Source: an uncultured bacterium
GTDB lineage: Bacteria; Patescibacteriota; Minisyncoccia; Phycocordibacterales; GWA1-40-21
Assembly (NCBI GenBank): GCA_903823865.1
Contig: CAIJUJ010000021.1
Coordinates: forward strand, 6,732 to 70,731
DNA length: 64,000 nt
Direction of reading: 5' to 3'
Shown: piece by piece, positions 1 through 64,000 of the stretch
Layout of the letters: each line of letters begins with the position of its first letter
Position numbering within the stretch: the stretch's first letter is position 1
The notes under the pieces: model-generated
The model's database searches: none
Told to the model about the DNA's origin: nothing
Seen by the model: only the letters and a program-made list of their open reading frames with translations
Position numbers and translations under genes: made by a program

Positions 1-252
1 CTGTTACATACAATTTCTTCCGCTACAATTGCATTGTTTATTAGTTATAATTTTTTTGACAAAAAAGTTGAAAAAACGGTTTATACAGTTTTAGGTATTA
101 TTGTAGCCGTTTTTGTACACGGGGCATTCAATTATTTTATGCTGGGGAACCAAGGTGCATCTGTTACTGCATTGGAACTTATTTGGATTGCTGTTATAAT
201 AGTTCTTATAGCCTTTGAAAAAATTAAGAAAATTAAACTCGAAAAAATTTAA
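1..252 (+). CDS. C-terminal part of a PrsW-like intramembrane metalloprotease (5'-truncated)
   Basis: Frame open from the window edge; hydrophobic helices; AVFVHGAFNY resembles the PrsW HxxxN motif. Confidence 0.55.
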   Translation: MLHTISSATIALFISYNFFDKKVEKTVYTVLGIIVAVFVHGAFNYFMLGNQGASVTALELIWIAVIIVLIAFEKIKKIKLEKI

Positions 253-285
253 TTTTATATTTATTAGATTAATTATTTTAAATAA

Positions 286-735
286 ATGAAGAAAAAATCT
301 TTTTTTGAAAAACTGACTGGGATAATTAGAGTTGATGATGATAAACAAGAACTTGAAGCCGAAAGTGATATCGAAAATGAACTTCTAGATGCTGAATCAG
401 AAGAAGAAGGTCAACTCGCTGTTGATATGTATCAAACTCCATCAGAAATAATCATAAAAACGATGATTGCAGGTGTTAAACAGGAAGATTTAGACATTTC
501 TATTACAAGAGATATGGTTGTGATAAAAGGACATAGAGAAGAGTCAAACGACACACTCGGGAATGATTATTTTCACAAAGAATTATATTGGGGTTCATTT
601 TCAAGAACAATAATTCTTCCACAGGAAATTAATGTTGATGAATCTGAAGCGATAAATAAAAATGGTTTACTTGTAATAAGGATGCCAAAGATAGACAAAC
701 ACCGACAAGCGAAATTAAAGATAAAAAGTGCGTAA
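286..735 (+). CDS. Hsp20/alpha-crystallin small heat-shock protein
   Basis: VDMYQT...AGV...ELYWGSFSRTIILP...NGLLVIRMPK signature. Confidence 0.9.
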   Translation: MKKKSFFEKLTGIIRVDDDKQELEAESDIENELLDAESEEEGQLAVDMYQTPSEIIIKTMIAGVKQEDLDISITRDMVVIKGHREESNDTLGNDYFHKELYWGSFSRTIILPQEINVDESEAINKNGLLVIRMPKIDKHRQAKLKIKSA

Positions 736-739
736 AATA

Positions 740-769
740 AAAACTCCCCGTAACTTACTGGGGAGTTTT
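740..769. terminator. Bidirectional intrinsic terminator
   Basis: aaaactcccc-gtaacttact-ggggagtttt between convergent genes. Confidence 0.7.
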
Positions 770-773
770 ATAT

Positions 774-1220
774 TCACCATCCAAAACGTTTTTTATGATT
801 TTTTCTACGAGCATTTTCATGCTTTTTACAAAGTGTGGAAAACCAGGAATAAATTTCCACTGTTTTACCCGGCTTACCGCATTTTTCGCATGTTTTATAA
901 GAAAGACCCTCTGCCTCACGGACGTATTCTTCGAATTCTTCTGGGGAGCATGTCGTATAATATCTTAGCCCGCCATATTTTTCCTTTATATCTGTAACGT
1001 TGTACATTTCGTACCGCTCAGGATTTTTGTCGTACACGGCTTTAATTTTTGTACACATATCCCATATTAACTTATACCAGCCCATTCCAACCAAAGGATA
1101 GTAAAATTCGCGAGATTTCCATATTTTTTTACCACCTTCCAACACAACATATTCCCTGAACCATGGAAATGTATTAACGAGCTTTGTCCACTTCTTTGTT
1201 GCGACATCAATTCTTTTCAT
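774..1220 (-). CDS. Hypothetical protein, phage-like, with C-terminal CxxC zinc ribbon
   Basis: 148-aa ORF; DIKEKYGGLRYY and CEKCGKPG motifs; G-rich SD upstream. Confidence 0.65.
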   Translation of the reverse strand: MKRIDVATKKWTKLVNTFPWFREYVVLEGGKKIWKSREFYYPLVGMGWYKLIWDMCTKIKAVYDKNPERYEMYNVTDIKEKYGGLRYYTTCSPEEFEEYVREAEGLSYKTCEKCGKPGKTVEIYSWFSTLCKKHENARRKNHKKRFGW

Positions 1221-1371
1221 TTTTCACCCCCCTATTTTTTAATTACTCATGACAATGCGTAGCATTACGTCTGATTTAAGATTACAATAAATTTAAAATA
1301 GTGCAATATAGAATCAAAGCAGTTTGTTTGACTTTCTTATCACAAAAAATAATGCGAAAGCGTTATTTTTG

Positions 1372-1563
1372 TTGTGCCAAGGGCCGGAATCTCTCCTTCA
1401 CCTTTCATTTCATCGCCACTCAATTCGGGCTAGGCACCAGTTCATTCACCCCGCAAGCTTGCGGGGTATCATTCCGCTGTTCTCGTCCGGACAGAAGCAA
1501 AGCAGTTTGCTTCCTCCCTCAAGCCAATTTTAAAAACACCAAATGTTGGTGTTTTTAAAATTG
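1372..1563 (-). repeat. tRNA-3'-matched structured element, core type D, after tRNA-Phe
   Basis: 17-nt direct repeat of tRNA 3' end (1372-1388 = 1561-1577); core nearly identical to 56989-57073. Confidence 0.85.
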
Positions 1564-1636
1564 TGCCAAGGGCCGGACTCGAACCGGCGACCACATCCTC
1601 TTCAGGGACATGCTCTACCAACTGAGCTACCTTGGC
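1564..1636 (-). tRNA. tRNA-Phe(GAA)
   Basis: Cloverleaf; anticodon loop CTGAAGA; T-loop TTCGAGT; no encoded CCA. Confidence 0.95.
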
Positions 1637-1707
1637 AATGACAATTTGTTTAATTGTTATTTTAGATATTACACTATTTAGTAGAAAAATTCTAGGGTTA
1701 AATCAAT

Positions 1708-1974
1708 TTATTTTATTATATTCGTTATAGAAGTAGGAATTTTACTTGTTACCGATTTAACACTATTTATATTACCTTGTAAGTTCTGGTATGCTTTAAG
1801 CGCAGCATCTAAATACGGTTGAATGAAATTATATGCGATGACTGCTACGACAATAATTATTATCCAATAAATAATCCTGAGGATTGAAGACCAGCGATTT
1901 GCTCGTCTCATCCCCTTGAGCATATGGTTGTTTTCTTTTACTAAATCGTAAATTTCTTTTTCGTTTGGGTTCAT
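1708..1974 (-). CDS. Small single-TM hypothetical protein
   Basis: 88 aa, one hydrophobic helix; TGaTATAAT 6 nt before ATG. Confidence 0.75.
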   Translation of the reverse strand: MNPNEKEIYDLVKENNHMLKGMRRANRWSSILRIIYWIIIIVVAVIAYNFIQPYLDAALKAYQNLQGNINSVKSVTSKIPTSITNIIK

Positions 1975-1997
1975 AGAAAGATTATATCATAAAGTTG

Positions 1998-2069
1998 TGC
2001 CGCCAGTAAGAATCGAACTTACATCTATCCCTTAGGACGGGACTGTTCTATCCATTGAACTATGGCGAC
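1998..2069 (-). tRNA. tRNA-Arg(CCT)
   Basis: Cloverleaf; anticodon loop GTCCTAA. Confidence 0.9.
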
Positions 2070-2150
2070 AGGCTATGAGAAATATAGCACAAAATAACTA
2101 ATCAAAAAAACCGCCTGCCTGCGCAGGCAGGTTTTTAGGCGGTTTTTTAT

Positions 2151-2390
2151 TTATTTAATTTCTAGCAATTCCCTCAATCTGTCTTCATCAAAACCCTTGA
2201 CCATTTCATCATCAACAAATATTACTGGAACGCCCATCTGTCCACTCCTTTCTACCATTTCTTTTCTTTTAACTAAATCTGTTTGCACGTTAAATACTTC
2301 ATAAGAAATATTGTAATCATGAAAAAAATCCTTTGCTAAATTACAATAATGACAAGTTGGTGTTGAATACATTACTACTTTTTTTTGCAT
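2151..2390 (-). CDS. Glutaredoxin / NrdH-like redoxin
   Basis: YSTPTCHYC active site; GQMGVPVI motif. Confidence 0.9.
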   Translation of the reverse strand: MQKKVVMYSTPTCHYCNLAKDFFHDYNISYEVFNVQTDLVKRKEMVERSGQMGVPVIFVDDEMVKGFDEDRLRELLEIK

Positions 2391-2460
2391 ATTTTTATTT
2401 ATTAACTTATAACTTTTTTATTATATCATAAGTTTTAAAAAGCAATACTTAATTTTATTA

Positions 2461-2605
2461 TGTGCGAGTGGCGAGAATTGGCTATTACTTAGCCAGGTGC
2501 TTTTCCGCCTCACTTCGCTCGTATATAAAAGCCTTTCGATTCTCGCCCACAAGCAAAGCAGTTTGCTTGTTCACTCGAATTTAAAAACTAATCGTTTTTA
2601 AATTG
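2461..2605 (-). repeat. tRNA-3'-matched structured element, core type C, after tRNA-Gly
   Basis: 18-nt direct repeat 2461-2478 = 2604-2621; antisense arms 2535-2547 and 2572-2577 split by an ACTGCT-loop hairpin; core similar to 57266-57325. Confidence 0.85.
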
Positions 2606-2676
2606 TGCGAGTGGCGAGAATCGAACTCGCGCCCGATGCTTGGGAAGCACCAGTTCTACCACTAAACTACACTCGC
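2606..2676 (-). tRNA. tRNA-Gly(CCC)
   Basis: 71-nt cloverleaf; anticodon loop TTCCCAA; A at the discriminator. Confidence 0.92.
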
Positions 2677-2814
2677 CCGGTAGTAGAATTTGGCATCAAA
2701 AAGTTTTTCAACCAAATTTTTCTACAATTATCTATTCAACTATCAAACTACCTTATAACAACATAAACATCAATATATAACTTTTTAAAAACAATGCCAA
2801 ATTTCACTACGGGG
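2676..2814. mobile_element. MITE-like element with ~22-nt terminal inverted repeats
   Basis: cccggtagtagaatttggcat ... atgccaaatttcactacgggg; homologous to 6934-7071. Confidence 0.7.
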
Positions 2815-2823
2815 CTCACATGA

Positions 2824-3201
2824 TTATTTAAAAATACTCCAAAAACTTGCCCAAAATCCTTTGTTCCCACTACTATTCTGGCTGGAAGTACTACTGCTGC
2901 CATTTATAACAACAACGACAGTTTCCCCCGGTTTTGCCACATTGAACTTACTTCGTATTTCTTCCTCCACTCCGTTGTCAGTTTTTAATCTGCCTATTTC
3001 TGAATTTAGCATATCCTTTCGTGCATTCAAACTGTCATACTGCTTTTTTATGGTTGCATAATTTTCTGCATTTAACTTGTATTTTTGATAAATATTGTAA
3101 GTTGCTTTTGCTAAAAAAATAATGATAATAAACAAAATTACCAATGTAAATTTTGAATACAGAAACTTATTTAGTTTTTTCTTTTGTTGAAAATCTATCA
3201 T
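2824..3201 (-). CDS. Septum formation initiator (FtsB/DivIC family)
   Basis: N-terminal TM, coiled coil, EEEIRSKFNVAKPGE motif. Confidence 0.85.
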   Translation of the reverse strand: MIDFQQKKKLNKFLYSKFTLVILFIIIIFLAKATYNIYQKYKLNAENYATIKKQYDSLNARKDMLNSEIGRLKTDNGVEEEIRSKFNVAKPGETVVVVINGSSSTSSQNSSGNKGFWASFWSIFK

Positions 3202-3390
3202 TTTGGTGTATAGTTAGTATATAACATTTTAAAAGAATAATTAACCAATAAAACTTGTCCAGTTAAAAATTCAATGGATGTGAATAAAAAGAGAAATATT
3301 ACTAAATAGTAAAATGTAAATGAGTCGAAATAGTTTAATAATTTAAAATTTTGTACTGGGATGCTTTTCCACAAAAAAACTAGAAAATTT

Positions 3391-3468
3391 ATGAAATATG
3401 CTTGGATTGTAATTGGAGCTTTACTAATTCTAAGTATGATTGTGCTTTATTCTCCTTTCTTGAGGTAG
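3391..3468 (+). CDS. Putative 25-aa membrane peptide MKYAWIVIGALLILSMIVLYSPFLR
   Basis: Hand-translated small ORF, hydrophobic, ending just before a terminator. Confidence 0.35.
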   Translation: MKYAWIVIGALLILSMIVLYSPFLR

Positions 3469-3472
3469 TTTA

Positions 3473-3512
3473 AATTCAAAAGGCGGGCCGTAAACGGCCC
3501 GCCTTTTGAATT
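3473..3512. terminator. Bidirectional terminator at lepA 3' end
   Basis: aattcaaaaggcgggccg-taaa-cggcccgccttttgaatt. Confidence 0.8.
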
Positions 3513-5323
3513 TATTCACTCTTCATCATCTTCAAAAATACATCCTGTGTTATATTTACTTTTCCTCTTTCTTTCATTCTCTTTTTTCCTTTCTTTTGCT
3601 TTTCTCTCAATTTCATTTTTCTCGTAATATCACCTCCGTACAAATAGTCCGTAACATCTTTTTTCATTCCAGAAACAGATCTTGATGCAAGAATTCTTCC
3701 CGTGGCTTTTGCCTGGATTTTAAAATTAAACATTGTTCTTTCAATTGCTCCATGAAGTTTTTCAACTGTTTGGTCAGCTTCCTCTTGCATTCTTCTTCTG
3801 GCAACTATTTTACAAAATGCTGGAACTGGTTCATCCGCAACTAAAACCTCCATTTTTACTACATCGGCTTCCTTCATAGGCATTGCTTCATAAGAAATTG
3901 ATGCGTAACCAGAAGTCATACTTTTTAATTCGTTGAAAAAATTTCTCATAAGTTCTCGAAGTGGCATTTCAAGCGTAAGTGATGTTCTATTATCTCCAAA
4001 ACTTTCAGAATCTCCTATTACAGCCTCGTGCTCATAAAGTTGCTGCATTATCGCACCTATATACTGTCCTGGAGTTATAATTCTTACCCTTACCCATGGC
4101 TCCATAACTTTGGCTATCATATGGTCCTCGGGAAATAATGATGGCGAAAAAATCATTTCTTTCTTTCCATTATTAAAAGTTACTTCATAATTTACGCTCG
4201 GTGTTGTGACAATGAGTTGTAAAGTAAATTCTCTTTTTAATCTCTCAACAATAATTTCCAAATGAAGCATTCCTAAAAATCCACATCGGAATCCTCTTCC
4301 TAATGTTCCGGAAGTTTCTTCGTCAAAAGTAAAAGACGAATCTGAAAGTCTAAGCTTTCCTAGTGCAAGTTTTAACATTGCAAAGTCATCAGCACCTTCT
4401 GGATAAATAGAAGCCCAAACAACTGGTGATGGTCTGAAATATCCATGTAGTGGTGGTTGATTATCATTCACATGAGAAATAGTATCTCCAACAGAAGCAA
4501 TGTCTGATTCTTTAATTCCGGTAGTAATATATCCTATCTCACCTGCAGATAAAGTTTCTGTTGCTAGCTCAGATGGGGAAAAAATACCGACTTCTGTTGC
4601 AGTAAATGATTTTCCAGAAACCTTAAACGTAAGTGGAGTATTTCTTTTTGCTTGTCCATTAAAAACGCGCACAAAAACTGTGACACCACTATGATTTGAA
4701 TATTTAAAATCAAAAACTAAAGCTCTAAAAGATTTTTCATTTATTTCTAATTTATAATTTTCTTCACCAAATTCCCCACGTGGTCCAGGAATTTTTTTTA
4801 TAACTTCATTCAAAAGTTCGGAAACCCCTTCACCTGTTTTTCCGGAAACTTCTAAAATCGTGCTTACATCAATATTTAAAAGTTTTGCAATTTCTTCTTT
4901 GACTTCAGCTGTTCGTGCAAGTGGTGAATCAGTTTTGCTAACAACAGGAATTATCACGAGATTTGATTCTCGTGCCATGTTTAAAGTGGTTAAAGTTTGC
5001 GCTTGAACTCCCTGAGTTGCATCCACTAAAAGTATAGATCCCTCAACGGCTTTTAGTGCCCTAGAAACCTCGTAGGAGAAATCAATATGCCCAGGCGTAT
5101 CAATGAGGTTCATCACATATTCCTCGTTATTTAGGTGCCATTTCATGCGAACTGGCTGCATTTTAATGGTTATTCCACGCTCTCTTTCAAGCTCCATACT
5201 ATCAAGAACCTGGTCCATCATTTTGCGTTTTTCTATGGTGTTTGTAATCTCAAGCATACGATCTGCTAGGGTCGATTTTCCGTGGTCTATATGCGCTATA
5301 ATACTAAAATTGCGTATATTCAT
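3512..5323 (-). CDS. lepA: Elongation factor 4 (LepA)
   Basis: IRNFSIIAHIDHGKSTLADR, DTPGH, GFRCGFLGMLH, YGGDITRK. Confidence 0.97.
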   Translation of the reverse strand: MNIRNFSIIAHIDHGKSTLADRMLEITNTIEKRKMMDQVLDSMELERERGITIKMQPVRMKWHLNNEEYVMNLIDTPGHIDFSYEVSRALKAVEGSILLVDATQGVQAQTLTTLNMARESNLVIIPVVSKTDSPLARTAEVKEEIAKLLNIDVSTILEVSGKTGEGVSELLNEVIKKIPGPRGEFGEENYKLEINEKSFRALVFDFKYSNHSGVTVFVRVFNGQAKRNTPLTFKVSGKSFTATEVGIFSPSELATETLSAGEIGYITTGIKESDIASVGDTISHVNDNQPPLHGYFRPSPVVWASIYPEGADDFAMLKLALGKLRLSDSSFTFDEETSGTLGRGFRCGFLGMLHLEIIVERLKREFTLQLIVTTPSVNYEVTFNNGKKEMIFSPSLFPEDHMIAKVMEPWVRVRIITPGQYIGAIMQQLYEHEAVIGDSESFGDNRTSLTLEMPLRELMRNFFNELKSMTSGYASISYEAMPMKEADVVKMEVLVADEPVPAFCKIVARRRMQEEADQTVEKLHGAIERTMFNFKIQAKATGRILASRSVSGMKKDVTDYLYGGDITRKMKLREKQKKGKKRMKERGKVNITQDVFLKMMKSE

Positions 5324-5325
5324 AA

Positions 5326-5445
5326 CTATGGTTTAATTTGAAAAACAGACTCAAAAATTGAGATGCTTGTCCCGTAGCTAACTTTTTCCTTCAAAAAAGT
5401 TATGGTACTGGGATGGGCAATAATACTGAAGTTTCGAATATTCAT
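5326..5445 (-). pseudogene. Displaced lepA 5' end (11 codons) fused to a palindrome; 39-aa mini-ORF
   Basis: Encodes MNIRNFSIIAH like lepA with 6 synonymous differences; palindrome at 5370-5413; stops 2 nt before the lepA ATG. Confidence 0.8.
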
Positions 5446-5529
5446 GTTTGTCCATATTAGCAGAAAAATAGTGAAAAATGAAATGAAAAAAGCCCCAGCG
5501 CGTGGACGCTGGGGCTCGAGTTTGAATCT

Positions 5530-6042
5530 TCACTGTTGGAATATTGATACTGTGATATCATACAGAGCTTCAACAACTTGTTTATTGTATTTTAAGTTCG
5601 GATATTTTCCGAACTTATATTCCTTGAGTTTGGTGTCAAGGATACTATAATACTTCTTGGATATTCCATCTCTATTAAAATGGAATTCTCCTGTTCTTAA
5701 ACAATAAAGCAGGGAGTTGATAAAATATCTTCCCTGTTCTATGCTTCTTGTTACATAATCGAGTTTGTCTTTATGGTTGTGAACTTTAACAATTACTAAA
5801 TCTGAATCGTAATTTTTTGTTAAATCTGTCCCATCTCTTGAACCGATTGAGACAGCCCACTCTACGTCATTTACTTTAAAAAAAGCTACTTTGCTATATA
5901 TCATGAAACCTATACTTCCATGATATACCGTGACGACTTCTTGAACCGCCGTCACATTTACTTCTTGGAAATTATATCTCTTTTTTAATGATTGATACAG
6001 TTTTTCCAGTACCTCTCTTGCTGTAATTCCTGACTGCTCCAT
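5530..6042 (-). CDS. Hypothetical protein
   Basis: 170-aa ORF with AGGGGG SD and a downstream terminator. Confidence 0.7.
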   Translation of the reverse strand: MEQSGITAREVLEKLYQSLKKRYNFQEVNVTAVQEVVTVYHGSIGFMIYSKVAFFKVNDVEWAVSIGSRDGTDLTKNYDSDLVIVKVHNHKDKLDYVTRSIEQGRYFINSLLYCLRTGEFHFNRDGISKKYYSILDTKLKEYKFGKYPNLKYNKQVVEALYDITVSIFQQ

Positions 6043-6222
6043 TTAATCCCCCTATTTTTATGCCTTGGATTTGATTTGTCCTTTTGGGACTTCCAAAGCG
6101 AGAACACCTAATCATTTTATAGCATGAAATAAGTTTATTGCAAAGTCTTAATTTTTTTCAAAAGGTTAAGACTTTGCAACAAAAAACCAGCCGTTGAAAT
6201 TATCTCAGGCTGGCTTAATACT

Positions 6223-6636
6223 TTAAACCTTTTTTATATTGGAAAGAGCACTCTTGCTTTTGGAAATGTCTTCAGATATTTCATTTGTTCTTTTTGCGGC
6301 CGCTTCTAGAGTCTTAGACAACATGTCTAAGAAAAAGAAAAAACGAGGGTCGGCTGGATTCTCAGCGAATTCTTTAATATAAGCTTTCGTGAATTCTTCG
6401 CCGAGCTCACGGTACAAAATGTCTATAGCTTTTCCACAGCATTCTTCAATTACTTGCAGGCCTAGAACTCTGTTCACTATGTATGATTGGTCTCTTCTTT
6501 CAGGGTGATTTGTTCCACAAAACTCACATGTGACAGGACCGTATGTTCCATGAGCATCGTTATTCCACCCAAATCCGCCTTCAGGTATTTCACTTTCCCC
6601 AAAAGGTTTAGAAACGATCGGTGCTTTTATATGCAT
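6223..6636 (-). CDS. Hypothetical protein with Cys motifs (CEFCG, ECC)
   Basis: Start reassigned to MHIKAP behind a GGAGGT SD. Confidence 0.65.
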   Translation of the reverse strand: MHIKAPIVSKPFGESEIPEGGFGWNNDAHGTYGPVTCEFCGTNHPERRDQSYIVNRVLGLQVIEECCGKAIDILYRELGEEFTKAYIKEFAENPADPRFFFFLDMLSKTLEAAAKRTNEISEDISKSKSALSNIKKV

Positions 6637-6719
6637 ATTGGACCTCCGTCCATCAGAATTTTGAGCTTTAACTTCTAATGAAAGTAAAGCATAGTTAATT
6701 TGGTAAATCAAGAAATTGA

Positions 6720-6812
6720 CGGACATAAAATTCGGGTCCATCACATAAGTGCATCCTAGCACTTACTCTGGACGCACAAAAATAAAAACGCCATAGAAGC
6801 GTTTTATTTTTG
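6720..6812 (-). repeat. Truncated tRNA-3'-matched element after tRNA-Tyr
   Basis: Hairpin, then degenerate antisense tgtgcgtcca...gatggacccgaa split by hairpin taagtgc/gcactta; no direct repeat. Confidence 0.55.
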
Positions 6813-6894
6813 TGCGCCGGGAGGGACTCGAACCCCCGAAGGCCGAAGCCGCAAGATTTACAGTCTCGTGTAATTGCCACTATACGACCGGCGC
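6813..6894 (-). tRNA. tRNA-Tyr(GTA)
   Basis: Cloverleaf with long variable arm; anticodon loop CTGTAAA. Confidence 0.93.
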
Positions 6895-6933
6895 AGTAAA
6901 AACATAGTATCATTTATTTTTCAGAATTTCAAA

Positions 6934-7071
6934 CCCAGTAGTGAATTTTGGCATTATTTTTTAAAAAATATTTTGTATTCTATTTCTACAATAAAACGTT
7001 TGCAAATATATTAAAAAACAGATTATTTTTGTGAATAAAAAATATTTTTGATGCCAAAATCTACTACAGGG
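6934..7071. mobile_element. MITE-like element (second copy) flanked by CAAA direct repeat
   Basis: cccagtagtgaattttggcat ... atgccaaaatctactacaggg; CAAA at 6930-6933 and 7072-7075. Confidence 0.7.
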
Positions 7072-7072
7072 C

Positions 7073-7113
7073 AAACAAAGAGGGGTTTCGCTTCGCGAAA
7101 CCCCTCTTTGTTT
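7073..7113. terminator. Long perfect hairpin / clpB terminator
   Basis: aaacaaagaggggtttcgc-ttc-gcgaaacccctctttgttt. Confidence 0.75.
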
Positions 7114-7126
7114 TTTGAATTGTATC

Positions 7127-9802
7127 TTAAACACTTTCAACTAATTGTCTTTCCAATATCATCCCCTTTCTCCCTTTCTTAACACTGAAAGACATCTCAT
7201 CATTTTTTATATCAACTATTACTGTTCCGCCTTTTAATATTCCTTCTGAAATAATAAGAGATGCGATGTGATTCAAAATTTTGTCCTGAATCAATCTTTT
7301 AAGTGGTCGTGCACCATATTGAGGATTGTATCCTTTTTCAGAAAGATATTCTAAAGCTTTGTCTGAAATTTGCATGACAATTTCTTTGGTTTGCAATCTT
7401 TCTTTGACTAAATTTATTTGTATATCAACAATTTTTTTAATAGCTTCTTTTGACAAAATATCAAAAATAATTACATCATCAAGACGGTTCATAAACTCTG
7501 GTCTGAAAAAATCTTTCAAGCTAGCAAGTATTTTTTCTTTGACTAAATTGTATTCATTTTTCTTTTCATCTTTTGCCGTAAAACCAATTTGCTCCATTTT
7601 ATCTATAAATTGAGCCCCAATATTTGATGTCATAATAATCAAAGTGTTTTTGAAATTGACCACTCTGCCTTTTGAATCAGTAAGTCTTCCATTATCAAGA
7701 ACCTGAAGTAATAAATTAAATACTTCTGGATGTGCTTTTTCTATTTCATCAAATAAAATAACTGAATATGGTCTGTGGCGAACAGTTTCTGTAAGTGCTC
7801 CACCTTCTTCATAGCCAACATATCCTGGAGGTGAACCAATAAGTTTTGAAGTAGAATGTTTTTCCATAAACTCTGACATATCTACTCTTATCAAAGCTCT
7901 TTCATCATCAAACATAAATTCTGCTAGTGCTTTTGTGAGTTCGGTCTTTCCTACTCCAGTTGGACCCAAGAAAATAAATGAACCGATCGGTCTGTTTGGG
8001 TCGGCAATTCCAGCACGAGATCTTTTTATCGTGTCAGCAATTTTTCTAACCGCTTCATTCTGACCAACAATTCTTTTTTCAAGCTCTTGTTCCATTCTAA
8101 CAAGCTTATGTGCTTCGCTTTCAAGCATTCGAGAAACTGGGACGCCTGTCCATTTTGAAACCACTGAGGCGACATCCTCTTCTGTAATTTCTTCTTTCAA
8201 AACTCTTCTTGAAGTTTGGAGTTTTTTCAATTTTTTAAGTTTTACATCCAATTCTTTTTCTGCTTCAGGGATTTTTCCATATCTAATCTCGGCAGCTTTT
8301 GAAAGATCTGCTTTTATTTCTGCATTTTCCGCTTCAATTCTCAAAACTTCTAATTGTTTTTTGAGAGATTTAATGCCACTCAAAATTTCTTTTTCAGTTG
8401 TCCATCTGAGCTCAAGATCAGAAGTTTTTTCTTTCAAATCAGCAATTTCTTTTTCAATTATCGCAACTCTTTTTTTAGTTTCTTTCTTTTTTTCTCCTTC
8501 AACTTCTTTTTTGAGTGCTTCTTTTTCAATTTCAAGTCGCATAACTTTTCTTCTTGTCTCTTCAAGAATAGGCGGCATATTTTCCAAAGATATTTTTAAC
8601 ATTGATGAGGCTTCATCAATGAGGTCCACTGCCTTGTCTGGCAAAAATCTATCGGTAATATATCTTGAACTTAAATTCACGGCAGACAAAATTGCATCAT
8701 CAGTAATTCTGACTCCGTGATAAAGTTCGTATTTTTCTTTGAGACCCCGAAGTATTGCAACAGCATCTTCTACTGATGGTTCGGCAATCATCACAGACTG
8801 AAAACGCCTTGTTAATGCGGGGTCTTTTTCGATTTTTTGATATTCCTTTATTGTTGTCGCACCAATGGTTCTAAGTTCGCCTCGCGATAATGCTGGCTTT
8901 AACATGTTTGAAGCGTCCATTGAACCCTCAGCAGAACCAGCACCAACAATAGTGTGTATTTCATCAATAAACAAAATTATTTTCCCTTCTGATTTTTCAA
9001 TTTCTTTTATTATTCCTTTTAATCTTTCTTCAAACTCTCCCCTGTATTTTGTTCCGGCAATAAGAAGTCCAAGATCAAGAGATACAAGCTCTTTGTCTTT
9101 CAAAGATTCTGGAACATCGTTTGTTGCAATTCTAATTGCGAGACCCTCAACGATTGCTGTTTTTCCTACACCAGCTTCACCAATAAGTATCGGATTATTT
9201 TTTGTTCTTCTAGAAAGTATTTGAATTATTCTTGAAATTTCATTGTCTCGCCCAATAACTGGGTCAAGTTTATTATCTTTTGCGAGCTTGGTAAGATTTC
9301 TAGTGTATTTTAAAATTGCTCGGTATTTTTTGGGCTGATCTATATCACTCCCCTTCAAAGTTTTTAATTCTGAAAGAATTTTTAATATGGTTGTTTTATC
9401 AATTTTAAATCTCATCAAAATATCTCGGGCAGAAGTTGGTGTATCAAGTAATGCCAAAAAAAGATGTTCAGTTGAAATAAATTCGTCTTTCAAATCTTGT
9501 GCTTCTTTTCCAGACAAATCCAAAACTTTTGCTAGATCCGGAGTTAAATAAATTTGATTTGCTGGAGAAAGGGTTGTTGAGCCAGTACTCGATTCGATTG
9601 CTTCAAGAATTGAATCAGTAAATAAAATTAAATCAATTTCTAATCTGTCCAAAATTGAAGAGACAACGCTTTCCTCTTGAAGTACAAGTGCTGCCAAAAG
9701 ATGTAAAGGATTTACATGATTTTGCCCACGTTCAATAGCAAGCTCATGAGCTCTTCTGATTACTTCTTTCGCTTTAGTTGTGAAGTTGTTAAATGGTGGC
9801 AT
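7127..9802 (-). CDS. clpB: ATP-dependent chaperone ClpB
   Basis: Two AAA+ modules (GEAGVGKT, GPTGVGKT), Clp N repeats, coiled-coil M domain. Confidence 0.93.
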   Translation of the reverse strand: MPPFNNFTTKAKEVIRRAHELAIERGQNHVNPLHLLAALVLQEESVVSSILDRLEIDLILFTDSILEAIESSTGSTTLSPANQIYLTPDLAKVLDLSGKEAQDLKDEFISTEHLFLALLDTPTSARDILMRFKIDKTTILKILSELKTLKGSDIDQPKKYRAILKYTRNLTKLAKDNKLDPVIGRDNEISRIIQILSRRTKNNPILIGEAGVGKTAIVEGLAIRIATNDVPESLKDKELVSLDLGLLIAGTKYRGEFEERLKGIIKEIEKSEGKIILFIDEIHTIVGAGSAEGSMDASNMLKPALSRGELRTIGATTIKEYQKIEKDPALTRRFQSVMIAEPSVEDAVAILRGLKEKYELYHGVRITDDAILSAVNLSSRYITDRFLPDKAVDLIDEASSMLKISLENMPPILEETRRKVMRLEIEKEALKKEVEGEKKKETKKRVAIIEKEIADLKEKTSDLELRWTTEKEILSGIKSLKKQLEVLRIEAENAEIKADLSKAAEIRYGKIPEAEKELDVKLKKLKKLQTSRRVLKEEITEEDVASVVSKWTGVPVSRMLESEAHKLVRMEQELEKRIVGQNEAVRKIADTIKRSRAGIADPNRPIGSFIFLGPTGVGKTELTKALAEFMFDDERALIRVDMSEFMEKHSTSKLIGSPPGYVGYEEGGALTETVRHRPYSVILFDEIEKAHPEVFNLLLQVLDNGRLTDSKGRVVNFKNTLIIMTSNIGAQFIDKMEQIGFTAKDEKKNEYNLVKEKILASLKDFFRPEFMNRLDDVIIFDILSKEAIKKIVDIQINLVKERLQTKEIVMQISDKALEYLSEKGYNPQYGARPLKRLIQDKILNHIASLIISEGILKGGTVIVDIKNDEMSFSVKKGRKGMILERQLVESV

Positions 9803-9804
9803 TT

Positions 9805-10036
9805 ACCCGAAAAAATTTTTACTGATAAAAGTTGTTTTGACCTTTATTACTAATTTAATATACTCTTTCTAAAAAATAAGTGCAAATATTCATATTTTGA
9901 GCAAAATAAACAACTTTTTTGCATTATGTGCTTTTTAAAAAGAAGTAATTTTTATATACTTATAGCTAATTATAAATATTTTTTGACTCCAAACACTAGC
10001 TACGCACATAATGCGTCAGTAAAAACTTTAACGGGT
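9805..10036 (-). mobile_element. 232-nt inverted-repeat element (copy 1)
   Basis: Minus-strand termini acccgttaaagtttttactga / tcagtaaaaattttttcgggt; homologous to 28515-28724. Confidence 0.75.
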
Positions 10037-10042
10037 GAAGGT

Positions 10043-10906
10043 TTATTGAGCTTTTTTCTGTGAGTCAGCAAGCGCATTTAGTGCATTTTGGATATCTAGG
10101 CTTGGAGTAAACAAATCTGACTTTGAACTATCCATATATATAGTCTTGATTCCGACAAGTTCTCCAGAAAGATTTAATAACAAACCACCAGAAATAAAAT
10201 TGGCAGGAACTGATGTTTCTATTGAGGATATTTTAGTAGTAACTGGTGTAGATGTAGAATTATCAGTCGGCTGGATTTGTTTAACAGATAATGTTGAGAC
10301 AATTCCTGTTGAAACTGAATCTTTTGATTCTCCTCCAATATAAATTACTGATTGTCCTAGTTTCAAATCATTTTTTGAAATAGAAACTGTATTATATTTT
10401 ACAGGATTTTTTTCGTCATTTTTAATTTTTAATAATGCTACTTGTTCTCCTGATACAGATCTTAAAACAGAAAGATCTATTAATTTATTATCTGAATTGG
10501 TAATAAAATATTTTCCACCATCTGAAATAAGATTATTATCTGTAGCAATCATGCCGTCTGTACTTATAATAACCCCTAATCCAACAAATACCATAGAATT
10601 TGATCCAGATGATGGATCTGTATTTGTTCTATAAATTCTTATCAAACTATTTTTATTTTTTTCTACAGCTCCAACTATTTGATCGTCTGTGCTTACTACT
10701 ACGGTTTCTTTAACAACTGTTTGGGTTTCTTTTGTTGGACCTGTGACTGTTTCAATTGTTCTTTCTACAACTTTATTTATTGTTTGAACCACTCCAACTG
10801 GAGCTTGGTTCATAAGTGCAACAGTAACAATACCCGTCGCAATAGACGTAACAAAACTTACCAAAAGCGCAAGTAAAATTAATTGTTGTTTGGTTAAATT
10901 CTCCAT
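10043..10906 (-). CDS. Membrane-anchored trypsin-like (S1C) domain protein, probably inactive
   Basis: GLGVIISTDGMIAT, LKLGQSVIYIG, SGGLLLNLSGELVGI; catalytic His absent. Confidence 0.75.
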   Translation of the reverse strand: MENLTKQQLILLALLVSFVTSIATGIVTVALMNQAPVGVVQTINKVVERTIETVTGPTKETQTVVKETVVVSTDDQIVGAVEKNKNSLIRIYRTNTDPSSGSNSMVFVGLGVIISTDGMIATDNNLISDGGKYFITNSDNKLIDLSVLRSVSGEQVALLKIKNDEKNPVKYNTVSISKNDLKLGQSVIYIGGESKDSVSTGIVSTLSVKQIQPTDNSTSTPVTTKISSIETSVPANFISGGLLLNLSGELVGIKTIYMDSSKSDLFTPSLDIQNALNALADSQKKAQ

Positions 10907-10954
10907 ACACTAATATTATATATTATTTAAAACAAAATAGAAACTTAAAAAAAA

Positions 10955-11287
10955 TTAAGAGAATCTATATAAAATACTCAAAGAAATTATGCCAAGTAAA
11001 ATACCAATAATTTCTATGGCTGATAGCTTCTCGTGAAAAATAAAAACGCTAATACCAGTGACCATAATAATACAACTTAGACCAAAAATGACTCCAAGGG
11101 TAGAAAGCTTCATACTTTTCATAACCAATACCCATCCGATTGCACTTATTCCATATATTACAGCACCAATTAACAAAGACTTATTCCAAATATTTGGAAG
11201 CTGAGATGCTTTTTTAATAAAATAATCTGCAAGCACTGCAATCGCCGATAATATTATTGCTGTAATAAATGCTAAGAATTTTGACAT
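10955..11287 (-). CDS. Small DMT/SMR-like transporter
   Basis: 110 aa, 4 TM, FIFHEKLS motif. Confidence 0.75.
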   Translation of the reverse strand: MSKFLAFITAIILSAIAVLADYFIKKASQLPNIWNKSLLIGAVIYGISAIGWVLVMKSMKLSTLGVIFGLSCIIMVTGISVFIFHEKLSAIEIIGILLGIISLSILYRFS

Positions 11288-12444
11288 AATTTTTTCAATG
11301 TATTTAGTAACTTTATTATATCACTTTTTTTTGTTTCCTTACCCATTGAAAATCGTAGGGTTGATTTTGCTCTTTCACTTGAACTAATTTTTTTTACAAC
11401 TTCAGATTCCCCACTGCCAGAAGCACATGCACTTGATGAAGAGCAAATTATTCCCGCTTCGTCGAGTCTAAATACCATCATTTCTCCATCAAATCCTGGA
11501 ATTGAAATATTTATATTATTTGGAAGACGCTCTTCCAAGTGGCCGTTAATAATTGCGTTCGGGACGAATTTTTTGACAGAGTCAAAAAATTCATCTCTCA
11601 TCTTTATCAATCTTTTACTTTCCTTCTGTTTATTTTTTTGCGCTAATTCAAAAGCATAAGCCATACCAACTATAAGTGGAATATTTTCTGTTCCACTTCT
11701 TCTATTATTTTCCTGACCACCACCAAATAATATTGGTTCAATTTTAATTCCATCACGAACAAATAAAGCACCGACTCCTTTTGGTCCATACATTTTTTGT
11801 GCATCTAAAGTCATAAGATCGACGCCTAGCTCTTCAACATTTACATTCAAATAAAGCCCAGCCTGTGAAGCATCTAGGTGCAAATATGGAAAATTAATTC
11901 CAGCTCTTTCAAATTCTTTTCTTTTGTGGCGAATTTCTTTTATTATTTCTTTGATTGGTTGTACCACGCCAATTTCGCTATTTGCATATCCAATTGAAAC
12001 GAACGCAGTTTCGGGTTTTATTAATTTTCTCAAATCTTTTGAATTTACAATTCCAAATTCATCAACTTTTAAATAATCTACTTTACATCCACCTGATTCA
12101 AGCTTTTTAAAACATCCAAGAATTGAGCTGTGCTCGATTTCTGTAGTAATCAAATGAATATCAGAATATTTTTTACCATTTTTAATTAAATTATTTACAA
12201 CTCCAAAAATAGCTAGATTATTTGCTTCTGTTCCGCCCGATGTAAAAACTATTTCCCTATCATGACCAACAATAATATCAGCAATAGTTTTTCTAGCTTT
12301 TTGTAAAGCCACTTTAGCTTTAACACCCATTGAATGAATAGAGCTTGGATTGGCAAAATCGATTGACCAATATTTGGCCATTTCGAATAAAACCTTTTTG
12401 TCTAAAGGTGTGGAAGCTGAATTATCTAAATAAATCTTTTTCAT
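11272..12444 (-). CDS. iscS: Cysteine desulfurase (IscS/NifS family)
   Basis: IYLDNSAST, FTSGGTEANN, KMYGPKGVGAL, RSGTEN, SSSAC. Confidence 0.9.
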   Translation of the reverse strand: MKKIYLDNSASTPLDKKVLFEMAKYWSIDFANPSSIHSMGVKAKVALQKARKTIADIIVGHDREIVFTSGGTEANNLAIFGVVNNLIKNGKKYSDIHLITTEIEHSSILGCFKKLESGGCKVDYLKVDEFGIVNSKDLRKLIKPETAFVSIGYANSEIGVVQPIKEIIKEIRHKRKEFERAGINFPYLHLDASQAGLYLNVNVEELGVDLMTLDAQKMYGPKGVGALFVRDGIKIEPILFGGGQENNRRSGTENIPLIVGMAYAFELAQKNKQKESKRLIKMRDEFFDSVKKFVPNAIINGHLEERLPNNINISIPGFDGEMMVFRLDEAGIICSSSSACASGSGESEVVKKISSSERAKSTLRFSMGKETKKSDIIKLLNTLKKLCQNS

Positions 12445-12525
12445 CTTAAAAACTATAACAATTTGAGCACCTTTTTACAACAATTAATAATTGCAAAAAA
12501 AACAAAAAAATATATAATTAATCTC

Positions 12526-12987
12526 ATGAATTTTGAAATATACACAATTGTTGGAGTTGCTTTAATTATTTTATTACTATTAGTTTGGATTATTCGACTT
12601 GAAATTAAGCTGAAAAAACTTCTTGGAAGTAAAAATGGTTCAATGGATGATGTTATAAGTACTTTAAGAAAAGATACAGATATTTTAAAAAAATATGCGC
12701 AGAAAACAGTTGAAGAATTAGATATAGTAGATAAAAAGCTTAAAAAGACCGTGTCTGGAAATCAAACTGTAAGATTCAATCCATTCAAAGGTGACGGCTC
12801 TGGAAGTAACCAAAGTTTTGCTACAGCCCTTGTAAACAAAGAAGGTGATGGTGTTATCATATCTAGTATATATTCTCGAGATCATTTGAGCGTTTTTTCG
12901 AAGCCTGTAAAAAATATGTCTTCCGAATATGAACTTACTCCAGAAGAAAAAACCGCCTTGCAAAAAGCCAAAGAAAGCATTGTCTAG
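12526..12987 (+). CDS. DUF4446-like membrane-anchored protein
   Basis: N-terminal TM; RFNPF...QSFA...GVIISSIYSR motif; start reassigned to MNFEIY. Confidence 0.75.
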   Translation: MNFEIYTIVGVALIILLLLVWIIRLEIKLKKLLGSKNGSMDDVISTLRKDTDILKKYAQKTVEELDIVDKKLKKTVSGNQTVRFNPFKGDGSGSNQSFATALVNKEGDGVIISSIYSRDHLSVFSKPVKNMSSEYELTPEEKTALQKAKESIV

Positions 12988-13024
12988 TTATAAGCTATCA
13001 GCTTTTAGCTGTTAGTAAAAACAA

Positions 13025-13068
13025 ATACAAAGACCGAGTTTCGCTCCGCGAAACTCGGTCTTTGTATT
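13025..13068. terminator. Long perfect hairpin / terminator
   Basis: aatacaaagaccgagtttcgc-tcc-gcgaaactcggtctttgtatt. Confidence 0.7.
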
Positions 13069-13134
13069 CCTAGAAGCTAACAGCTTGGCAAAATAACTGG
13101 TAAAAAGACCATTAAAATGCTAAACTGGCAACCT

Positions 13135-14664
13135 ATGCACAAAAAACTCTCTGAAAACTCAATAATCAAGCGCTCTCCTATTGTTTGTGTAATGGGTCAT
13201 ATTGACCATGGAAAATCAGCCCTCTTAGATTATATAAGAAAAACTAATATCGTAGATACCGAAGCAGGTGGAATCACCCAGAGAATTTCTGCTTATGAAG
13301 TTATTCATAAAATACCAGACACAAATAAAGATGAGAAAATTACTTTCTTAGATACTCCTGGACACGAGGCTTTTGGTGCAATGAGAACCTGTGGTACAAC
13401 CATTGCCGATATTGCAATTCTTGTTGTCTCTGCAGAAGAAGGTGTAAAAAAACAAACACTTGAAGCTTTAAAATGTATTACAGAAAGCAAGATACCTTTT
13501 ATTGTTGCTATCAGTAAAATTGATAAGCCGTCTGCAAATGTTGAAAAAGTAAAAAATAATTTGGTTGAAAATGGAATTTATATTGAAGGATATGGTGGTT
13601 CAATTCCGTTTGTTCCAATTTCTTCAAAATCTGGGGCAGGAATTCCAGAGCTTTTAGACATGATTCTTCTTGTCGCTGAAATGGAAGAACTAAAGGGTGA
13701 TAGTAAAAAACTTGCCGAAGGTTTAGTTATAGAAGCCAATCTTGATAAACAGAAAGGTATTACAGCAGTTCTTGTCATTAAAAATGGCCATATAGAAAAT
13801 GGAATGTATGTTGTTGCCGGAGATAGAATTGCTTCAACAAGAATGATGGAAAGTTTTTTGGGCAAAAAAATAGATGAAGCAATATTCTCATCCCCCATCA
13901 GGATTATTGGTTTTGATAAACTTCCAAAGGTTGGTGGTCCCTTTATGACCTTCAAAACAAAGAAAGAAGCTGAACAATATATTTCAGATGAAAAAGAAAA
14001 GGAGAAAAAAATTCCAATTAAAAATTATAATAATGATGCCTCTGCAGATGATGCGGATCTAAGCTACATAAGAATAATGATAAAGACTGAGGCGGCAGGC
14101 TCGATCAATGCAGTTGAGCATGAGATAAACAAAATAGTCAGCGATAAAGTAAAAATAAAAATTATTGGTGCAGGAATCGGAAATATTTCAGAAAATGACG
14201 TCAAACTTGCTTCCGGAAGAAATCCAGCAATCATACTTGGTTTTGATGTTGGAATGGATGGTTCTGCTAAAGAATTAGCCGAAAGATATAAAGTTGAAAT
14301 AAAAACTTTTGATATAATTTACAAAATTGCTGAATGGTTAAATGAAGAAGTCACAAAAAGGACGCCAAAAGTAATGGTTGAAGAAGTTACAGCTGAAGCA
14401 AAAGTTTTAAAAGTATTCAGTTCTATGAAAGACAAGCACATTATTGGCGGTCGTGTCGAGAAAGGAACTGTTTTTGTTGGTGAAGAGGTTAAGATAATGC
14501 GAAAAGATACAGAAATCGGGAGAGGAAAAATCCGCGAATTACAACAGCAAAAACAAAAAACTGGTGAAGTCCGTGAAGGTGTTGAATTCGGCTGTCAATT
14601 TCAATCTGAAATCACTCCAGCACCTGGAGATAAATTACAAATATTTAAGTTGATAGAAAAATAA
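13135..14664 (+). CDS. infB: Translation initiation factor IF-2 lacking the N-terminal domain
   Basis: RSPIVCVMGHIDHGKS, EAGGITQRI, DTPGHEAF. Confidence 0.95.
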   Translation: MHKKLSENSIIKRSPIVCVMGHIDHGKSALLDYIRKTNIVDTEAGGITQRISAYEVIHKIPDTNKDEKITFLDTPGHEAFGAMRTCGTTIADIAILVVSAEEGVKKQTLEALKCITESKIPFIVAISKIDKPSANVEKVKNNLVENGIYIEGYGGSIPFVPISSKSGAGIPELLDMILLVAEMEELKGDSKKLAEGLVIEANLDKQKGITAVLVIKNGHIENGMYVVAGDRIASTRMMESFLGKKIDEAIFSSPIRIIGFDKLPKVGGPFMTFKTKKEAEQYISDEKEKEKKIPIKNYNNDASADDADLSYIRIMIKTEAAGSINAVEHEINKIVSDKVKIKIIGAGIGNISENDVKLASGRNPAIILGFDVGMDGSAKELAERYKVEIKTFDIIYKIAEWLNEEVTKRTPKVMVEEVTAEAKVLKVFSSMKDKHIIGGRVEKGTVFVGEEVKIMRKDTEIGRGKIRELQQQKQKTGEVREGVEFGCQFQSEITPAPGDKLQIFKLIEK

Positions 14665-14665
14665 A

Positions 14666-14989
14666 ATGTCTGATAATAGATCTGATAAAATTATTAAAAT
14701 AATTAAAAAAGCCGCTGCTGAATTTATGCAGAAAGAATCAAATGGTGCATCACTCGTTACAATTACTGATGTGAAGCTTTCAAATGATGAAAAATATGCT
14801 AATATTCTTTTTACAGTTCTTCCAGAAGATAAAGAGGATGCAGTCTTGGAGTTTACCAAAAGAATAAGGTCTGAATTTCGACAATATATCAAAATCAATA
14901 CAAAACTTGGTAGAATTCCGTCATTTGATTTTCAAGTCGATTTGGGTGAAAAACATAGACAAAAAATAGACACTATTCCTCTTAAATAA
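14666..14989 (+). CDS. rbfA: Ribosome-binding factor A
   Basis: Follows infB; VTITDVKLSND...RIPSFDF. Confidence 0.88.
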   Translation: MSDNRSDKIIKIIKKAAAEFMQKESNGASLVTITDVKLSNDEKYANILFTVLPEDKEDAVLEFTKRIRSEFRQYIKINTKLGRIPSFDFQVDLGEKHRQKIDTIPLK

Positions 14990-14993
14990 TATA

Positions 14994-15065
14994 GGCCTGG
15001 TTGCTAAGTGGTAAAGCATTCCTCTGCAAAAGGAATACGCGGGAGTTCGATTCTCCCCCAGGCCT
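14994..15065 (+). tRNA. tRNA-Cys(GCA)
   Basis: Cloverleaf; loop CTGCAAA; U73. Confidence 0.95.
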
Positions 15066-15298
15066 CAAGAAATATCATGAAATGATATTTCGGGGAGAAT
15101 CGAAAGACGGAGTGAGCTTGGGTTGGGACCCAAGCGCAAGACCTGTGATAGTTTTATATGAGTGAAAGCGAAATATAAAACAGAACAGGTATACAGATTC
15201 TGTAAGAATCACGAAGTCCGTTTTCAGCAGAAAACGGGTGCGAGTCGGGGTCGAGAAAATTTGTGAGCGACGGCGAACAAATTATTCGTGACCGATTC
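15066..15298 (+). repeat. tRNA-3'-matched element, core type A with nested type-B module
   Basis: Hairpin, antisense ggggagaatcgaa, agacggag...ggggtcg...gtgacc, then gattc. Confidence 0.8.
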
Positions 15299-15312
15299 AC
15301 AGTATTATTAAT

Positions 15313-15396
15313 GCCTGGGTGGCGAAATTGGTAGACGCTAGAGACTTAAAATCTCTCGGTGGCAACATCATGTGGGTTCGATTCCCACCCCAGGCA
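15313..15396 (+). tRNA. tRNA-Leu(TAA)
   Basis: Cloverleaf with long variable arm; loop CTTAAAA. Confidence 0.95.
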
Positions 15397-15713
15397 CAGA
15401 TTAAAAGTGACCCATTCCTTGGGTCACTTTTAATTTGTCAGGTGGGAATCGAAAGACGGAGCGCGACGGCGCGAGTCAGGGTCGCGAGATTTTTCAGCAG
15501 AAAAATACTTGTGACCGATTCCCTAATCTTGCTTACGTGTGGGAATCGAAGAACCTTGAGTATATTTTTGAGCATGTACCCATGTGAAAAAATACGAAAG
15601 GTGTACCGTCCATGTAATGGAAGATAAGCGAAGCGGTCCCACCGTTTCTTTAATTTTATTCGGGGTGGGACCCAAATAAAATTTTGTCGAAAAATACTTG
15701 TGACCGATTCCCC
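15397..15713 (+). repeat. Tandem tRNA-3'-matched elements (A, B, partial A) after tRNA-Leu(TAA)
   Basis: Antisense gtgggaatcgaa twice; aaaaatacttgtgaccgattccc twice. Confidence 0.85.
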
Positions 15714-15758
15714 AGTTTTAATTGATTTTCCTTCATTTTTCTGATATTTTATTGACAT

Positions 15759-15831
15759 GCGTCCATAGCTCAGCTGGTAGAGCAAATCCCTCTTAAGGAT
15801 AAGGTCGTTGGTTCGACTCCAACTGGACGCA
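15759..15831 (+). tRNA. tRNA-Lys(CTT)
   Basis: Cloverleaf; loop CTCTTAA. Confidence 0.93.
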
Positions 15832-15862
15832 CAATTAAAAAACACCACTTATGTGGTATTTT

Positions 15863-16225
15863 TTAATCTTTAAAAGGTTTTTTAATAAAATTAGTTAAAC
15901 TATTTATTTTATCTTTCAAATCCTGTCTAAATTTTTCTTTTCTTTTTTCTTTCAAAAATTTTTCATTTAGTCTTTGAACTGCTTCTTTTGCCAATTTTGG
16001 TTTATTTTCATTAATATATTTAAATAAATCTTGCTTATCTATAAAATTATCATAGTCAATACTGTTCTTTATTTCTTCAGCAACTTCTAATTCTCTTTTG
16101 TAACTTAACAATCTTTGGTCAGGGGTCATAACCTCATCAGCAATGTTTTCTAATTCTTTTATAGAAATAGAATCATTGGAATCTTGATTTTTATTATATA
16201 AATTTGGTTGATTTTCTGAAAACAT
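15863..16225 (-). CDS. Hypothetical charged helical protein
   Basis: 120-aa ORF filling the gap between tRNAs. Confidence 0.6.
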   Translation of the reverse strand: MFSENQPNLYNKNQDSNDSISIKELENIADEVMTPDQRLLSYKRELEVAEEIKNSIDYDNFIDKQDLFKYINENKPKLAKEAVQRLNEKFLKEKRKEKFRQDLKDKINSLTNFIKKPFKD

Positions 16226-16335
16226 ATGATTAATTAAATATTAAAATCCATTATATATGATAATTCTTTTTGTTTAAAAAAACAACCAAATTATTGATTT
16301 TAATGTTATTTCAGTATAGAATGCAATCCATAAAT

Positions 16336-16416
16336 GCACGGGTGGTGAAATGGCAGACACGCTAGCCTTAGGAGCTAGTGCCGTAAGGCATGGAGGTTCA
16401 AGTCCTCTCCCGTGCA
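16336..16416 (+). tRNA. tRNA-Leu(TAG)
   Basis: Cloverleaf with long variable arm; loop CTTAGGA; T-loop TTCAAGT. Confidence 0.95.
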
Positions 16417-16655
16417 CAGTAAGAAAACGCCGATAGGGCGTTTTTCTGTGCGCAGGAGAGGACTTGAAAGACGGACTGAGCAAAGGCGAAGGAGCCGGGG
16501 TCGCGCAAATTTTCAGCAGAAAATTATGCGTGACCAAGTCCTCTTGTGAAATAGAAAAAATACGAAGACTATACTGACCATGTAATGACCAAGATTCCTC
16601 TCCCGTGTCGTGTATTTAATTTGGGGTGGGACCAAAATTAAATACTCGTGACCAC
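16417..16655 (+). repeat. Tandem tRNA-3'-matched elements (A, partial B, partial A) after tRNA-Leu(TAG)
   Basis: Antisense ggagaggacttgaa; direct copies caagtcctct (16535) and tcctctcccgtg (~16596). Confidence 0.85.
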
Positions 16656-16752
16656 ATTCTATTTTATTTATGTTTTGACATTTAACCAATATTAATGTAT
16701 TGTCATTTCAGATTAAAAATTCGTACACCCAAAAAACAAGGAGGAACAAACT

Positions 16753-17226
16753 ATGTTAGGAAAAGGAAAGTGTGAAAAATGCGGTGTTATTAAAAAAGTA
16801 TACAGGAACAGAAAAACGGGCAGAATAATTTGCATGAATTGCGGGAAACGCTTAAAATATCACGACCATCTGACACACGAAAGGTGCGTAAGTTGTGGAA
16901 AAATTGCGCATGTACAAGGACGTGATAAAGATGACGAACCTTTGTGCGTAAACTGTTGTACAAAAAAATACCGAAATAATTTGGAAAAGCACCAAAAATG
17001 CTCAATGTGTGGAAAGGTTGCTCCTGTCATAGAGAGAAATGAAAACGGAGAACCTATATGTCAGAGCTGTTATTTAGATAAGTATGTAAAAAATGTTTCA
17101 AAGCATGAAAAATGTGTCATGTGTGGAAACATTTTACCAGTCCATACAAGAGATGAAAATGGGAAACCTCTATGTAATAACTGTGGTTTCCTATTCAAAA
17201 AAAATAAGAAAAAACTCAATGTCTAG
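16753..17226 (+). CDS. Protein with four tandem CxxC...CxxC zinc-ribbon repeats
   Basis: Repeats such as HEKCVMCGNILPVHTRDENGKPLCNNC; AAGGAGG SD. Confidence 0.8.
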   Translation: MLGKGKCEKCGVIKKVYRNRKTGRIICMNCGKRLKYHDHLTHERCVSCGKIAHVQGRDKDDEPLCVNCCTKKYRNNLEKHQKCSMCGKVAPVIERNENGEPICQSCYLDKYVKNVSKHEKCVMCGNILPVHTRDENGKPLCNNCGFLFKKNKKKLNV

Positions 17227-17269
17227 ATTAAAAAGCCGTCGCTTGCGACGGCTTTCTTTTTTTTAAATT

Positions 17270-19543
17270 TTACACGACTTCACACGTTCCCCCCGCACAA
17301 GCCAACTCCTTTTTCATATCGGAAACATCTGTCTTTTCATAAGTAATGATTTTTGAAAAATCTATATTACCAATTTTCTTTACAAGCTCATTATATCTTG
17401 CTTCATTTATTTCTTCATAAGGGGCTAGCTGATATACATGATCATTTCTTGGTAAAAATGAAAGTCCGCCAATAATATCCCAATTGCTATAAACCCAATT
17501 TGCAACCTCAATCCATTCACTTTCACTAACATAAATAGTAACTGATGGATTGTGCTCTGTATAATTTACTTTTACCATTTTCCAAAATTCAAGTTGGTCA
17601 ATTGCAGAGATATCATTTTTAACTACCGCTCCTTTTGGTGCCCTAACTGGAAATTCAAAAACATAGGTTGTCGCATTTTCTTTTGATTGTCCTACTTCTG
17701 GTTGATAAGGAACCCCTTGGTCGCGAATCATTTTAAATAGTGAATCTGTAGCGGCAATTCTAATTCTTCGAATATAGTATGGTGCATATCTTGGATGCAT
17801 ACCTGATGCGCAATCAACTGTCTGGGAAACTGTTCCAGACGGCTTCACACAAGTGACACAAGTTGAAGGATTTATTTTAAATCTCTTTGCAAAGTTTTCA
17901 TTTGCTTTTATTGCTTCTTTTCTTAATTTTGCCAAAACTTTTTTATCACGAACAACGTGACAATCCCACTGTCCAGTAATAGATACTCCGAGTAATCGCT
18001 CTTTTTCACAATTATCTTTCCATTCTTTTGAAAGATATTGAAAGTTTGTAAGTGTTGCCTGATATGTTCCAAGAAGTGTAGCTAATTTAATTTTCCTTAA
18101 TAAATTAGATTCTGTATCATTTGCTCTTGCAACAACTTCAGAAAGATTACAAAACTGTTTTGATTGTAAAATAATTTCTCCACAAGGATTAGTACCAAGA
18201 TTTCCGATAAAACCTCCAAGTTTTTTCAGCCTTCTTTCTGGTAGTGACGTTGCTAAACTACCTCTATTAAATATCCCCCTTTCTCCTGAGCCTGATTTCA
18301 TAAGTGCAATCCATTCATCAAAAAACTCAGTAGCTGATGGTTTATGCATATACACAGCCGAATTGTTAGCTATACTTCTTTGTGGCTCTGTAAGGTAAAA
18401 TTGGCCCTTTTTTGCATCTCTCATTGCCTCATCATCCAAATCTGACAAAGAAATAAGGGCACTTCTCCTGACTCCACCAGCAACAACACAATCCCCAATT
18501 GCACAGATAATATCATGGGCATCTAGATTGGATAATCGTCTCCCCTGCTTTGCAAATACTTTTGTCCTTACCAAATTCATTAGTCTGATTAATGGATCAG
18601 GTCCTGAAGCTTTACCGCCCATTGTTTTTAATCTTGCGCCCGCTGGTCTGATTTGAGAATAATCAAATTCAACATCATTTCCATCATACCAAGTTTTTAG
18701 TCCAAAAGTTAAAGCGTCTGCCCAACCTTCTTTGCTATCCGCAACAATATGTTTTGCTAATTTTTTTCCAGTTTGAAATTTAATTTGTGGAAGCGACTGA
18801 ACATTTTGACTTTCGACTGAAAAACCAACTCCTGTTCCACACATTGAGATGTACATTATTTCTGCAAAGTCAGTTAACATTGATGGAGCAATAAAAGAAC
18901 AATTGTATGCGCAGACATTTGTTCTATCAACTGCTGACCCAGCAAATTGTAAGAGTCTCATTGACGGCATAACTTCCTGATTTAATATTGCTTCTCTCAA
19001 ATCATTGTATTCAGAATCTTTAATTAGCTTTCCAAGTTTGCCTTTCATAAATGACATATACCTATCTACGGTTTCAATCCATGTTTCTCTTCTGGACTCT
19101 GAATCAATCCACTTAGAATAAGTTCTATAATAAACAAATTCACCAAGTTGATTTTTAAAATATTTTTTACTGTCTGATGTAAGTTTTTTTAATTTTGCTG
19201 GCACTTGTATTCCAACGTTTCGAAGTTTTGCTCTTTCTTGTCTATAAATTATGTATTCTTTCGATGATTTTACATATTCACTAAGTATAAGTTCCCTCTC
19301 AACAATATCCTGAATACCTTCAACATCCGGCATGAAATCCTTAAATTTCTTAGCTATTTTTACAAGTTCAGCCAAAACTTTATTTGCAACAAGCTCTGCT
19401 TCTTCTGGTGACCCCTCTCCACAAACTGACATTGCTTTATTTATTGCTGATGTAATTTTTGACAAATTAAAAGGGACAATTTGTCCGTCTCTTTTTTTAA
19501 TGCTTGTTATAAGATTCGCTCGTCCACTTCCTGTTTTGACCAT
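17270..19543 (-). CDS. nrdJ: Class II (adenosylcobalamin) ribonucleotide reductase with ATP cone
   Basis: IKKRDG ATP cone, GTNPCGEI, VKPSGTVS, C-terminal CAGGTCEV. Confidence 0.9.
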   Translation of the reverse strand: MVKTGSGRANLITSIKKRDGQIVPFNLSKITSAINKAMSVCGEGSPEEAELVANKVLAELVKIAKKFKDFMPDVEGIQDIVERELILSEYVKSSKEYIIYRQERAKLRNVGIQVPAKLKKLTSDSKKYFKNQLGEFVYYRTYSKWIDSESRRETWIETVDRYMSFMKGKLGKLIKDSEYNDLREAILNQEVMPSMRLLQFAGSAVDRTNVCAYNCSFIAPSMLTDFAEIMYISMCGTGVGFSVESQNVQSLPQIKFQTGKKLAKHIVADSKEGWADALTFGLKTWYDGNDVEFDYSQIRPAGARLKTMGGKASGPDPLIRLMNLVRTKVFAKQGRRLSNLDAHDIICAIGDCVVAGGVRRSALISLSDLDDEAMRDAKKGQFYLTEPQRSIANNSAVYMHKPSATEFFDEWIALMKSGSGERGIFNRGSLATSLPERRLKKLGGFIGNLGTNPCGEIILQSKQFCNLSEVVARANDTESNLLRKIKLATLLGTYQATLTNFQYLSKEWKDNCEKERLLGVSITGQWDCHVVRDKKVLAKLRKEAIKANENFAKRFKINPSTCVTCVKPSGTVSQTVDCASGMHPRYAPYYIRRIRIAATDSLFKMIRDQGVPYQPEVGQSKENATTYVFEFPVRAPKGAVVKNDISAIDQLEFWKMVKVNYTEHNPSVTIYVSESEWIEVANWVYSNWDIIGGLSFLPRNDHVYQLAPYEEINEARYNELVKKIGNIDFSKIITYEKTDVSDMKKELACAGGTCEVV

Positions 19544-19812
19544 GTTAGTAAAAATTAATGATTAATAAAATTGTAGAATAATTTTACACCTAAAATGAAC
19601 AAAATAGAACAGGAAAACAACTTTTTTACAAAAAATAAACTAAAATTTATGAGCTGTAAAGCAGAGTGTTATTACATGCTTAAAAATATAGATGTTTTGA
19701 CACACAAAAATTTTTTTTAATTAATTACGGTTTTTTGTTTTAAAACAAATTTGAAAAAATTGCCTTTTAAAAGGGATTTTTATGAAAAATATTAGAAAAA
19801 CCATTAAAAAAA

Positions 19813-20331
19813 TTAATTTGAATTAAAAATAATTTTGTCACCAACTTTTATATTATTTTTATCACAAAAACTGGCAGAAACTTCCAAAACATACTTCGCA
19901 AAATATTTTTCTCCGAATGAGTTGGGGTATGTACTTGGCGAAAGAGATTTTTCTATGCCAACAATTTCAAAATTATCATTTATCCACAAAATATCTATCG
20001 GAAAATTCATATCTTTCATCCAAAAACCATGATTACCAGCTTTATCAAAAATAAAAATCATACCAGAGCTCGAAGCAAGACTATCTCTTCCAGAAAGACC
20101 GAGTTCCATATCATTTTTACTTCTGGAAACTTCAGCGTGTATTGTTGAACTTGCAAAAGTTATATCAAGATAACATCCTTTTGTTGGTTTTTCTGTGGAA
20201 GGATCCCCATGTTTAATCCATTCCCCATTTTTACATAACCAAGTATCTTCATTACCAGAAAAAATTCTGACTACAATAAAAATAATGACAACTATAATTA
20301 TTATTCGAAATATATTTTTAAAAATTTTCAT
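19813..20331 (-). CDS. DUF192 domain protein with membrane anchor
   Basis: GLSGR...GMIFIF...FWMKDMNFPIDILWI...YVLEV. Confidence 0.88.
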   Translation of the reverse strand: MKIFKNIFRIIIIVVIIFIVVRIFSGNEDTWLCKNGEWIKHGDPSTEKPTKGCYLDITFASSTIHAEVSRSKNDMELGLSGRDSLASSSGMIFIFDKAGNHGFWMKDMNFPIDILWINDNFEIVGIEKSLSPSTYPNSFGEKYFAKYVLEVSASFCDKNNIKVGDKIIFNSN

Positions 20332-20344
20332 AAATATTTAAAAA

Positions 20345-21154
20345 TTAATTACCAAAAGTCATAAAATTTGAACTTTCATATCTTCTAACTGCTCTATTAA
20401 AAATAAAAATGGAAAATATAAACCAAAATATTGTTAAAATAATTAGTAGTAGTAATTTATCCAAAGAAATATTTCTAACTATTTCAACAGGCAAAGTACC
20501 TATTAGAAGTGATGGAATAAAAAATGTAAAAACAAATCTCATCACCCCCTGAAAAGCACCTCCATGAAAAAGTGCTGGAGTAAAAAACAATTCAAATATT
20601 CCACTTGTCACTGTATTTGCATCTGTAAAGAAAAAACTTGTTGAGTAAATTAATATTATCATTGATAAAAAAGTAATCGTTGATATTATAAGCAATAATA
20701 GTACTAAAAATATTTGGGATATACTTGCACTTATAGCAAAAGAATAAATCACCATACATACAATTCCAAAAACAACGTCCCCGATTGCCGAAACACCAAA
20801 AGATGATGTCGCTATTCTTATGAGTAGATTTTTTGGTGAAAGCATAAAACGATCAAGTGCTCCAGACGCGGTATAGTCTGCGATTTTCCTTAGTCCATTC
20901 GCTGTAGAAAGGATAGTTCCATAAGACAGAGCAATAAATCCTTGTAAACCAACGATATCCATAGCAGTCCACCCACCAATCACCCCGACCGATTTAATTA
21001 GAAACATCCATATAATTATAAAAGCTATGTTATTTATAGCCATACCAACAATATTCATTAGAAAACTCGTGCGAAGCTCCGCACTGCTTTGAATATTTTT
21101 TTTTATTGCATATAATGCAAATTTTAGTTCTTTTTTCATAAAATTATCCTCCAT
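20345..21154 (-). CDS. ABC-2 type permease (DUF990-like)
   Basis: 6 TM; GALDRFMLSP; in operon with ATPase. Confidence 0.8.
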   Translation of the reverse strand: MEDNFMKKELKFALYAIKKNIQSSAELRTSFLMNIVGMAINNIAFIIIWMFLIKSVGVIGGWTAMDIVGLQGFIALSYGTILSTANGLRKIADYTASGALDRFMLSPKNLLIRIATSSFGVSAIGDVVFGIVCMVIYSFAISASISQIFLVLLLLIISTITFLSMIILIYSTSFFFTDANTVTSGIFELFFTPALFHGGAFQGVMRFVFTFFIPSLLIGTLPVEIVRNISLDKLLLLIILTIFWFIFSIFIFNRAVRRYESSNFMTFGN

Positions 21155-21944
21155 TTACTGATACTTTTTGTTTTGCCTTTTTAAACATAAAATAAACAAC
21201 TAAGCCGAACAAAATAATCCAAAACAATTGAATGCCGACGAGCTGATACCAATTATTTTGCCAAGATTCATATACAGTGTGTGTTACAAACTGAGCAGCA
21301 CCAAAGGGGCTATATAAAGCAATCTTATACATAAAGGCTGGAAATAAAGCGACTGGAAGATATGATCCACCGAGAATCATAACCGCTTTATCAACAATCC
21401 AAAAAACTGGATTTATATCTTCTATCCAAAAAGACAAGAGACCAACAACTGAATATAAAAGCAGTGAAAGAATTGACGCACAAACAAAAGTTAATATTAA
21501 TGTTGGAATAAAAATACCAATTGTCATAGTTTCTGGAAATCCAATGATGAATCCGAGAGCAATTACAGCCAAGGTTGTTATAACAACGAAAGAATAAAGG
21601 CCAGAACCTATTTGCCACCATATCCTATAAAAAAGATAAGAGATCGGTTTACTAAATAAGACTTCAACATTTCCGGATTGAATATCTTGCATCATTAATC
21701 TTGAAATATCTCTCAAACGCAACACGGAAAATGAGAAGTAGAAAAAAATACTCCATGCAGCAAAAACAAAAGTCGTCCCGCTTATAACTCCGTTATTTAT
21801 TTTAAAAATATACCAATATAAAATTAGAAGTACCCCACATCGTGCAATAACACCAAAAGTATCTATAATAAGTCTGCTTGGATAATGCAAACAATCTTTT
21901 ATAAGTGTTTTGATTATTTTTTTTGCTAATCTAATTCCTTTCAT
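21144..21944 (-). CDS. ABC-2 type permease (DUF990-like)
   Basis: DIQSGNVEVLFSKP; LGGSYLPVALFP. Confidence 0.8.
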   Translation of the reverse strand: MKGIRLAKKIIKTLIKDCLHYPSRLIIDTFGVIARCGVLLILYWYIFKINNGVISGTTFVFAAWSIFFYFSFSVLRLRDISRLMMQDIQSGNVEVLFSKPISYLFYRIWWQIGSGLYSFVVITTLAVIALGFIIGFPETMTIGIFIPTLILTFVCASILSLLLYSVVGLLSFWIEDINPVFWIVDKAVMILGGSYLPVALFPAFMYKIALYSPFGAAQFVTHTVYESWQNNWYQLVGIQLFWIILFGLVVYFMFKKAKQKVSVNGG

Positions 21945-22917
21945 ATATATTTCTTATAACCGTTTCTAGGTCAACATTATATACATCAATATCTTCAACT
22001 TCAAAAATGTTAAGTAATTTTCGCAAAGACTCTTGGATATTTATTTTTTTAATATTAACAACTACAATAATTTTATCTTTGTCCTTTAATGAATAACGTA
22101 TTCCCTCTGGTAACTCTGGAAAAGAGTTAAAAATGTTTTCTGGAATAAGGTCAATATATTTTTCATTTACAAAAGTTGTTGATAGCTCTTCAGTAGGCAA
22201 ATCTTTAATTACGACTCCATGATTTATAACGATTGTTCTTTCACACAAAAATTCAACATCACCTACGTCATGCGAAGTTAAAAAAATCGTTGTGTTTTCT
22301 TCTCTATTTATCTTTAATAACAAATCGCGGAGAGATTTTTTGGCAACAACATCAAGACCAATCGTAGGTTCATCCAGCAATATTATTTTTGGTTTATGTA
22401 TTAAAGAAGCAGCTACTTCAGCTCTCATGCGTTGGCCAAGTGAAAGTTTACGAACTGGCTGGTCAATAAATGAGCCGAGGTCAAATAATTTTATGAGTTC
22501 AGCAATTCTTTTTTTGATATCACTATCAGACAAATCATACATCACGCCAAAAAATTCAAGTGAGTCAGTCAGTGGAAGATTTGGAAAAAGTTGTGAACGC
22601 TGACCAAACACTGTACCTATTTGATACGCAAGTTTTTTTCTATCTTTTGTTGGATCTAAACCTAAGATATTTATTTTGCCGGAAGTTGGAAAAAGTATAC
22701 CAGTAAGCATTTTAATAGTAGTGGACTTACCTGCCCCGTTTGGACCAATAAATGCTATCCTCTCACCACTTTTAACGGAAAAGGAAATATTATTAACTGC
22801 AACAATTTCTTTTTTTTCTGGAAAAAATAAATTTTTAAGCCATCCAGAAGCTTTATTTTTAACTTGAAAGGTAAATTTCTTTGTAAGGTTAGAAACAATT
22901 ATTGAATCATTATTCAT
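21931..22917 (-). CDS. ABC exporter ATP-binding subunit
   Basis: GPNGAGKST, LSLGQRMR, LLDEPTIGLD. Confidence 0.92.
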   Translation of the reverse strand: MNNDSIIVSNLTKKFTFQVKNKASGWLKNLFFPEKKEIVAVNNISFSVKSGERIAFIGPNGAGKSTTIKMLTGILFPTSGKINILGLDPTKDRKKLAYQIGTVFGQRSQLFPNLPLTDSLEFFGVMYDLSDSDIKKRIAELIKLFDLGSFIDQPVRKLSLGQRMRAEVAASLIHKPKIILLDEPTIGLDVVAKKSLRDLLLKINREENTTIFLTSHDVGDVEFLCERTIVINHGVVIKDLPTEELSTTFVNEKYIDLIPENIFNSFPELPEGIRYSLKDKDKIIVVVNIKKINIQESLRKLLNIFEVEDIDVYNVDLETVIRNIYERN

Positions 22918-22975
22918 AATAATTTGATTTTATCATGAAATCATTTTTTATAACAATCGACAAAAATATCACGCG

Positions 22976-23062
22976 CGGAGGGTAAGAGATTTGAACTCTT
23001 GATGGAGTTTCCCCCATACCACCTTTCCAGGGTGGCGCACTAGACCGCTATGCGAACCCTCC
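22976..23062 (-). tRNA. tRNA-Ser(GGA)
   Basis: Cloverleaf with long variable arm; loop CTGGAAA; G73. Confidence 0.93.
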
Positions 23063-23109
23063 ATAAAAACAATTTCATATTACCTTAATAGAAATGTTTT
23101 TCAACTAAA

Positions 23110-24003
23110 TTAATTAATATTCATTCCAATAAGAGCTTTTACTCTTTCTTCAACTGGAGGATGTGTGCTAAATAAATTTGAGATTTTTCTGCCAGCTCCA
23201 CCAAAAGGATTCGCAATAAAAAGATGCGCAGTGGCATTGTTTGGATTTTTCATTGGAATATTTGCATTTGATATTTTTTGAAGCGCGGAAGCAAGACCCT
23301 CTGGATATCTTGTGAGTAATGCTCCTGATGCATCAGCAAGAAATTCCCTCTTTCTTGAAATCGCCAGCTGTATTAAAGTCGCAACTATCGGAGAAAGAAT
23401 TACAAAAATAATTCCAATAATCATAAATATACTACCGGCTTCATTTTTTTCTCTACTTCTGCCACCTCCAAGCAAACTTCCCCTCATAAATATATTTGCA
23501 AGGATTGAAATGAAACCAACAAGAACAACGACTACTGTGGAAAGCAAAATATCTCTATTTCCTATGTGAGAAAGTTCATGTGCGATTACACCTTCAAGTT
23601 CAGTTTTGACTAAAATTCTTAATAATCCAGTCGTCACAGCAACAACGGCGTGCTCTTTATTTCTTCCGGTTGCAAAAGCGTTTGGTGATGCATCATTGAT
23701 AATATAAACTTTTGGCGTTGGGAGACCGGCGGTAATAGAAAGATTTTCAACTATGTGATACAAATCGATGTAGTCATCACGATTGGCTTCTACAGCTTTC
23801 GACATGGACAAAACTATTTTATCGGAGTACCAATAACTCATTATATTCATGACAATACTAAATATCACAGCAAAATATAAAATTCCCGGGCTATTAAAGT
23901 AGTATGAAATAAAATATCCCAAAGCTATGACCACAACAAAAAACACGGCCATCAAAAACCAGGTTTTTGTCACGTTTTTAGATTGTTGAGTATAGAGTGT
24001 CAT
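23110..24003 (-). CDS. htpX: Zinc metalloprotease HtpX (M48)
   Basis: PNAFATGR, AHELSH, SRKREFLAD, STHPP. Confidence 0.93.
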   Translation of the reverse strand: MTLYTQQSKNVTKTWFLMAVFFVVVIALGYFISYYFNSPGILYFAVIFSIVMNIMSYWYSDKIVLSMSKAVEANRDDYIDLYHIVENLSITAGLPTPKVYIINDASPNAFATGRNKEHAVVAVTTGLLRILVKTELEGVIAHELSHIGNRDILLSTVVVVLVGFISILANIFMRGSLLGGGRSREKNEAGSIFMIIGIIFVILSPIVATLIQLAISRKREFLADASGALLTRYPEGLASALQKISNANIPMKNPNNATAHLFIANPFGGAGRKISNLFSTHPPVEERVKALIGMNIN

Positions 24004-24015
24004 ATAAATTATTAT

Positions 24016-25689
24016 TTACCAACTACCTCCTCCGCCACCTCCACCGCCACCTCCTGCAAAACCTCCTCCTTTTGAGCCAGATGCAGCCGCAGTATTTGTA
24101 AATGATGAAAAATTATTAATACTATTTGCAAAAATAATTGCACTAAACATTGTCATTCTACGGTCAGAGTACCATTTTGGTTGCTGTGTGTATATTCCAT
24201 CAAATTCTTTTGCCCACGCTTTTTCTACTCCAAAAATCATTGCGTACGGTAATAGTTTCTCAAAAATTTCTGGTTTTTTATCTGGAGCATTGTTAAAATT
24301 TATTCTATCTTTTTCAGCAATATTTAAATATTCTTTTAGTCCTAGCAAATATTCTTTTGTTCTTAAGCCTTTTTCTGTCCTCGCAGGCATAAGAAATGAA
24401 AAGATTAATGCTATTACAGATGAAACAAACATACAAATTTTAAAAATCGGAAAAGTTAAAACCGAACTAGAGTCTGTAACTTTAAACCCAATAAACAAAT
24501 AAACAATGAAGAAAGCATAGCACATCATTACCAACTTATTATTATTTTTTAAATATTCGTTACTAACAAGCCTCTTAAAACAATTTTGAACAATATTTTT
24601 TATATTTTGATAAAATTTATTTTTTAATGACGACATTTTTAATTCTGTCGCATTTTCTGAATAAGAGTATAAAGAGTCCATAAGTAATTGGTCCGTCTCA
24701 TTTGTTGGGACTGAATTAGAAACTTTAGTTAATATATAATCGTCAGATTCAAGAAACAAACCTTTTGTTTCAGTTTTTTCTATTTTTAAATAACCATTTA
24801 TTGCCAAATATATTATTTCTGCTGAAATCGCTGTTCCATCACTAACACCTCCGATTATTTGTGCCGCCTCTATCGGAGTAAGATTATCGGGTACATCATA
24901 TTCCGCAATAATTGTACGATTTGATTTTGGATCTTTTCCATATTTTTTCCACTTTTTGAATAAAAACACAAAAGTTATAATCGGCACCAAAATTGGTAGG
25001 CATGCAAAAATTATAAAAATAAAATCCATGGAATGGTCTGGAAGTTGAACTATACCTTTAGTAAACCCGACAGCAATAGTCATACCATACCCCGGCTTTA
25101 ATTCGCTGTTGTAAAAAAAATTAGTATCTATGTTGTTTATGCATGATAATTTAGAATTTAATGGACCACAATAACTGGAGGTTTGGACTACACCTGCTCC
25201 ATTTGGCAAATGTATATATGCTTCAGTCTTTTCAATTGGAAATTGCCACTCATTTCCAGTAACATTCCAGTAAATCTCATCATATTTATCAAAATAACCT
25301 AGAGCGTTAGTAATTTTATATCTAATTACGTAGTCTCTATCTCCTACAAAAGTCGAGTTGGGATCACCAATTTTCAAGGAAACTGTATCAATTTGTTTTG
25401 TTTCAGTATATGGATAATTATTACCATTTATATCTGATATGGATATATCTGATATATGTAAAAATTGATTATCGTATGATTTAAGCCTAATGTTCCTAAA
25501 TATTCCGTGTTTTTCCAAACCACCAGAATTATATTTTATTGTTTCAACTACATTAATACTAGAGTCAGTGTTAATAGTAATATCAGAAATGAAAGAATTA
25601 ATTTTTTCGGAAGTTTGTGCAAGTACAGGCAAAAAGCTTAAACAAAATCCTAATACAACAAAAAATAAAACAAATATTTTTTTATTCAT
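24016..25689 (-). CDS. DUF2207 membrane protein
   Basis: HGIFRNI, YWNVTGNEW, LPYAMIFG, Gly-rich GGGGSW tail. Confidence 0.88.
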   Translation of the reverse strand: MNKKIFVLFFVVLGFCLSFLPVLAQTSEKINSFISDITINTDSSINVVETIKYNSGGLEKHGIFRNIRLKSYDNQFLHISDISISDINGNNYPYTETKQIDTVSLKIGDPNSTFVGDRDYVIRYKITNALGYFDKYDEIYWNVTGNEWQFPIEKTEAYIHLPNGAGVVQTSSYCGPLNSKLSCINNIDTNFFYNSELKPGYGMTIAVGFTKGIVQLPDHSMDFIFIIFACLPILVPIITFVFLFKKWKKYGKDPKSNRTIIAEYDVPDNLTPIEAAQIIGGVSDGTAISAEIIYLAINGYLKIEKTETKGLFLESDDYILTKVSNSVPTNETDQLLMDSLYSYSENATELKMSSLKNKFYQNIKNIVQNCFKRLVSNEYLKNNNKLVMMCYAFFIVYLFIGFKVTDSSSVLTFPIFKICMFVSSVIALIFSFLMPARTEKGLRTKEYLLGLKEYLNIAEKDRINFNNAPDKKPEIFEKLLPYAMIFGVEKAWAKEFDGIYTQQPKWYSDRRMTMFSAIIFANSINNFSSFTNTAAASGSKGGGFAGGGGGGGGGGSW

Positions 25690-25750
25690 AATAAATATTT
25701 TACCACAAATTGATTAAACAAAAAAATCCGACTTTTAAGTCGGATTTTTG

Positions 25751-26305
25751 TTAAAATTTTACTTCAACCGGCTGTTTTGCTGCAGCTTCACCCTCATCCA
25801 GAGTGAAAAGTTCCATTTTTACAAAGTGAAAAATGTTTGAAATTATGTTGCTTGGAAATGAATCAACTGCAATATTCAAATCTCTAACATTTCCGTTATA
25901 AAATCTTCTTGCTGCTTGTATTTTATTTTCGGTATCTGAAAGTTCTGATTGGAGAGAAAGAAAATTTTGGTTTGCTTTCAAATCTGGATAAGCCTCCGCA
26001 ACAGCAAAAACAGTTTTTAAAGCGCTTGCTAACATATTTTCTGTTTTTCCTTTATCAACTATATTTTGTGCGCCCATCGCTTGGGCTCTTGCTTTTGTAA
26101 CATTCTCAAAAGCATCACTTTCATGAGTCGCGTAACCTTTAACAGTATTTACAAGATTTGGAATAAGATCATATCTTCTTTTTAATTGGACGTCGATATC
26201 TGACCATGCTTCTTTTGCTCTATTTATAAGAGTCACAAACTTGTTGTAGCTAAATACTCCCCACAAAACAACTACTATCAAAATAATTAACAATATTGTT
26301 CCCAT
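25751..26305 (-). CDS. lemA: LemA family protein
   Basis: WSDIDVQLKRRYDLIPNLV, EAYPDLKAN. Confidence 0.95.
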   Translation of the reverse strand: MGTILLIILIVVVLWGVFSYNKFVTLINRAKEAWSDIDVQLKRRYDLIPNLVNTVKGYATHESDAFENVTKARAQAMGAQNIVDKGKTENMLASALKTVFAVAEAYPDLKANQNFLSLQSELSDTENKIQAARRFYNGNVRDLNIAVDSFPSNIISNIFHFVKMELFTLDEGEAAAKQPVEVKF

Positions 26306-26476
26306 TTTTTTAATTTTTATAACTAATAATTAAAAACGTTATTTTTTGTTTCGAAAAACAAAGAAAAGCTTTCAACATAATATGAAAAAGCTTCCTGTAT
26401 ATTATATCACAAAAAACTATCATAAAAAAGCAAAAACCTTGTGTTTTTTATCCATTTTGCTATACTCTTTCTCGTA

Positions 26477-26713
26477 ATGACAGACCTAGCCACATATATA
26501 CCTTACATACAAATAATTCTTGCTATTCTTATAATAGCAGCTGTTTTGGTACAACAATCAGATGCTAGCTCAGGAGGTGCCTTTGGCGGTGCAGACAACT
26601 GGAATGCTGGATATCACACAAGAAGAGGTTTTGAAAAAGTTACATTTAATACCACAATCGTGCTCGGCGTACTTTTTGCATTATTCTCACTTTTAGCTAT
26701 AATTATTAAGTAA
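26477..26713 (+). CDS. secG: Preprotein translocase subunit SecG
   Basis: Two TM; VLVQQ...GGAFGG...TRRGFEK. Confidence 0.9.
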   Translation: MTDLATYIPYIQIILAILIIAAVLVQQSDASSGGAFGGADNWNAGYHTRRGFEKVTFNTTIVLGVLFALFSLLAIIIK

Positions 26714-26765
26714 ATTTGCTTTGTTGATTAGTCCTTGGTACAATATTTAGTATCATTTTTGACTC

Positions 26766-28523
26766 GTGAAAGAAAAGATTAAAAAAATTCTCAATAAAAA
26801 ATGGGAGATTAGATTTTTTGAAAATCTCTCAGATATGACAAAAAAATTCAGTATATCTGAAAAATTGTTATTTTATACCCTAAGTACAATACTAGTAATC
26901 TCCGGACTAGTCATATTAAACAAGGTTAATGATTCTGTTTCCGTACAGGTTCCAACGAACGGTGGGTATTTAAAAGAAGGTATTATCGGCACACCTAGAT
27001 TTATAAACCCAGTTCTCGCCGTTTCTGATGTCGACCACGATTTGGCTGAGCTTGTATATTCTGGATTACTAAAATTTGGACAAGACAATTCTATAATAAA
27101 TGATTTGGCTAAAAGCTATGATGTTTCAAACGACGGTCTTGTTTATACTTTCACACTTCGTGATGATATTTACTTTCACGATGGAACAAAAGTTACAACA
27201 GACGATGTTGAGTTTACAATAAATAAAATTCAGGACAGCACAATTAAAAGCCCAAAGAGACCAGGATTTTATGACGTAAAAGTTGAAAAAGTTGATGATG
27301 AAACGATTAAATTTATTTTGAAAAAACCATACTCACCTTTCTTGAGCAATCTTACAGTTGGAATATTACCCAAACATTTGTGGGACAACTTAACATCAGA
27401 TCAGTTTCCTTTAAGCCAGTACAACGTTGAGCCAGTAGGTTCTGGACCATACAAAGTGACAAAAATGGAAACCTTACAAAAAAACAGTTTGCTTATTCCA
27501 ACATATTACGAATTAAATGCTTTTGACGGATATGTTTTTGGTAAACCATTTGTTGAGCAGCTTATTATAAATTTTTATAAAGATGAAACTAGTTTAATCG
27601 ACGCATACAATAGACGTGAAGTAGAATCAATAAATTCAATTTCACCAGAAAAAATAATCAGCCTAAATAAAGATAATGGATCAAAAATAAATGTTTCTCC
27701 CCTACCAAGAGTTTTTGCAGTATTTTTTAATCAAAATCAATCGGAAGCTTTAACATACAAAGAAGTCAGGCAGGCATTAAATATGGCAGTAGACAGAAAT
27801 GCAATTGTAAACAGTGTTTTATCTGGCTATGGTAGCCCACTTTATAGCCCTATACCAGCGGGGTTACTAGACGATTCAAATAACAATATAACCGACAACA
27901 ACATTGATGGAGCTATAAGTTTACTTACAAAAGCAGGCTGGGTAAAAAGTACGAGCACGGGTATCATGACTAAAAAAATTAGCAAAACAAAAACAGTTGA
28001 ACTTTCATTTACAATTTCTACATTAAATAGTGACGACCTAGTAAAAGCTGCCCAGCTAATAAAAAGTGCTTGGGAAAAAATCGGCGCAAAAGTTGATATC
28101 AATCAATTTGATTTTGGAGATTTACAACAAAATATTATTAGACCAAGAAAATTTGAAGCACTTCTCTATGGAGAAGTTATTGGTAGAGATATGGACTTCT
28201 TCGCATTTTGGCACTCATCTCAAAGAAATGATCCTGGTCTAAATATCGCAATGTATACAAATGCAAAAGTTGACAAACTTTTGGAAGATGCAAGAACAAC
28301 ACTTGATACATCAGCAAGAATTACAAAATATAAAACATTTGCTGATGAAATTCAAAAAGATACCCCAGCAGTATTTTTATACTCACCAGAATTTATTTAC
28401 ATAACACCAGCAAAAATCCAAGGATTTACGCTTGGTACTGTTACACTACCATTCGAAAGATTTCTTGATATCAATAATTGGTATATTGAAACAAACAATC
28501 TTTGGAAGATTTTCACCCGTTAA
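26766..28523 (+). CDS. Peptide ABC transporter substrate-binding protein (family 5)
   Basis: YTFTLRDDIYFHDG, PVGSGPYK, VRQALNMAVDR. Confidence 0.9.
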   Translation: MKEKIKKILNKKWEIRFFENLSDMTKKFSISEKLLFYTLSTILVISGLVILNKVNDSVSVQVPTNGGYLKEGIIGTPRFINPVLAVSDVDHDLAELVYSGLLKFGQDNSIINDLAKSYDVSNDGLVYTFTLRDDIYFHDGTKVTTDDVEFTINKIQDSTIKSPKRPGFYDVKVEKVDDETIKFILKKPYSPFLSNLTVGILPKHLWDNLTSDQFPLSQYNVEPVGSGPYKVTKMETLQKNSLLIPTYYELNAFDGYVFGKPFVEQLIINFYKDETSLIDAYNRREVESINSISPEKIISLNKDNGSKINVSPLPRVFAVFFNQNQSEALTYKEVRQALNMAVDRNAIVNSVLSGYGSPLYSPIPAGLLDDSNNNITDNNIDGAISLLTKAGWVKSTSTGIMTKKISKTKTVELSFTISTLNSDDLVKAAQLIKSAWEKIGAKVDINQFDFGDLQQNIIRPRKFEALLYGEVIGRDMDFFAFWHSSQRNDPGLNIAMYTNAKVDKLLEDARTTLDTSARITKYKTFADEIQKDTPAVFLYSPEFIYITPAKIQGFTLGTVTLPFERFLDINNWYIETNNLWKIFTR

Positions 28524-28724
28524 AGTTTTTACTGATGCATTATGCAATTTCCATATTTACTAAAGTAATAAAAATTAATTATTCATTGTTTATAAAAAAT
28601 AAAATAAGAAAAATAACATTGCATAATGCAAAAAAGTTATTTAAAAATATTATCAATAATAAATTTAAATAAGTTATAGAATTTAGTCACTCATAACTTT
28701 TTATCAGTAAAAATTTTCTCGGGT
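28515..28724 (+). mobile_element. 210-nt inverted-repeat element (copy 2) supplying the upstream gene's stop codon
   Basis: Same termini as 9805-10036; internal IR tgcattatgcaat/attgcataatgca. Confidence 0.75.
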
Positions 28725-28738
28725 AAATAAAACAAAAC

Positions 28739-30763
28739 ATGATATATAATCAACAAAATCAAAACAATCACGGTGGAAGAAAATTCATACCAAAAAGAAA
28801 TCCTTCTTTCGGACAAAACCATTCTACAACCCACCACACAAATAGTGGATCGTTTTCTGCTACTACACATGTGGTAAATACAAACACCAAATCTTTTGTA
28901 GCTGAAAATTTAAATAGACCAGAGACATTATTGGCAAATCAAACAAAAAAGAAACTCATCTTTGTAAGAAAAAGCCCAACGCACAACAACACAAATCAAA
29001 ATAACCCACAAAAACATACAGTAAAAAAACATGGCGTCAGAAAAGTAACATCTGAGGTTGCCACAAAAAAAGAACAAGTTATTCCAGCACTTGCCGAAGG
29101 AAACATAAGAATAATTCCGCTTGGAGGTGTTGAGGGTATAGGACAAAATATGACCGCCATTGAATACGGCGATGATATAATCGTCATAGACGCTGGTATA
29201 CAGTTTAAAACAGAAGAAACTCCTGGAATTGACTACATTCTTCCAAATACCAAATATCTCGAACAAAGAAAAGGCAAAATACGTGGTTTAGTAATAACAC
29301 ACGGCCACTTGGATCACATTGGTGCAATACCTTTTGTTATGGAGTCTTTGGGTAACTGCCCAATATACACAAGAGAATTTGGTGCGCTACTTATTAAAAA
29401 ACGACAATCAGAATTCCCCCACCTTCCAGAGTTAAATATAAAAATGATAGATAAAAATACAGATTTTTTACCTATTGGCACAAATTTAAAAATTAAGTTC
29501 TTTGGTATTACCCACGCTATTCCAGATTCAGCTGGCGTAATCATAGCAACACCGCACGGAGATATTGTTTGTACCGGTGATGTGAGAGTTGATAATACTA
29601 ATGGCACACCAAAAGAAAAGGAGTTCGAACAGTACAAAATGTTTAAAGACAGAAAAGTTTTATTGCTTATGATGGATTCTACTGGAATTGAAAAACCAGG
29701 TTGGGGTATATCTGAAGACTTAGTCATTTCAACAATTGATAATATTGTAAAAAATGTCACGGGTAGAATAATCATTGCTACTTTTTCATCTCAGGTGGAA
29801 AGAATTTTACATTTTATAAGAATGTCAGAAAAATATGGTAAAAAATTAGTCATTGAAGGAAGAAGCATGAAAAATAATGTGGAAATTATTAAATTTCTAA
29901 AACTTGCTGACACAAAACATATTATTGATGTAAAAGATATGCACGACTACCCTCCTCATAAACTCATGATACTTTCAACAGGGGCACAGGGTGAAGAGTT
30001 TGCTGGTTTGATGAGAATGTCAAATAACACTCACAAAGAAATTAAATTAAACAAAACAGACACAATTATTTTGTCTTCATCAGTTATCCCAGGAAATGAA
30101 AGAGCCGTTGCAGACTTGAAAGACAATTTGTACAGACATGATTCTAAAATAATTACTTATACTGACACGGATGTTCACGCTGGTGGTCACGGAAAAAGAT
30201 CTGAACTTGAATGGATTCATAGACAAATCCCCTACAAATTCTTCATGCCATATCACGGCCATCATTATATGCTTAAAATGCATGCCGAACTTTCAATGAA
30301 TATTGGTACTCCGAAAGAAAATATTATTGTACCAGATAATGGAAGTGTAGTTGAAATAGTAGAAAATGGTTCAAAAATAAAAATGTTAAAAGAAAAAGCA
30401 CCTTCGGGAATTGTGATGGTGGACGGATTCTCTGTTGGAGATGTTCAGGAAGTTGTTATTCGTGATAGACAAATGCTTGCACAAGATGGAATGTTTGTAA
30501 TTATTGCAAGTATAGATGTAAATCTTGGTAAACTAAAAAAATCTCCAGATATTATTTCAAGAGGTTTTGTTTATTTGAAAGAATCACAAGATTTACTGAA
30601 AAACACCAGAATTATTATTAAGAGAACAATTGAAGAAGGCGCTATTGGTAAACCAATAAATTTTGATATGCTAAAGGATGCGATTACTGATAATGTCAGT
30701 AGATATTTATTCCAAGAAACAGCAAAAAAACCGATGGTGATACCTGTGGTGATTGGGGTCTAA
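28739..30763 (+). CDS. rnj: Ribonuclease J with low-complexity N-terminal extension
   Basis: IIPLGG, THGHLDHIGA, STGAQGE, SPDIISRGFVY. Confidence 0.93.
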   Translation: MIYNQQNQNNHGGRKFIPKRNPSFGQNHSTTHHTNSGSFSATTHVVNTNTKSFVAENLNRPETLLANQTKKKLIFVRKSPTHNNTNQNNPQKHTVKKHGVRKVTSEVATKKEQVIPALAEGNIRIIPLGGVEGIGQNMTAIEYGDDIIVIDAGIQFKTEETPGIDYILPNTKYLEQRKGKIRGLVITHGHLDHIGAIPFVMESLGNCPIYTREFGALLIKKRQSEFPHLPELNIKMIDKNTDFLPIGTNLKIKFFGITHAIPDSAGVIIATPHGDIVCTGDVRVDNTNGTPKEKEFEQYKMFKDRKVLLLMMDSTGIEKPGWGISEDLVISTIDNIVKNVTGRIIIATFSSQVERILHFIRMSEKYGKKLVIEGRSMKNNVEIIKFLKLADTKHIIDVKDMHDYPPHKLMILSTGAQGEEFAGLMRMSNNTHKEIKLNKTDTIILSSSVIPGNERAVADLKDNLYRHDSKIITYTDTDVHAGGHGKRSELEWIHRQIPYKFFMPYHGHHYMLKMHAELSMNIGTPKENIIVPDNGSVVEIVENGSKIKMLKEKAPSGIVMVDGFSVGDVQEVVIRDRQMLAQDGMFVIIASIDVNLGKLKKSPDIISRGFVYLKESQDLLKNTRIIIKRTIEEGAIGKPINFDMLKDAITDNVSRYLFQETAKKPMVIPVVIGV

Positions 30764-30810
30764 AAAACAAAACAAAAGGCCGATTTGCTTCGCAAATCGG
30801 CCTTTTGATT

Positions 30811-31983
30811 TTATAGTGTGTCTTTGATAGTTAAAGTATATCTTATGGCAAATATCATCAATAATCCTAAAATATAAAAAATACCATATATGGGCATAAA
30901 CATCATTAGAATAACAGCAATCAGTGGAGCAACAACGTACGCAAAAGAACCCACAAGTCTGTAAAAGTTTATAATGCTCAAGTTTTTATCATTAACCTGC
31001 TTGAAAAAATAGGTGTCATTCATGACCTCAACTATAGCAGCTCCAGTTCTTCCAACAAACAAAATAATTGTCCAAATTAGAATACTTCTATTGTGGACGA
31101 GCGGTATAATTGCAGTTGAAACCCCCATTAAAATATAACCCAGAGTAAGTAACTCTTTTTCGCCTAATTTTTTATCTGCCAAATAACCAAGCGGTATTTG
31201 AACAACAACGAATGGAATGAGTGCTATCGAAAAAATAATTCCACTTGTAACAAAATCAAAACCAACATAATGATTTAAATAAATTGTTCCGTAAATTACC
31301 ATCCAAGAGTAAAAAAACTGCAACATAAAACCAGAGGTTATAATATTCTTAATGTTTTTGTTCGAGCTAATACTTTTAATTGTTTCAAACATATTAAATG
31401 TTGTATAATCCGGATCTTTAAAATCTTTTAGACTCGAGGTGATAATAAAGAGTATCGGTATCATAATCAGTGCAACAATTAAATAAATCATTCTGAATGA
31501 AAATTGTTCAACGATAATACCGGCAAGCCATGGGGAAAATAGCCAAGCAAGATTTAAACTCGTTAAATATGTACCCCTTATCCCACCCGTTACCATATCG
31601 GGAGAATTATGTTCAATAAAGATATCAAAATTAAAATATATAGCTGTAGATAAAGCTCCGGAAATCAGGAAACAAAACAGTACAAGAAAAGTACTGTGGA
31701 AAAATGCTAGCCCCAAAAAATTTATAAAATACAATATTGATAAATAAAGGGTAATTTTATAATTGCCAAACTTTTTTAATAATTTTGGTATATAAATTAA
31801 AGCCACCAAAGAAAAGACGGCATTGAGTGCAAAAATAAGCCCCACTGCCTGTTGTGTCGTAAGACTTTGAATAAAACTGGAATTAATATAAGCTGGTATA
31901 GAAGCCGTAAAAGCAAAAATAAAACTTAAAATATACAAAATAAATAATTTTGATTTTCTAAAATTTGAAAAATTTATGCTCAT
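30811..31983 (-). CDS. MFS transporter
   Basis: ~12 TM; GYLADKKLGEK loop motif. Confidence 0.85.
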   Translation of the reverse strand: MSINFSNFRKSKLFILYILSFIFAFTASIPAYINSSFIQSLTTQQAVGLIFALNAVFSLVALIYIPKLLKKFGNYKITLYLSILYFINFLGLAFFHSTFLVLFCFLISGALSTAIYFNFDIFIEHNSPDMVTGGIRGTYLTSLNLAWLFSPWLAGIIVEQFSFRMIYLIVALIMIPILFIITSSLKDFKDPDYTTFNMFETIKSISSNKNIKNIITSGFMLQFFYSWMVIYGTIYLNHYVGFDFVTSGIIFSIALIPFVVVQIPLGYLADKKLGEKELLTLGYILMGVSTAIIPLVHNRSILIWTIILFVGRTGAAIVEVMNDTYFFKQVNDKNLSIINFYRLVGSFAYVVAPLIAVILMMFMPIYGIFYILGLLMIFAIRYTLTIKDTL

Positions 31984-31990
31984 GTTTTTA

Positions 31991-32770
31991 TTATACTATA
32001 TTTTTATTTATTTTAATTGTCTCAATACACATAAACATTGGTATTTCCTTTCTAGCAACATCTTCAGCTTTTTGTCTTGGTCCATTTTGACTCTTTTTAT
32101 TGGAAATCCATTCTTCAAGCTTTGAAACAACAAAATGATTCTCATTAAGCGCTCGGAAATATGACTGCAGTGGCCTATGAAAAGATTTGGTGTATTGTTT
32201 AAATTTTTGTATCTTTTCTCCGGGGTTCATATCAATATTAATATTTATTTCTGACAAATATTTCTCAACTTTTCTAAATTGAACTTTATTTTTAACATCA
32301 TATCCCCAATCGCTCTTTTTTGGTACACGAAAAGCTGGATGATTTAACACGACAAATAATTTTCCGCTGTCTTTCAAAACTCTTGCACATTCTTTCACAA
32401 CAGCACTAAAATTTTCAATATTTTGAAGTGCTAAAACAATTGAAATCTTATCAATTGTTTTACTTTGTATAAAAAGCAAACTATCTGCAGAAGAAACAAA
32501 ATAAGTTTCATTCGTATTAGAGTTTTTCTTCGCAAGTTTAATAAGTTCCTCAGAAATATCTACCCCTATTACTTTTTCACAAAATTTTGCATATTCATGA
32601 GAGAAAAAACCTTGCCCACAAGCAAGATCCAAAACCGTATCGGTTTTATTAATTTCCATCAATTTTAACAAGTTTGGTAAAATTACTTGATTTTGATAAG
32701 TATTTTCTTTTTTAAGCAAATCATTATACCAATTTGATACATTCCCCCATGAAGTCAGCTGCTTTTTCAT
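31991..32770 (-). CDS. Class I SAM-dependent methyltransferase
   Basis: VLDLACGQG, GVDIS. Confidence 0.88.
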   Translation of the reverse strand: MKKQLTSWGNVSNWYNDLLKKENTYQNQVILPNLLKLMEINKTDTVLDLACGQGFFSHEYAKFCEKVIGVDISEELIKLAKKNSNTNETYFVSSADSLLFIQSKTIDKISIVLALQNIENFSAVVKECARVLKDSGKLFVVLNHPAFRVPKKSDWGYDVKNKVQFRKVEKYLSEININIDMNPGEKIQKFKQYTKSFHRPLQSYFRALNENHFVVSKLEEWISNKKSQNGPRQKAEDVARKEIPMFMCIETIKINKNIV

Positions 32771-32772
32771 TT

Positions 32773-33222
32773 TTATTTTAATATTACTGGAATAAATATT
32801 GACTGGTCAAAATCTGGATTGCCAGATGGATTATCCTTATTCAAAACTAATAATGCTCTTCTGGTGCTTGTCGCTTTTGTATAAGTAAGTTCTGCATTAA
32901 AATTTACAAAATCAGTTGTCATCCAATCACTTTCTGCTTTTGCTGCCGTTGAAGCTAAAATATTTCCATCTGCATCAACAAGTTGGATTGGAAAAGATGC
33001 TTCAAAAAACCAGTTTCCTCTTGCTTTACCAACTATTTTTATTGGGTTTGAAACGACTTGGTTATCTTTAATATTATTCACAACAATCGGCATTTCAGTA
33101 GTTGAAGTTGAATTCACATCAATTTGTGATAATTTAGTTCCTCTTCTTCCCCAATCAAAAACGAGCACAAGCAAAGTGATGATAATTATAATTATTACTG
33201 TAAATATAATAAATCTTTTCAT
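32773..33222 (-). CDS. Gmad2-type immunoglobulin-like domain protein
   Basis: GKARGNWFFEASFP...WMTTDFV...KDNPSG. Confidence 0.8.
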   Translation of the reverse strand: MKRFIIFTVIIIIIITLLVLVFDWGRRGTKLSQIDVNSTSTTEMPIVVNNIKDNQVVSNPIKIVGKARGNWFFEASFPIQLVDADGNILASTAAKAESDWMTTDFVNFNAELTYTKATSTRRALLVLNKDNPSGNPDFDQSIFIPVILK

Positions 33223-33236
33223 ATAAATATAACCAA

Positions 33237-33680
33237 TCAGTTATTCTTTGTTGTGGTTGAGTTTATTGTAGAGCTAGAGGAAATAATCCATGTCGGATAA
33301 CCTTGAATACCTTTGTCTATACAAAGTTGGGTATTGTCTGGACATTCAACATAGTTAATATATTTGAAAGAATCTCCAAAAGCAGCTTTCTGGTCTTTAC
33401 AGTGAGGACACCATTCAGCGCCATACATCACAGCACCTTTTTGAGTCAAACATTTAGCAAATTCATCATAATTTTTATTTGTTGGCAAAACACACTCTGT
33501 ACTTGATGCAAGTGTTTGCATTGTTTTTTCTCCTTCAAATCCTTCAATCCTAATACCATTATTTGATATAACGGGTTTAGAAGTTTTGTACAAAACAGCA
33601 AATATAAGAACAGCGATAATAACTAACACAGCAAAACTCATAATTATTATATTCCCCTTGCTTATTTTTTCGTCTTTCAT
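33237..33680 (-). CDS. Membrane-anchored thioredoxin-like protein
   Basis: MYGAEWCPHC...YVEC...GIQGYPTW. Confidence 0.85.
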   Translation of the reverse strand: MKDEKISKGNIIIMSFAVLVIIAVLIFAVLYKTSKPVISNNGIRIEGFEGEKTMQTLASSTECVLPTNKNYDEFAKCLTQKGAVMYGAEWCPHCKDQKAAFGDSFKYINYVECPDNTQLCIDKGIQGYPTWIISSSSTINSTTTKNN

Positions 33681-33692
33681 TTTATTTTAATT

Positions 33693-34184
33693 TTATTTTT
33701 CATCACAACAATTCACGAGTTTGGCCATAATATCGTTCATCGTCATTGGTTTATTTTCGCTCGCTGTATTTGGCACATTAACTATTTTTAATCTTATCGC
33801 AAAAAACATATTGAACATTTTGTAAGCATTTTGAAACATTTCTTTTGCTTCTTCCTTTTTGTTATCAGATTGAAGTTTGGTGCCAACTTCCATAAGCCTC
33901 ATTGATGTCGCCAATAAATGTTTTGAAATACACCAAGCCTCACCTTCGGTTTTATCTATCATTCTTGCTAGAAGTTTCGCACGAAGAGAACGAATTTCCT
34001 GCAACATATCAAAATATTCAGGTTTATTTATTTTTGCACCAGTAAAGAAAAAATGCTCTTCGAGACTGATGAGATTCATAATGGCTATTGCCAAATCCTC
34101 TTCTGTAGAAAGATCAAGATTTTTACCTTGCTTAAATGCTTCAACCTTCTTCATTATTTCTTCATAATTCATTTCTTTTTTCAT
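33693..34184 (-). CDS. Hypothetical protein with C-terminal CC
   Basis: 163-aa ORF in operon; EAWCISKHLL. Confidence 0.75.
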   Translation of the reverse strand: MKKEMNYEEIMKKVEAFKQGKNLDLSTEEDLAIAIMNLISLEEHFFFTGAKINKPEYFDMLQEIRSLRAKLLARMIDKTEGEAWCISKHLLATSMRLMEVGTKLQSDNKKEEAKEMFQNAYKMFNMFFAIRLKIVNVPNTASENKPMTMNDIMAKLVNCCDEK

Positions 34185-34224
34185 AAAATTTTACTTTATA
34201 TACTTTCGACTTTCTAACTAATTC

Positions 34225-35013
34225 TTAGTTTATCATAAAAACCAACGAACCCAAAAGTATCATTATAAGTGCAATCCAAATTCTCGCTTGTTTCGTTTCT
34301 GCCTTTCTGATTTTATCCATCGTCTCCAAAACCTTTTTGTTTACAGCAATACCAAGGGCAACAAGCAAAGGTAAAACAAACATAAAATTATAAAACAAAA
34401 GATAAGCCGTACCTTTCAAAATATTATGCTGGTCATGCAAAAGTCCCAAAACAAATAAATATGGCCCACCGGTGCATGGGAATTCAAAAAGACCAACAAC
34501 AATACCAAGAATAAAAGATGCGGGTAAAGTTGCTTTTTCTATAAGCACTGAGATTCTCCCGTAAGCAAATTTTGGAATTTTTAGTTTGATTGGGAAACTT
34601 GGAAAAAATTCATTAATAAGTGCAACTAAACCAAAAAGGATTAAGGCAGTGGCACCAACTTTTGACATTAGGTTTGGAATATTAAATAGACTTAATGCTT
34701 TTAACAAACCCAAACCAATAAAAATATAAGTGGCGAATATTCCAAAAACATAAGCGAGTCCAGCCCAAACAATATCCCTTCTTTTTCTTCCAAGGCTAAA
34801 TAAAAAAGTTATAGTTAAAAATAAAACAGAAAAAGCACATGGATTTACGCTATCAATAAGTGCCGCGGAGCCAACAAGTGCCGGCATCCAACCTTTATAG
34901 GTTCTCATATCTGGGACATGAAGCTGAAAAACGCCCGAATATAAAAGTATTAGTCCAACGATAATTATAAGAAAAATTGCAACGGAAAAAATTTTGCGTT
35001 TATCAAAATTCAT
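34225..35013 (-). CDS. CcdA/DsbD-type thiol-disulfide transporter
   Basis: DSVNPCAF and FEFPCTGGPY Pro-Cys motifs; 6-7 TM. Confidence 0.85.
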   Translation of the reverse strand: MNFDKRKIFSVAIFLIIIVGLILLYSGVFQLHVPDMRTYKGWMPALVGSAALIDSVNPCAFSVLFLTITFLFSLGRKRRDIVWAGLAYVFGIFATYIFIGLGLLKALSLFNIPNLMSKVGATALILFGLVALINEFFPSFPIKLKIPKFAYGRISVLIEKATLPASFILGIVVGLFEFPCTGGPYLFVLGLLHDQHNILKGTAYLLFYNFMFVLPLLVALGIAVNKKVLETMDKIRKAETKQARIWIALIMILLGSLVFMIN

Positions 35014-35099
35014 AAAATGATTATAACATAATTTATTACTTTTCGAAGATGTAATATCAATTAATAGCTTTAGTTAAATATTTATATAAAAAAACCCCC

Positions 35100-35399
35100 C
35101 TATACAAACTGGGGGGCTCCTCTAACATAAGTATTAAGTTCGATGATAGCCATTCGATGTTCGATCGTAATCTCCGGTAATTTTACTTTATTTGACAGAA
35201 TATCGAGACAGTAATCCTCGACAAATTCTGGAACATCTGCAACAAACAAGCGTTTACTGCTATCTATTTCGCAAAATTCCAAAAAATATCCCATAATACT
35301 TTTTTGTGATATCTTTGGTACTTTTTTTTCAAATGCAAAATGAAAAAGGACAATTGGGTGAATGTTATATCTTATACAGACCAGTATAAACATTTCCAT
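35100..35399 (-). CDS. Hypothetical protein
   Basis: 99-aa ORF with GGGAGGTG SD. Confidence 0.55.
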   Translation of the reverse strand: MEMFILVCIRYNIHPIVLFHFAFEKKVPKISQKSIMGYFLEFCEIDSSKRLFVADVPEFVEDYCLDILSNKVKLPEITIEHRMAIIELNTYVRGAPQFV

Positions 35400-35544
35400 A
35401 TCACACCTCCCAATTCAGATTTTGAAACTAAAGCGATTACTATTTGTTCATCTAGTGATAATAATGTACTATTTCGATATTATTGTAAAGACGTGCATAT
35501 TATTAAATAATAAAAAACACCCCACCGGGGTGTTTTTTAAAATA

Positions 35545-35661
35545 CTATTTAATTTTTCTCTTTCTATTTGCAATTCTTGCATTTTTTATTGCAAGTCGCT
35601 TTTTTGTTTTTTTAGAACGAGAAGCTTTATTCTTAGTATTTACTGCCATTCGTTTTGCCAT
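35545..35661 (-). CDS. 38-aa very basic protein MAKRMAVNTKNKASRSKKTKKRLAIKNARIANRKRKIK
   Basis: Internal ATG of listed ORF, clear of the divergent gene; terminator follows. Confidence 0.6.
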   Translation of the reverse strand: MAKRMAVNTKNKASRSKKTKKRLAIKNARIANRKRKIK

Positions 35662-35743
35662 AATACTCACATCATATACTAAATTCCTAAAAATAACAAC
35701 AAACATTGGTGCAAAAATTACAAAAAAATGATAAAGTTTTATT

Positions 35744-37045
35744 ATGCGAAACAATATTGTATATGAAGGTGCAGACCAGCTTACGTACGAAATACGCGAG
35801 ATTGTAAATGTTGCCGAAAAAATTGCAAAAACTGGCGTAGAAATCGCTTGGGAAAATATCGGCGATCCAGTAGCAAAAGGTGAAAAAGTCCCACAATGGA
35901 TTAAAGATGTCGTTTCCGATATTACCAAAAATGACGATAGTTCATACGGCTATTCCCCTACTCGTGGACTTTTGGCAACTCGTGAATATATATCAAAAGA
36001 GAGAAATCTTGAAGGTGGAATTCAAATAAAACCTGATGATATTTTATTTTTCAACGGACTTGGAGATGCAATTTCAAAAGTTTATACATATCTCAATTCC
36101 AAAGCTAGAGTCATTGGACCAAACCCAGCATACTCAACACACTCTTCTGCTGAAGCTGGACACGCGGACTCACCACACATTACTTACAGACTAGATCCAA
36201 ACAATCATTGGTATCCGGATTTGGAAGATTTACGTGTAAAAATAAAAGCGAACAAAGATATAAGCGGAATTTTGATTGTAAACCCCGACAATCCAACTGG
36301 AATGGTTTATCCGAAAGAAATTTTGAAACAAATAGTTGAGATTGCAAAAGAATTTAAACTTTTTATCGTTTCAGATGAGATTTATTCAAATCTTTCTTAT
36401 GGTGCCGAGCATTTTAAACTTGCATCTGTCATTGGTGATGTTCCTGGACTTGCACTTCGTGGCATTTCAAAAGAATTCCCTTGGCCAGGAGCAAGATGTG
36501 GCTGGGCTGAATTTTATAATTGTGATAAAGATGCAGATTTTGCACGATACGCAAAAACACTTTTGGATGCAAAAATGCTTGAGGTCTGCTCTACGACTTT
36601 GCCACAAAAAGTTTTGCCAAAAGTTATGAGTGATTCAAGATATTATCCATATTTAGCTGAAAGAGGGAAAAATTATCAGAAAAAAGCAGACATTGCTTAT
36701 GAAATATTTTCAAAAATTTCAGAGCTTATACTTCACAAACCAAATGGTGCTTTTTATATGACAGTGGTTTTTAAAAATAACGTTTTAAATAATAAACAAA
36801 AACTTTTACCAGCCAATCCCGAGGCTTGGAAAATTATAGAAAAAATTGGTGACACAGACAAACTTGATAAAAGATTTGTTTATCAACTTCTCGCCTCTCG
36901 TGGTATTTGTGTTGTTCCTCTTTCTTCTGGTTTCAATTCAGACTTATATGGTTTTCGCATAACTTTACTTGAACAAAATGAAGAAAAATTTAAGAAAATT
37001 ATTGAAACAATAGCAGAAGCGATAAAAGAATATATAAAAATTTAG
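35744..37045 (+). CDS. PLP-dependent aminotransferase class I/II
   Basis: ENIGDP, NPDNPTG, SDEIY, GISKEFPWPGARCGW. Confidence 0.92.
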   Translation: MRNNIVYEGADQLTYEIREIVNVAEKIAKTGVEIAWENIGDPVAKGEKVPQWIKDVVSDITKNDDSSYGYSPTRGLLATREYISKERNLEGGIQIKPDDILFFNGLGDAISKVYTYLNSKARVIGPNPAYSTHSSAEAGHADSPHITYRLDPNNHWYPDLEDLRVKIKANKDISGILIVNPDNPTGMVYPKEILKQIVEIAKEFKLFIVSDEIYSNLSYGAEHFKLASVIGDVPGLALRGISKEFPWPGARCGWAEFYNCDKDADFARYAKTLLDAKMLEVCSTTLPQKVLPKVMSDSRYYPYLAERGKNYQKKADIAYEIFSKISELILHKPNGAFYMTVVFKNNVLNNKQKLLPANPEAWKIIEKIGDTDKLDKRFVYQLLASRGICVVPLSSGFNSDLYGFRITLLEQNEEKFKKIIETIAEAIKEYIKI

Positions 37046-37047
37046 TC

Positions 37048-37614
37048 ATGAAAAAAGAAGTTGAAATATTAGTTGAAGTTTTTGATAAAAAGAAAAAAGC
37101 CATAAAAAAGCTCAGTATGTGTAAATTTTTAGGAAATAATAAAACCTTAGATATTTATATATTTGATCCAAAAAGTAATTCTTTGAAACCTGATAAAAAT
37201 GGACAGCTTAAAAATTGTCTACGTATCAGAAGTAAAAATAGAAAAACTTATGTTGCTTATAAAGTTGATTATTTTGATAAAAAAGGAATTTGGTTATATT
37301 CAGATGAACATGAAATAGAAACTTCTGATTTTAAAAACACACTACAAATATTTAAAAAATTAGGATACAAAGAATTAGTAAAAATAGAAAATATAAAATC
37401 AACATTTATAACACCTAAATATGAAGTGGTACTTGAGGATGTAAAAAACCTTGGTTATTTTATGGAAGTCGAAAGACATAATGTAAAATCTAATGAAAAT
37501 ATAGTAAAAGTAAAAAAAGAAATTTGGGCTTGGATACAAAAACTTGGTATAAATGTTGGATTAGAACTTAAAATGGGTAAACCGGAATTGATGTTGAGGA
37601 AAAGAACAAAATAA
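37048..37614 (+). CDS. CYTH domain protein (class IV adenylate cyclase-like)
   Basis: EVE N-terminus, LRIR, DVKNLGYFMEVE. Confidence 0.8.
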   Translation: MKKEVEILVEVFDKKKKAIKKLSMCKFLGNNKTLDIYIFDPKSNSLKPDKNGQLKNCLRIRSKNRKTYVAYKVDYFDKKGIWLYSDEHEIETSDFKNTLQIFKKLGYKELVKIENIKSTFITPKYEVVLEDVKNLGYFMEVERHNVKSNENIVKVKKEIWAWIQKLGINVGLELKMGKPELMLRKRTK

Positions 37615-37622
37615 ATTTTATT

Positions 37623-37910
37623 ATGGCAAAATTAACTTTAGGTGGAAAAATTACGAATAGTCATTCATCTCTTACTGAAACCGCTGAAAAATTGGTTGTA
37701 AAAGCAGTCAAATTAGAACTTATCTCAAAAATCAGCATTTCAACAATTACGCATGTTGGCGGTGGAAGAAAAAGTTTAAAATTTCTCCCCATTACCGGTG
37801 GTGTTAAAGCTGTTGTTCGCGGTAGCGGTTCAGTTCAAGATATTTATATTTACACAACAAATCCAGAAGTTACAAAATTTGATTTGGAAAAAATATTCTT
37901 AAATATTTAG
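37623..37910 (+). CDS. DUF2103-like small protein
   Basis: GGKITNSHSS...VRGSGSVQDIYI. Confidence 0.6.
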   Translation: MAKLTLGGKITNSHSSLTETAEKLVVKAVKLELISKISISTITHVGGGRKSLKFLPITGGVKAVVRGSGSVQDIYIYTTNPEVTKFDLEKIFLNI

Positions 37911-37999
37911 TTTTTGTGCGAAGCAAACTATGTTAGACTAATATAAAATATATTATGTCAAAAATAATAAAAAACCCATTAAAGAATTTTCTAAGAATT

Positions 38000-38110
38000 G
38001 GTCTTTGCGAGTAAAATGTGAGGAAGCAAAAGTCTTTGCTTCCGCAAGACCTTGAATGTTTTGTAATCAAAATGTGAAAGGTGTACAGTTCCTGTAAGGA
38101 ACAATCCAGG
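38000..38110 (+). repeat. Type-B core module not linked to a tRNA
   Basis: accttga...gaaaggtgtac...tgtaa hairpin as at 15553-15625; ends gtctttgcgag...aatccagg as at 40407-40442. Confidence 0.65.
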
Positions 38111-38127
38111 TTAAATAAATAAACATT

Positions 38128-39240
38128 ATGTTAAAATTTAAAAAAAGTGAAAATTCACATAGGGCTAGTAAAAAAAATTGGCTTGTAATTAGTATTTCAT
38201 GTTTGCTGATTTTAATACTTTTCATTTTTATTTTTGGTAGAAGTACTTCTTATAAAGTTGATGCTGATGGGAATGTCATTAAAAAAATTTCCCAGCTTGA
38301 TGTAAAAGAATACGACAGAAGATTAAATATGCTTGCTCATATTGCTACAAGCACTGCAACGAGCACTCTTGCTTCAACGACGTCTGCAACTTCCACTGCA
38401 TCAACTACAAAAAAAAGTCTTTGGCCAGTAAAAACTGTTTACCCAAATGCTGGGGCAATATTACCCTTCAATCGCATAGTGGCTTATTATGGAAATCTTT
38501 CATCAAAAAGCATGGGGGTTTTGGGGCAATATCCAGAAGAAGAAATGTTAACAAGATTACAAGCAGATACGCAAAAATGGACTGACGCGGATCCAGAAAC
38601 ACCAGCAATTCCAGCACTTCACTACATCGCTGTAACAGCTCAAGGTCTTCCTGGCGTAGATAAAAAATATAGATTACGCATGCCCGATTCTGAAATAGAT
38701 AAAGTGGTAACGATGGCTAAAAAAATCAATGCTATCGTAATACTTGATATACAGGTAGGTTTAAGCACGATACAAGATGAACTTCCATTACTTGATAAAT
38801 ATATTAAAATGCCACAAGTTCATATTTCTATTGACCCTGAGTTTTCTATGAAAAATGGGCAGCGCCCTGGTTTTGAATATGTCGGAACATATGATGCGAC
38901 AGATATAAATTATATTATTGATTATTTGGCAAAAATAGTTGATGAAAATAATCTTCCGCCAAAAGTTTTAGTAATTCACCGCTACAGACAAGAAATGGTT
39001 ACAAATTATAAATTAATTAAAACTGTACCCGAAGTGCAAATAATTATGGATATGGATGGATGGGGTCCAAAAGATCACAAACTTGCAAGCTACACAAAAT
39101 ATATTTACAAAGAACCAGTTCAGTTTACAGGTTTTAAACTTTTCTATAAAAATGATTTGTGGAAACCAAGCACTGGTATGATGACGCCAGAAGAAGTATT
39201 AAAATTAACTCCATCGCCTATTTATATCCAGTATCAATAA
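38128..39240 (+). CDS. Membrane-anchored extracellular protein with Ser/Thr linker
   Basis: TM, S/T linker, RIVAYYG...IDPEF...MDGWG...GFKLFY domain. Confidence 0.8.
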   Translation: MLKFKKSENSHRASKKNWLVISISCLLILILFIFIFGRSTSYKVDADGNVIKKISQLDVKEYDRRLNMLAHIATSTATSTLASTTSATSTASTTKKSLWPVKTVYPNAGAILPFNRIVAYYGNLSSKSMGVLGQYPEEEMLTRLQADTQKWTDADPETPAIPALHYIAVTAQGLPGVDKKYRLRMPDSEIDKVVTMAKKINAIVILDIQVGLSTIQDELPLLDKYIKMPQVHISIDPEFSMKNGQRPGFEYVGTYDATDINYIIDYLAKIVDENNLPPKVLVIHRYRQEMVTNYKLIKTVPEVQIIMDMDGWGPKDHKLASYTKYIYKEPVQFTGFKLFYKNDLWKPSTGMMTPEEVLKLTPSPIYIQYQ

Positions 39241-39273
39241 AAAAAAGGACGACCGCGAAGCGGCCGTCCAAAA

Positions 39274-39567
39274 TCATAATTTCCACGCGCTAGGAGGAAT
39301 TTTTAATTCCCCCTTAAATTCGATTTTCACAGCTTGAGCGCCTAAAAAGGCGGCCACCAAACCACAAAAATACATCCAGCCTTGAGGCGTTAACCAGCTG
39401 TTCTGATCAATACACATCACGATTTTGACCAGAAAAAATAAGAACGCTAACACGGTAAACAAGTCGACAAAAAATCTTATCTTCTTGTTCTCATGTAGCA
39501 TTAATATTAAGGCCCCGGCTACTGTAGATATTGCTACAAATACCACGAATATAAGTGCTGTTTTCAT
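39274..39567 (-). CDS. Small 3-TM hypothetical protein
   Basis: AAGGAGG SD; hydrophobic helices. Confidence 0.65.
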   Translation of the reverse strand: MKTALIFVVFVAISTVAGALILMLHENKKIRFFVDLFTVLAFLFFLVKIVMCIDQNSWLTPQGWMYFCGLVAAFLGAQAVKIEFKGELKIPPSAWKL

Positions 39568-39719
39568 ACAGCCTCCTTTTATTTAGTTTTAACGTTCCTT
39601 CTCCCTTAATCTAATACATAATAAGATTTTTGTAAATAGACAATAAAAAGGACGGCTCGTAAGCGAGCCGCCCTTTGTATTTTTATTTTACTAAATACTT
39701 TATTCTATATACTGTATTC

Positions 39720-40202
39720 TTATTTCTTCCCTTTCTTTTTAACAACTTTTTTTATTTCTTTTTTGGGTAAAGAAACTATCATGCTTTTAACAACTTCTTT
39801 TTTTGCTGAATGTGTTCCTGAAAGATTCTCAATGGAAGCAATAAGTTTGTCTAGTTTAAAATTCAATGATTCTAACTGCTTTTTTACATCGTTGTTTACT
39901 GGTGATGAATCATTTGCTGGGAAACTTGGTCGAGCTGGTCTATCATTAAAGTCTCTTCTAGGAGCTCTGTCTTGACCTGCGCCTTGGCTTCTAAAGCAAT
40001 CATTACAATACACTGGTTTGCCTGCTGTAGGCTTAAATGGGACCTCACAGGGCTTTTTACAAGCATCACATGTGACTTTTGTCATTGTGACTGGGCCTCT
40101 GTCTTCTCTTCTAAAACTTGGCCTCCCACCATCTCTTCTACCTCCAAAACCACCTCTATTACCACCGCCAAATCCTCCACCTCCTCGATTAAAATTTCCC
40201 AT
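39720..40202 (-). CDS. CxxC-x17-CxxC domain protein with RGG-rich N-terminus
   Basis: CDACKKPCEVPFKPTAGKPVYCNDCF; start reassigned to MGNFNRGG. Confidence 0.85.
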   Translation of the reverse strand: MGNFNRGGGGFGGGNRGGFGGRRDGGRPSFRREDRGPVTMTKVTCDACKKPCEVPFKPTAGKPVYCNDCFRSQGAGQDRAPRRDFNDRPARPSFPANDSSPVNNDVKKQLESLNFKLDKLIASIENLSGTHSAKKEVVKSMIVSLPKKEIKKVVKKKGKK

Positions 40203-40322
40203 CCCGTTAGAGATTAAAGCGTTATGTATTGGCACTTTAATCAAATTATTTTATAAATATATTATTGACTTGCTTGGCTCCAATAGTACAACGGAAATCA
40301 CAGATTTCCTATCTCTAACGGG
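40203..40322. mobile_element. 120-nt element with cccgttagagat terminal inverted repeats at a start codon
   Basis: cccgttagagat ... atctctaacggg; minus-strand flanks atggt / atggg. Confidence 0.7.
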
Positions 40323-40406
40323 ACCATTTTTTTATAATTAGTTAATAATACTTAATACATAGAGTATGCAATATTTTTACATAAAAAGCAAGCCGGGTAG
40401 TGATTT

Positions 40407-40474
40407 GTCTTTGCGAGGAACAAAGTGACAAAGCAATCCAGGTTTGAATTACCATGTCTTTGCGAGCAAAGACA
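40407..40474 (+). repeat. GTCTTTGCGAG short repeats / palindrome
   Basis: Copies at 40407, 40456 and 38001; tgtctttgc-ga-gcaaagaca palindrome. Confidence 0.5.
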
Positions 40475-40628
40475 CAATTTTTGACTAATACTCAATTAAG
40501 GATTACCTAAGCTGAAGGCAGGCATAACAAAGTAGCTCTCTTGATGAGTGCTTTTTTGTTGATTACTATAATAATTAGCACCTATTGCATAATTATAACA
40601 GTCTATGATATAATACTGATATCACTAC

Positions 40629-40671
40629 GAAAGAGACCCCGATACAGATTCGTCTGTATTGGGGGCTTTTT
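40629..40671 (-). other. Long GC-rich hairpin downstream of the NYN gene
   Basis: gaaaagcccccaatacaga-cgaa-tctgtatcggggtctctttc. Confidence 0.6.
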
Positions 40672-40710
40672 CTTTTATCACAGATTTAGAGCAAAAAGGT
40701 TTTTAACGCC

Positions 40711-41193
40711 TTACAGCTTATTTGAAAACTTATGATATAAGTCGTTTAAAAAAGTTATTTCAATATTTTTATTTTTTAATAAAATAGAACACTTTTTCTT
40801 ATCAGGTGCTATTATGCTTTTAATTGATTTTTTCTCCTGCAAAAACTCAACCAGACAACCAAAATCACCATCACCAGTTATTAACATGCAAGAAGAAAAA
40901 GATTTTTCATAAAAATCAGATACAGTCTTCAATACCAGTTCCGCATCACAATTTCCTTTGATTTTTTCTCCAATTGAAACTGTTTGTTTAAAAACTAAAA
41001 TATAATCACAACTTTGAAGATGCTCGTAGAATTTTACTCTCTCAGGCACAAGCCCAATAAATAAATAGACTAATGCTGGATTGTATTTCTGACGAAGCCA
41101 TCCTCGATATTTCTTATAATCAATTTCAAAACCCAGCTCTTTGGCTGAACGATATAAGTTATTGCCATCAATGTAAATATTTATTTTGTTCAC
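40711..41193 (-). CDS. NYN domain (LabA/DUF88, PIN-like) ribonuclease
   Basis: YIDGNNLY, KGNCDAELV, ITGDGDF acidic motifs. Confidence 0.9.
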   Translation of the reverse strand: MNKINIYIDGNNLYRSAKELGFEIDYKKYRGWLRQKYNPALVYLFIGLVPERVKFYEHLQSCDYILVFKQTVSIGEKIKGNCDAELVLKTVSDFYEKSFSSCMLITGDGDFGCLVEFLQEKKSIKSIIAPDKKKCSILLKNKNIEITFLNDLYHKFSNKL

Positions 41194-41347
41194 GTTAAGA
41201 TTATATCATGCAGTTATAATAAATATATTAACATAAAAAAATAAAATTTAATGTAGAAAAATACAAAATGCGGGGCGACTTCGTCGCCCCGCCTTGCTTT
41301 ATTTATCTACTTTTAACTTTCAAACTTGAAACTTTTAATCTATCTTC

Positions 41348-42976
41348 CTATTTCACCGGCAACTCCACAAAGAAAGTGCTTCCCTTTCCAGCACCAGCAG
41401 ACTCAAACCAAACTTTACCTTTATGTTTTTCAACAACACCTTTTACAAAAGCCAAACCATATCCAGAACTATTTACATTTATTTTTATTGATTCACTGCC
41501 AACACCACCTGCTTTAAATAATTTATCTTTGTCTTCTTTTTTAATTCCAACACCAGTATCTTTTACAGACAAAAGGACTTTTCCACCGGCTTGTTTCAAA
41601 CGAATTGATATTTCTCCACTTGGCGTATAGTGCATAGAATTTTCTATCAAGTTTCTGACTGCTTCCCCAAGTTGAATGCTATCACCCAAAATATTATATG
41701 CTCCATTTGCAATATCCACACTAAGTTTCAAACCTTTCTTTTCAATTGCTCCTTTTATTTTTTCTATAACAACGGAAACTATTTCTTTAAAATCAACTGG
41801 CTTCATATCAAAAGTAAGCGAACCGCTTTCGGCACTATCACCTCTCAAAATACCAGTAACATATTCCACTCCACCCTCAGAATTTTCCTTTCCTTTCATA
41901 ATTAAATCCTTTGCTTCTTCTGGGACTTTGCCATAATCGTCTGTCAAAAGTTCCGCAAATATGTTTCTGTTTATACCGAGATATCCTTTAATCTGGTGAT
42001 TCATAATGTGAATAAGATTTTTTTGCCCATCATTTGCTACTAAAAGTTTTTCATTCAAAATATCTTCTTTTTTTACAGAGCGAACAAGAATAAGACCGAG
42101 AATACTAGAAATAACTAAAGTAATTGATGTTAATATTTTTACAGTTAAACTAGAATCTTGTAAATAAAAGAATTGGGAACCAATTAAGATAACTGATGCC
42201 CAAACAAGAGCTTGTGCACCAATAAGTTTAATATTAAATGTTTTAAATTTGACAATGAGAATACTGATATAGATCATAAATATTACCATTCCAAAAAGTC
42301 CGTATATTTCAATTTCTGAATTTGGCAACACTCCTGTTTTTGTGAGATAAGTTGCAACAAATTCCATACCAAAAAAGGAAAAAAGAAACAATTCAATACC
42401 CGCCCCCATGAGAATTACTTGTTTTTTAAAACTAGAATCTGAGGTACGATATTTACGGATAAGCAAAATCAATATCCAAATCATAGCCAAAAAACCAAGA
42501 GAGCTTGCATAAGTTTTCAGCGACAGAGATTCAAAATCGAAAGCATCACAATTTGTTATGTTAAAACCGCCTACATTAAAATTAGTAGGTGCTAAAATTA
42601 AAATAGGAGCAAGCAATGTTAAAAAAATGATTTTAATTCGAACTAAAACATTTTTTTTATCCAAAAACACGTATATAAAATAAATACTGAATATGGCAAT
42701 AAGGCCAAGAATTAAATTGTAAAATGGCCAAACAAAAGCCATTAGACCTCCGTCATTACCAGCCCACACAATAAGTGTTGTAAATATCCAGAGCGAAAAA
42801 AGAATTGTGATTAAAAAGAGAAGACGATTTAATAATATTTTTTTGCCATTCAAAAAAATATAAAAGCCCAACAAAAGAGCTATTATTGTTGCTGGAATTT
42901 GAGCATAATACAATAATGCTGGAACATCATGAGAGAATAAAAGATATGTTGGTGCAGAGTATAAATAACAAATCAT
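41348..42976 (-). CDS. Multi-TM sensor histidine kinase
   Basis: Many TM helices; NHQIKG H-box; NLIENS, DTGVGI, GYGL, GSTF. Confidence 0.9.
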   Translation of the reverse strand: MICYLYSAPTYLLFSHDVPALLYYAQIPATIIALLLGFYIFLNGKKILLNRLLFLITILFSLWIFTTLIVWAGNDGGLMAFVWPFYNLILGLIAIFSIYFIYVFLDKKNVLVRIKIIFLTLLAPILILAPTNFNVGGFNITNCDAFDFESLSLKTYASSLGFLAMIWILILLIRKYRTSDSSFKKQVILMGAGIELFLFSFFGMEFVATYLTKTGVLPNSEIEIYGLFGMVIFMIYISILIVKFKTFNIKLIGAQALVWASVILIGSQFFYLQDSSLTVKILTSITLVISSILGLILVRSVKKEDILNEKLLVANDGQKNLIHIMNHQIKGYLGINRNIFAELLTDDYGKVPEEAKDLIMKGKENSEGGVEYVTGILRGDSAESGSLTFDMKPVDFKEIVSVVIEKIKGAIEKKGLKLSVDIANGAYNILGDSIQLGEAVRNLIENSMHYTPSGEISIRLKQAGGKVLLSVKDTGVGIKKEDKDKLFKAGGVGSESIKINVNSSGYGLAFVKGVVEKHKGKVWFESAGAGKGSTFFVELPVK

Positions 42977-43389
42977 ATATTTATATTATTTGAATCATTA
43001 ATAAGGTTAGTTTGGGTGTTTATTTGTGTATCCACTAGTGTCTGACAAGTATTATCATTATTACTGGTTACTTTGTTACAATATGTTATAGAACATTTAC
43101 GGTCAGTCGGAAGACAAATATTAGAAGTCGCGCAGTCTGTTATATCGATTCCACATTCTTTATATAAATCTGGTTCATATTTTTGCATTTTAGAATAATA
43201 GTCTGGCTTTGTGCATGCATCATCATCACAACTCATAAAACACTTCCCTGTAGCCGGATCACATGAACCATGATAACCAACGATATAATCATGCTTAACC
43301 ATAAAACGATGGTAAGAAAAAACAACAACAAAAAATACACCTAAAATAAGTATTAAAAAGAAGAAATGATCGCGAAAATATATTTTCAT
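42973..43389 (-). CDS. Cys-rich membrane-anchored extracellular protein (paralog 1)
   Basis: TM, then SCDP...KCFMS...C...YC; similar to 47824-48228. Confidence 0.8.
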   Translation of the reverse strand: MKIYFRDHFFFLILILGVFFVVVFSYHRFMVKHDYIVGYHGSCDPATGKCFMSCDDDACTKPDYYSKMQKYEPDLYKECGIDITDCATSNICLPTDRKCSITYCNKVTSNNDNTCQTLVDTQINTQTNLINDSNNINI

Positions 43390-43444
43390 AGAAGTAAATA
43401 GATTATATCAAATATAATTCATCACGTGAAGTTAAAATAAAGAC

Positions 43445-44359
43445 TTATTTCATAAAAAGTAAGTATGTTCCAATTCCTGTTATACAAATAGCAAAAATCT
43501 TCTGCCATAAATGTTTAGCTTGTATTTTTTCAGATGCTATATTTTTGAAAAAGACTGTTAGAAATATTCCTATAGCAAGCACAAAAACTGGTTGAAAAGA
43601 ATTTGTTAATAGAACAAGTGACACAGGAGCCATTATAACTACAAATGAAAAAATAACATTGCCAAGAACATACAAAGCTTCATTTAAAAAATTAAAAGCC
43701 CAAATTTTTTTTGAATTATTTTTAATTGCCAGTAAAAGGTTTTCTCGGTACTTGCGAATAAATATAAATATTAAGATTCCAACTACAGCTAATGTTAAAT
43801 TTTCCCAAAAAAGGGATCTAACGACATTCTCTTCAAGAGCAACCATTTTAAATACAGTTTCACCAGCTGCCCAAAAAAAAGCTGCCGCAAGCATTGGGAG
43901 AACTACTTTTCGGCGAAGTTTAAACTTATTATCTATATCTATCTCGAAAGAAACTATAGTGGTTCCAAAAATCACTAATGCCATAGCTATTAGTTGTAAT
44001 TTAGTAAGATTTTCCCCCAAAATTAAATATCCTAATATGTATGCAAATATAGGTACTAATTGATAAAACACAATTACAACTGATGCTTCATCATGTTTTA
44101 AAGCTATTAAATAAAACCACAACACTAATAAATGGAAGATAGCTACTACAACTAAAACCAACATATTACTTAAGCTAACGTTAAATATTGACGGGTCGGC
44201 TAAGAGCAAGAATGGAAGAGCCAAAACAGAAAAAATAGCAGAAAAAAGAAAAAGTGTACCTATTCCACCCTTAAAATACTTTTCTAGAAGTATTTTGTCT
44301 AAATGATTTGTGCAAGCGTAGAAAAATGTACCAATTAGAGCTATAAAAAACCAAGTCAT
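43445..44359 (-). CDS. DMT/EamA family transporter
   Basis: ~10 TM, two EamA repeats. Confidence 0.85.
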   Translation of the reverse strand: MTWFFIALIGTFFYACTNHLDKILLEKYFKGGIGTLFLFSAIFSVLALPFLLLADPSIFNVSLSNMLVLVVVAIFHLLVLWFYLIALKHDEASVVIVFYQLVPIFAYILGYLILGENLTKLQLIAMALVIFGTTIVSFEIDIDNKFKLRRKVVLPMLAAAFFWAAGETVFKMVALEENVVRSLFWENLTLAVVGILIFIFIRKYRENLLLAIKNNSKKIWAFNFLNEALYVLGNVIFSFVVIMAPVSLVLLTNSFQPVFVLAIGIFLTVFFKNIASEKIQAKHLWQKIFAICITGIGTYLLFMK

Positions 44360-44374
44360 GGTTTATATTATATA

Positions 44375-45292
44375 TTATTTATCAATAAAAGAAACCTTGT
44401 ATTTTTTTAGGAAACTTATTGGGCGATAACTTATTTTTGATTTTCTTAAATTTTCAATACCTAAATCTTGTTCCCAGTTACAAAATTCTACGCCTTCATT
44501 TTTTAAATGTTGGGATAGTTTTTTATTTAAGAAAACATTAATGTCCTTATACAAAGGATCAACTTTAGAAAAATGAGCTACAGCGTATTTTTGTGGCAAT
44601 ATCTCATCAATCTCAAAACCTATAAGATTATCATTTAAATAACAGGTAAAAATTACGAGGTTTTTATTTTCCATTTGTAATATTTTATTAAGCGCCTTTT
44701 TTTCACTCTCAAGACCTAGATTTTCTGTTTCAGAATTTGATTCTTTTCTTACTGTCAATTTTTGCAATAAATTAATAATATGCTCACGAACAATAGAATT
44801 TATGAAATTTTCAGATTTAAAAACTATATTTGGATACAAAGTTAAGCATTTATTTACCTCCTGTCTTTTTGTTTTATATTTTGCACCTCTAAAAATAGCT
44901 ATTTGTGAAGTTGAAAAAATATAATCAAAATTGTCTCTGTCCTCTTCAACTTTAAAATCGTGGCTTTCTAGTCCATTTATTGATTCTTCAGGTACAAATC
45001 GAAGAATCGGAGATATCCCAGATTTTTCAGCAAAATATATTAGTTCTTGCGCTGTTTCCTTGGGTTTGTTATTACCTAGAAAAGAAAAACAAATTTCACT
45101 TGTCTCATAATCGGTAAATCGTACAACTAGATTTCCATTCAACGTAGAAACCATACGTTTACCAATTACGTCCCACGCCCACAAACTCGTAAAATTAAAA
45201 TCCGAATAAGGCTTATACTGGTAGGTGTACGACTCGATGATTTTTCTATCTTCAATATCAATTTTTTTAAAATTAGGAAATGCAGGAATCAT
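44375..45292 (-). CDS. DUF2156 family (aminoacyl-tRNA-dependent transferase-like) protein
   Basis: SDFNFTSLWAW, DRDNFDYIF, NWEQDLGIENLRKSKISYRP. Confidence 0.85.
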   Translation of the reverse strand: MIPAFPNFKKIDIEDRKIIESYTYQYKPYSDFNFTSLWAWDVIGKRMVSTLNGNLVVRFTDYETSEICFSFLGNNKPKETAQELIYFAEKSGISPILRFVPEESINGLESHDFKVEEDRDNFDYIFSTSQIAIFRGAKYKTKRQEVNKCLTLYPNIVFKSENFINSIVREHIINLLQKLTVRKESNSETENLGLESEKKALNKILQMENKNLVIFTCYLNDNLIGFEIDEILPQKYAVAHFSKVDPLYKDINVFLNKKLSQHLKNEGVEFCNWEQDLGIENLRKSKISYRPISFLKKYKVSFIDK

Positions 45293-45319
45293 ATTGTAAG
45301 GGTAATTAGACAAAAATAA

Positions 45320-45721
45320 TTAAATTAGATTCTTTAACGGATACCTTGTGCCGCGCTTAATAAAATTTGTTTCCGCATCTGATAATTTAAAAGCTTCGGT
45401 AAAATAGTCTATTATTGTTTTTGAATCTAAATTTGATTTACATGTATATACATCAGCGCTTATAAAAAGACGTTTCGGAAAAGTGTGTAATGATATATGA
45501 CTTTCTGCAATAACAACAAAACCACTCCATCCACCTGGATCATTTTTATCATTATCTGGTGCAAAATAGACTTCTGGTTTTGAGAGTTTTTTCATACCAA
45601 GAATTTCTGGTAAATCATTTAATACCTTTAATACTAGATCTTTATCATTCAGTCTATCAAAGTTTCCATTATATCCATCTATTGTTAAATGTTCTCCAAA
45701 ATTAATCGTTTTTGTTTCCAT
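45320..45721 (-). CDS. speD: Pyruvoyl-dependent S-adenosylmethionine decarboxylase family protein
   Basis: GEHLTID, GWSGFVVIAESHISLHTFP, DVYTC. Confidence 0.88.
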   Translation of the reverse strand: METKTINFGEHLTIDGYNGNFDRLNDKDLVLKVLNDLPEILGMKKLSKPEVYFAPDNDKNDPGGWSGFVVIAESHISLHTFPKRLFISADVYTCKSNLDSKTIIDYFTEAFKLSDAETNFIKRGTRYPLKNLI

Positions 45722-45850
45722 CCAACAATTATACACAAATATTTCCAAAAGAAAAACCACCAACTTTTTCAAGACTGGTGTTTTTTCTTTTGGAAATATT
45801 ACCGACATACCACCATATATAAGCAAAAACGAAGGGAGTCTCTTCGTTTT

Positions 45851-46438
45851 TTAAAATTTTTTGTTTTTAATTTCTTCTTTAGTATAAGAGCCCCTATTCC
45901 AACCACCATGGATTTTTGTGATAAATTTTTTCAATTCATCATCAGACATAATTTTAAGTCCTAATTCGGAAGCCACTACACCCATTTCTTTTAATGCTTT
46001 TGTTACTTCTTTTTTATTATTTACCATTATCTCCATCTCACAATGAAAACCCCAGCTTTGAGTATACTTGATTGCAAATTCAACATTTTTATACAAATAA
46101 TTGTGACGATTTTGATAAGAGTACATGTGATTAGTAAAACCAAGAAGTTTAAATATTTTTATTATTTTATCAGCGTCCTCACGAGAAAAGTTTACATCAA
46201 TTTCTTCAAAATCACTACCTATACCAATCTCTTGAAGTTTCAATGTGATTTTAGCATTATTTTTTGAAATGTTATCAGTAACTTTAAGTAATTTATTAGG
46301 CAAAATAAAAAAATGTGAATCTTTATGATCCTCACCAAGATATTTTCCATTTTTTGCCAAAAAACGATTTAATTCAATAAATTGTTTTTCATCTATCAAT
46401 GCTCTTAATTCAACCTCAATATTTTTATCTAGTTTCAT
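45851..46438 (-). CDS. CYTH domain protein
   Basis: IEVELRA, WGFHCEMEI. Confidence 0.75.
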   Translation of the reverse strand: MKLDKNIEVELRALIDEKQFIELNRFLAKNGKYLGEDHKDSHFFILPNKLLKVTDNISKNNAKITLKLQEIGIGSDFEEIDVNFSREDADKIIKIFKLLGFTNHMYSYQNRHNYLYKNVEFAIKYTQSWGFHCEMEIMVNNKKEVTKALKEMGVVASELGLKIMSDDELKKFITKIHGGWNRGSYTKEEIKNKKF

Positions 46439-46446
46439 CTAGTTCT

Positions 46447-47790
46447 TTAAATTTTTGTAAGTATTTCTGTCACCATCTTTGGAACATCTTCAAAAGAAAT
46501 TTCAGTTTGTTCGCGAGATATGACATTTTTTATTTGCACAGTGTTTGTTTGTTTTTCTTTATCCCCTGCTATCAAAACAACTGGGATTTCTTGGGTCAAA
46601 GCATATGACAACTGACCTTTCAAATTTATTTCTTTTCCAAGATAAATTTCAGAATCAATATTATTTTTTCTCAACATTGTAACTATCTTCTGACAATAAT
46701 CTTCAGATTCTTTATCAAAATTTAGAACTATAGCTTTTGTAAGAGTTTTGCTCTTTTTTATTAAACCAAGTTTTTCCATTCCGACAAAAAGACGGTCAAC
46801 TCCGACAGAAGCTCCAACAGCCGGAAGATTTTGCGCGCTGAAACGAGAAACTAGGTCGTCATATCTTCCACCAGACAAAACACTCCCGATTGAAGGTAAA
46901 TCTGTAAGAACAGTCTCAAAAACAGGACCAGTATAATACCCAAAACCACGAGCAATTGAAAGATCTATCTGCCAAGATTTTTCTGGTACACCAAGAGCTG
47001 AAATATTTTTAGTCATTTCAATTAATTCATTTATTCCTTCCATCGCTACCGCTGAGCCACTCATTAACTCCGAAATTTTATTAATAGTTTCTGAAAATGG
47101 TAGAGAACGAAAATCCAAAAATTGTTTTAGTTTATCAATTTGACTTTCATCAAGCTTCACAACCTCTTTCAATTCTTTTACAACACCATTCCATTCAATT
47201 TTTTTTAGTTTATCAATGATGCGCAAAACATCAGCGTTTGATTTGCTGTCATAACCAATAAAATCACTTAGTCCGTTTAAAATTTTGCGATTATTTATTT
47301 TTATTTGAAAATTTTTCAATCCAAGAGCAATCATCACCTCATACATAAGTGCCACAATTTCGGCGTCCGCACTCATTCTGGCAGAGCCAACAATATCTGC
47401 ATCAAACTGTACAAACTCTCGAAAACGGCCGGCTTGTGGTCGCTCACCTCTCCAGCATTTACCCATCTGATAGCGTTTAAATGGCCTTGGAAGCTTGTCT
47501 TGATAAAGAGACACAACTCTGGCGAGAGGCACTGTAAGGTCAAATCTTAGGGCCAAATTTTCATCACCACCTTTTAGGCCAGCGCGAAAAATCTGCTTGC
47601 TAAAATTGGCGTCCCCACCTGTCAAAACTTCTTCTTTTTCAATACCAGGAGTGTCTAGTGGCAAAAAACCAAAACGCTCGAAAGTTGCACGAATTTTATC
47701 GCACATCATTTGACGGATAATCATTTCCTCTGGCAAATAATCTCTGAATCCGCTTTCTAATTCTAAATTTATGTTTTTTTGTTTGGTCAT
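46447..47790 (-). CDS. hisS: Histidyl-tRNA synthetase
   Basis: LRFDLTVPLAR, GRFREFVQFDADI, RGFGYYTG, GGRYDDL. Confidence 0.95.
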   Translation of the reverse strand: MTKQKNINLELESGFRDYLPEEMIIRQMMCDKIRATFERFGFLPLDTPGIEKEEVLTGGDANFSKQIFRAGLKGGDENLALRFDLTVPLARVVSLYQDKLPRPFKRYQMGKCWRGERPQAGRFREFVQFDADIVGSARMSADAEIVALMYEVMIALGLKNFQIKINNRKILNGLSDFIGYDSKSNADVLRIIDKLKKIEWNGVVKELKEVVKLDESQIDKLKQFLDFRSLPFSETINKISELMSGSAVAMEGINELIEMTKNISALGVPEKSWQIDLSIARGFGYYTGPVFETVLTDLPSIGSVLSGGRYDDLVSRFSAQNLPAVGASVGVDRLFVGMEKLGLIKKSKTLTKAIVLNFDKESEDYCQKIVTMLRKNNIDSEIYLGKEINLKGQLSYALTQEIPVVLIAGDKEKQTNTVQIKNVISREQTEISFEDVPKMVTEILTKI

Positions 47791-47823
47791 TTTTAATAAT
47801 TTACCCACCTAAATAACATAGCA

Positions 47824-48228
47824 TTATTCTGCACATTGTTCACCTTCTGCAAGCGTGGATGGATTACAATATGAATATGTGCAATCTTTCTCCCTTGTCG
47901 TGCAAGACAACTCTTCATTGCAGCCAATTTTTTCTGTGGTTTGTTCGCAAAGGAAAATTGTTTCGGCTTTTTTGCTTATATTTTTATAATATGTAATTCG
48001 TTCTGTAGTAGATGAGGCAGCAGAGCAAGCTTCGTCAGTTGTCGGATCGCAAATACTCATAAAACATTTTTCTATTTTTGGATCACAAGAAACCTGACTA
48101 ACAATTTGATAATTTTTCAAAATAACTATTTTTAAAAAAGTTACAGCAACAGAAAGAATAATGAGTGAGAACATCACTATATAGAATATCTTGTTTTTCT
48201 TGTCTGGTTTTTGTTCTGTGGTTTCCAT
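47824..48228 (-). CDS. Cys-rich membrane-anchored extracellular protein (paralog 2)
   Basis: TM, then SCDPKIEKCFMSIC...YC. Confidence 0.8.
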   Translation of the reverse strand: METTEQKPDKKNKIFYIVMFSLIILSVAVTFLKIVILKNYQIVSQVSCDPKIEKCFMSICDPTTDEACSAASSTTERITYYKNISKKAETIFLCEQTTEKIGCNEELSCTTREKDCTYSYCNPSTLAEGEQCAE

Positions 48229-48264
48229 AGTGTTATTTTAACATAATTTAATATATTTATTAAA

Positions 48265-48756
48265 TTATTTTTTCTTATTCAATTCAACTGCTTTTTTCAT
48301 GATTCTGTCGCCAATTTCCTGCCAATAAAAATATTCTTTATAATCTTTTGGATCAATTAATTTTATTTCTGTGATATCTTCATCTGGATCAGAAACAAAT
48401 GGACCATACGGCTCAACAATACAAAACGAACGAGTTGTTCTTGTTATACCAGTTGGTTCATAAAAATCACAAAACCCGATAAGTTCTTGATGTAAGACTT
48501 TCATATTTGATTCCTCTTTTACCTCACGAATAACTGCTTCTTCATATGTTTCTCCTTTTTCTATGCCACCACCTGGCGGAGTCCACTTTTTTGTTTTATT
48601 CGCATAAACTAAAACAAATTTATCTCCACAAAAACAAAAAGCATGAACACCTTTAAGATTTCTGCCTTTTAAATCTTTCGTTGGATCAATCCCTTCATAA
48701 TAAATGTAGTCAATTTTTCTACCATCACTATCTGTATAAGTCGATTTAATTTTCAT
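48265..48756 (-). CDS. NUDIX hydrolase
   Basis: GGGIEKGETYEEAVIREVKEESN. Confidence 0.9.
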   Translation of the reverse strand: MKIKSTYTDSDGRKIDYIYYEGIDPTKDLKGRNLKGVHAFCFCGDKFVLVYANKTKKWTPPGGGIEKGETYEEAVIREVKEESNMKVLHQELIGFCDFYEPTGITRTTRSFCIVEPYGPFVSDPDEDITEIKLIDPKDYKEYFYWQEIGDRIMKKAVELNKKK

Positions 48757-48768
48757 ATGATTTTAATT

Positions 48769-49185
48769 TTATCTATCCGAACGGCCTAATAAAATTCTTG
48801 TTAAATAGTGTGCTAAATTTTCTAACTTTTCCAAATATAAATCATGCTTAGCTTTTGAAGCTTTATTTTTTATTAACTCATTTTCGCAAGATTTGTCATA
48901 ATCATATAGTAAAACGTGAATCAATTCATGAACAAGCGTGTATTCCTCATCTCCTCGAAATGGATTCCATGTCATGAGAATTGAAGCAGTTTTCTTCTTT
49001 GGATTTGCAATAAAATCTCCACTTTGGCGATAGTCTGTTCTTTTAAAATCAACTATCTGCAAATCAAGTTCCCAATCAGTCATCTGCAACTTTTTCTGCC
49101 ATTTATTTAAAAGTTTATTTAAATTTACTTTTGACTTACCATTTTTTTGTTTTATATCAAATATAATTTTTCTGTTTGATTTCAT
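48769..49185 (-). CDS. Small HExxH metallopeptidase-like protein
   Basis: TLVHELIHVL. Confidence 0.7.
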   Translation of the reverse strand: MKSNRKIIFDIKQKNGKSKVNLNKLLNKWQKKLQMTDWELDLQIVDFKRTDYRQSGDFIANPKKKTASILMTWNPFRGDEEYTLVHELIHVLLYDYDKSCENELIKNKASKAKHDLYLEKLENLAHYLTRILLGRSDR

Positions 49186-49209
49186 GAATTAATAATAACA
49201 TAAAAATAT

Positions 49210-49845
49210 TTAGTCCAAATGCGCATGGTCGTTCCAAATCCACAACCACCAAGGCGAATATTTTTGTTCTTTATCATAACCAAAAACTGTAATTCCAGTG
49301 TTTTCCATGTGAAGTTTATGAACAAATCTTGCACATTCATCTCCGGTAAGCTTTTTACCAAATAGTGCATATGCCATAACAACTCTCATAAAAAAACCAT
49401 GTGTAACAACAAGAATGTGTTCCTCGGGCATATCTTCTAATAATTTTAAAGCCTTCACTGCCCTTTTTTTCAAATCATCAAAATTTTCTTCATCAGAGTA
49501 GCGATAGCCTGGAAGATGAAAATTGGCAAAAAAAATTTTTTCTGCTTCTAGACCCTTTGGGTCATCTTTTGGTACATTGTATGCCTCTTTTGCTCTACGA
49601 CGTTCAACAAATAAATCTGAGTACTCAATCGGTTTCTTTGCTTTCTCCAAAATAATATCAGCGGTCTGTTTTGCCCGCACCATTGTGCTACATATAACAA
49701 TTTCAATTGGAAGTTTCGCACATCTTTTTGCAACAATACCTGCTTGTTTTTGCCCTTTCTTTGTAAGGGGTGACTCTTCTGATGAACGAATCAGGCCAGC
49801 GTTCCCCTCGCATTCACCGTGTCTTACAAAATAAATCTTTTTCAT
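49210..49845 (-). CDS. Histidine phosphatase (phosphoglycerate mutase family)
   Basis: VRHGE, RAKQTA, VVTHG. Confidence 0.9.
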   Translation of the reverse strand: MKKIYFVRHGECEGNAGLIRSSEESPLTKKGQKQAGIVAKRCAKLPIEIVICSTMVRAKQTADIILEKAKKPIEYSDLFVERRRAKEAYNVPKDDPKGLEAEKIFFANFHLPGYRYSDEENFDDLKKRAVKALKLLEDMPEEHILVVTHGFFMRVVMAYALFGKKLTGDECARFVHKLHMENTGITVFGYDKEQKYSPWWLWIWNDHAHLD

Positions 49846-50297
49846 AATAGATTTCGTGTTTTTGTATAATCTTTATAAATAACGTGTGGTTTATTATCAT
49901 TCGATAAAATATAGTCTTTCATAATTTTTGGTCTAATATCAGTTTTGGCAAATTCTGAAATGGGACATTCTACTAGCTTAAATTCTTTAACATTTATCTT
50001 TAGTTCATCTGGCACTTCATAAAAAAAACATATTTCATGAAATTTCTTTTCATTCTCAAAAACAAAAAAATTCTCAAGTGTGGTTTTGAAATTAACTTTA
50101 TCAACTTTAATACCTGTTTCTTCAAAAAACTCTCTTTTTGCAGCTTCTTCAGAAGTTTCATTTATCTTTATTCTTCCACCAACAAAATATAAATAACCAT
50201 CTGGATTTTTTTCAAACAAATAACCATTTTTTGTATGAGCAAGTATAACGACTCTGACATTTAATATAGAATCTTTTACTGAAATTGTGAGGTCCAT
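49842..50297 (-). CDS. NUDIX hydrolase
   Basis: GGRIKINETSEEAAKREFFEETG. Confidence 0.88.
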   Translation of the reverse strand: MDLTISVKDSILNVRVVILAHTKNGYLFEKNPDGYLYFVGGRIKINETSEEAAKREFFEETGIKVDKVNFKTTLENFFVFENEKKFHEICFFYEVPDELKINVKEFKLVECPISEFAKTDIRPKIMKDYILSNDNKPHVIYKDYTKTRNLL

Positions 50298-50354
50298 ATA
50301 TTTGGATAGTTTAGAAACGAATAATAACTTTTTTACACGATAAAAACAAGCGAA

Positions 50355-50861
50355 TTATTTAAATATTTTTTTATCTATAAAATCATTGATATCCTTAAAT
50401 GAAGATAGAATAATCAACTTATTTTTATAAGGCTTTATAACATCCATGTGAGTTGGTTTCCCTTTTTTGTAACTAAGCCCATATCTTTTATAAAAAACGT
50501 GCTTCATTAATTTGATGGTTGCTATAAAACTTTTATCATTTCTTTCGAAGTGTCTTTTTAAAATAGTAAACCATTGAGAAAAAATATTATTATATTTAAG
50601 ATAAATTATTATATCAGAAGAATTTAAACCTTCTTCCAACAGCCAATGTGTTGTCCCTTCGACAATCCATTTATCACCTTTATAAATCTGATTAATTTTA
50701 TTAACGGCTTCTTTTCTGTCCCTTGGTTTGGTAAATTTTATCTCATAATAAAAATCATCTGTTGAATAATTATTTATCCTGAGTTTTTTTGAAAGTTCCG
50801 AAGCTAAGGTTGTTTTTCCACGACCAGCATCTCCAATAATGATTATTTTATGATTAATCAT
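50355..50861 (-). CDS. P-loop kinase (FlaR/adenylate kinase-like)
   Basis: IIGDAGRGKTT, WIVEG. Confidence 0.8.
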   Translation of the reverse strand: MINHKIIIIGDAGRGKTTLASELSKKLRINNYSTDDFYYEIKFTKPRDRKEAVNKINQIYKGDKWIVEGTTHWLLEEGLNSSDIIIYLKYNNIFSQWFTILKRHFERNDKSFIATIKLMKHVFYKRYGLSYKKGKPTHMDVIKPYKNKLIILSSFKDINDFIDKKIFK

Positions 50862-50932
50862 AATTTTATTTTAGCATATATTTTATTATTTGAACGAAGT
50901 GGTTTTAAAATATGTCATGAGTGTCTGTCCAG

Positions 50933-52360
50933 TTATATTTTTGATGAAATATTATTTAAATCAAAAGTTTTGTTAAGTTTTATTTTCTCAACAAAATACC
51001 TATCATGACTTACTACAATAAGAGTACCGCTGTATTTCCTTAGGCCATTCTCTAGTTCTTCAGTAGCTTCTAAATCGAGGTGGTTGCTTGGTTCATCAAG
51101 AATAATACAATTTGGTTTCATGGCTACAAGCTCAGCAATTATCAAGCGAGAATATTCACCCGGACTAAGAAAAGAAATATGTTTTTTTACATCTTCAGTT
51201 GTAATTCTGAATCTGTTAAGTAACTTCCTAGCCTCTGTCTCTGGTATTTTTGTTATTTCTAGAAATTCATTTATTACTTTTTTATCAGATCTATTCAGCC
51301 ACCTTTCCTGAGAAATATATCCAATTTTAATATTTTCTCCTTTTTCAACTGTTCCAGAGTCAGCTTTTATTTCTTCAGTAATTATTTTTAATAATGTGGT
51401 TTTTCCTGTTCCATTATTTCCAATAATATGAAATCTGTCACCATAACTAATTGAAAGATTTATTGGGCCAATTTTTCTTATACCAATTTTCTTTTCAGCA
51501 TCTTTGATATTAAATACCTTGACACCACCTTTTTCGTTATCAAATACAATCTTGAGGGGCAATTCGTATACTGGTTTAACTACATCGCTTGAATTTTCTT
51601 CATACCTTTTAAGTTTATCTTTCGTTATTTTAAGACGCCTTGCCGCTTTTCCATCAGCTCCTTTCCAGTGTACATTTGTGGAATCATCTTCTTTTGCTTT
51701 TTTACCTTTTTTCTGGGATTCTATTTTTTTAAGCCAGTTAGATTTTAATTCTATGTTGGTAGAAATTTTTTTTGTTTTATCAACCTTATCATTATATTCT
51801 TTCCATTGTCTTTCAATTTTTGCTTTTCTTTGCTCGGTGTAATTTGAATAGTTTCCTTCATAAATAAAGGATGATTTTGTAATAATATCTATCTCAACAA
51901 TCTTTGTCACAATTTTATCTAAGAAAGCCCTGTCATGAGAAACTATTAAAAAAGCTCTTGCGCTTTTATTGATGAAATTTTCAAGCATTTTTAATCCATC
52001 AAAATCAAGATTGTTTGTTGGTTCATCAAGAATAAATAGGTCTGCATCAGATGACATTATGGGTGTAAGGATTTTTTTTGCAATTTCCCCACCACTAAGC
52101 TTTTCACTTTCTAAATGTATTTGGGGAAGATATTTAATTTTGAGTTTTTTAGAATAAGAGATATCACCGTTATCTTTTTCTAAATTATTTGCAATTATTT
52201 TTAATAAAGTTGTTTTTCCAGAACCATTTGGACCAGTCAAACCGATTTTTTCATTTTTTGAAATAGTAAAAGATATATCCCTTAAGACCTCTACTAGTTC
52301 AAATTTTTTTGAGATATGACTACAGGAAAAAATTACAGATTGTTGATTTTTATTATTCAT
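50933..52360 (-). CDS. ABC-F family ATPase
   Basis: Two NBDs without TM; LDEPTNNLD, VSHDR, YEGNYS linker. Confidence 0.9.
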   Translation of the reverse strand: MNNKNQQSVIFSCSHISKKFELVEVLRDISFTISKNEKIGLTGPNGSGKTTLLKIIANNLEKDNGDISYSKKLKIKYLPQIHLESEKLSGGEIAKKILTPIMSSDADLFILDEPTNNLDFDGLKMLENFINKSARAFLIVSHDRAFLDKIVTKIVEIDIITKSSFIYEGNYSNYTEQRKAKIERQWKEYNDKVDKTKKISTNIELKSNWLKKIESQKKGKKAKEDDSTNVHWKGADGKAARRLKITKDKLKRYEENSSDVVKPVYELPLKIVFDNEKGGVKVFNIKDAEKKIGIRKIGPINLSISYGDRFHIIGNNGTGKTTLLKIITEEIKADSGTVEKGENIKIGYISQERWLNRSDKKVINEFLEITKIPETEARKLLNRFRITTEDVKKHISFLSPGEYSRLIIAELVAMKPNCIILDEPSNHLDLEATEELENGLRKYSGTLIVVSHDRYFVEKIKLNKTFDLNNISSKI

Positions 52361-52498
52361 AGATAAAGATTCCGCTACGTAAATTAAATTAAATTATTAA
52401 TGTAATATTTATCTTTATATTTTCACTGACGTATTTTATTTTTTTAAATCAAACTTATTTTAATGTCTAAACGCACCAAAAAACTTTACGGTGAAAAG

Positions 52499-52569
52499 CT
52501 GCGGGACTTGGGCTCGAACCAAGATTCCATGCTCCAGAGGCATATGTCCTACCATTAGACGATCCCGCA
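52499..52569 (-). tRNA. tRNA-Gln(CTG)
   Basis: U1-A72 cloverleaf; loop CTCTGGA. Confidence 0.93.
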
Positions 52570-52678
52570 ATAAACTAAAGAATACTTGAAAAGTAGTAAA
52601 TATTCAAGCCTGCCTGCACAGATAGATTAAAAGGCATCTTGACTATTGAGCCAAAATGCCTTTTATAATTAAGTAAAT

Positions 52679-53611
52679 TTAATTCTTCAAATACTTTTGT
52701 ACAGCTAGATAGCTTGCGATAGAACCAAAAATAATACCACCACCAAGAATTGAGCTAAATATGGCTAAGAAATGATTTAGATAATACGAAAATAAATCGA
52801 ATCCCATAAAATATTCGCCGTAATAATGATTAATTGTAAAAGTAATAAGAGCAAAAGCTAATAAAATAATTATTGCCGAAATAATGCCACACAAAAGTCC
52901 ACTTACTATAAATGGTCCTTTTACGTATGTACTTGATGCACCAACAAGTCTCATAACTGATATTTCATCACGGGCCATAAAGATAGTGAGACGAATTGTA
53001 TTAAAAGTGACAATAATCGAAATGAGAATAAAAATAATTGCAAACCAAATTCCCAAGACATTTACTGAATCAATAATTTTTGACAATCGGTCGATAACTA
53101 TTTTATTTTGAGAATAATTAACTTTATCTATAATATTGGAACCATTCTGAGAAAGAGTGTTATCACTTGCATCAGACAAATATTTTGCAATACCAGCATA
53201 TTGCGATGGGTCTTTGGCTTTTATATTTAAAGTTGCTCCAAGAGGATTTGCGCCCAACTCATCTAAAGCTTGCAGGGTAAGATTGTCATTTTGATGCTTA
53301 TCTTTGAAATTTACTAAGGCTTGGTCGCTTGAAATAAATTCAACAGATGAAACCTCTGGCAACGCTTCAAGTGATTTTTTAACCGACAAAATATCATTTT
53401 CTGATGCAGTTGTAACAAAATAAACATTTACATCAACTTTGCCTTTTACTTGATCCAAACTGTAGTTTAAAAAACCCCCGAGTAAAATGATTGATGTAAG
53501 TATAAAAAGTGTAACCGTCATAACTAAAACGGAAGACAGTGAAACAAAACCATTTCTTATAAAATTTTGTAATCCTGATTTAAATATTCTTTTTGTAGCA
53601 AGCCAAATCAT
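52679..53611 (-). CDS. ftsX: Cell division permease FtsX
   Basis: NTIRLTIFMARDEISVMRLVGAS...GPF. Confidence 0.92.
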   Translation of the reverse strand: MIWLATKRIFKSGLQNFIRNGFVSLSSVLVMTVTLFILTSIILLGGFLNYSLDQVKGKVDVNVYFVTTASENDILSVKKSLEALPEVSSVEFISSDQALVNFKDKHQNDNLTLQALDELGANPLGATLNIKAKDPSQYAGIAKYLSDASDNTLSQNGSNIIDKVNYSQNKIVIDRLSKIIDSVNVLGIWFAIIFILISIIVTFNTIRLTIFMARDEISVMRLVGASSTYVKGPFIVSGLLCGIISAIIILLAFALITFTINHYYGEYFMGFDLFSYYLNHFLAIFSSILGGGIIFGSIASYLAVQKYLKN

Positions 53612-53627
53612 AATTATATTATATCAA

Positions 53628-54308
53628 CTATAAAACATATTTGCCCGTCTTATCATCACGAACAACTTTACCCTTTTCCATTGTTATTACCCTTTTGCCA
53701 AGTGAATCTATAACTCCTTTATTGTGGGTTGTGAGAATAATTGTGGTACCAAGATCATTTATCTTTTTCAAAATCTGAATAATTTCATTTGTGTTTATTG
53801 GGTCAAGATTCCCTGTTGGCTCATCGGCGACGATAATATCCGGCTGATTCACAATCGCACGAGCTATCGCAACTCTTTGTTTTTCTCCACCAGAAAGCTC
53901 ATGAGGAAAATTATAAGACTTGTTGGTCAAATCCACCAAATTTAATACATGTGGGACATCAGCACAAATTTCATCGTCACATCTTCCAGACATTTCCATA
54001 GCAAAAGCTATATTTTCATAAACGGTTTTGTTTGGTAAAAGTTTAAAATCTTGAAAAACTGTGCCTATTTTTCGTCTAAAATGGTGAATTTCGTGCTTTT
54101 TTAGGTGATTTACGTTTAAAGATTCATAAAAAACCTTGCCTGAGCTAGGTTTTTCTTCAGATAAAAGCATCTTTACAAGAGTTGTTTTTCCAGCCCCCGA
54201 ATGGCCAACTATGGAAACAAATTCTTTTGGTTCAATAATCAAACTCACTCCTTCCAAAGCAATTGTGCCATCTGGGTATATTTTTGTAACTTTATCAAAA
54301 ACTATCAT
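53628..54308 (-). CDS. ftsE: Cell division ATPase FtsE
   Basis: GHSGAGKTT, VFQDFKLL, ADEPTGNLDP; next to ftsX. Confidence 0.92.
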   Translation of the reverse strand: MIVFDKVTKIYPDGTIALEGVSLIIEPKEFVSIVGHSGAGKTTLVKMLLSEEKPSSGKVFYESLNVNHLKKHEIHHFRRKIGTVFQDFKLLPNKTVYENIAFAMEMSGRCDDEICADVPHVLNLVDLTNKSYNFPHELSGGEKQRVAIARAIVNQPDIIVADEPTGNLDPINTNEIIQILKKINDLGTTIILTTHNKGVIDSLGKRVITMEKGKVVRDDKTGKYVL

Positions 54309-54386
54309 TAGATTCATTATATCACCCAAGACGTACTGAGACAAGATAAAAGGCCAGCTTTGCTCTGAAAAACTAGCCTTTTATCT

Positions 54387-55262
54387 TTAATTCAAGCTTT
54401 TCTCCGCATCAATAAATTCATTGAGCTCACCATTAAGTACTTTGTCAATATTATTTGTTTCAATATTTGTTCTATGATCCTTAATCATTTTGTATGGATG
54501 AAAAACATAGGAACGAATCTGACTCCCCCATTCTATAGACATCGTTTTACTAATATGCAAACCTGCATGTCTGGTTATATTTTCTTCTTCTTTTAATTTA
54601 AATAATTTACCTTTGAGAATTTGAACTGCTTTTTCTTTGTTTTGTAACTGCGACCTCTCTGAGGCACCGCGAACAGATATTCCTGTGGGGATATGAGTAA
54701 TTCTCACTGCAGTCTCGCGTTTATTTACATTCTGTCCTCCTGGACCACCAGCTTTTGATGTTTCAATTTTTAAATCACTTTCTGGTATTTCAATATCTCC
54801 ATCTTTTTCTATTTTTGGTACTACTTCTACTAAAGAAAAAGAAGTTTGCCTCAAATTTTTTGAATTAAACGGAGAAAGTCTTACAAGACGATGAACTCCA
54901 GATTCGTGCTTTAATAATCCATATGCGTTTGGGCCTAAAATTTCAAGAGTAATATTTCGGTAGCCGCCATGGTCATTCTCTGTTTCGTCTAATATTTTAT
55001 AATCCCAATTATTTTTAATAAAATATTTTGAATACATTTCAAACAATATCCTAGAAAAATCTTCCGCATCATCTCCACCCGCACCAGAAAAAATTGTCAT
55101 TATGGCATGTCCTTTATTATATTTATCTTTACCAAGAATTTCAGATTTTAGAAAATTAAGCTCTTTCAATATTGCTTGTGCCTTATTTTTGTCAGCCCAA
55201 AAATCCGGAGCCTGCATCTCTTTTTCTAACTCTTGAATTTTTTTATTTATTTCCTCTTTCAT
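54387..55262 (-). CDS. prfB: Peptide chain release factor 2 (short, no frameshift)
   Basis: SPF tripeptide (RLSPFN), [12 protein letters not shown]. Confidence 0.92.
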
Positions 55263-55263
55263 G

Positions 55264-55336
55264 AGCCACCTCCCAGGATCGAACTGGGGACCCCGTCTTT
55301 ACGAAAGACGTGCTCTACCAACTGAGCTAAGGTGGC
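55264..55336 (-). tRNA. tRNA-Thr(CGT)
   Basis: Cloverleaf; loop TTCGTAA. Confidence 0.95.
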
Positions 55337-55348
55337 ACCTCCCAGCAG

Positions 55349-55421
55349 AGCCATTGACCAGGATCGAACTGGTGACCTCGTCATTACCAATGACGTGCTC
55401 TACCGACTGAGCTACAATGGC
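55349..55421 (-). tRNA. tRNA-Thr(GGT)
   Basis: Cloverleaf; loop TTGGTAA. Confidence 0.95.
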
Positions 55422-55567
55422 TTAAACACAGCTGAATATTAAGCGATTTTTGCCTTTTTTGCAAAGAAAATATTATATTTGCACCCAACATATAAAAGTT
55501 ACCGTATTAATATTTAAGGTCAGACATAATCGATTGTCTACAGTTTATTAAAATAATATTTAAATTT

Positions 55568-56380
55568 ATGAGTAATAAAAAATATGTTTCTATTGGTTTG
55601 GTATTAGCGATTATTGGATTAGGACTAATTACAGCTCCAGCATTGGCAGCGACAACATCAACAAATACACCTAGATATGCTGGCCATGGAACTGGGCCAA
55701 GAGGAGTTGGTCAAGAAATAAAACCAACAATTGTTGGGACAGTTTCTTCCATAAGTGGCAATAGTATTATTGTAACTGGAAGACAAGGTTTTGCTTTTGG
55801 TCAAAAAAATAAAGCGACATCTACACAACCAGTTTCCAGTGTCACATATACTGTTGACGCATCAAGTGCAACTGTAATGAAAAGTAATGCAACAAGTTCA
55901 GTTTCAAATATTTCTGTCGGCGATACAATACTAGTTCAAGGTACAATTAGTGGTACAAATATCACTGCAACTTTAATCCGTGATGGAATTATTAATAACG
56001 GACAAAACAGAATGCAAAATCAAAATGGAGATCAAAGAAATTTTTCTTCATCAACAATTCAGGGAAATGGACAACCTGTAATTGCCGGGACAATATCAGC
56101 AATTAATGGCTCGACAATAACTGTTACAAACAAAAGCAACGTCACCTATACAATAGATGCAACAAATGCAAAAATCACGCAAGGTCAAAATATAGTTACC
56201 ATTTCAAATATTGCAGTTGGAAATAATGTAATGATTCAGGGAACAGTAAATGGAAACTCAGTCGTAGCATCTTCAATTATCACTCAGGTTAATCAGACAA
56301 ACACTAATGCTCCAGCAAAAAAGCCCGTAGGCTTCTTTGGAGCGATTGGTAATTTCTTTAAGAATTTGTTTGGGTTTTAA
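55568..56380 (+). CDS. Secreted protein with two DUF5666-like repeats
   Basis: Signal peptide; two GTVSSISG...YTVDAS...I.VG....VQG repeats. Confidence 0.75.
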   Translation: MSNKKYVSIGLVLAIIGLGLITAPALAATTSTNTPRYAGHGTGPRGVGQEIKPTIVGTVSSISGNSIIVTGRQGFAFGQKNKATSTQPVSSVTYTVDASSATVMKSNATSSVSNISVGDTILVQGTISGTNITATLIRDGIINNGQNRMQNQNGDQRNFSSSTIQGNGQPVIAGTISAINGSTITVTNKSNVTYTIDATNAKITQGQNIVTISNIAVGNNVMIQGTVNGNSVVASSIITQVNQTNTNAPAKKPVGFFGAIGNFFKNLFGF

Positions 56381-56466
56381 TTTGAGTTAAAAATTTATTA
56401 GATAAAAAATTCCCCAAAATTGAGCATTGGGGAATTTTTTTGTAAGCCAATTTATAATAAAACTAT

Positions 56467-56871
56467 TTATTTGAAATATTTGATTAAAAAATCTTTTGTT
56501 TGTTCTGGCCAAATAGTTAGGTTTTTTATTTCTTTTACATCAACCCACATTGGATTATAAATATTTTTTTCTGATGCCCTTCCCACCTCAACGCTATCAT
56601 TTGCCAATTTTGGTACACCGGAAATGTATTTACATAAACAAATATGATGTGTTCTTCCATTTATGTCTATCAAAGAAAAGAGTTTTTTATCAAAGTCGGC
56701 CTTAATTGATGTTTCTTCTAATAACTCACGGGTTGTAGCATAAGCTAATGTCTCACCTTCTTCGACATGACCTCCTGGTAAAACATAATACTCATTATCG
56801 TTTTTGTGACGAAAAATCATTAAAACTTTATTATCCTTGTAAACAAATGCTGTGGCCCTATCGCCTATCAT
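56467..56871 (-). CDS. NUDIX hydrolase
   Basis: PGGHVEEGETLAYATTRELLEET; start reassigned to MIGDR. Confidence 0.88.
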   Translation of the reverse strand: MIGDRATAFVYKDNKVLMIFRHKNDNEYYVLPGGHVEEGETLAYATTRELLEETSIKADFDKKLFSLIDINGRTHHICLCKYISGVPKLANDSVEVGRASEKNIYNPMWVDVKEIKNLTIWPEQTKDFLIKYFK

Positions 56872-56901
56872 GAAAAAAATTATACCATAAATCATACGAA
56901 C

Positions 56902-57117
56902 CGGCTGGCCGGAGTTTCTAAGATTTCGAGTCATGCTGGCCGGAGTTTCTCCCTCGACTAAAGCCTCGTCTTCACTCGGCTTTGTCTGGGCACCAGCTCA
57001 TTCACCTCGCAAGCTTGCGAGGTATCATTCCGCTGTTCGAATCCGGACGCAAGCAAAGCAGTTTGCTTGCTCCAGCCGCGCAAATAAAAATAACCACTTT
57101 CGTGGTATTTTTATTTG
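56902..57117 (-). repeat. tRNA-3'-matched element, core type D, after tRNA-Asp
   Basis: Perfect antisense tgcgcggctgg | ccggattcgaac split by the ACTGCT hairpin; two direct copies at ~56902 and ~56935. Confidence 0.88.
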
Positions 57118-57191
57118 CGCGGCTGGCCGGATTCGAACCGGTGACCTCTCCCGTGACAGGGGAGCGCTCTAACCAACTGAGCTACAACCGC
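57118..57191 (-). tRNA. tRNA-Asp(GTC)
   Basis: Cloverleaf; loop CTGTCAC; G73. Confidence 0.95.
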
Positions 57192-57242
57192 ATTTATTGA
57201 CAAACAAAACAATAACAGAAAAATGTTGTTTCTACAATATTT

Positions 57243-57395
57243 TTCTTGTGTCGACGGGTGGAATCTGCTACTACATAGCCAGGTATTTTTCCACCTCGCT
57301 TCGCTCATACGGAAAAATCTTTCAATTCCGCCACGGAGTGAAGCAGTTCACTCCTCTCGCACTCGAATAAAAATGAATATTCATTTTTATTCTTG
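57243..57395 (-). repeat. tRNA-3'-matched element, core type C, after the CAT tRNA
   Basis: 23-nt direct repeat 57243-57265 = 57390-57412; hairpin ggagtga-actgct-tcactcc. Confidence 0.85.
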
Positions 57396-57469
57396 TGTCG
57401 ACGGGTGGAATCGAACCACCGACCTTAGCTTTATGAGTGCTATGCTCTAGCCAACTGAGCTACGTCGAC
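57396..57469 (-). tRNA. tRNA with CAT anticodon (elongator Met or Ile2)
   Basis: Cloverleaf; loop CTCATAA; isotype not resolvable by eye. Confidence 0.85.
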
Positions 57470-57520
57470 ATATAAAAACCAAAATTAATATAACATTTTT
57501 TCGCCTAAAAACAAATGAAA

Positions 57521-57775
57521 CTACTTGTTTAGATAGTGTTTTAATTGTTTATTTAAATATTTTCTTCCAGAACCACCTTTTAGAAATTTCTCTCTACCAA
57601 CCGCATCATCTATATTCAAATATGCTTCATAATAAACAAGTTTCCAGTTGGTTTTATCTTTTGTAGTTCTACACCCCTTTCCTCTTAGATGGTCAGTGAT
57701 TCTTTGTTTTAGATTTGATGAATATCCAATATAAAAACTCTTATCTTCATTTTGTAAAACATATGTATAATACAT
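57521..57775 (-). CDS. Stand-alone GIY-YIG nuclease (84 aa)
   Basis: MYYTYVL...FYIGYSSNLKQRITDH...LVYYEAY...A..RE.FLK; start reassigned. Confidence 0.9.
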   Translation of the reverse strand: MYYTYVLQNEDKSFYIGYSSNLKQRITDHLRGKGCRTTKDKTNWKLVYYEAYLNIDDAVGREKFLKGGSGRKYLNKQLKHYLNK

Positions 57776-57930
57776 TTGGTCATTATCACTTTTATACAAA
57801 AATAAATCAAATTTTTGGCCTGCCACGAGACAAAAACTACCTTGGCCGCGCAAAATAAATTGATTACAATTTATCGCCCGGCTCACGAAAAACAAAAACT
57901 ACCGATAAAATCAGTAGTTTTTGTTTTTCG

Positions 57931-58004
57931 TGGTTGCGGGGGCCCGAATTGCACGGACGTCTCCAGGTTATGAGCCTGGCGAATTACTGCTACTCTACCC
58001 CGCT
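57931..58004 (-). tRNA. Initiator tRNA-fMet(CAT), atypical
   Basis: 1:72 mismatch, GCGGGG acceptor, loop CTCATAA, encoded CCA, T-loop TGCAATT. Confidence 0.85.
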
Positions 58005-58085
58005 GTAATTTACATTACAACATAAAAGTTCAAAAAGCAAACAGTTAATAAATAACCAACATAGTAAACAAATAACTAATTTGAA

Positions 58086-58730
58086 CTATATTATTTCAAA
58101 CTCTTCAAAAACTGACTCGTACAATTTAATAACCCTTTTTGCCTCTCTTTGTGTTAGGAGAAATTCTGATCCTTGGTGAGCAATAGCATTTCTAATTTTA
58201 TGTGCTTCCCACGCCTGCTCTAAATGATTAAAATCACTAGGCTCAATCTTTTTTAATTTATCACCTATACTTTCACCATGTAATTGTAAACTTTCCAAAA
58301 GATCATTCAAAATAATATCTGCCTCTAGTATCGCAAGTCTCCACTTACTTGCATCATCGGAATTAATATGTGACTCAACTAATTTCCACTTAGGATTTTC
58401 TATAACAGCGTCTTCTAAATGAATCTTTACTTGTTCACCTTTTGGTAAGACTCTTTCCATAATTTTTTTTCTTATTTTATTTTCTCGAATTATATAAATG
58501 ATAACTAAAATAAAAAGAAAAAAACACAAAAAAACAGAGAAAATAACGAATCTAGCATAAAAATTAATAATGGCAAAAATAATCTTATCAAAAACTGGTT
58601 TCCAACTATCAATATTTTTTGTTACCCAATTATAGGCAATTGTCGCCATACCAACAAGCAAGGATAAAATTACTATAATTTCGAAGGCGGCTAGTGAAAG
58701 GCCTGATTTAATTTCTTTTTTTTCTGCCAT
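58086..58730 (-). CDS. Hypothetical membrane protein
   Basis: 2 TM; WRLAILEADIIL...AWEAHKIRNAIAH. Confidence 0.75.
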   Translation of the reverse strand: MAEKKEIKSGLSLAAFEIIVILSLLVGMATIAYNWVTKNIDSWKPVFDKIIFAIINFYARFVIFSVFLCFFLFILVIIYIIRENKIRKKIMERVLPKGEQVKIHLEDAVIENPKWKLVESHINSDDASKWRLAILEADIILNDLLESLQLHGESIGDKLKKIEPSDFNHLEQAWEAHKIRNAIAHQGSEFLLTQREAKRVIKLYESVFEEFEII

Positions 58731-58749
58731 ATAGATATTATACCATTTT

Positions 58750-60177
58750 TTATAATTCTCCCAAGAAGTTTTTACCAACAAAAAATAGCTTATCTTCCCT
58801 GCTGTAATCAGCAATAAATTGAATTCCTATTGGTAAGTCTTTTCCATCAATTTTTTTCGTTCCAGATGGAATTGAGATTGCAGGAACCCCAGCCAAGTTT
58901 ATAGGCACGGTAAAAATATCTTCAAGATACATCTGTAATGGATCATCAATTTTCTCACCAATTTTAAATGCAATTCCTGGTGTTGTTGGCGTAGCAATAA
59001 TATCAACCTTTTTAAATGCTTTTTTGTAATCTTCTTTAATTATTTCACGAACAATATTTGCTTTATTGTAATATGCATCATAATAACCAGAAGATAGAAC
59101 ATAGGTGCCAAGAATAATTCTTCTCTTAACTTCCCTACCAAGTCCAGCCTGTCTTGAAAGAAAATAGTCTTCAATTCCTGTAGCACCACTTACTCTTTTT
59201 CCATAACGCATTCCGTCATATCGTGCCATGTTTGAAGAAACTTCTGCTGGAACGATGACGTAATAAACAGCCAAAGAATATTTTAAATTTGGTAATTCAA
59301 TATCAACGATCTCATGACCGAGTTTTTTTAATTTACTTAATGAATCTTCAAAATTTTGAATTATATCTTTATCAATTCCACCAATCTTAAGAAAATCTCT
59401 TGGTACTCCAATTTTTAATTTATTAATTGATAGCTTTTCATCTTTTTTATCTGGAATGGTCGTGCTATCCATTCTATCTTGCCCTTTTATCACATTAAAA
59501 AGTATTTCTGCGTCTTCAACAGTTTTTCCAAACGGACCAATCTGATCAAGTGAAGAACCCATAGCCATTACACCATATCTTGAAACAGCCCCATAAGTTG
59601 GTTTCAAACCGACAATGCCACAAAAGCTTGCTGGCTGCCTAATAGAGCCACCAGTGTCAGAACCAAGCGCTACAAGAGCCATATTCCCAGCCACGGAAGC
59701 CGCAGAACCTCCAGAAGAACCCCCCGGGACTCTTTCTAAATCGTGTGGATTTTTTGTTGGTCCGTAAGCCGAATTTTCGGTTGAGCCCCCCATTGCAAAC
59801 TCATCCATATTTGTTTTTCCAAGAAAAACCACACCCTCTTTTTTGAGTTTTTCTATGACCGTTGCATCATAAGTTGCGACATAATTCTCTAAAATTTTTG
59901 ATGCTGAAGTTGCAATTTTGTCTTTTATTAAAATATTATCTTTAACAGCAATCGGGATTCCGGTAAGCATTCCAGCTTTCCCACTTTTTATTATTTCATC
60001 TGCTTTTTTTGCTTGTGGAATCACATCATTAAAAACAGAAAGATATGCGTGGATATCTTTATCGGATTTTTTAATCTGCTCTAAATATGCAGTTGCCAAT
60101 TCAACAGATGTGTACTCGCCTGTTACGAGTGAATCATGAGCTTTTTTTATTGTTAAATTTTTTAAATCAATAACCAT
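58750..60177 (-). CDS. gatA: Glu/Asp-tRNA amidotransferase subunit A
   Basis: GKTNMDEFAMG, GGSSGGS, GSDTGGSIRQPA. Confidence 0.95.
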   Translation of the reverse strand: MVIDLKNLTIKKAHDSLVTGEYTSVELATAYLEQIKKSDKDIHAYLSVFNDVIPQAKKADEIIKSGKAGMLTGIPIAVKDNILIKDKIATSASKILENYVATYDATVIEKLKKEGVVFLGKTNMDEFAMGGSTENSAYGPTKNPHDLERVPGGSSGGSAASVAGNMALVALGSDTGGSIRQPASFCGIVGLKPTYGAVSRYGVMAMGSSLDQIGPFGKTVEDAEILFNVIKGQDRMDSTTIPDKKDEKLSINKLKIGVPRDFLKIGGIDKDIIQNFEDSLSKLKKLGHEIVDIELPNLKYSLAVYYVIVPAEVSSNMARYDGMRYGKRVSGATGIEDYFLSRQAGLGREVKRRIILGTYVLSSGYYDAYYNKANIVREIIKEDYKKAFKKVDIIATPTTPGIAFKIGEKIDDPLQMYLEDIFTVPINLAGVPAISIPSGTKKIDGKDLPIGIQFIADYSREDKLFFVGKNFLGEL

Positions 60178-60178
60178 A

Positions 60179-60670
60179 TTATTTTTTTTCAACAAATCTT
60201 CCGTCATTAAGTTTTTCACATTCATTCCATTTATAAATTCTGCCATTCATAGCAATATAAACACCGTCTTCCAATAAATTTAAAGCTCCAATTGCAACAC
60301 CAATATTAAATTCCGCATCTGATTCTCTAAATTTGTATGGCTGAGAAGCACCGGTCAAAACAATTGCTTTGCCTTTTATGCTACTCAAAACTTTTGCTGT
60401 TTTTACCATTGTGTCTGTACCATGAGTTATTAATATTTTATTTTCAACAACACTTTTGCAAGATTTTTTTATAATTTGTCTATCGGCATTTGTCATATTT
60501 AAACTATCTTTTGCCAATAAACTTTCAACATCATAATCAAAATTTAATTTTATTTTTCCCCCAGCCATTTCCATAACGGCCTGCTTTCCAAAGGAAAAAT
60601 TCAATGTTCCCTTAACTTCTGAATACTCCTTATCTATAGTTCCCCCTACAGTAAAAATTTTTATTTTCAT
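60179..60670 (-). CDS. Single-domain asparaginase/glutaminase
   Basis: TVGGTIDK and ITHGTDTM catalytic Thr motifs. Confidence 0.85.
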   Translation of the reverse strand: MKIKIFTVGGTIDKEYSEVKGTLNFSFGKQAVMEMAGGKIKLNFDYDVESLLAKDSLNMTNADRQIIKKSCKSVVENKILITHGTDTMVKTAKVLSSIKGKAIVLTGASQPYKFRESDAEFNIGVAIGALNLLEDGVYIAMNGRIYKWNECEKLNDGRFVEKK

Positions 60671-60681
60671 AATTTTTATTA

Positions 60682-60966
60682 TTATAATATTTTTTCAACT
60701 TTCAAATAATTATCTTGAGAATTTGGCATACCTGCAACAATATTTTTTGTGTTTGCTCCAGTTTCGTTTTGGTTTTCATCATTTCTTACAACGTTTCGTA
60801 ATTCACCAGCTTTTTTTTCTTCACCAATCTTAGAAACAATCTCTTTTAATTGGGTTACATAATCCAAAATTGGGTCTACTTCTTTAAGCAGTCTTTGCAT
60901 TTCCTCTCTAGTGAGTTCTATTCTTGCTAGTTTGGCTAATTTCTCTATATCTTTAATCTCTAACAT
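60682..60966 (-). CDS. gatC: Amidotransferase subunit C
   Basis: LAKLARIEL...ILDYV...NVVRND. Confidence 0.88.
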   Translation of the reverse strand: MLEIKDIEKLAKLARIELTREEMQRLLKEVDPILDYVTQLKEIVSKIGEEKKAGELRNVVRNDENQNETGANTKNIVAGMPNSQDNYLKVEKIL

Positions 60967-61005
60967 AGAAATAATATAGCATTTTAGACGGCAAAAAGAA
61001 AATAA

Positions 61006-61413
61006 TTAAACCAATTGAACTTTGTCACCGTTTAAAGTAAACAACTCAGTTTCGATAGACAAATTTGGAAACTTTTTGAAAATAGTTAATTTTGCTTTTT
61101 TTAATTCTTCCTCATGAAATTCAATTTCTTGGTTCTGTGACTTAAATTTTTTGCTGCCACCATAAGCCCTACAATCTGTATGGTTTGTTAGAATTAATTT
61201 GTGTGGATGGTGTAATTTTATCGATAACCCGATGTTTTCTAATAAAGTAATTCTGTCCTCTTCTTCAAGTGGTGAGGTAATATTTTTACTAGAACCAGCA
61301 ATTTCAATCAAATCAAAATCACCATATTTTTCTTTTAAAATAGGTAGTGCTTGGGGCCAAAAACGATAATCAATACATAATAATACTAAAGATAAATTCT
61401 TGATTTGGTTCAT
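61006..61413 (-). CDS. Beta-class-like carbonic anhydrase
   Basis: CIDYR and HTDC zinc ligands. Confidence 0.75.
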   Translation of the reverse strand: MNQIKNLSLVLLCIDYRFWPQALPILKEKYGDFDLIEIAGSSKNITSPLEEEDRITLLENIGLSIKLHHPHKLILTNHTDCRAYGGSKKFKSQNQEIEFHEEELKKAKLTIFKKFPNLSIETELFTLNGDKVQLV

Positions 61414-61419
61414 TGTAAG

Positions 61420-62472
61420 TTATGGATGGAAAAAGAAAGCCACAGCGATAATAATATATGCCATTACAAGCTGAACCCCCTCAAACCAATTGCACTCACC
61501 ATCCTCAATGATTGCATTAACAATAAATACTGAAAAAATAATTGCGACAAGTTCAAAGGTATTAAAAACCAAACTCATATTGGTTGGGAAAAACAAACTA
61601 ATCAAAACAAGAGCGGGAGCAACAAACATAGCAATCTGGGTTGTGGAACCAATTGAAACTTGAAGTGCAAGATCCATTTTCCCCTTTATGGCCATTGTTA
61701 TCGCCGAGGTGTGTTCTGCGGCATTACCAATAATTGCGACAAAAATGACACCGATAAATAACTCTGTCCAGCCAAAACTTGCGACTAACGGCTCAATTGA
61801 GCCAACTAAGATTTCGCTCATAAACGCAACGGCAACAGTCGATATTAAAAGTATTATTATACTTTTTTTAATACTCCATTTTGCTTCATACTTCCCAACA
61901 TCTTCTGTGTACAAATGTTTATGCGTAAAAAGTGAGAATACCAAACTTGCCAAATAAGAAATAATCATGATGACAGCAATCAAGATACTTAGTTTTTCTA
62001 TAACTCCACCAGTTGCCGAAATTTTAGAAGTCTGAAAAAATATCGCTGGAATCACAAGTGCAATAACAGCCAAAAGTAATGTAGATGCACTGGCTTTTGC
62101 TGCCGTGCCATTAAATGTTTGTTTTGGTCTTTTTACTCCACCAAAAAAGATAGCTGTGCCCAAAACCAAAAGAAGATTTCCTAAAATAGAACCTGTAAGT
62201 GATGCTTTTACAACTTCCGTAAGGCCAGCCTGTAAAGCAAAAATACCGATGATTAACTCTGTCGCGTTACCGAAGGTGGCATTTAGAAAACCGCCCAAAG
62301 CTGGGCCGGTATAAACAGTCAATTCTTCCGTAGCCTCGCCAATATATTTTGCGAGTGGTATAATTGATATTGCGGATAAAATAAATACAAAAATTGCGGG
62401 TAAATTTAATAGGTGCGCGATAATTGTTATTGGTATAAATATTAAAAGAACATTAAAAAATTTATTTAGCAT
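61420..62472 (-). CDS. Ca2+/H+ antiporter (CAX/ChaA family)
   Basis: NATFGNATE and GNAAEH alpha-repeats. Confidence 0.92.
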   Translation of the reverse strand: MLNKFFNVLLIFIPITIIAHLLNLPAIFVFILSAISIIPLAKYIGEATEELTVYTGPALGGFLNATFGNATELIIGIFALQAGLTEVVKASLTGSILGNLLLVLGTAIFFGGVKRPKQTFNGTAAKASASTLLLAVIALVIPAIFFQTSKISATGGVIEKLSILIAVIMIISYLASLVFSLFTHKHLYTEDVGKYEAKWSIKKSIIILLISTVAVAFMSEILVGSIEPLVASFGWTELFIGVIFVAIIGNAAEHTSAITMAIKGKMDLALQVSIGSTTQIAMFVAPALVLISLFFPTNMSLVFNTFELVAIIFSVFIVNAIIEDGECNWFEGVQLVMAYIIIAVAFFFHP

Positions 62473-62583
62473 ATATAATTTTATTTGTTAATAATAAGTA
62501 AAATTATATCATAGCCAATATTTTAGACTAGACCCAATGTATTATATAAAACCGCAATAATTATAAATAATTAATAAAACACC

Positions 62584-62871
62584 ATGGAAATAAAGAAAAT
62601 TTATGCCTCAAAATATGGCCAGACTGTGCACACAATGAAACCCCAATATGAGGTAAGGGGTGATGCCGTTTATAGGACTATTTATCACCCGCTCGGTGGT
62701 AATGCAGCATTGCCAGATTTTAAAATAAGAGGTGATAAAATGTATACGACAGCCCACCACGAGGCAGGAGCTCAACCAAATGCTTGGTATACTATTAAGG
62801 ACGGTGCAATACATAATACTGGTTATCATCCTGAGGGAGTAAAAGCAAGGGCATCATTTCACCTAAGGTAA
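62584..62871 (+). CDS. Small protein with three internal ~24-aa repeats
   Basis: YEVRGDAVYRTIYHPLG / FKIRGDKMYTTAHHEAG / YTIKDGAIHNTGYHPEG. Confidence 0.7.
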   Translation: MEIKKIYASKYGQTVHTMKPQYEVRGDAVYRTIYHPLGGNAALPDFKIRGDKMYTTAHHEAGAQPNAWYTIKDGAIHNTGYHPEGVKARASFHLR

Positions 62872-62902
62872 ATAATAAATGGCGGCTTAAGGCCGCCTTT
62901 TA

Positions 62903-62962
62903 TTATTTAATGATTTTTATAAAATCACTTTCATTTAATATTTTTACTCCAAGTTTTTCTGT
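62903..62962 (-). pseudogene. Displaced duplicate of the ligA 3' end
   Basis: Encodes TEKLGVKILNESDFIKIIK* versus the current AERLNVKILSEKDFISLIKQ*. Confidence 0.75.
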
Positions 62963-62965
62963 TTC

Positions 62966-63011
62966 GCACCAAGCTAATTCGCTTTCCATCTTAAGGGAGC
63001 GGGCTTGGTGC
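62966..63011. repeat. Palindromic element gcaccaagc...gcttggtgc
   Basis: 9-bp terminal IR at the junction of the duplicated ligA end. Confidence 0.65.
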
Positions 63012-63043
63012 ATGGACTCCGCTACAATGTGATTGTAATTATT

Positions 63044-64000
63044 TTATTGTTTAATTAGAGATATGAAATCTTTTTCTGAAAGAATCTTAACATTTAACCG
63101 CTCCGCCTTATCAAGTTTTGAGCCTGGATTTTCTCCACAAACTAAATAAGAAGTTTTTGAAGAAACTGATTCAGAAATATCTCCACCACGTGCACGGATT
63201 TCATCTTTTGCCTCATCGCGTGACATTGATGAAAGTGTTCCCGTAACAACAAAAGATTTCCCTAATAATTTTCCCGCACTCACCCCGAGGTTCAACCTCG
63301 TGATTTCTATTTTTACTTGTTTTAGAAGCCTATCAATAAGTTTGCTATTTTCTTTATCTAAAAACCAATCATAAACAGACTGTCCAACAATATCTCCAAC
63401 CCCATTTATTTTTTGCAATTCTAAAACATCAGCTTTTTTAATTTTATCCAGTGTGCCAAAATTTTTTGCTAAATCTATTGCTGTTTCTTCTCCCACTTGC
63501 GGAATAGAGAGTGAAACTATAAATCTGTTTAGGGCGACTTCTCTTGCATTTTCTATTGACGAGAGGAGGTTATCTACTGATTTTTCTGCAAATCTTGGTA
63601 ATGCTAGCAAATCCCCCTTTTTAAGAGTAAAAATATCATCAAAATTTGTTATAAGACCATTATCAAGCAATGCGTCTATTATTCTTGGCCCGCACCCATC
63701 CATATTAAAAGCTTTTTTTGAAACAAAATGATAAAACTTTCTTTTTTGTTGTGCAAATGAATTTTTATTTACACATCTCCAAGCAGCTTGCCCAGGAATT
63801 CTTTCTATCTTTCCATCTCCTCCACAAGCATCTATTTTTTTAGGAAAAACAAAGACTTTTTCTTTTCCCGAACGTAGCTCTTTCAAAACTTCCACAATAT
63901 CTGGAATAACATCACCAGCTTTTTGTAAAATAACTGTATCTCCAATTCTAATATCTAATCTTTTTATTTCATCTTCGTTATGAAGTGTAGCGCGAGAAAC
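63044..64000 (-). CDS. ligA: NAD-dependent DNA ligase (5'-truncated)
   Basis: HhH repeats; BRCT VVTGTL...SVSSKTSYLVCGENPGSK. Confidence 0.95.
   Translation of the reverse strand, partial: VSRATLHNEDEIKRLDIRIGDTVILQKAGDVIPDIVEVLKELRSGKEKVFVFPKKIDACGGDGKIERIPGQAAWRCVNKNSFAQQKRKFYHFVSKKAFNMDGCGPRIIDALLDNGLITNFDDIFTLKKGDLLALPRFAEKSVDNLLSSIENAREVALNRFIVSLSIPQVGEETAIDLAKNFGTLDKIKKADVLELQKINGVGDIVGQSVYDWFLDKENSKLIDRLLKQVKIEITRLNLGVSAGKLLGKSFVVTGTLSSMSRDEAKDEIRARGGDISESVSSKTSYLVCGENPGSKLDKAERLNVKILSEKDFISLIKQ

Follow-up and report, generated by a model that had tools for sequence, protein, structure and literature searches.

The question raised by this stretch of DNA is why the sequences that follow two different tRNA genes should be nearly the same and yet differ from each other by paired changes. 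The window, by which we mean the whole stretch of 64,000 nucleotides that was analysed, is part of a genome of 677 kb and 33% G+C (G000), and it carries a tRNA-Phe(GAA) gene at 1563..1636 and a tRNA-Asp(GTC) gene at 57117..57191, both on the minus strand. An earlier note had proposed that segments behind the two genes align almost base for base, and this is borne out by an ungapped match of 76 of 85 positions between 1433-1517 and 56989-57073; the Asp coordinates had been given correctly, and those for Phe (1432-1516) were one base off. The second-best place in the window matches at 43/85 positions, and shuffled windows give 36-40. Both of the compensatory changes that had been cited are indeed among the nine differences, one being pair 1451/1464 in a core hairpin (C-G for Phe, T-A at 57007/57020 for Asp) and the other pair 1494/1513 in a side hairpin (G-C for Phe, C-G at 57050/57069 for Asp). 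The difference at 1493/57049 turns a G.T wobble, read on the tRNA strand, into G-C, and those at 1483-1485 fall within an arm opposite the T-loop of the host tRNA.

The two segments belong to units of about 190 bases that contain no gene and lie behind the 3' ends of tRNA genes. On the tRNA-sense strand the order is the tail of the tRNA, a cap hairpin, antisense to the 3' strand of the acceptor stem, a 25-nt side hairpin, antisense to the T-stem and T-loop as far as position 54, a core, and a forward copy of the tail. The forward copy starts at position 57 and is interrupted between 59 and 60 by extra bases or a mini-hairpin, and the side hairpin makes an offset of 25 nt in 33 of 37 units. The core found at both Phe and Asp is of a kind that we call type D. 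There are other families of units, with a mini-hairpin in place of the terminator-like cap or with a direct fold-back.

In the case of Phe all parts are on the minus strand, with the limits of the sub-parts read by eye. The tail of the gene (positions 54-74) is 1563-1583, and the cap hairpin at 1526..1562 is an A/T-flanked inverted repeat that looks like a terminator, although a terminator scan made no call on it, and that turns the strand back onto the tail. The antisense arm to the acceptor stem (1516..1525) is partly decayed; the 25-nt side hairpin with its ACTGCT loop (1491..1515) is set within the antisense arm opposite tRNA position 64/65, and the antisense arm to the T-stem 3' strand and T-loop follows at 1480..1490, where tandem G.A replaces two Watson-Crick pairs opposite G57-A58. 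Hairpin 1 of the core (1438..1479) has a 4-bp base, a bulged G, two tandem G.A loops around 2 bp, a bulged T and an 8-bp stem. Hairpin 2 (1395..1434) has a base of 3 bp plus 3 bp, a bulged A, a 6-bp stem with a tandem G.A swap, a further tandem G.A and a 2-bp tip. The distal forward copy of the tail (positions 57-74, at 1374..1393) has 2 extra bases between positions 59 and 60, and the direct repeat that had been reported here is present, 1373-1392 matching the tRNA tail at 18 of 20 positions. The flanks had been said to match Phe and Asp respectively, and the host tRNA is followed at each locus, except that the acceptor-side arm at Phe is the partly decayed one.

Beyond the direct repeat lie the second hairpin and the remnant of an ACTGCT hairpin that had suggested a second unit. 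This occupies 1312..1373 on the minus strand, with a cap at 1344-1373, a short antisense piece at 1336-1343 and the side-hairpin remnant at 1312-1333, and has no core. Taken alone the remnant matches the first Phe unit at just 17 of 29 ungapped positions. However, the cap and arm resemble those of the first units, which are intact, at tRNA-Phe in two relatives (L046 and L058), and a decayed second unit is thus supported. Between it and an Hsp20 gene there is a 148-aa open reading frame without a Pfam or NCBIfam family (774-1220, minus strand); in several relatives Hsp20 comes directly after the Phe trailer.

In the case of Asp (minus strand throughout) the cap hairpin at 57082..57116 is terminator-like on both strands and the antisense arm spans 57036..57081, made up of an acceptor part (57072-57081), the side hairpin (57047-57071) and a T-arm part (57036-57046). 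The type-D core is 89 nt long (56950..57038; hairpin 1 at 56994-57035, hairpin 2 at 56951-56990), and two truncated forward tail copies (56935-56949 and 56902-56918) lie within 56902..56949. Related units with different cores are found, also on the minus strand, behind tRNA-Gly(CCC) at 2461..2604 and behind a tRNA(CAT) gene (57395-57469) at 57250..57394. The Gly-Arg-Phe tRNA cluster and a glutaredoxin gene (window 1997-2676, and L002, L011 and L015) vary in order and orientation among close relatives, with the breaks at tRNA ends. The tRNA-Asp gene itself has an A49.C65 mismatch in its T-stem, common to five genomes of the genus (with L129, L130, L133 and L136) whether or not a unit is present. 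We considered this mismatch as the scar of an incoming foreign tail and rejected the idea, since it is also present at the L136 site, which has no unit.

Covariation in larger alignments had been set beforehand as the test of a folded structure. The two-hairpin structure of the type-D core was first drawn by eye, and RNAalifold gives nearly the same fold. A fixed pattern yielded a first set of 43 distinct cores, 5 of its 48 hits being omitted (3 for which the script found no core end and 2 duplicate cores). In these, 95.8% of cells pair, against 34-48% in slid registers, and 22 of the 28 pairs show double-sided changes. The base helix is fixed by the search pattern, and we therefore took 49 further cores found by BLAST and a covariance model; in this alignment, which is fitted to the model, 96.3% of cells pair and double-sided changes are found at 25 of 28 pairs, the base helix now included. 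The copies are related to each other and hairpin tips change as blocks, so the counts overstate independence. The covariation reaches pairs across the bulges and the tandem G.A loops, and the length of the core is held at 86-92 nt. On the tRNA-sense strand G.T pairs outnumber A.C by 34 to 6 in the 43 cores and by 35 to 3 in the 49, which, as judged from these wobble pairs, makes this the strand that folds. Taken together the covariation across bulges and G.A loops, the fixed length and the excess of G.T support selection on a single-stranded structure of the core. This part of the original claim stands; the idea of Phe and Asp as a special pair of twins does not, and a precursor tRNA as the folded molecule is disfavoured by the motifs that we now discuss.

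In hairpin 2, tandem G.A takes the place of two Watson-Crick pairs in 15 of the 43 and 13 of the 49 cores, and all cases but one are pyrimidine-GA-purine. Motifs were counted in 79 complete units from 28 tRNA types and compared with shuffles. Pyrimidine-GA-purine tandems occur 86 times on the sense strand (17±4 in shuffles) and not at all on the opposite strand, other contexts being unenriched. GNA triloops are enriched on the sense strand (32 against 11±4) but on the antisense strand too (24 against 3.5, mostly from one type-D site as far as is visible). The tetraloops typical of RNA are unenriched, with GNRA at 9 against 7 and UNCG at 1 against 2. Tandem G.A pairs occur in RNA too, the DNA energy table has no context effect for them, and folding tables did not separate DNA from RNA. 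G.A blocks of this kind are stable in DNA hairpins according to PMC10085684, whose reference list names the DNA decamer GCGAATGAGC; most cores have the last eight bases of this decamer in hairpin 1. The mini-hairpin GCGAAGC recurs in the units as an insert or cap, and according to PMC13037366 it is far more stable in DNA, melting at 76.5 C, than in RNA, for which 39 C is given for the RNA form of an 8-mer relative. The pyrimidine-GA-purine swaps and the unenriched RNA tetraloops favour single-stranded DNA over a structure in the precursor tRNA, and we consider that the folded form is probably DNA.

An action of the unit as RNA has nevertheless to be weighed, either with the trailer pairing with the 3' half of the tRNA as a switch in maturation, or with the arm and distal copy forming a mimic of acceptor and T-stem with tRNA-like processing. 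The strand that folds is also the one transcribed, RNA folding sequesters the 3' half of the tRNA (z of -5.0 and -8.9), the side hairpin is at 64/65 or 65/66, where the D and anticodon arms join in a tRNA, units are also found behind tmRNA, and other families lack a terminator-like cap between tRNA and arm. However at Asp such a cap comes before the arm and separates the tRNA from the rest of the unit, only 12 of the 27 tRNA-Phe genes printed have a unit (by eye), and cassettes related to the units are present in hairpins that are not tRNA. The arms are the complement of the 3' strand and do not reproduce the wobble-pairing 5' strand of the tRNA itself, and the lack of tetraloop enrichment in the modules also speaks against RNA. 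We regard an RNA role as unlikely, though it deserves to be kept in mind.

The arms are matched to the host tRNA. In the first set the comparison could be made for 37 of the 48 units (those with a core end that could be located and a host tRNA no more than 110 nt away), and the arms match their own tRNA at 135/148 T-stem and 229/259 acceptor positions, the figures for other isotypes being 56% and 35%. The second set (26 of 30 loci with an upstream tRNA) gives 197/208 positions for the own tRNA and 61% for other tRNAs. The arms follow variants of the host at the level of alleles. At discordant sites the arm pairs with the proximal tail in 31 of 32 cases, which decay of the distal copy would explain equally well. 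An arm is present in 158 of 338 trailers. Opposite a host G57-A58 there are 104 Watson-Crick cases, 23 of tandem G.A (from 15 tRNA types) and 10 others, but opposite A57-A58, where the tandem cannot form, all 21 of 21 are Watson-Crick. This pattern indicates that in the selected fold it is the tail of the tRNA gene itself that pairs with the arm.

These data also bear on whether the units could be by-products of mutation, in which fold-back template switching and palindrome correction would give inverted copies and apparently compensatory changes without selection. Many of the double-sided changes are block swaps of entire hairpin tips that are near-perfect palindromes, and there are arms without a side hairpin as well as plain extensions of the cap into the tRNA end. 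The sense-antisense-sense order of a unit is moreover the geometry of the inverted triplications made by template switching (ODIRA), which according to PMC11507740 are joined at short hairpins. The units differ in having as one junction a foreign, conserved and selected module shared between loci, and in a scale of tens of bases. Palindrome correction would be expected to erase bulges and G.A loops, yet these are kept; the double change to tandem G.A is found in the 15 tRNA types and never opposite A57-A58; and one and the same 89-nt core follows at least 15 different anticodon types in the first set, with 20 for the second. For the core such an origin is largely refuted, and as an account of the whole unit we find it highly improbable, but it may still explain arms and tips.

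With regard to distribution, an antisense T-arm match of at least 8/10 within 170 nt is found for 20 of the 43 tRNA and tmRNA genes of G000, a raw count that falls to 18 when a convergent tRNA pair is taken out. The type-D covariance model finds 8 places in G000; among 150 genomes of the order it has hits in 55, and among 150 of the phylum in 5. A search of the class for the exact side-hairpin pattern found it in 42 of 401 genomes (one hit in the control), and records with the same core bear the titles Ca. Paceibacterota, uncultured Ca. Saccharibacteria or uncultured bacterium. In Rfam the gathering score is reached by tRNA and tmRNA alone, the rest being sub-threshold hairpin matches. The type-D pattern has 0 matches in viral contigs, and the phage and plasmid collections gave no match. 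At 183 tRNA loci there is no gene between tail copies within 1.5 kb; of four more distant hits, one is a second tRNA. Descriptions of such units are absent from the freely accessible full-text literature searched.

Several observations bear on movement. The site behind the tRNA(CAT) gene that precedes Asp is filled in G000 and empty in the relative G003, and the ancestral flank resumes past the distal copy. Asp genes that differ by at most one base have three different cores in G000, G003 and G005, and behind a tRNA-His gene (L041) there are three tandem copies of 188 nt. In four assemblies we found no joint that removes or circularises a unit, contigs being apt to drop rare forms, and no free circle was seen. 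Caps occur in both orientations behind Ser and Phe tails, and a systematic search for flips at the same tRNA gave 1 flipped pair and 3 in the same orientation, which are small numbers. Two sites with partial tRNA copies are also recorded for G000. At C6:1-289 and the end of C7 a tRNA-Gln(TTG) gene lies between partial tRNA-Gln copies and is followed by a type-D unit; in L060 the same sequence carries two units in tandem, and the C6/C7 break therefore probably falls within this repeat. At C7:13100-13400 (L155) a mirror-type unit on the 5' side of tRNA-Asn has copies of the 5' part of the tRNA, an antisense piece and a module at the D-loop position, with the intact gene next to it.

The cores are mosaic. 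The Phe and Asp cores of G000 are 93% identical in hairpin 1 and 53% in hairpin 2. Compared with orthologs in relatives the figures for hairpins 1 and 2 are 62% and 90% for Phe, and 69% and 97% for Asp, and for most pairs of sub-modules all four combinations are found. Given mosaic sub-modules and filled and empty sites, the resemblance from which we started is likely to be an exchange of modules, and is best read from these comparisons as exchange of hairpin 1, perhaps eased by T-stem sequence common to the two tRNAs.

Identified by eye, a cassette of three hairpins is related to modules of the tRNA units; two SRM-like repeats have it in their loops, and it also lies within a copied tRNA-Asn D-loop, copied 5S rRNA ends and the type-D unit at tRNA-Thr. 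A solitary copy is found between genes of the window at 38019-38100 (plus strand), and the sites of the cassette in G000 are C8:6797, C29:38179, C7:13289, C29:6020 and 6513, and C26:768. In the SRM-like loops there is a 3-base repeat at the junctions, and the first hairpin of the cassette is interchangeable with the side hairpin of the tRNA units.

The units do not belong to the integrons, integrase islands, REP/RAYT, SRM/Ssn, MITEs or Rfam families. Integrative islands with tyrosine or serine integrases at tRNA and tmRNA 3' ends duplicate the tail, starting at the T-loop, without breaking the gene. Like them the unit is flanked by a direct repeat of the 3' part of the tRNA; unlike them it is about 190 nt long, has no integrase in or beside it, includes an antisense copy of the tail and has one core at most tRNA types. 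Unlike those of a MITE, its inverted parts are derived from the host and internal, and the duplication is of about 18-20 nt of tRNA. The tail repeats of the E. coli tyrT type are tandem, each with a tRNA 3' end, and are not known to have an antisense arm or a core shared across tRNA types; the units are likewise repeats of tail copies, but have both. REP, REPIN and BIME repeats with their Y1 transposase are non-coding hairpins handled as single-stranded DNA, mosaic and restricted to lineages. The units are similar to these and to NTS/SRM repeats as mosaic, lineage-restricted, non-coding hairpin repeats with presumed handling as single-stranded DNA, but they are tied to tRNA tails, with arms derived from the target, and they do not co-occur with Y1 or GIY-YIG genes. 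The NTS/SRM repeats that go with Ssn nucleases, as PMC11893778 describes them, are non-coding hairpin repeats handled as single-stranded DNA that flank a small GIY-YIG gene; in G000 SRM repeats occur separately.

By analogy, the unit seems to work most like an attC or CTX-type folded site placed at an integrase-type target. CTX-type attachment sites are a folded single strand. The likeness is one of working only, and lies in one strand folding to an imperfect hairpin, conserved unpaired bases, strand bias, fixed spacing with free sequence, and tandem stacking; the features of the attC fold and the RYYYAAC and GTTRRRY consensus are taken from PMC5027507. The unit differs from an integron cassette in being gene-less and in a genome without an integron integrase. 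It differs from attC in having no RYYYAAC box on inspection, AAC being present in type D alone with T-loop antisense before it that misfits the consensus, and in that its paired region copies the target gene and differs for each tRNA.

Candidate enzymes were looked for in G000, which has six small GIY-YIG genes, one Y1 transposase, one Xer-like recombinase and three serine recombinases, and no hit for a reverse transcriptase. The catalytic part of its sole tyrosine recombinase, a partial protein, scores 176 bits to XerD and 115 to integron integrase, both under the cut-off. Among the 150 genomes of the order, Y1 (PF01797, which does not separate RAYT from IS200) is present in 30/55 with a type-D core and 54/95 without, reverse transcriptase in 28/55 and 32/95 (p 0.057), and GIY-YIG in 47/55 and 74/95; none of these is significant, and the comparison is diluted in that genomes without a type-D hit may hold other types of unit. 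G005, which is 99% complete and has 7 model hits, gave no hit to any of the four enzyme families at the thresholds used, suggesting either core host proteins or persistence of units after loss of the enzyme. Among the longest ORFs after units, 0 of 72 hit a recombinase or nuclease family and none share a family (72 of 95, duplicates and ortholog repeats left out); by eye there is a GIY-YIG-like ORF after the unit of L119. None of the six small GIY-YIG genes of G000 is flanked by type-D cores, and one is by SRM-like repeats. This is the gene at C8:37402, where the arrangement is as for Ssn; four others (C4:4877, C8:9607, C15:18054 and C29:34319) have short inverted ends and look like mobile cassettes. 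A small GIY-YIG gene in the window (57521-57895, minus strand) lies between two tRNA(CAT) genes, and the hairpin insert that precedes it is bounded by a repeat of the 3' arm of a terminator.

The large serine recombinases of G000 are at C21:86285-88159, C7:11406-13148 and C31:31026-32710, and two of them run into sequence antisense to tRNA-Ser(GCT) and to tRNA-Asn; the beginning of C2 resembles the far end of the element at Ser(GCT). The units could on this account be far-end modules of serine-recombinase elements that stayed behind or were copied with no cargo: the start of C2 has, behind a pseudo-attachment arm, an orphan unit like type D whose arms are those of tRNA-Ser(GCT), the C21 recombinase ends in tRNA-Ser(GCT), and L062 and L181 are similar orphans. 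However, in L182 tRNA-Ser(GCT) is followed directly by a closely related cap and arm, as is tRNA-Glu in L177, a serine recombinase is found in 7/10 relatives with an exact type-D match and 10/15 without, and G005, G007 and G010 have cores and no recombinase hit. We have rejected such modules as the cause of the units, which we regard as extremely improbable, on the grounds of the L182 and L177 caps and arms and of cores in recombinase-less genomes; the L182 arrangement and those genomes make the orphans best read as displaced host trailers.

The same sites bring up the possibility that the host keeps the units at the DNA level, as decoys or buffers for elements integrating at the ends of tRNAs, or as hot spots of recombination by which genes are taken up more readily. 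The units do occupy the sites of integrative elements, with two of three G000 serine recombinases ending in tRNA genes, a wide variety of genes follows them, and the order-wide count shows them to be widespread. Yet tRNA-Ser(GCT) has a serine-recombinase element in spite of a unit that most likely stood there and has since been displaced, the 183 loci have no gene between tail copies within the 1.5 kb examined, and units decay and are often absent. A host function of this sort seems to us quite unlikely, and selfish spread is what we infer in its place.

Our preferred explanation, to which we give a little better than an even chance, is that of a gene-less cassette with tail copies of its own host, which likely folds as single-stranded DNA and likely spreads selfishly by recombination through host proteins, with hairpin modules exchanged between loci. 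The unit would be the integrated form of a closed dumbbell in which tail pairs with antisense, the cap closing one end and the branched core the T-loop end. The dumbbell would enter a matching tRNA tail by a crossover inside the tail, so that the gene stays whole and the forward copy is left behind. A new tRNA would be reached in two steps, fold-back copying at a hairpin after the tRNA to make the antisense arm, and then exchange with other units to bring in core and side hairpin. As to the enzyme our guess is a core host function, for example the single Xer-like recombinase, or RecA with template switching. The arm-copy duplex has its two inserts on different strands, with 5-6 bp between them, and the cuts of tyrosine recombinases have similar spacing. 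The extrahelical bases of attC are also spaced in this way (PMC5027507), and we take the spacing as a hint and no more.

We also put forward, more tentatively and at clearly less than an even chance, that these are self-retargeting, gene-less mobile DNA: a single-stranded dumbbell the size of a viroid, with a targeting duplex rewritten for each host tRNA and a shared, recombining kit of hairpins that also enters the loops of other structured DNA, using host enzymes only. If movement is by host enzymes alone, then the target would be set by base pairing and not by a protein. The recombination route has no description in the literature searched.

The 3' ends of tRNA genes are main landing sites for integrative elements, and in this streamlined genome about 4 in 10 tRNA genes carry a structured cassette that matches its own host gene base for base, with cores shared across loci and families. 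A covarying sequence behind a tRNA is not necessarily a structured RNA, and tests at the level of sequence can tell DNA folds from RNA folds. If the dumbbell reading is true, this would be a new mode of DNA insertion, guided by base pairing and needing no enzyme encoded by the element.

Follow-up and report, generated by a model that had tools for sequence, protein, structure and literature searches.

Inserts with a split antisense arm behind tRNA genes of Patescibacteria: a candidate family of protein-less mobile elements

In a 64-kb window (64,000 nucleotides, the whole stretch of DNA analyzed here) of a Patescibacteria genome, the tRNA-Gly(CCC) gene is followed by an insert of about 145 non-coding bases, in which the 3' end of the gene recurs once in antisense and once in direct orientation. 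The first-pass annotation of this locus, made from the sequence alone, described an antisense arm split by a hairpin and offered three ideas for it: a bipartite guide, a two-state switch, or a tRNA mimic. We asked what this arm pairs with, whether the insert acts as RNA or as DNA, and how it came to lie behind the gene.

The unit behind tRNA-Gly and its counterparts

The genome that contains the window (G000) measures 677 kb, has 33% G+C, and is 96.8% complete. Fifteen tRNA genes lie in the window, with no further Rfam match; over the Gly trailer, a search of Rfam 15 with E-values up to 10 returned no notable match. On the minus strand, a palindrome, the split antisense arm, two hairpins, and the direct copy follow the tRNA-Gly(CCC) gene in this order (window 2461-2676):

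2605..2676, minus strand: tRNA-Gly(CCC) gene, the target (ARAGORN, Rfam RF00005, and sequence); position 57 at 2622, 65 at 2614, 66 at 2613, 73 at 2606; CCA not encoded
2578..2604, minus strand: P1, an A/T-rich palindrome of 11 bp that caps a long hairpin
2572..2577, minus strand: anti-acceptor arm, antisense to tRNA positions 71-66 (sequence comparison)
2547..2571, minus strand: P2, the 25-nt module, made of A, an 8-bp stem, the ACTGCT loop (2557-2562), and GG; it branches from the arm at 66|65
2535..2546, minus strand: anti-T arm, antisense to tRNA positions 65-54, with its end at 54
2495..2534, minus strand: body hairpin H3 of the class A body, which contains tandem G-A steps and ends in a GAA tip
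2480..2494, minus strand: body hairpin H4, with a 5-bp stem and an N-GTA-N loop; its 3' edge adjoins the duplication
2462..2479, minus strand: direct copy of tRNA positions 57-74, with one change at 57

The 25-nt module ends in GT in 115 of 147 modules and in GG in the Gly copy. P1 differs among copies, is almost missing in some, and behind tRNA-Gly(CCC) does not have the form of a consensus intrinsic terminator. Relative to shuffled sequences, the Gly insert region folds with a z of -6.4 as RNA and -8.6 as DNA. The insert is not an assembly artefact, since contigs from two further studies contain it (X5 2331-2852 with one difference; X6 and X7 in part). One X5 contig skips 2651-2814 (85% likeness) and possibly comes from a relative without the upstream element, a separate element that lies upstream of tRNA-Gly at window 2677-2815.

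Three further units of this kind were mapped in the window:

1374..1562, minus strand: Phe unit, tRNA-Phe(GAA); module 1491-1515 with ACTGCT at 1501-1506, anti-T arm 1480-1490, class B body; direct copy from 1393, with two extra nucleotides between 59 and 60
56903..57116, minus strand: Asp unit, tRNA-Asp(GTC); module 57047-57071 with ACTGCT at 57057-57062, anti-T arm 57036-57046, class B body; two partial direct copies, from 56949 and 56918
57248..57394, minus strand: Met unit, tRNA-Met(CAT); 7-bp hairpin 57335-57354 with ACTGCT at 57342-57347, anti-T arm 57321-57331, class A body; direct copy from 57265

The ACTGCT hairpins annotated behind Gly, Phe, Asp, and Met-CAT were thus recovered, with the stems given for them. 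The acceptor-side arm has decayed at Phe (three of seven positions match) and at Met-CAT (four of seven), and a decayed second head with ACTGCT at 1318-1323 lies 3' of the Phe unit. The loop had been described as constant. ACTGCT is indeed dominant, occurring in seven of the 11 first-position modules detected in the window genome, but the others read ACTACT, AAGTAT, AAGTCT, and TAGGAT. In addition, the 25-nt module is missing from four copies of this genome, those at Cys, Val(GAC), and two Leu genes. The module-less units behind Cys, Leu(TAA), and Leu(TAG) lie on the plus strand (window 15067-15312, 15398-15740, and 16418-16700, respectively); they are partly stacked and contain additional hairpins with GGGACCCA. 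A small GIY-YIG gene (window 57521-57930, minus strand) is situated 3' of the decayed head behind tRNA-Met(CAT) at 57931-58004; it is absent from G022 at the equivalent place.

To see how the split behaves elsewhere, we compared 206 distinct tRNA and tmRNA genes from the window genome and the first 149 loci. A hairpin lies within 130 nt in 119 of them, a proportion that is not a frequency because most loci were retrieved by the hairpin itself. The hairpin patterns used for retrieval held no tRNA-specific letters, so the split register was free to vary. The T-side arm nevertheless starts 10 or 11 nt past the loop in 100 of the 106 copies in which it matched at at least 9 of 11 positions (the other 13 of the 119 fell below this threshold and were left aside). 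Where both arms are well matched, 66 of 73 copies show a net insertion of 25 nt. Among the 119 hairpin-bearing genes, 59 have two arms that match their own tRNA, whereas none of 2380 control pairings gave such a match to another tRNA. A random split among homologs, which the first-pass annotation had named among the outcomes contrary to its proposal, was thus not observed. The annotated position near 65/66 is right as to a fixed place; there are, however, two registers in near-equal use, 66|65 (as at Gly) and 65|64 (as at Phe and Asp), with 53 and 47 copies, and Met is ambiguous between them. These counts confirm that the fixed-split antisense arm behind tRNA-Gly is real and not due to chance.

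A larger set yielded arms at 41 tRNA types plus tmRNA; two entries of this set are false calls from convergent tRNA genes. The module is missing in 22 of 169 arm-bearing genes, two of these again being false calls of this type. The exact 14-nt hairpin core occurs in 24 of 41 related genomes, and the reversed control gave one match. Among the 80 GTDB records listed with the hairpin, most have Patescibacteria titles, five are Elusimicrobia, and a few belong to others, with mis-binning possible.

The partner of the antisense arm

The first-pass annotation had the arm pairing either with the upstream tRNA or with the downstream copy, and when folded as RNA both conformers can be drawn. In 67 of 74 units, the fold of lowest energy has the arm paired with the upstream tRNA and lies a median of 11 kcal/mol below the fold in which the tRNA is held native. 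If the tRNA is kept in its native fold, the downstream copy becomes the partner of the arm in 52 of the 74 units; this helix is also foldable at Gly.

Sequence changes distinguish between the two partners. Of the 119 units, 84 have a clean register and 58 also a downstream copy, and positions 61-73 were compared. At the 58 positions where gene and copy disagree, the arm agrees with the gene in 55 cases, with the copy in one, and with neither in two. In the metagenome set, the arm follows the gene at 10 of 10 discordant positions and the copy at none, although a few of these loci are possibly common to the first set. At discordant positions the tRNA's own 5' strands pair with the 3' end of the gene in 50 cases, with the downstream copy in two, and with neither in one. 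The 55-to-1 result could partly reflect decay of the copy alone; decay of the copy would by itself mean that selection on a mimic has already gone.

Positions outside 61-73 speak to the same question. Position 55 lies outside the duplication, and for rare T-loops that have C or G there (TCC or TGC) the arm carries the matching variant in six of seven cases, which shows that the arm reads the gene itself; for TTC T-loops, the arm has GAA in 202 of 203. At position 75, the 42 cases in which the gene does not have C and the arm is intact divide into 38 where the arm follows the gene, two where it follows CCA, and two where it follows neither. The arm is thus complementary to the gene or its precursor and not to the mature tRNA. 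We rejected a retroelement primer-binding site on this count and because a reverse transcriptase was found in one of five copy-rich genomes and not in G000. Mismatches of the G-T type number 36 in the arm versus 25 of the A-C type, which singles out no strand. In the tmRNA units at G000:C2:9502-10220 and L014, each downstream copy corresponds to the T-stem allele of the other genome, and each arm to its own gene.

The two duplicated segments have different limits. The arm ends at 54 and is not extended to 53 in 70 of 84 units. The copy starts at 57; positions 57-59 are exact in 75 of 86 copies when an insertion at 59|60 is allowed, compared to 276 of 1281 in the control. This insertion measures 0 nt in 39 copies, 2 nt in 23, 11-14 nt in nine, and 1 nt in four. 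The duplication of positions 57-76 amounts to 18-20 bp. An intact downstream copy was not found in 26 of the 84 units, mostly because of truncated copies or locus ends.

These data bear on the tRNA mimic, in which the arm and the downstream copy form an acceptor/T-stem helix that is processed by RNase P/Z, the CCA-adding enzyme, and a synthetase. tRNA-like structures include the tRNA-like domain of tmRNA, mascRNA, and viral TLS. The insert resembles them in that arm and copy can be drawn as an acceptor plus T-stem helix of 12 bp from whose junction a side domain emerges. This arrangement has the geometry of a tRNA top half, with the module in the place at which the D/anticodon domain would attach. 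The native-held folds described above agree with this arrangement, and RNase P protein was found in four of five genomes. The inserts differ from tRNA-like structures in lacking a T-loop, a conserved 3' end, and covariation between the strands of the mimic. The arm changed with the copy at one of 58 and 0 of 10 discordant positions, and the copy is truncated, foreign, or not found in the 26 units mentioned. The T-loop is replaced by continued pairing and two hairpins, the split uses two registers, the module is missing from some arm-bearing genes, and neither ARAGORN nor Rfam made a call. The ACTGCT hairpin is moreover not tied to the acceptor/T-stem junction, because it also occurs in inserts in a D-loop and in a 23S rRNA gene, where this junction does not exist. 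We consider the mimic very improbable: the arm follows the gene, the mimic would have no T-loop, and the copy is often decayed.

An intron in the T-loop of the tRNA was rejected as well, given that the 5' strands of the tRNA pair with the upstream 3' end and hardly ever with the copy. One locus is a possible exception. Near position 2500 of L423 (minus strand), a tRNA-Ser(GGA) stops at 65 and runs straight into the module, and the acceptor 3' strand with CCA is found solely in the downstream copy; this may be a dead gene, an assembly artefact, or a case of splicing.

Folding and movement of the inserts

The body of the insert retains its shape while its sequence changes. Two-sided changes were found at 22 of 29 predicted pairs in the 24 class B bodies (90-91 nt) and at five of 10 pairs in the 34 class A bodies, in which MAFFT left H4 unaligned. 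The fold is under selection.

We used loop types to determine whether this fold is formed by DNA or RNA. GCGNAGC-type mini-hairpins are exceptionally stable in DNA while their RNA counterparts are far weaker, and GNRA and UNCG are common loops in RNA, according to PMC13037366. The 82 bodies contain 83 GNA triloops on 2-bp stems versus 34.8 in shuffled sequences (maximum 57); on the opposite strand there are 33 versus 15.7 (maximum 25). Tandem-GA mini-hairpins, counted in 52 bodies, number 27 versus 7.0 on the sense strand and 1 versus 0.8 on the opposite strand. RNA-type tetraloops are not enriched in the 82 bodies (GNRA 22 versus 24.4, C-UUCG-G 1 versus 1.0 in shuffles). In P1, which served as the control for RNA loops, GNA, GNRA, and UUCG all remain within the shuffle maximum. 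The excess of GNA triloops and tandem-GA hairpins without an excess of RNA tetraloops favors single-stranded DNA of the tRNA-sense strand. Against this weigh the smaller triloop excess on the opposite strand and the lack of a signal from mismatch polarity and from the replication strand. Folds of single-stranded DNA and of RNA are not reliably separable by comparative sequence analysis, as stated in PMC5737381; judged from these loop counts, the insert likely folds as single-stranded DNA of this strand.

The same data weigh on the two-state switch of the first-pass annotation. As a cis-acting RNA switch, the arm in a read-through transcript would invade the T-arm and acceptor stem and throttle tRNA maturation. 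The energetic preference for pairing of arm and tRNA agrees with such a switch, as do the tracking of the gene by the arm and the P1 at Gly that departs from the terminator consensus. Against it stand the DNA-type loops without RNA tetraloops in excess, the spread over 41 tRNA types with no amino-acid pattern, the patchy presence at one orthologous gene, and the tandem and horizontally moved copies (see below). We regard the switch as quite improbable; more simply, pairing of arm and tRNA in a read-through RNA would be a cost that is avoided by early folding or cleavage.

The occupation of one orthologous site provides a record of gain and loss. The arrangement of tRNA-Gly(CCC) and glutaredoxin was present in 22 of 26 genomes searched, and the insert fills the site in four of these 22. 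In empty relatives, the sequence directly 3' of tRNA-Gly resembles the flank beyond the direct copy in the window (62 of 71 positions in G003, 56 of 74 in G004). The filled sites are scattered on the lepA tree, a one-gene tree, and require four changes. A tree constraining the three Gly copies with the same body to a clade was rejected with a p-AU of 7e-6, again for lepA only. Between G000 and G016, the insert is conserved at 117 of 125 positions (94%) and the tRNA at 70 of 72, compared to 50 of 77 in the flank and 84% in lepA. The sister genome G003 has an empty Gly site and a different tRNA-Gly allele (54/72), whereas the tRNA-Gly of the distant G041 is identical to that of G000 (72/72). The insert family has been gained or lost and has moved horizontally.

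Tandem arrays of units are present at L013, L264, and L270. In the two-contig assembly of G018, an identical tract of 137 nt, from the module to the 59|60 insertion, occurs at two Arg tRNAs that have a common T-arm and a different acceptor and P1; in G024, an identical body is found at Glu and Ser, where an assembly join is possible. An origin of P1 from the host terminator, by duplication upon insertion, was rejected as a rule, because a near-identical palindrome follows the copy in eight of 67 cases, mostly tandem stacks. No bias for a replication strand was observed (55/82 versus 68/98, p 0.75). A joint that removes or circularizes the Gly insert was not found in four contig sets; contigs drop rare forms, so the missing joint is not evidence of absence. 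Among 133 viral loci, none contained the full 25-nt module under two search patterns, and the pattern matches in these loci look like chance.

At L214:981-1110 (G001), the current tRNA-Gly(CCC) allele is trailed by the 3' half of the window-type allele, a sign that whole tRNA alleles overwrite one another. In an alternative account, old inserts hitchhike with whole tRNA alleles by homologous recombination after uptake, with template switching at the quasi-palindrome matching the arm passively and no dedicated enzyme. The identity of the tRNA-Gly genes of G041 and G000 and their difference from sister G003 show whole alleles crossing lineages, insert and tRNA allele are common to G000 and G016, some downstream copies carry the sequence of another allele (tmRNA, G000 versus G001), and the search for a linked enzyme found none. 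Hitchhiking leaves unexplained the conserved, covarying body of fixed length, the existence of sister inserts that target D-loops, and a junction that falls sharply at 56|57 in 41 tRNA types; template switching would also tend to delete the 25-nt module, which is retained. We judge this account rather unlikely.

A mobile-element reading, candidate enzymes, and known systems

The reading that we favor, with slightly better than even confidence, is a family of mobile elements of about 110-200 bases that encode no protein, fold as single-stranded DNA, and carry an arm that reads the gene. It brings together the fixed anatomy, the duplication from 57, the coupling of arm and gene, the covarying stems, the DNA-type loops, and the scattered filled and empty alleles, all of which were observed. 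Such elements would come and go behind tRNA and tmRNA genes and would travel as single-stranded DNA. The antisense arm would pair with positions 54-76 of its own tRNA gene as a target guide, and an enzyme supplied in trans is predicted to insert the element at the T-loop, at 56|57. The element would supply the replacement 3' end by a crossover located from 56|57 to about 60|61, and the old 3' end would be displaced downstream and then decay. The 25-nt module may protrude as a side hairpin roughly one helical turn (11-12 bp) away from the arm's base and serve as a protein-binding or strand-marking site, not as a mimic of the D/anticodon domain; in the copy, the A-hairpin-G insert at 59|60, which is smaller, could have the same strand-marking or enzyme-binding role. 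Spread from cell to cell would probably occur as single-stranded DNA via natural transformation, aided by tRNA homology.

A more tentative extension is that insertion retargets itself: the element would copy the gene it has entered as a new two-part guide, and pairing over some 20 bases would bring a small nuclease, acting in trans, to a fixed point. This point would be 56|57 in the T-loop, or the D-loop in a sister family, and one body plan could thereby reach nearly all tRNA genes, tmRNA, and possibly the ends of other conserved genes. The bipartite guide is the nearest of the three original ideas to this proposal, but the evidence points to DNA as its target.

If the arm is a DNA guide, these inserts would represent a natural, base-pair-programmed, site-specific insertion with a cargo-free substrate of 150 bases and a fixed cut in tRNA genes; they would also form a new class of mobile DNA, found in the most streamlined bacteria, and might offer a lead for programmable integration. 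On a conservative reading, mobile DNA overwrites the 3' ends of many tRNA and tmRNA genes in Patescibacteria. Island finders will be misled by the duplicated tRNA tails, and where hairpin-rich "ncRNA" is called behind tRNA and tmRNA genes of Patescibacteria, the call likely reflects a DNA structure. With the junctions at 54, 56|57, 59|60, and 65|66 mapped, the mechanism is testable with short oligonucleotides.

We searched for a gene that could supply the enzyme. The 559 flanking ORFs contained no recurring mobile-type neighbor or cargo gene, and no Y1 gene when the window genome's own Y1 was the query. No integrase or cargo ORF lies between arm and copy, where the spacing is 57-322 nt in the 58 units and 42-254 nt in 39 metagenome units. 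An autonomous version with an internal gene was not found among the units with a mapped copy in either set; 33 of 72 metagenome units have no copy. A GIY-YIG gene was in range at one locus of the first set and at three metagenome loci. The window genome encodes six small GIY-YIG genes, one Y1 gene, and one tyrosine recombinase, none consistently linked to units; one of the six GIY-YIG genes is near a unit and one is flanked by NTS-like repeats.

PF01541, PF01797, and PF00589 were profiled over 42 genomes and PF00078 and PF02371 over five, and no required partner protein emerged from these families in these genomes; the lack of a linked enzyme counts against the mobile-element reading. Copy number, taken as a crude count of exact 14-mers in 41 related genomes that are not independent of one another, correlates weakly with GIY-YIG (rho 0.35) and Y1 (rho 0.32) genes and not with tyrosine recombinases (0.00). 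Y1 was not found in G002, G010, and G018, which are 95-97% complete and have four to eight copies. Tyrosine recombinases are present in 39 of the 42 genomes; none was found in G024, the richest genome with 22 copies (93% complete), which has a single GIY-YIG match in a long frame. ComEC and DprA, both common proteins, occur in five of five genomes, all of them copy-rich. Our leading guess for the enzyme is a small GIY-YIG single-strand nuclease or an HUH (Y1) enzyme. At G000:C8:37000-38050, a GIY-YIG gene with NTS-like palindromes lies directly after a ComEC match and before another ORF. This last ORF resembles what we take to be the usual C-terminal domain of ComEC.

The tyrosine recombinases bring in another alternative, a self-folding att site of the integron attC or CTXphi type. 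CTXphi and IMEX attP are folded single-stranded att sites with the enzyme in trans. An excised single-stranded circle would pair the arm with its own copy of 57-76, and a host Xer-type tyrosine recombinase would swap one strand with the tRNA gene. From the mechanism known for such sites, the order gene, palindrome, inverted arm, body, and direct copy would be the expected remnant of a one-strand exchange. Bulged modules are present on both arms (25 nt at 65|66; 2, 11, or 14 nt at 59|60 in 31 of 86), and most genomes have a suitable recombinase. The inserts resemble attC and CTXphi/IMEX attP in their inverted arms with extrahelical bases, in favoring one strand, and in the enzyme in trans, which is predicted for the inserts; the integron integrase is specific for one folded strand of attC, as reported in PMC5737091. 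In contrast to folded att sites, the arm reaches 54-56, past the element's own copy, and mirrors the variants of the chromosomal target there; the fold has four hairpins and is branched, the target is a tRNA gene instead of attI or dif, and there is no linked recombinase. The richest genome yielded none, copy number does not follow recombinase number, and a single Xer-like enzyme would need to accept more than 40 different arm sequences. We find the att site unlikely.

Returning to the mobile-element reading, we compared the inserts with other known systems. No description of the family was found in the literature searched, which comprised listings and the openings of abstracts from outside the subscription journals. 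Every known family considered fails at least one defining feature. Integrase-less remnants of tRNA-targeting islands are known as CIME. Islands in tRNA and tmRNA genes with the T-loop as sublocation form a class described in 10.1101/2020.11.02.365908, and the inserts share with these tyrosine-integrase islands the restored gene upstream, the displaced 3' fragment from the T-loop downstream, tandem accretion, and the use of tmRNA. Unlike the islands, the inserts measure 110-200 nt, contain no integrase or cargo, include an antisense copy of the gene end, and have a conserved folded body, with the same body classes at 41 tRNA types.

IS200/IS605 elements (IS608, ISDra2) and REP/RAYT act through hairpins in single-stranded DNA and choose their target by pairing with a short DNA guide. 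The proposed mechanism of the inserts is like theirs in both respects; the guide, however, would have about 20 nt in two parts and not 4 nt, the inserts leave a duplication of 18-20 bp whereas IS200/IS605 insert without target duplication, and no Y1 gene is linked. The NTS/SRM repeats are hairpin repeats acted on as single-stranded DNA by Ssn GIY-YIG nucleases, with a tie to natural transformation (PMC11893778); the mode of action proposed for the inserts is similar in this regard. The inserts do not flank GIY-YIG genes and their arms are matched to the target, unlike NTS/SRM; tRNA has no occurrence in the Ssn/NTS paper (PMC11893778).

Other inserts with the ACTGCT hairpin occur at different sites. 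At L002:1330-1650 (G040:C2, minus strand), a sister insert in the D-loop of tRNA-Thr(TGT) contains an antisense copy of the D-arm and the ACTGCT hairpin; its body is of a different type, and the duplication extends from the D-loop to the 3' end. The hairpin and the body type of the D-loop insert are also found inside a 23S rRNA gene (L025 near 1514; G040:C7, minus strand). In two 5'-end versions (L105 near 781 and L026 near 1501), a copy of a tRNA 5' end followed by the ACTGCT hairpin lies upstream of an intact tRNA-Ser or tRNA-Leu; in L105, the copy includes the region upstream of the tRNA.

Follow-up and report, generated by a model that had tools for sequence, protein, structure and literature searches.

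Host-matched inserts behind tRNA genes of a patescibacterial genome: mobile elements of the TLR/RtT kind beside a GIY-YIG gene with a repeat of its own

The window, which is the whole stretch of 64,000 nucleotides analysed here, represents contig C21 of a 677 kb genome that is 96.8% complete, and contains 15 tRNAs called by ARAGORN. In the segment under study, a stand-alone GIY-YIG gene has an initiator-type tRNA upstream of it and an elongator-type CAT tRNA and tRNA-Asp downstream (see the table). An earlier, sequence-only reading had described this gene as bracketed, on the tRNA strand, by two elements and three tRNAs. The common strand and the three tRNAs were confirmed, but since the CAT and Asp tRNAs are downstream of the gene, both of the named elements also lie downstream of it.

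Each element follows the order tRNA tail, hairpin, antisense tail, shared core and direct copy of the tail. The common layout that had been described for 8 of the 15 tRNAs held good: the arm antisense to the T-stem and T-loop (anti-T arm) matched the host tail at 11/11 positions for Gly, Cys, Leu-TAA, Leu-TAG and Asp and at 9/11 for Phe, Tyr and CAT, and the remaining seven tRNAs of the window scored 6-8/11. The unit lengths given earlier were also correct, both from tail to copy (Phe 189, Gly 143, CAT 147, Leu-TAA 137) and when measured to the first copy at Asp (187) or to the first short copy at Leu-TAG (136). Of the direct copies claimed at seven tRNAs, only those at Phe, Gly and CAT were full-length (15-16/16); the others were partial: Asp and Leu-TAG kept 13/16, Leu-TAA had about 7 nt and Cys some 5 nt. 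Cys also lacked the anti-acceptor part, which had decayed at Phe and CAT, and a second unit, with core B, came after the Leu(TAA) element. Genome-wide, an arm of at least 10/11 was present at 15 of 43 tRNA and tmRNA genes, the tmRNA among them. Core modules also flanked a 5S gene and lay within NTS-type repeats of this genome.

Table. Features of the locus and of the other elements in the window, with positions counted from the first letter of the window.
Feature	Position	Strand	Remark
tRNA-Asp(GTC), host gene	57117..57191	-	ARAGORN
AT-rich terminator-like hairpin behind tRNA-Asp	57082..57116	-	near-identical hairpin in same-genus G005
Antisense Asp acceptor 3' strand	57072..57081	-	exact complement, not a copy of the tRNA 5' strand
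H1 hairpin module, looped out of the Asp arm at the acceptor/T-stem junction	57047..57071	-	
Antisense Asp T-stem 3' strand and T-loop	57036..57046	-	11/11
Core D behind Asp, two covarying hairpins	56950..57035	-	
Asp tail, two partial direct copies	56902..56948 (56933-56948, 56902-56917)	-	
Elongator-type CAT tRNA (Met or Ile2), host gene	57395..57469	-	
CAT element, front part	57321..57394	-	decayed anti-acceptor included
Fold-back hairpin of CAT element	57365-57394	-	
H1 variant of CAT element	57333-57354	-	
Anti-T arm of CAT element	57321-57332	-	9/11
Core C behind CAT tRNA, GAA and GTA triloop hairpins	57266..57320	-	
Full direct copy of CAT tail	57248..57265	-	
Stand-alone GIY-YIG gene, 84 aa	57521..57775	-	PF01541, E 4e-15
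Family E repeat, begins at CCA of initiator-type tRNA	57817..57933	-	
Initiator-type tRNA-Met(CAT)	57931..58004	-	without T-loop element in this genome
tRNA-Phe element	1375..1562	-	decayed arm, anti-T 1480-1490; core D 1394-1479; copy 1375-1390
tRNA-Gly(CCC) element	2463..2604	-	arm 2535-2545; core C 2479-2534; copy 2463-2478
tRNA-Tyr remnant	6731..6811	-	hairpin, H1 variant, decayed arm, without copy
tRNA-Cys element	15067..15292	+	short hairpin; anti-T arm 15094-15104; core A with nested B module
tRNA-Leu(TAA) element	15398..15524	+	arm 15443-15453; core A 15454-15517; short copy
tRNA-Leu(TAG) element	16418..16609	+	arm 16458-16468 without H1; core A 16469-16536; two copies

Three parts of the locus (56941-57052, 57114-57472 and 57491-57987) recurred with 0-5 differences in contigs of another study (run X5), which argues that the locus is not an assembly artefact. 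Elements did stand often at contig ends in the loci that were fetched, as an artefact might produce; however, the H1 pattern occurred in 81 of the 151 genomes of the order, against one match of a reversed control pattern, and the cores covary, so that an artefact has a negligible probability. The elements are real, non-coding inserts behind tRNA genes. An Rfam search at gathering and E-value thresholds returned the tRNAs alone, besides generic hairpins far under the cut-off.

A pattern of H1 followed by the complement of the T-loop matched at least 121 stretches in species genomes. The matches listed came mostly from Patescibacteria records, with a few from bins labelled Elusimicrobium, Burkholderiales and Gammaproteobacteria (labels as given; mis-binning is possible). 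Among these matches, a tRNA or tmRNA was called on the same strand, no more than 600 nt upstream, for 58 of the 80 H1 loci with flanks. An independent core-C pattern without H1 gave 21 matches outside this genus; 17 of them lay within 400 nt behind a called tRNA, whose T-loop was matched by the arm on reading, and the other four comprised two at contig edges and two behind tail-like copies. The placement behind tRNA 3' ends that had been seen in the window thus recurred in other genomes.

We scored the first units of 50 loci, representing 25 tRNA types plus tmRNA, against the adjacent tRNA and against tRNAs for other amino acids. The match to the own tRNA was 0.85 for the anti-T part, 0.81 for the anti-acceptor part and 0.79 for the direct copy, values that are slightly underestimated, the T-loop being misplaced in several rows; the corresponding matches to other tRNAs at the same loci were 0.54, 0.57 and 0.58 (permutation p<5e-5 for all three parts). 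At wobble or mismatch positions of the tRNA stems, the arm was the complement of the tRNA 3' strand at 8/8 acceptor positions and at 24/28 informative T-stem positions, and where the T-loop departed from the usual TTC, the odd loop was copied in 4/4 arms. An arm of at least 10/11 was found within 140 nt in 135/240 cases (a set enriched for elements by the way it was fetched, and including 2 false matches from facing tRNA genes), compared to 1/137 in the chance control 700 nt downstream. A direct copy of at least 13/16 accompanied the arm at 71/133 armed loci and was decayed in the others. Arms therefore track the adjacent tRNA in other genomes, as they had been said to do in this one.

Two genomes of the same genus, G005 and G123, were compared with the source genome, with 40/41 and 39/41 tRNA regions scored. 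The CAT, Gly-CCC and Phe sites were empty in both, and the flank found there immediately behind the tRNA stands here behind the downstream tail copy, so close relatives do supply empty sites. At Asp, our genome had core D and G005 core C, behind nearly the same hairpin. Among 34 tRNAs shared by the three congeners, 4 were armed in all, 9 in none and 21 patchily, and the armed tRNA and tmRNA genes numbered 15/43, 20/40 and 13/39, with 2 false arms from facing tRNA pairs in the source genome (G000) excluded. The 20/40 refers to G005, which is 99% complete and which also carries a 55/55-identical core behind both Asp and Ala. Core pairs reaching 50/55 were found in 3/491 within-genome and 2/27 orthologous comparisons, orthologous pairs mostly having different cores. 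Chimeric loci included a Glu arm with a Ser tail (L111) and a His arm with a foreign tail (L033), and the four core types A-D swap and nest. The tracking arms, the empty sites, the swapped cores and the finding of one identical core at two tRNAs together uphold the view that this is a non-autonomous element retargeted to each tRNA, its arms being produced by copying of the host's tail. A core C model found none in 150 other genomes across the phylum, with 37 candidates per genome and strict filters, and for that reason we draw no range limit for core C.

Other arrangements in the source genome were also observed. At C2:140-330 a core D element matched to tRNA-Ser(GCT) stands without its tRNA, which sits on C21; it may have been displaced by an island or split by the assembly. 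At C6:127-289, the 3' two-thirds of tRNA-Gln(TTG) are duplicated behind the gene, and the arm of the element comes after the duplicate. Independent core B insertions lie at C8:6646-6823, C29:38153-38315, C7:13217-13301 and C29:5900-6600; their targets are NTS hairpins, a duplicated tRNA-Asn 5' end and 5S-gene copies, and the last, GTA-loop hairpin of core B seems to be made from target sequence.

Tyrosine-integrase att sites duplicate the tRNA tail from the T-loop, which is a known att sub-location, and the direct repeat seen here also begins in the T-loop. The elements could therefore be scars of such integrating elements, and the Ser element apparently displaced from its tRNA onto another contig would fit. 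However, inverted arms, cores that covary and the occurrence of an identical core at several tRNAs are not features of att scars, and unlike tRNA att islands, the inserts have an inverted arm, no cargo and no integrase nearby. No integrase or island was found beside the repeat; the genome has one PF00589 gene and, at 96.8% completeness, 0 matches to the reverse transcriptase profile PF00078. The H1 pattern had no match in viral contigs, nor the core patterns in phage and plasmid records. We consider this origin very unlikely.

The cores are under structural constraint. In core D, two-sided changes occurred in 20/27 pairs, a number reached by 0/500 shuffles, and 97.7% of the pairs were maintained as paired compared to 35-46% in slid controls; core C had two-sided changes in 10/15 pairs. 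On the tRNA strand of 115 cores, GNA was found in 42/85 triloops, GNRA in 1/90 tetraloops and UNCG in none, where shuffled cores gave 3.5 GNA triloops and 1.7 GNRA tetraloops and the opposite strand 5 GNA, counts that are not independent because the cores are related to one another. With stems of 3 bp, a 23S control had GNA in 3/53 and GNRA in 8/45, compared to 52/207 and 8/235 in the cores. GCGNAGC mini-hairpins are exceptionally stable as DNA, and the RNA octamer counterpart cited is much less so (PMC13037366).

These loops bear on whether the inserts act as DNA or as RNA. Functional RNA trailers, whether serving as antisense control of pre-tRNA folding or releasing small RNAs from read-through transcripts like RrB in E. 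coli, would account for the strong covariation, for the position of the elements on the transcribed strand of their tRNAs and for an arm that can pair with the whole tail in predicted folds. The first hairpins have loops of the RNA type (4 GNRA and 2 UNCG among 26 tetraloops), and E. coli TLRs are transcribed and processed (PMC8144298). The core loops, in contrast, are GNA triloops, a terminator-like hairpin stands between tRNA-Asp and its arm, and occupancy and core type vary among congeners. Arm-tail mismatches comprised 18 G-T/T-G and 17 A-C/C-A (small numbers, from arms of 9-10/11 only), and so do not indicate a wobble bias. The GNA loops and the lack of G-U bias indirectly favour a selfish single-stranded-DNA module over an antisense RNA switch; the switch proposed in the sequence-only reading is thus disfavoured, and we regard RNA trailers of either sort as quite unlikely.

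The E. coli tRNA-end repeats (TLRs), reportedly first described in 1978, also follow tRNA or 5S genes and terminate with the host 3' end repeated. PMC8144298 counts 22 TLR copies at 10 loci, takes 18-19 nt copied from the host 3' end as their defining mark and gives their function as unknown; the rRNA-linked ones bind Hfq and CsrA. Our elements likewise stand directly behind a tRNA or rRNA gene and carry such a tail copy, which matches the host at 15-16/16 positions for Phe, Gly and CAT. We re-read the K-12 tyrT/tyrV and lysT-lysQ loci and found short inverted arms matched to Tyr or Lys, a common core and tandem units; at lysQ, a terminator is followed by an anti-T-loop arm and then by the repeated terminator. 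The closing stem of Rfam RtT (RF00391) is the inverted arm paired with the tail copy, as is found in the elements. The assertion that the E. coli repeats do not have an inverted, host-matched arm was therefore mistaken, and the layout of the elements is already known. GNA was present in 10/25 triloops at the E. coli TLR loci, and a tandem GA motif has been noted in RtT (10.1101/2020.02.04.933952).

The sequences themselves differ. The RF00391 model reached at best 18.7 bits in this genome, against a cut-off of 45 and at a non-element site, and the core C and D models had no match at the E. coli loci. With a shared layout and models that fail in both directions, the elements are TLR-like by position and not members of RF00391. 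In contrast to the TLRs, the arm here usually spans the acceptor stem to T54 with H1 looped out, and four core types swap and nest, with 13/39 to 20/40 genes armed in the three congeners. We conclude that the inserts are highly mobile elements of the TLR/RtT kind, new relative to the known TLR/RtT. A full-text literature search found nothing on such elements in Patescibacteria or on TLR mobility; the TLR papers of 1978, 1991 and 1999 may already note the inverted arm.

The 84-aa protein is a single-domain GIY-YIG of the ~80-100 aa size class and one of six small ones in the genome, all of which are recovered by the profile used; NCBIfam gave nothing over the cut-off for it. In a quick tree (121/187 sequences kept after thinning at 72% identity), its closest relatives formed a branch of 11 rows with an SH-aLRT of 95. 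A called tRNA 3' end lay 87-280 nt upstream in 7/11 members, the focal gene counted (Gln four times, Trp, Thr and initiator Met); of the other four, two had a tRNA by eye and two none. Branch members share the family E repeat, a cognate hairpin repeat upstream of the gene that starts at the tRNA CCA and whose hairpins are, at the focal locus, CCACG...CGTGG and GTGAGCCG...TTTGCGCGG. By eye, family E hairpins resemble the last hairpin of core A. One locus (L202) carries a T-loop element as well, placed after the tRNA and before the family E repeat of the nuclease.

A similar arrangement is known from Ssn, where a small single-domain GIY-YIG is tied to the ssDNA hairpin repeats NTS/SRM and SsnA cuts ssDNA next to its hairpin repeat (PMC11893778); the main text of that paper names neither tRNA nor CPR nor Patescibacteria. 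The source genome has both NTS-type doublets and an NTS-flanked GIY-YIG, and the focal protein, 33% identical to the latter, falls on a separate, distant branch of the quick tree, which suggests that it lies outside the Ssn clade (cd10448). By its layout, the neighbouring GIY-YIG clade with family E is a candidate for a new Ssn-like pair. Cores A-D, unlike Ssn repeats, come without a flanking nuclease gene. Small GIY-YIG genes were missing from the 121 H1 matches listed (191 kb) and from 29 core-C loci (79 kb), and among 202 GIY-YIG ORFs inspected by eye there was none between an arm and its tail copy. The core C and D models found nothing in family E, the focal gene is absent at this locus in G005, and the only protein families that recurred near the H1 loci listed were housekeeping neighbours and spurious frames lying across the elements. 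The adjacent GIY-YIG is not a cis partner of cores A-D, and the link drawn earlier from proximity falls.

A small Ssn-like GIY-YIG could still act in trans as a dedicated mobiliser that nicks the folded single strand, the adjacent gene being one candidate. SsnA's cleavage of ssDNA beside a hairpin repeat, the DNA-like hairpins of the cores and the presence of six small GIY-YIG genes in the genome agree with this, as does the closeness of 40/202 GIY-YIG ORFs to a tRNA (within 450 nt). In the 151 genomes of the order, H1 counts correlated with PF01541 matches (rho 0.31, p 1e-4) and matches to the focal protein were associated with H1 (odds ratio 2.7, p 0.007), both uncorrected for kinship. Co-occurrence with the nuclease, as the sequence-only reading would have it, was thus borne out as a weak correlation of counts and not at the loci themselves; such a correlation, kinship uncorrected, leaves room for a nuclease that is trans-acting or recently lost. 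Against a mobiliser of this kind, 13/32 genomes without a strong PF01541 match still carry H1 (presence test p 0.11), and profile searches found neither a small GIY-YIG nor a Y1 transposase in G005 and G122, whose sole PF01541 frame is ~410-430 aa, G005 being the genome with the identical core pair. The absence of a small GIY-YIG at the H1 and core-C loci and the clade's possession of family E in place of cores C and D point the same way. A dedicated GIY-YIG mobiliser appears unlikely.

Other non-autonomous ssDNA hairpin elements that are moved in trans, such as REP/REPIN and the ends of IS200/IS605 (PMC11893778), are not known to have host-matched arms. The single Y1 gene of this genome has flanking hairpins of its own. 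Template switching is the mechanism behind tandem inversion duplications. These duplications (DUP-TRP/INV-DUP) have the same direct-inverted-direct order and a fold-back junction at a palindrome (PMC4689423); they are, however, kilobase-scale, one-off events, whereas here a conserved foreign core occupies the second junction at many tRNAs. The product is a tandem inversion duplication in miniature, its second junction being filled by a foreign core.

From these end products (arms, cores, empty sites and identical cores) we infer, at slightly less than an even chance, that the inserts move between tRNA genes as folded ssDNA and that template switching copies them into the new site. A 3' end lying immediately beyond the tRNA tail would fold back at the flank hairpin and copy the tail in reverse as far as T54. 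Copying would then switch to a donor core, the T-loop consensus common to all tRNAs serving as microhomology, and after the core had been copied would return to the chromosome at position 57, leaving the tRNA intact. Tandem units and nesting could afterwards start from the direct copies. For such a process the host's own replication and repair enzymes, working on exposed single strands, would most likely suffice, and such strands may be provided by highly transcribed tRNA genes or by transforming DNA; ComEC was present in 4/4 genomes checked. Simple fold-back is expected to leave a copied flank after the direct repeat, and this was seen in 3/30 elements with a near-perfect copy and, by eye, at Asp in G005 and at E. 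coli lysQ. H1 lies inside the arm without host homology at its edges, and two more template switches or a separate insertion would therefore be needed.

A broader proposal is that TLR/RtT and the Patescibacteria inserts form one cross-phylum class of mobile, protein-less ssDNA modules that rebuild their ends from every new tRNA target, in a dedicated reaction of nicking and fold-back carried out by a small nuclease in trans, which we find rather unlikely. In genome-reduced bacteria, between a third and a half of the tRNA genes bear such inserts, and a distant phylum here supplies what E. coli lacks, namely sites without an insert, exchanged cores and one identical core behind two different tRNAs, along with a DNA-type folding signature common to the inserts and the E. 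coli TLRs. With the same layout and turnover in a distant phylum, the question of whether TLRs are a mobile ssDNA element or an RNA device becomes a direct test in K-12. If the cross-phylum reading is true, E. coli repeats regarded as 'RNA' for 45 years would be selfish DNA with a target-programmed insertion chemistry.

The GIY-YIG clade to which the nuclease next to the elements belongs has a repeat of its own at tRNA CCA ends, and further GIY-YIG arrangements were observed in the loci collected. In the source genome, GIY-YIG genes at C29:34285-34589 and C15:18000-18272 have inverted ends that finish exactly at a start codon. These ends are shared by many gene-less copies of ~150 nt (for example C10:12733-12902 and C23:9611-9791), and two further families with such inverted ends lie around C4:4877 and C8:9607. 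An NTS-flanked, Ssn-like GIY-YIG (C8:37306-37873) stands directly behind comEC (C8:36490-37284), and NTS doublets are scattered through the genome. GIY-YIG clades at tRNA 5' halves, which they duplicate, were seen at L141, L143, L159, L282, L286, L307, L318, L325, L333, L349 and L353, some of these loci carrying a GC-rich hairpin plug. Another GIY-YIG pair (L145 and L281), which has a hairpin of its own, stands behind tRNA-Glu(CTC), past a T-loop element. Upstream of the GIY-YIG at L132, an initiator-type tRNA that ARAGORN misses appears, by eye, to be split by a group I-like intron. Elsewhere in the window, a release-factor gene (54387-55262) begins immediately after tRNA-Thr(CGT).
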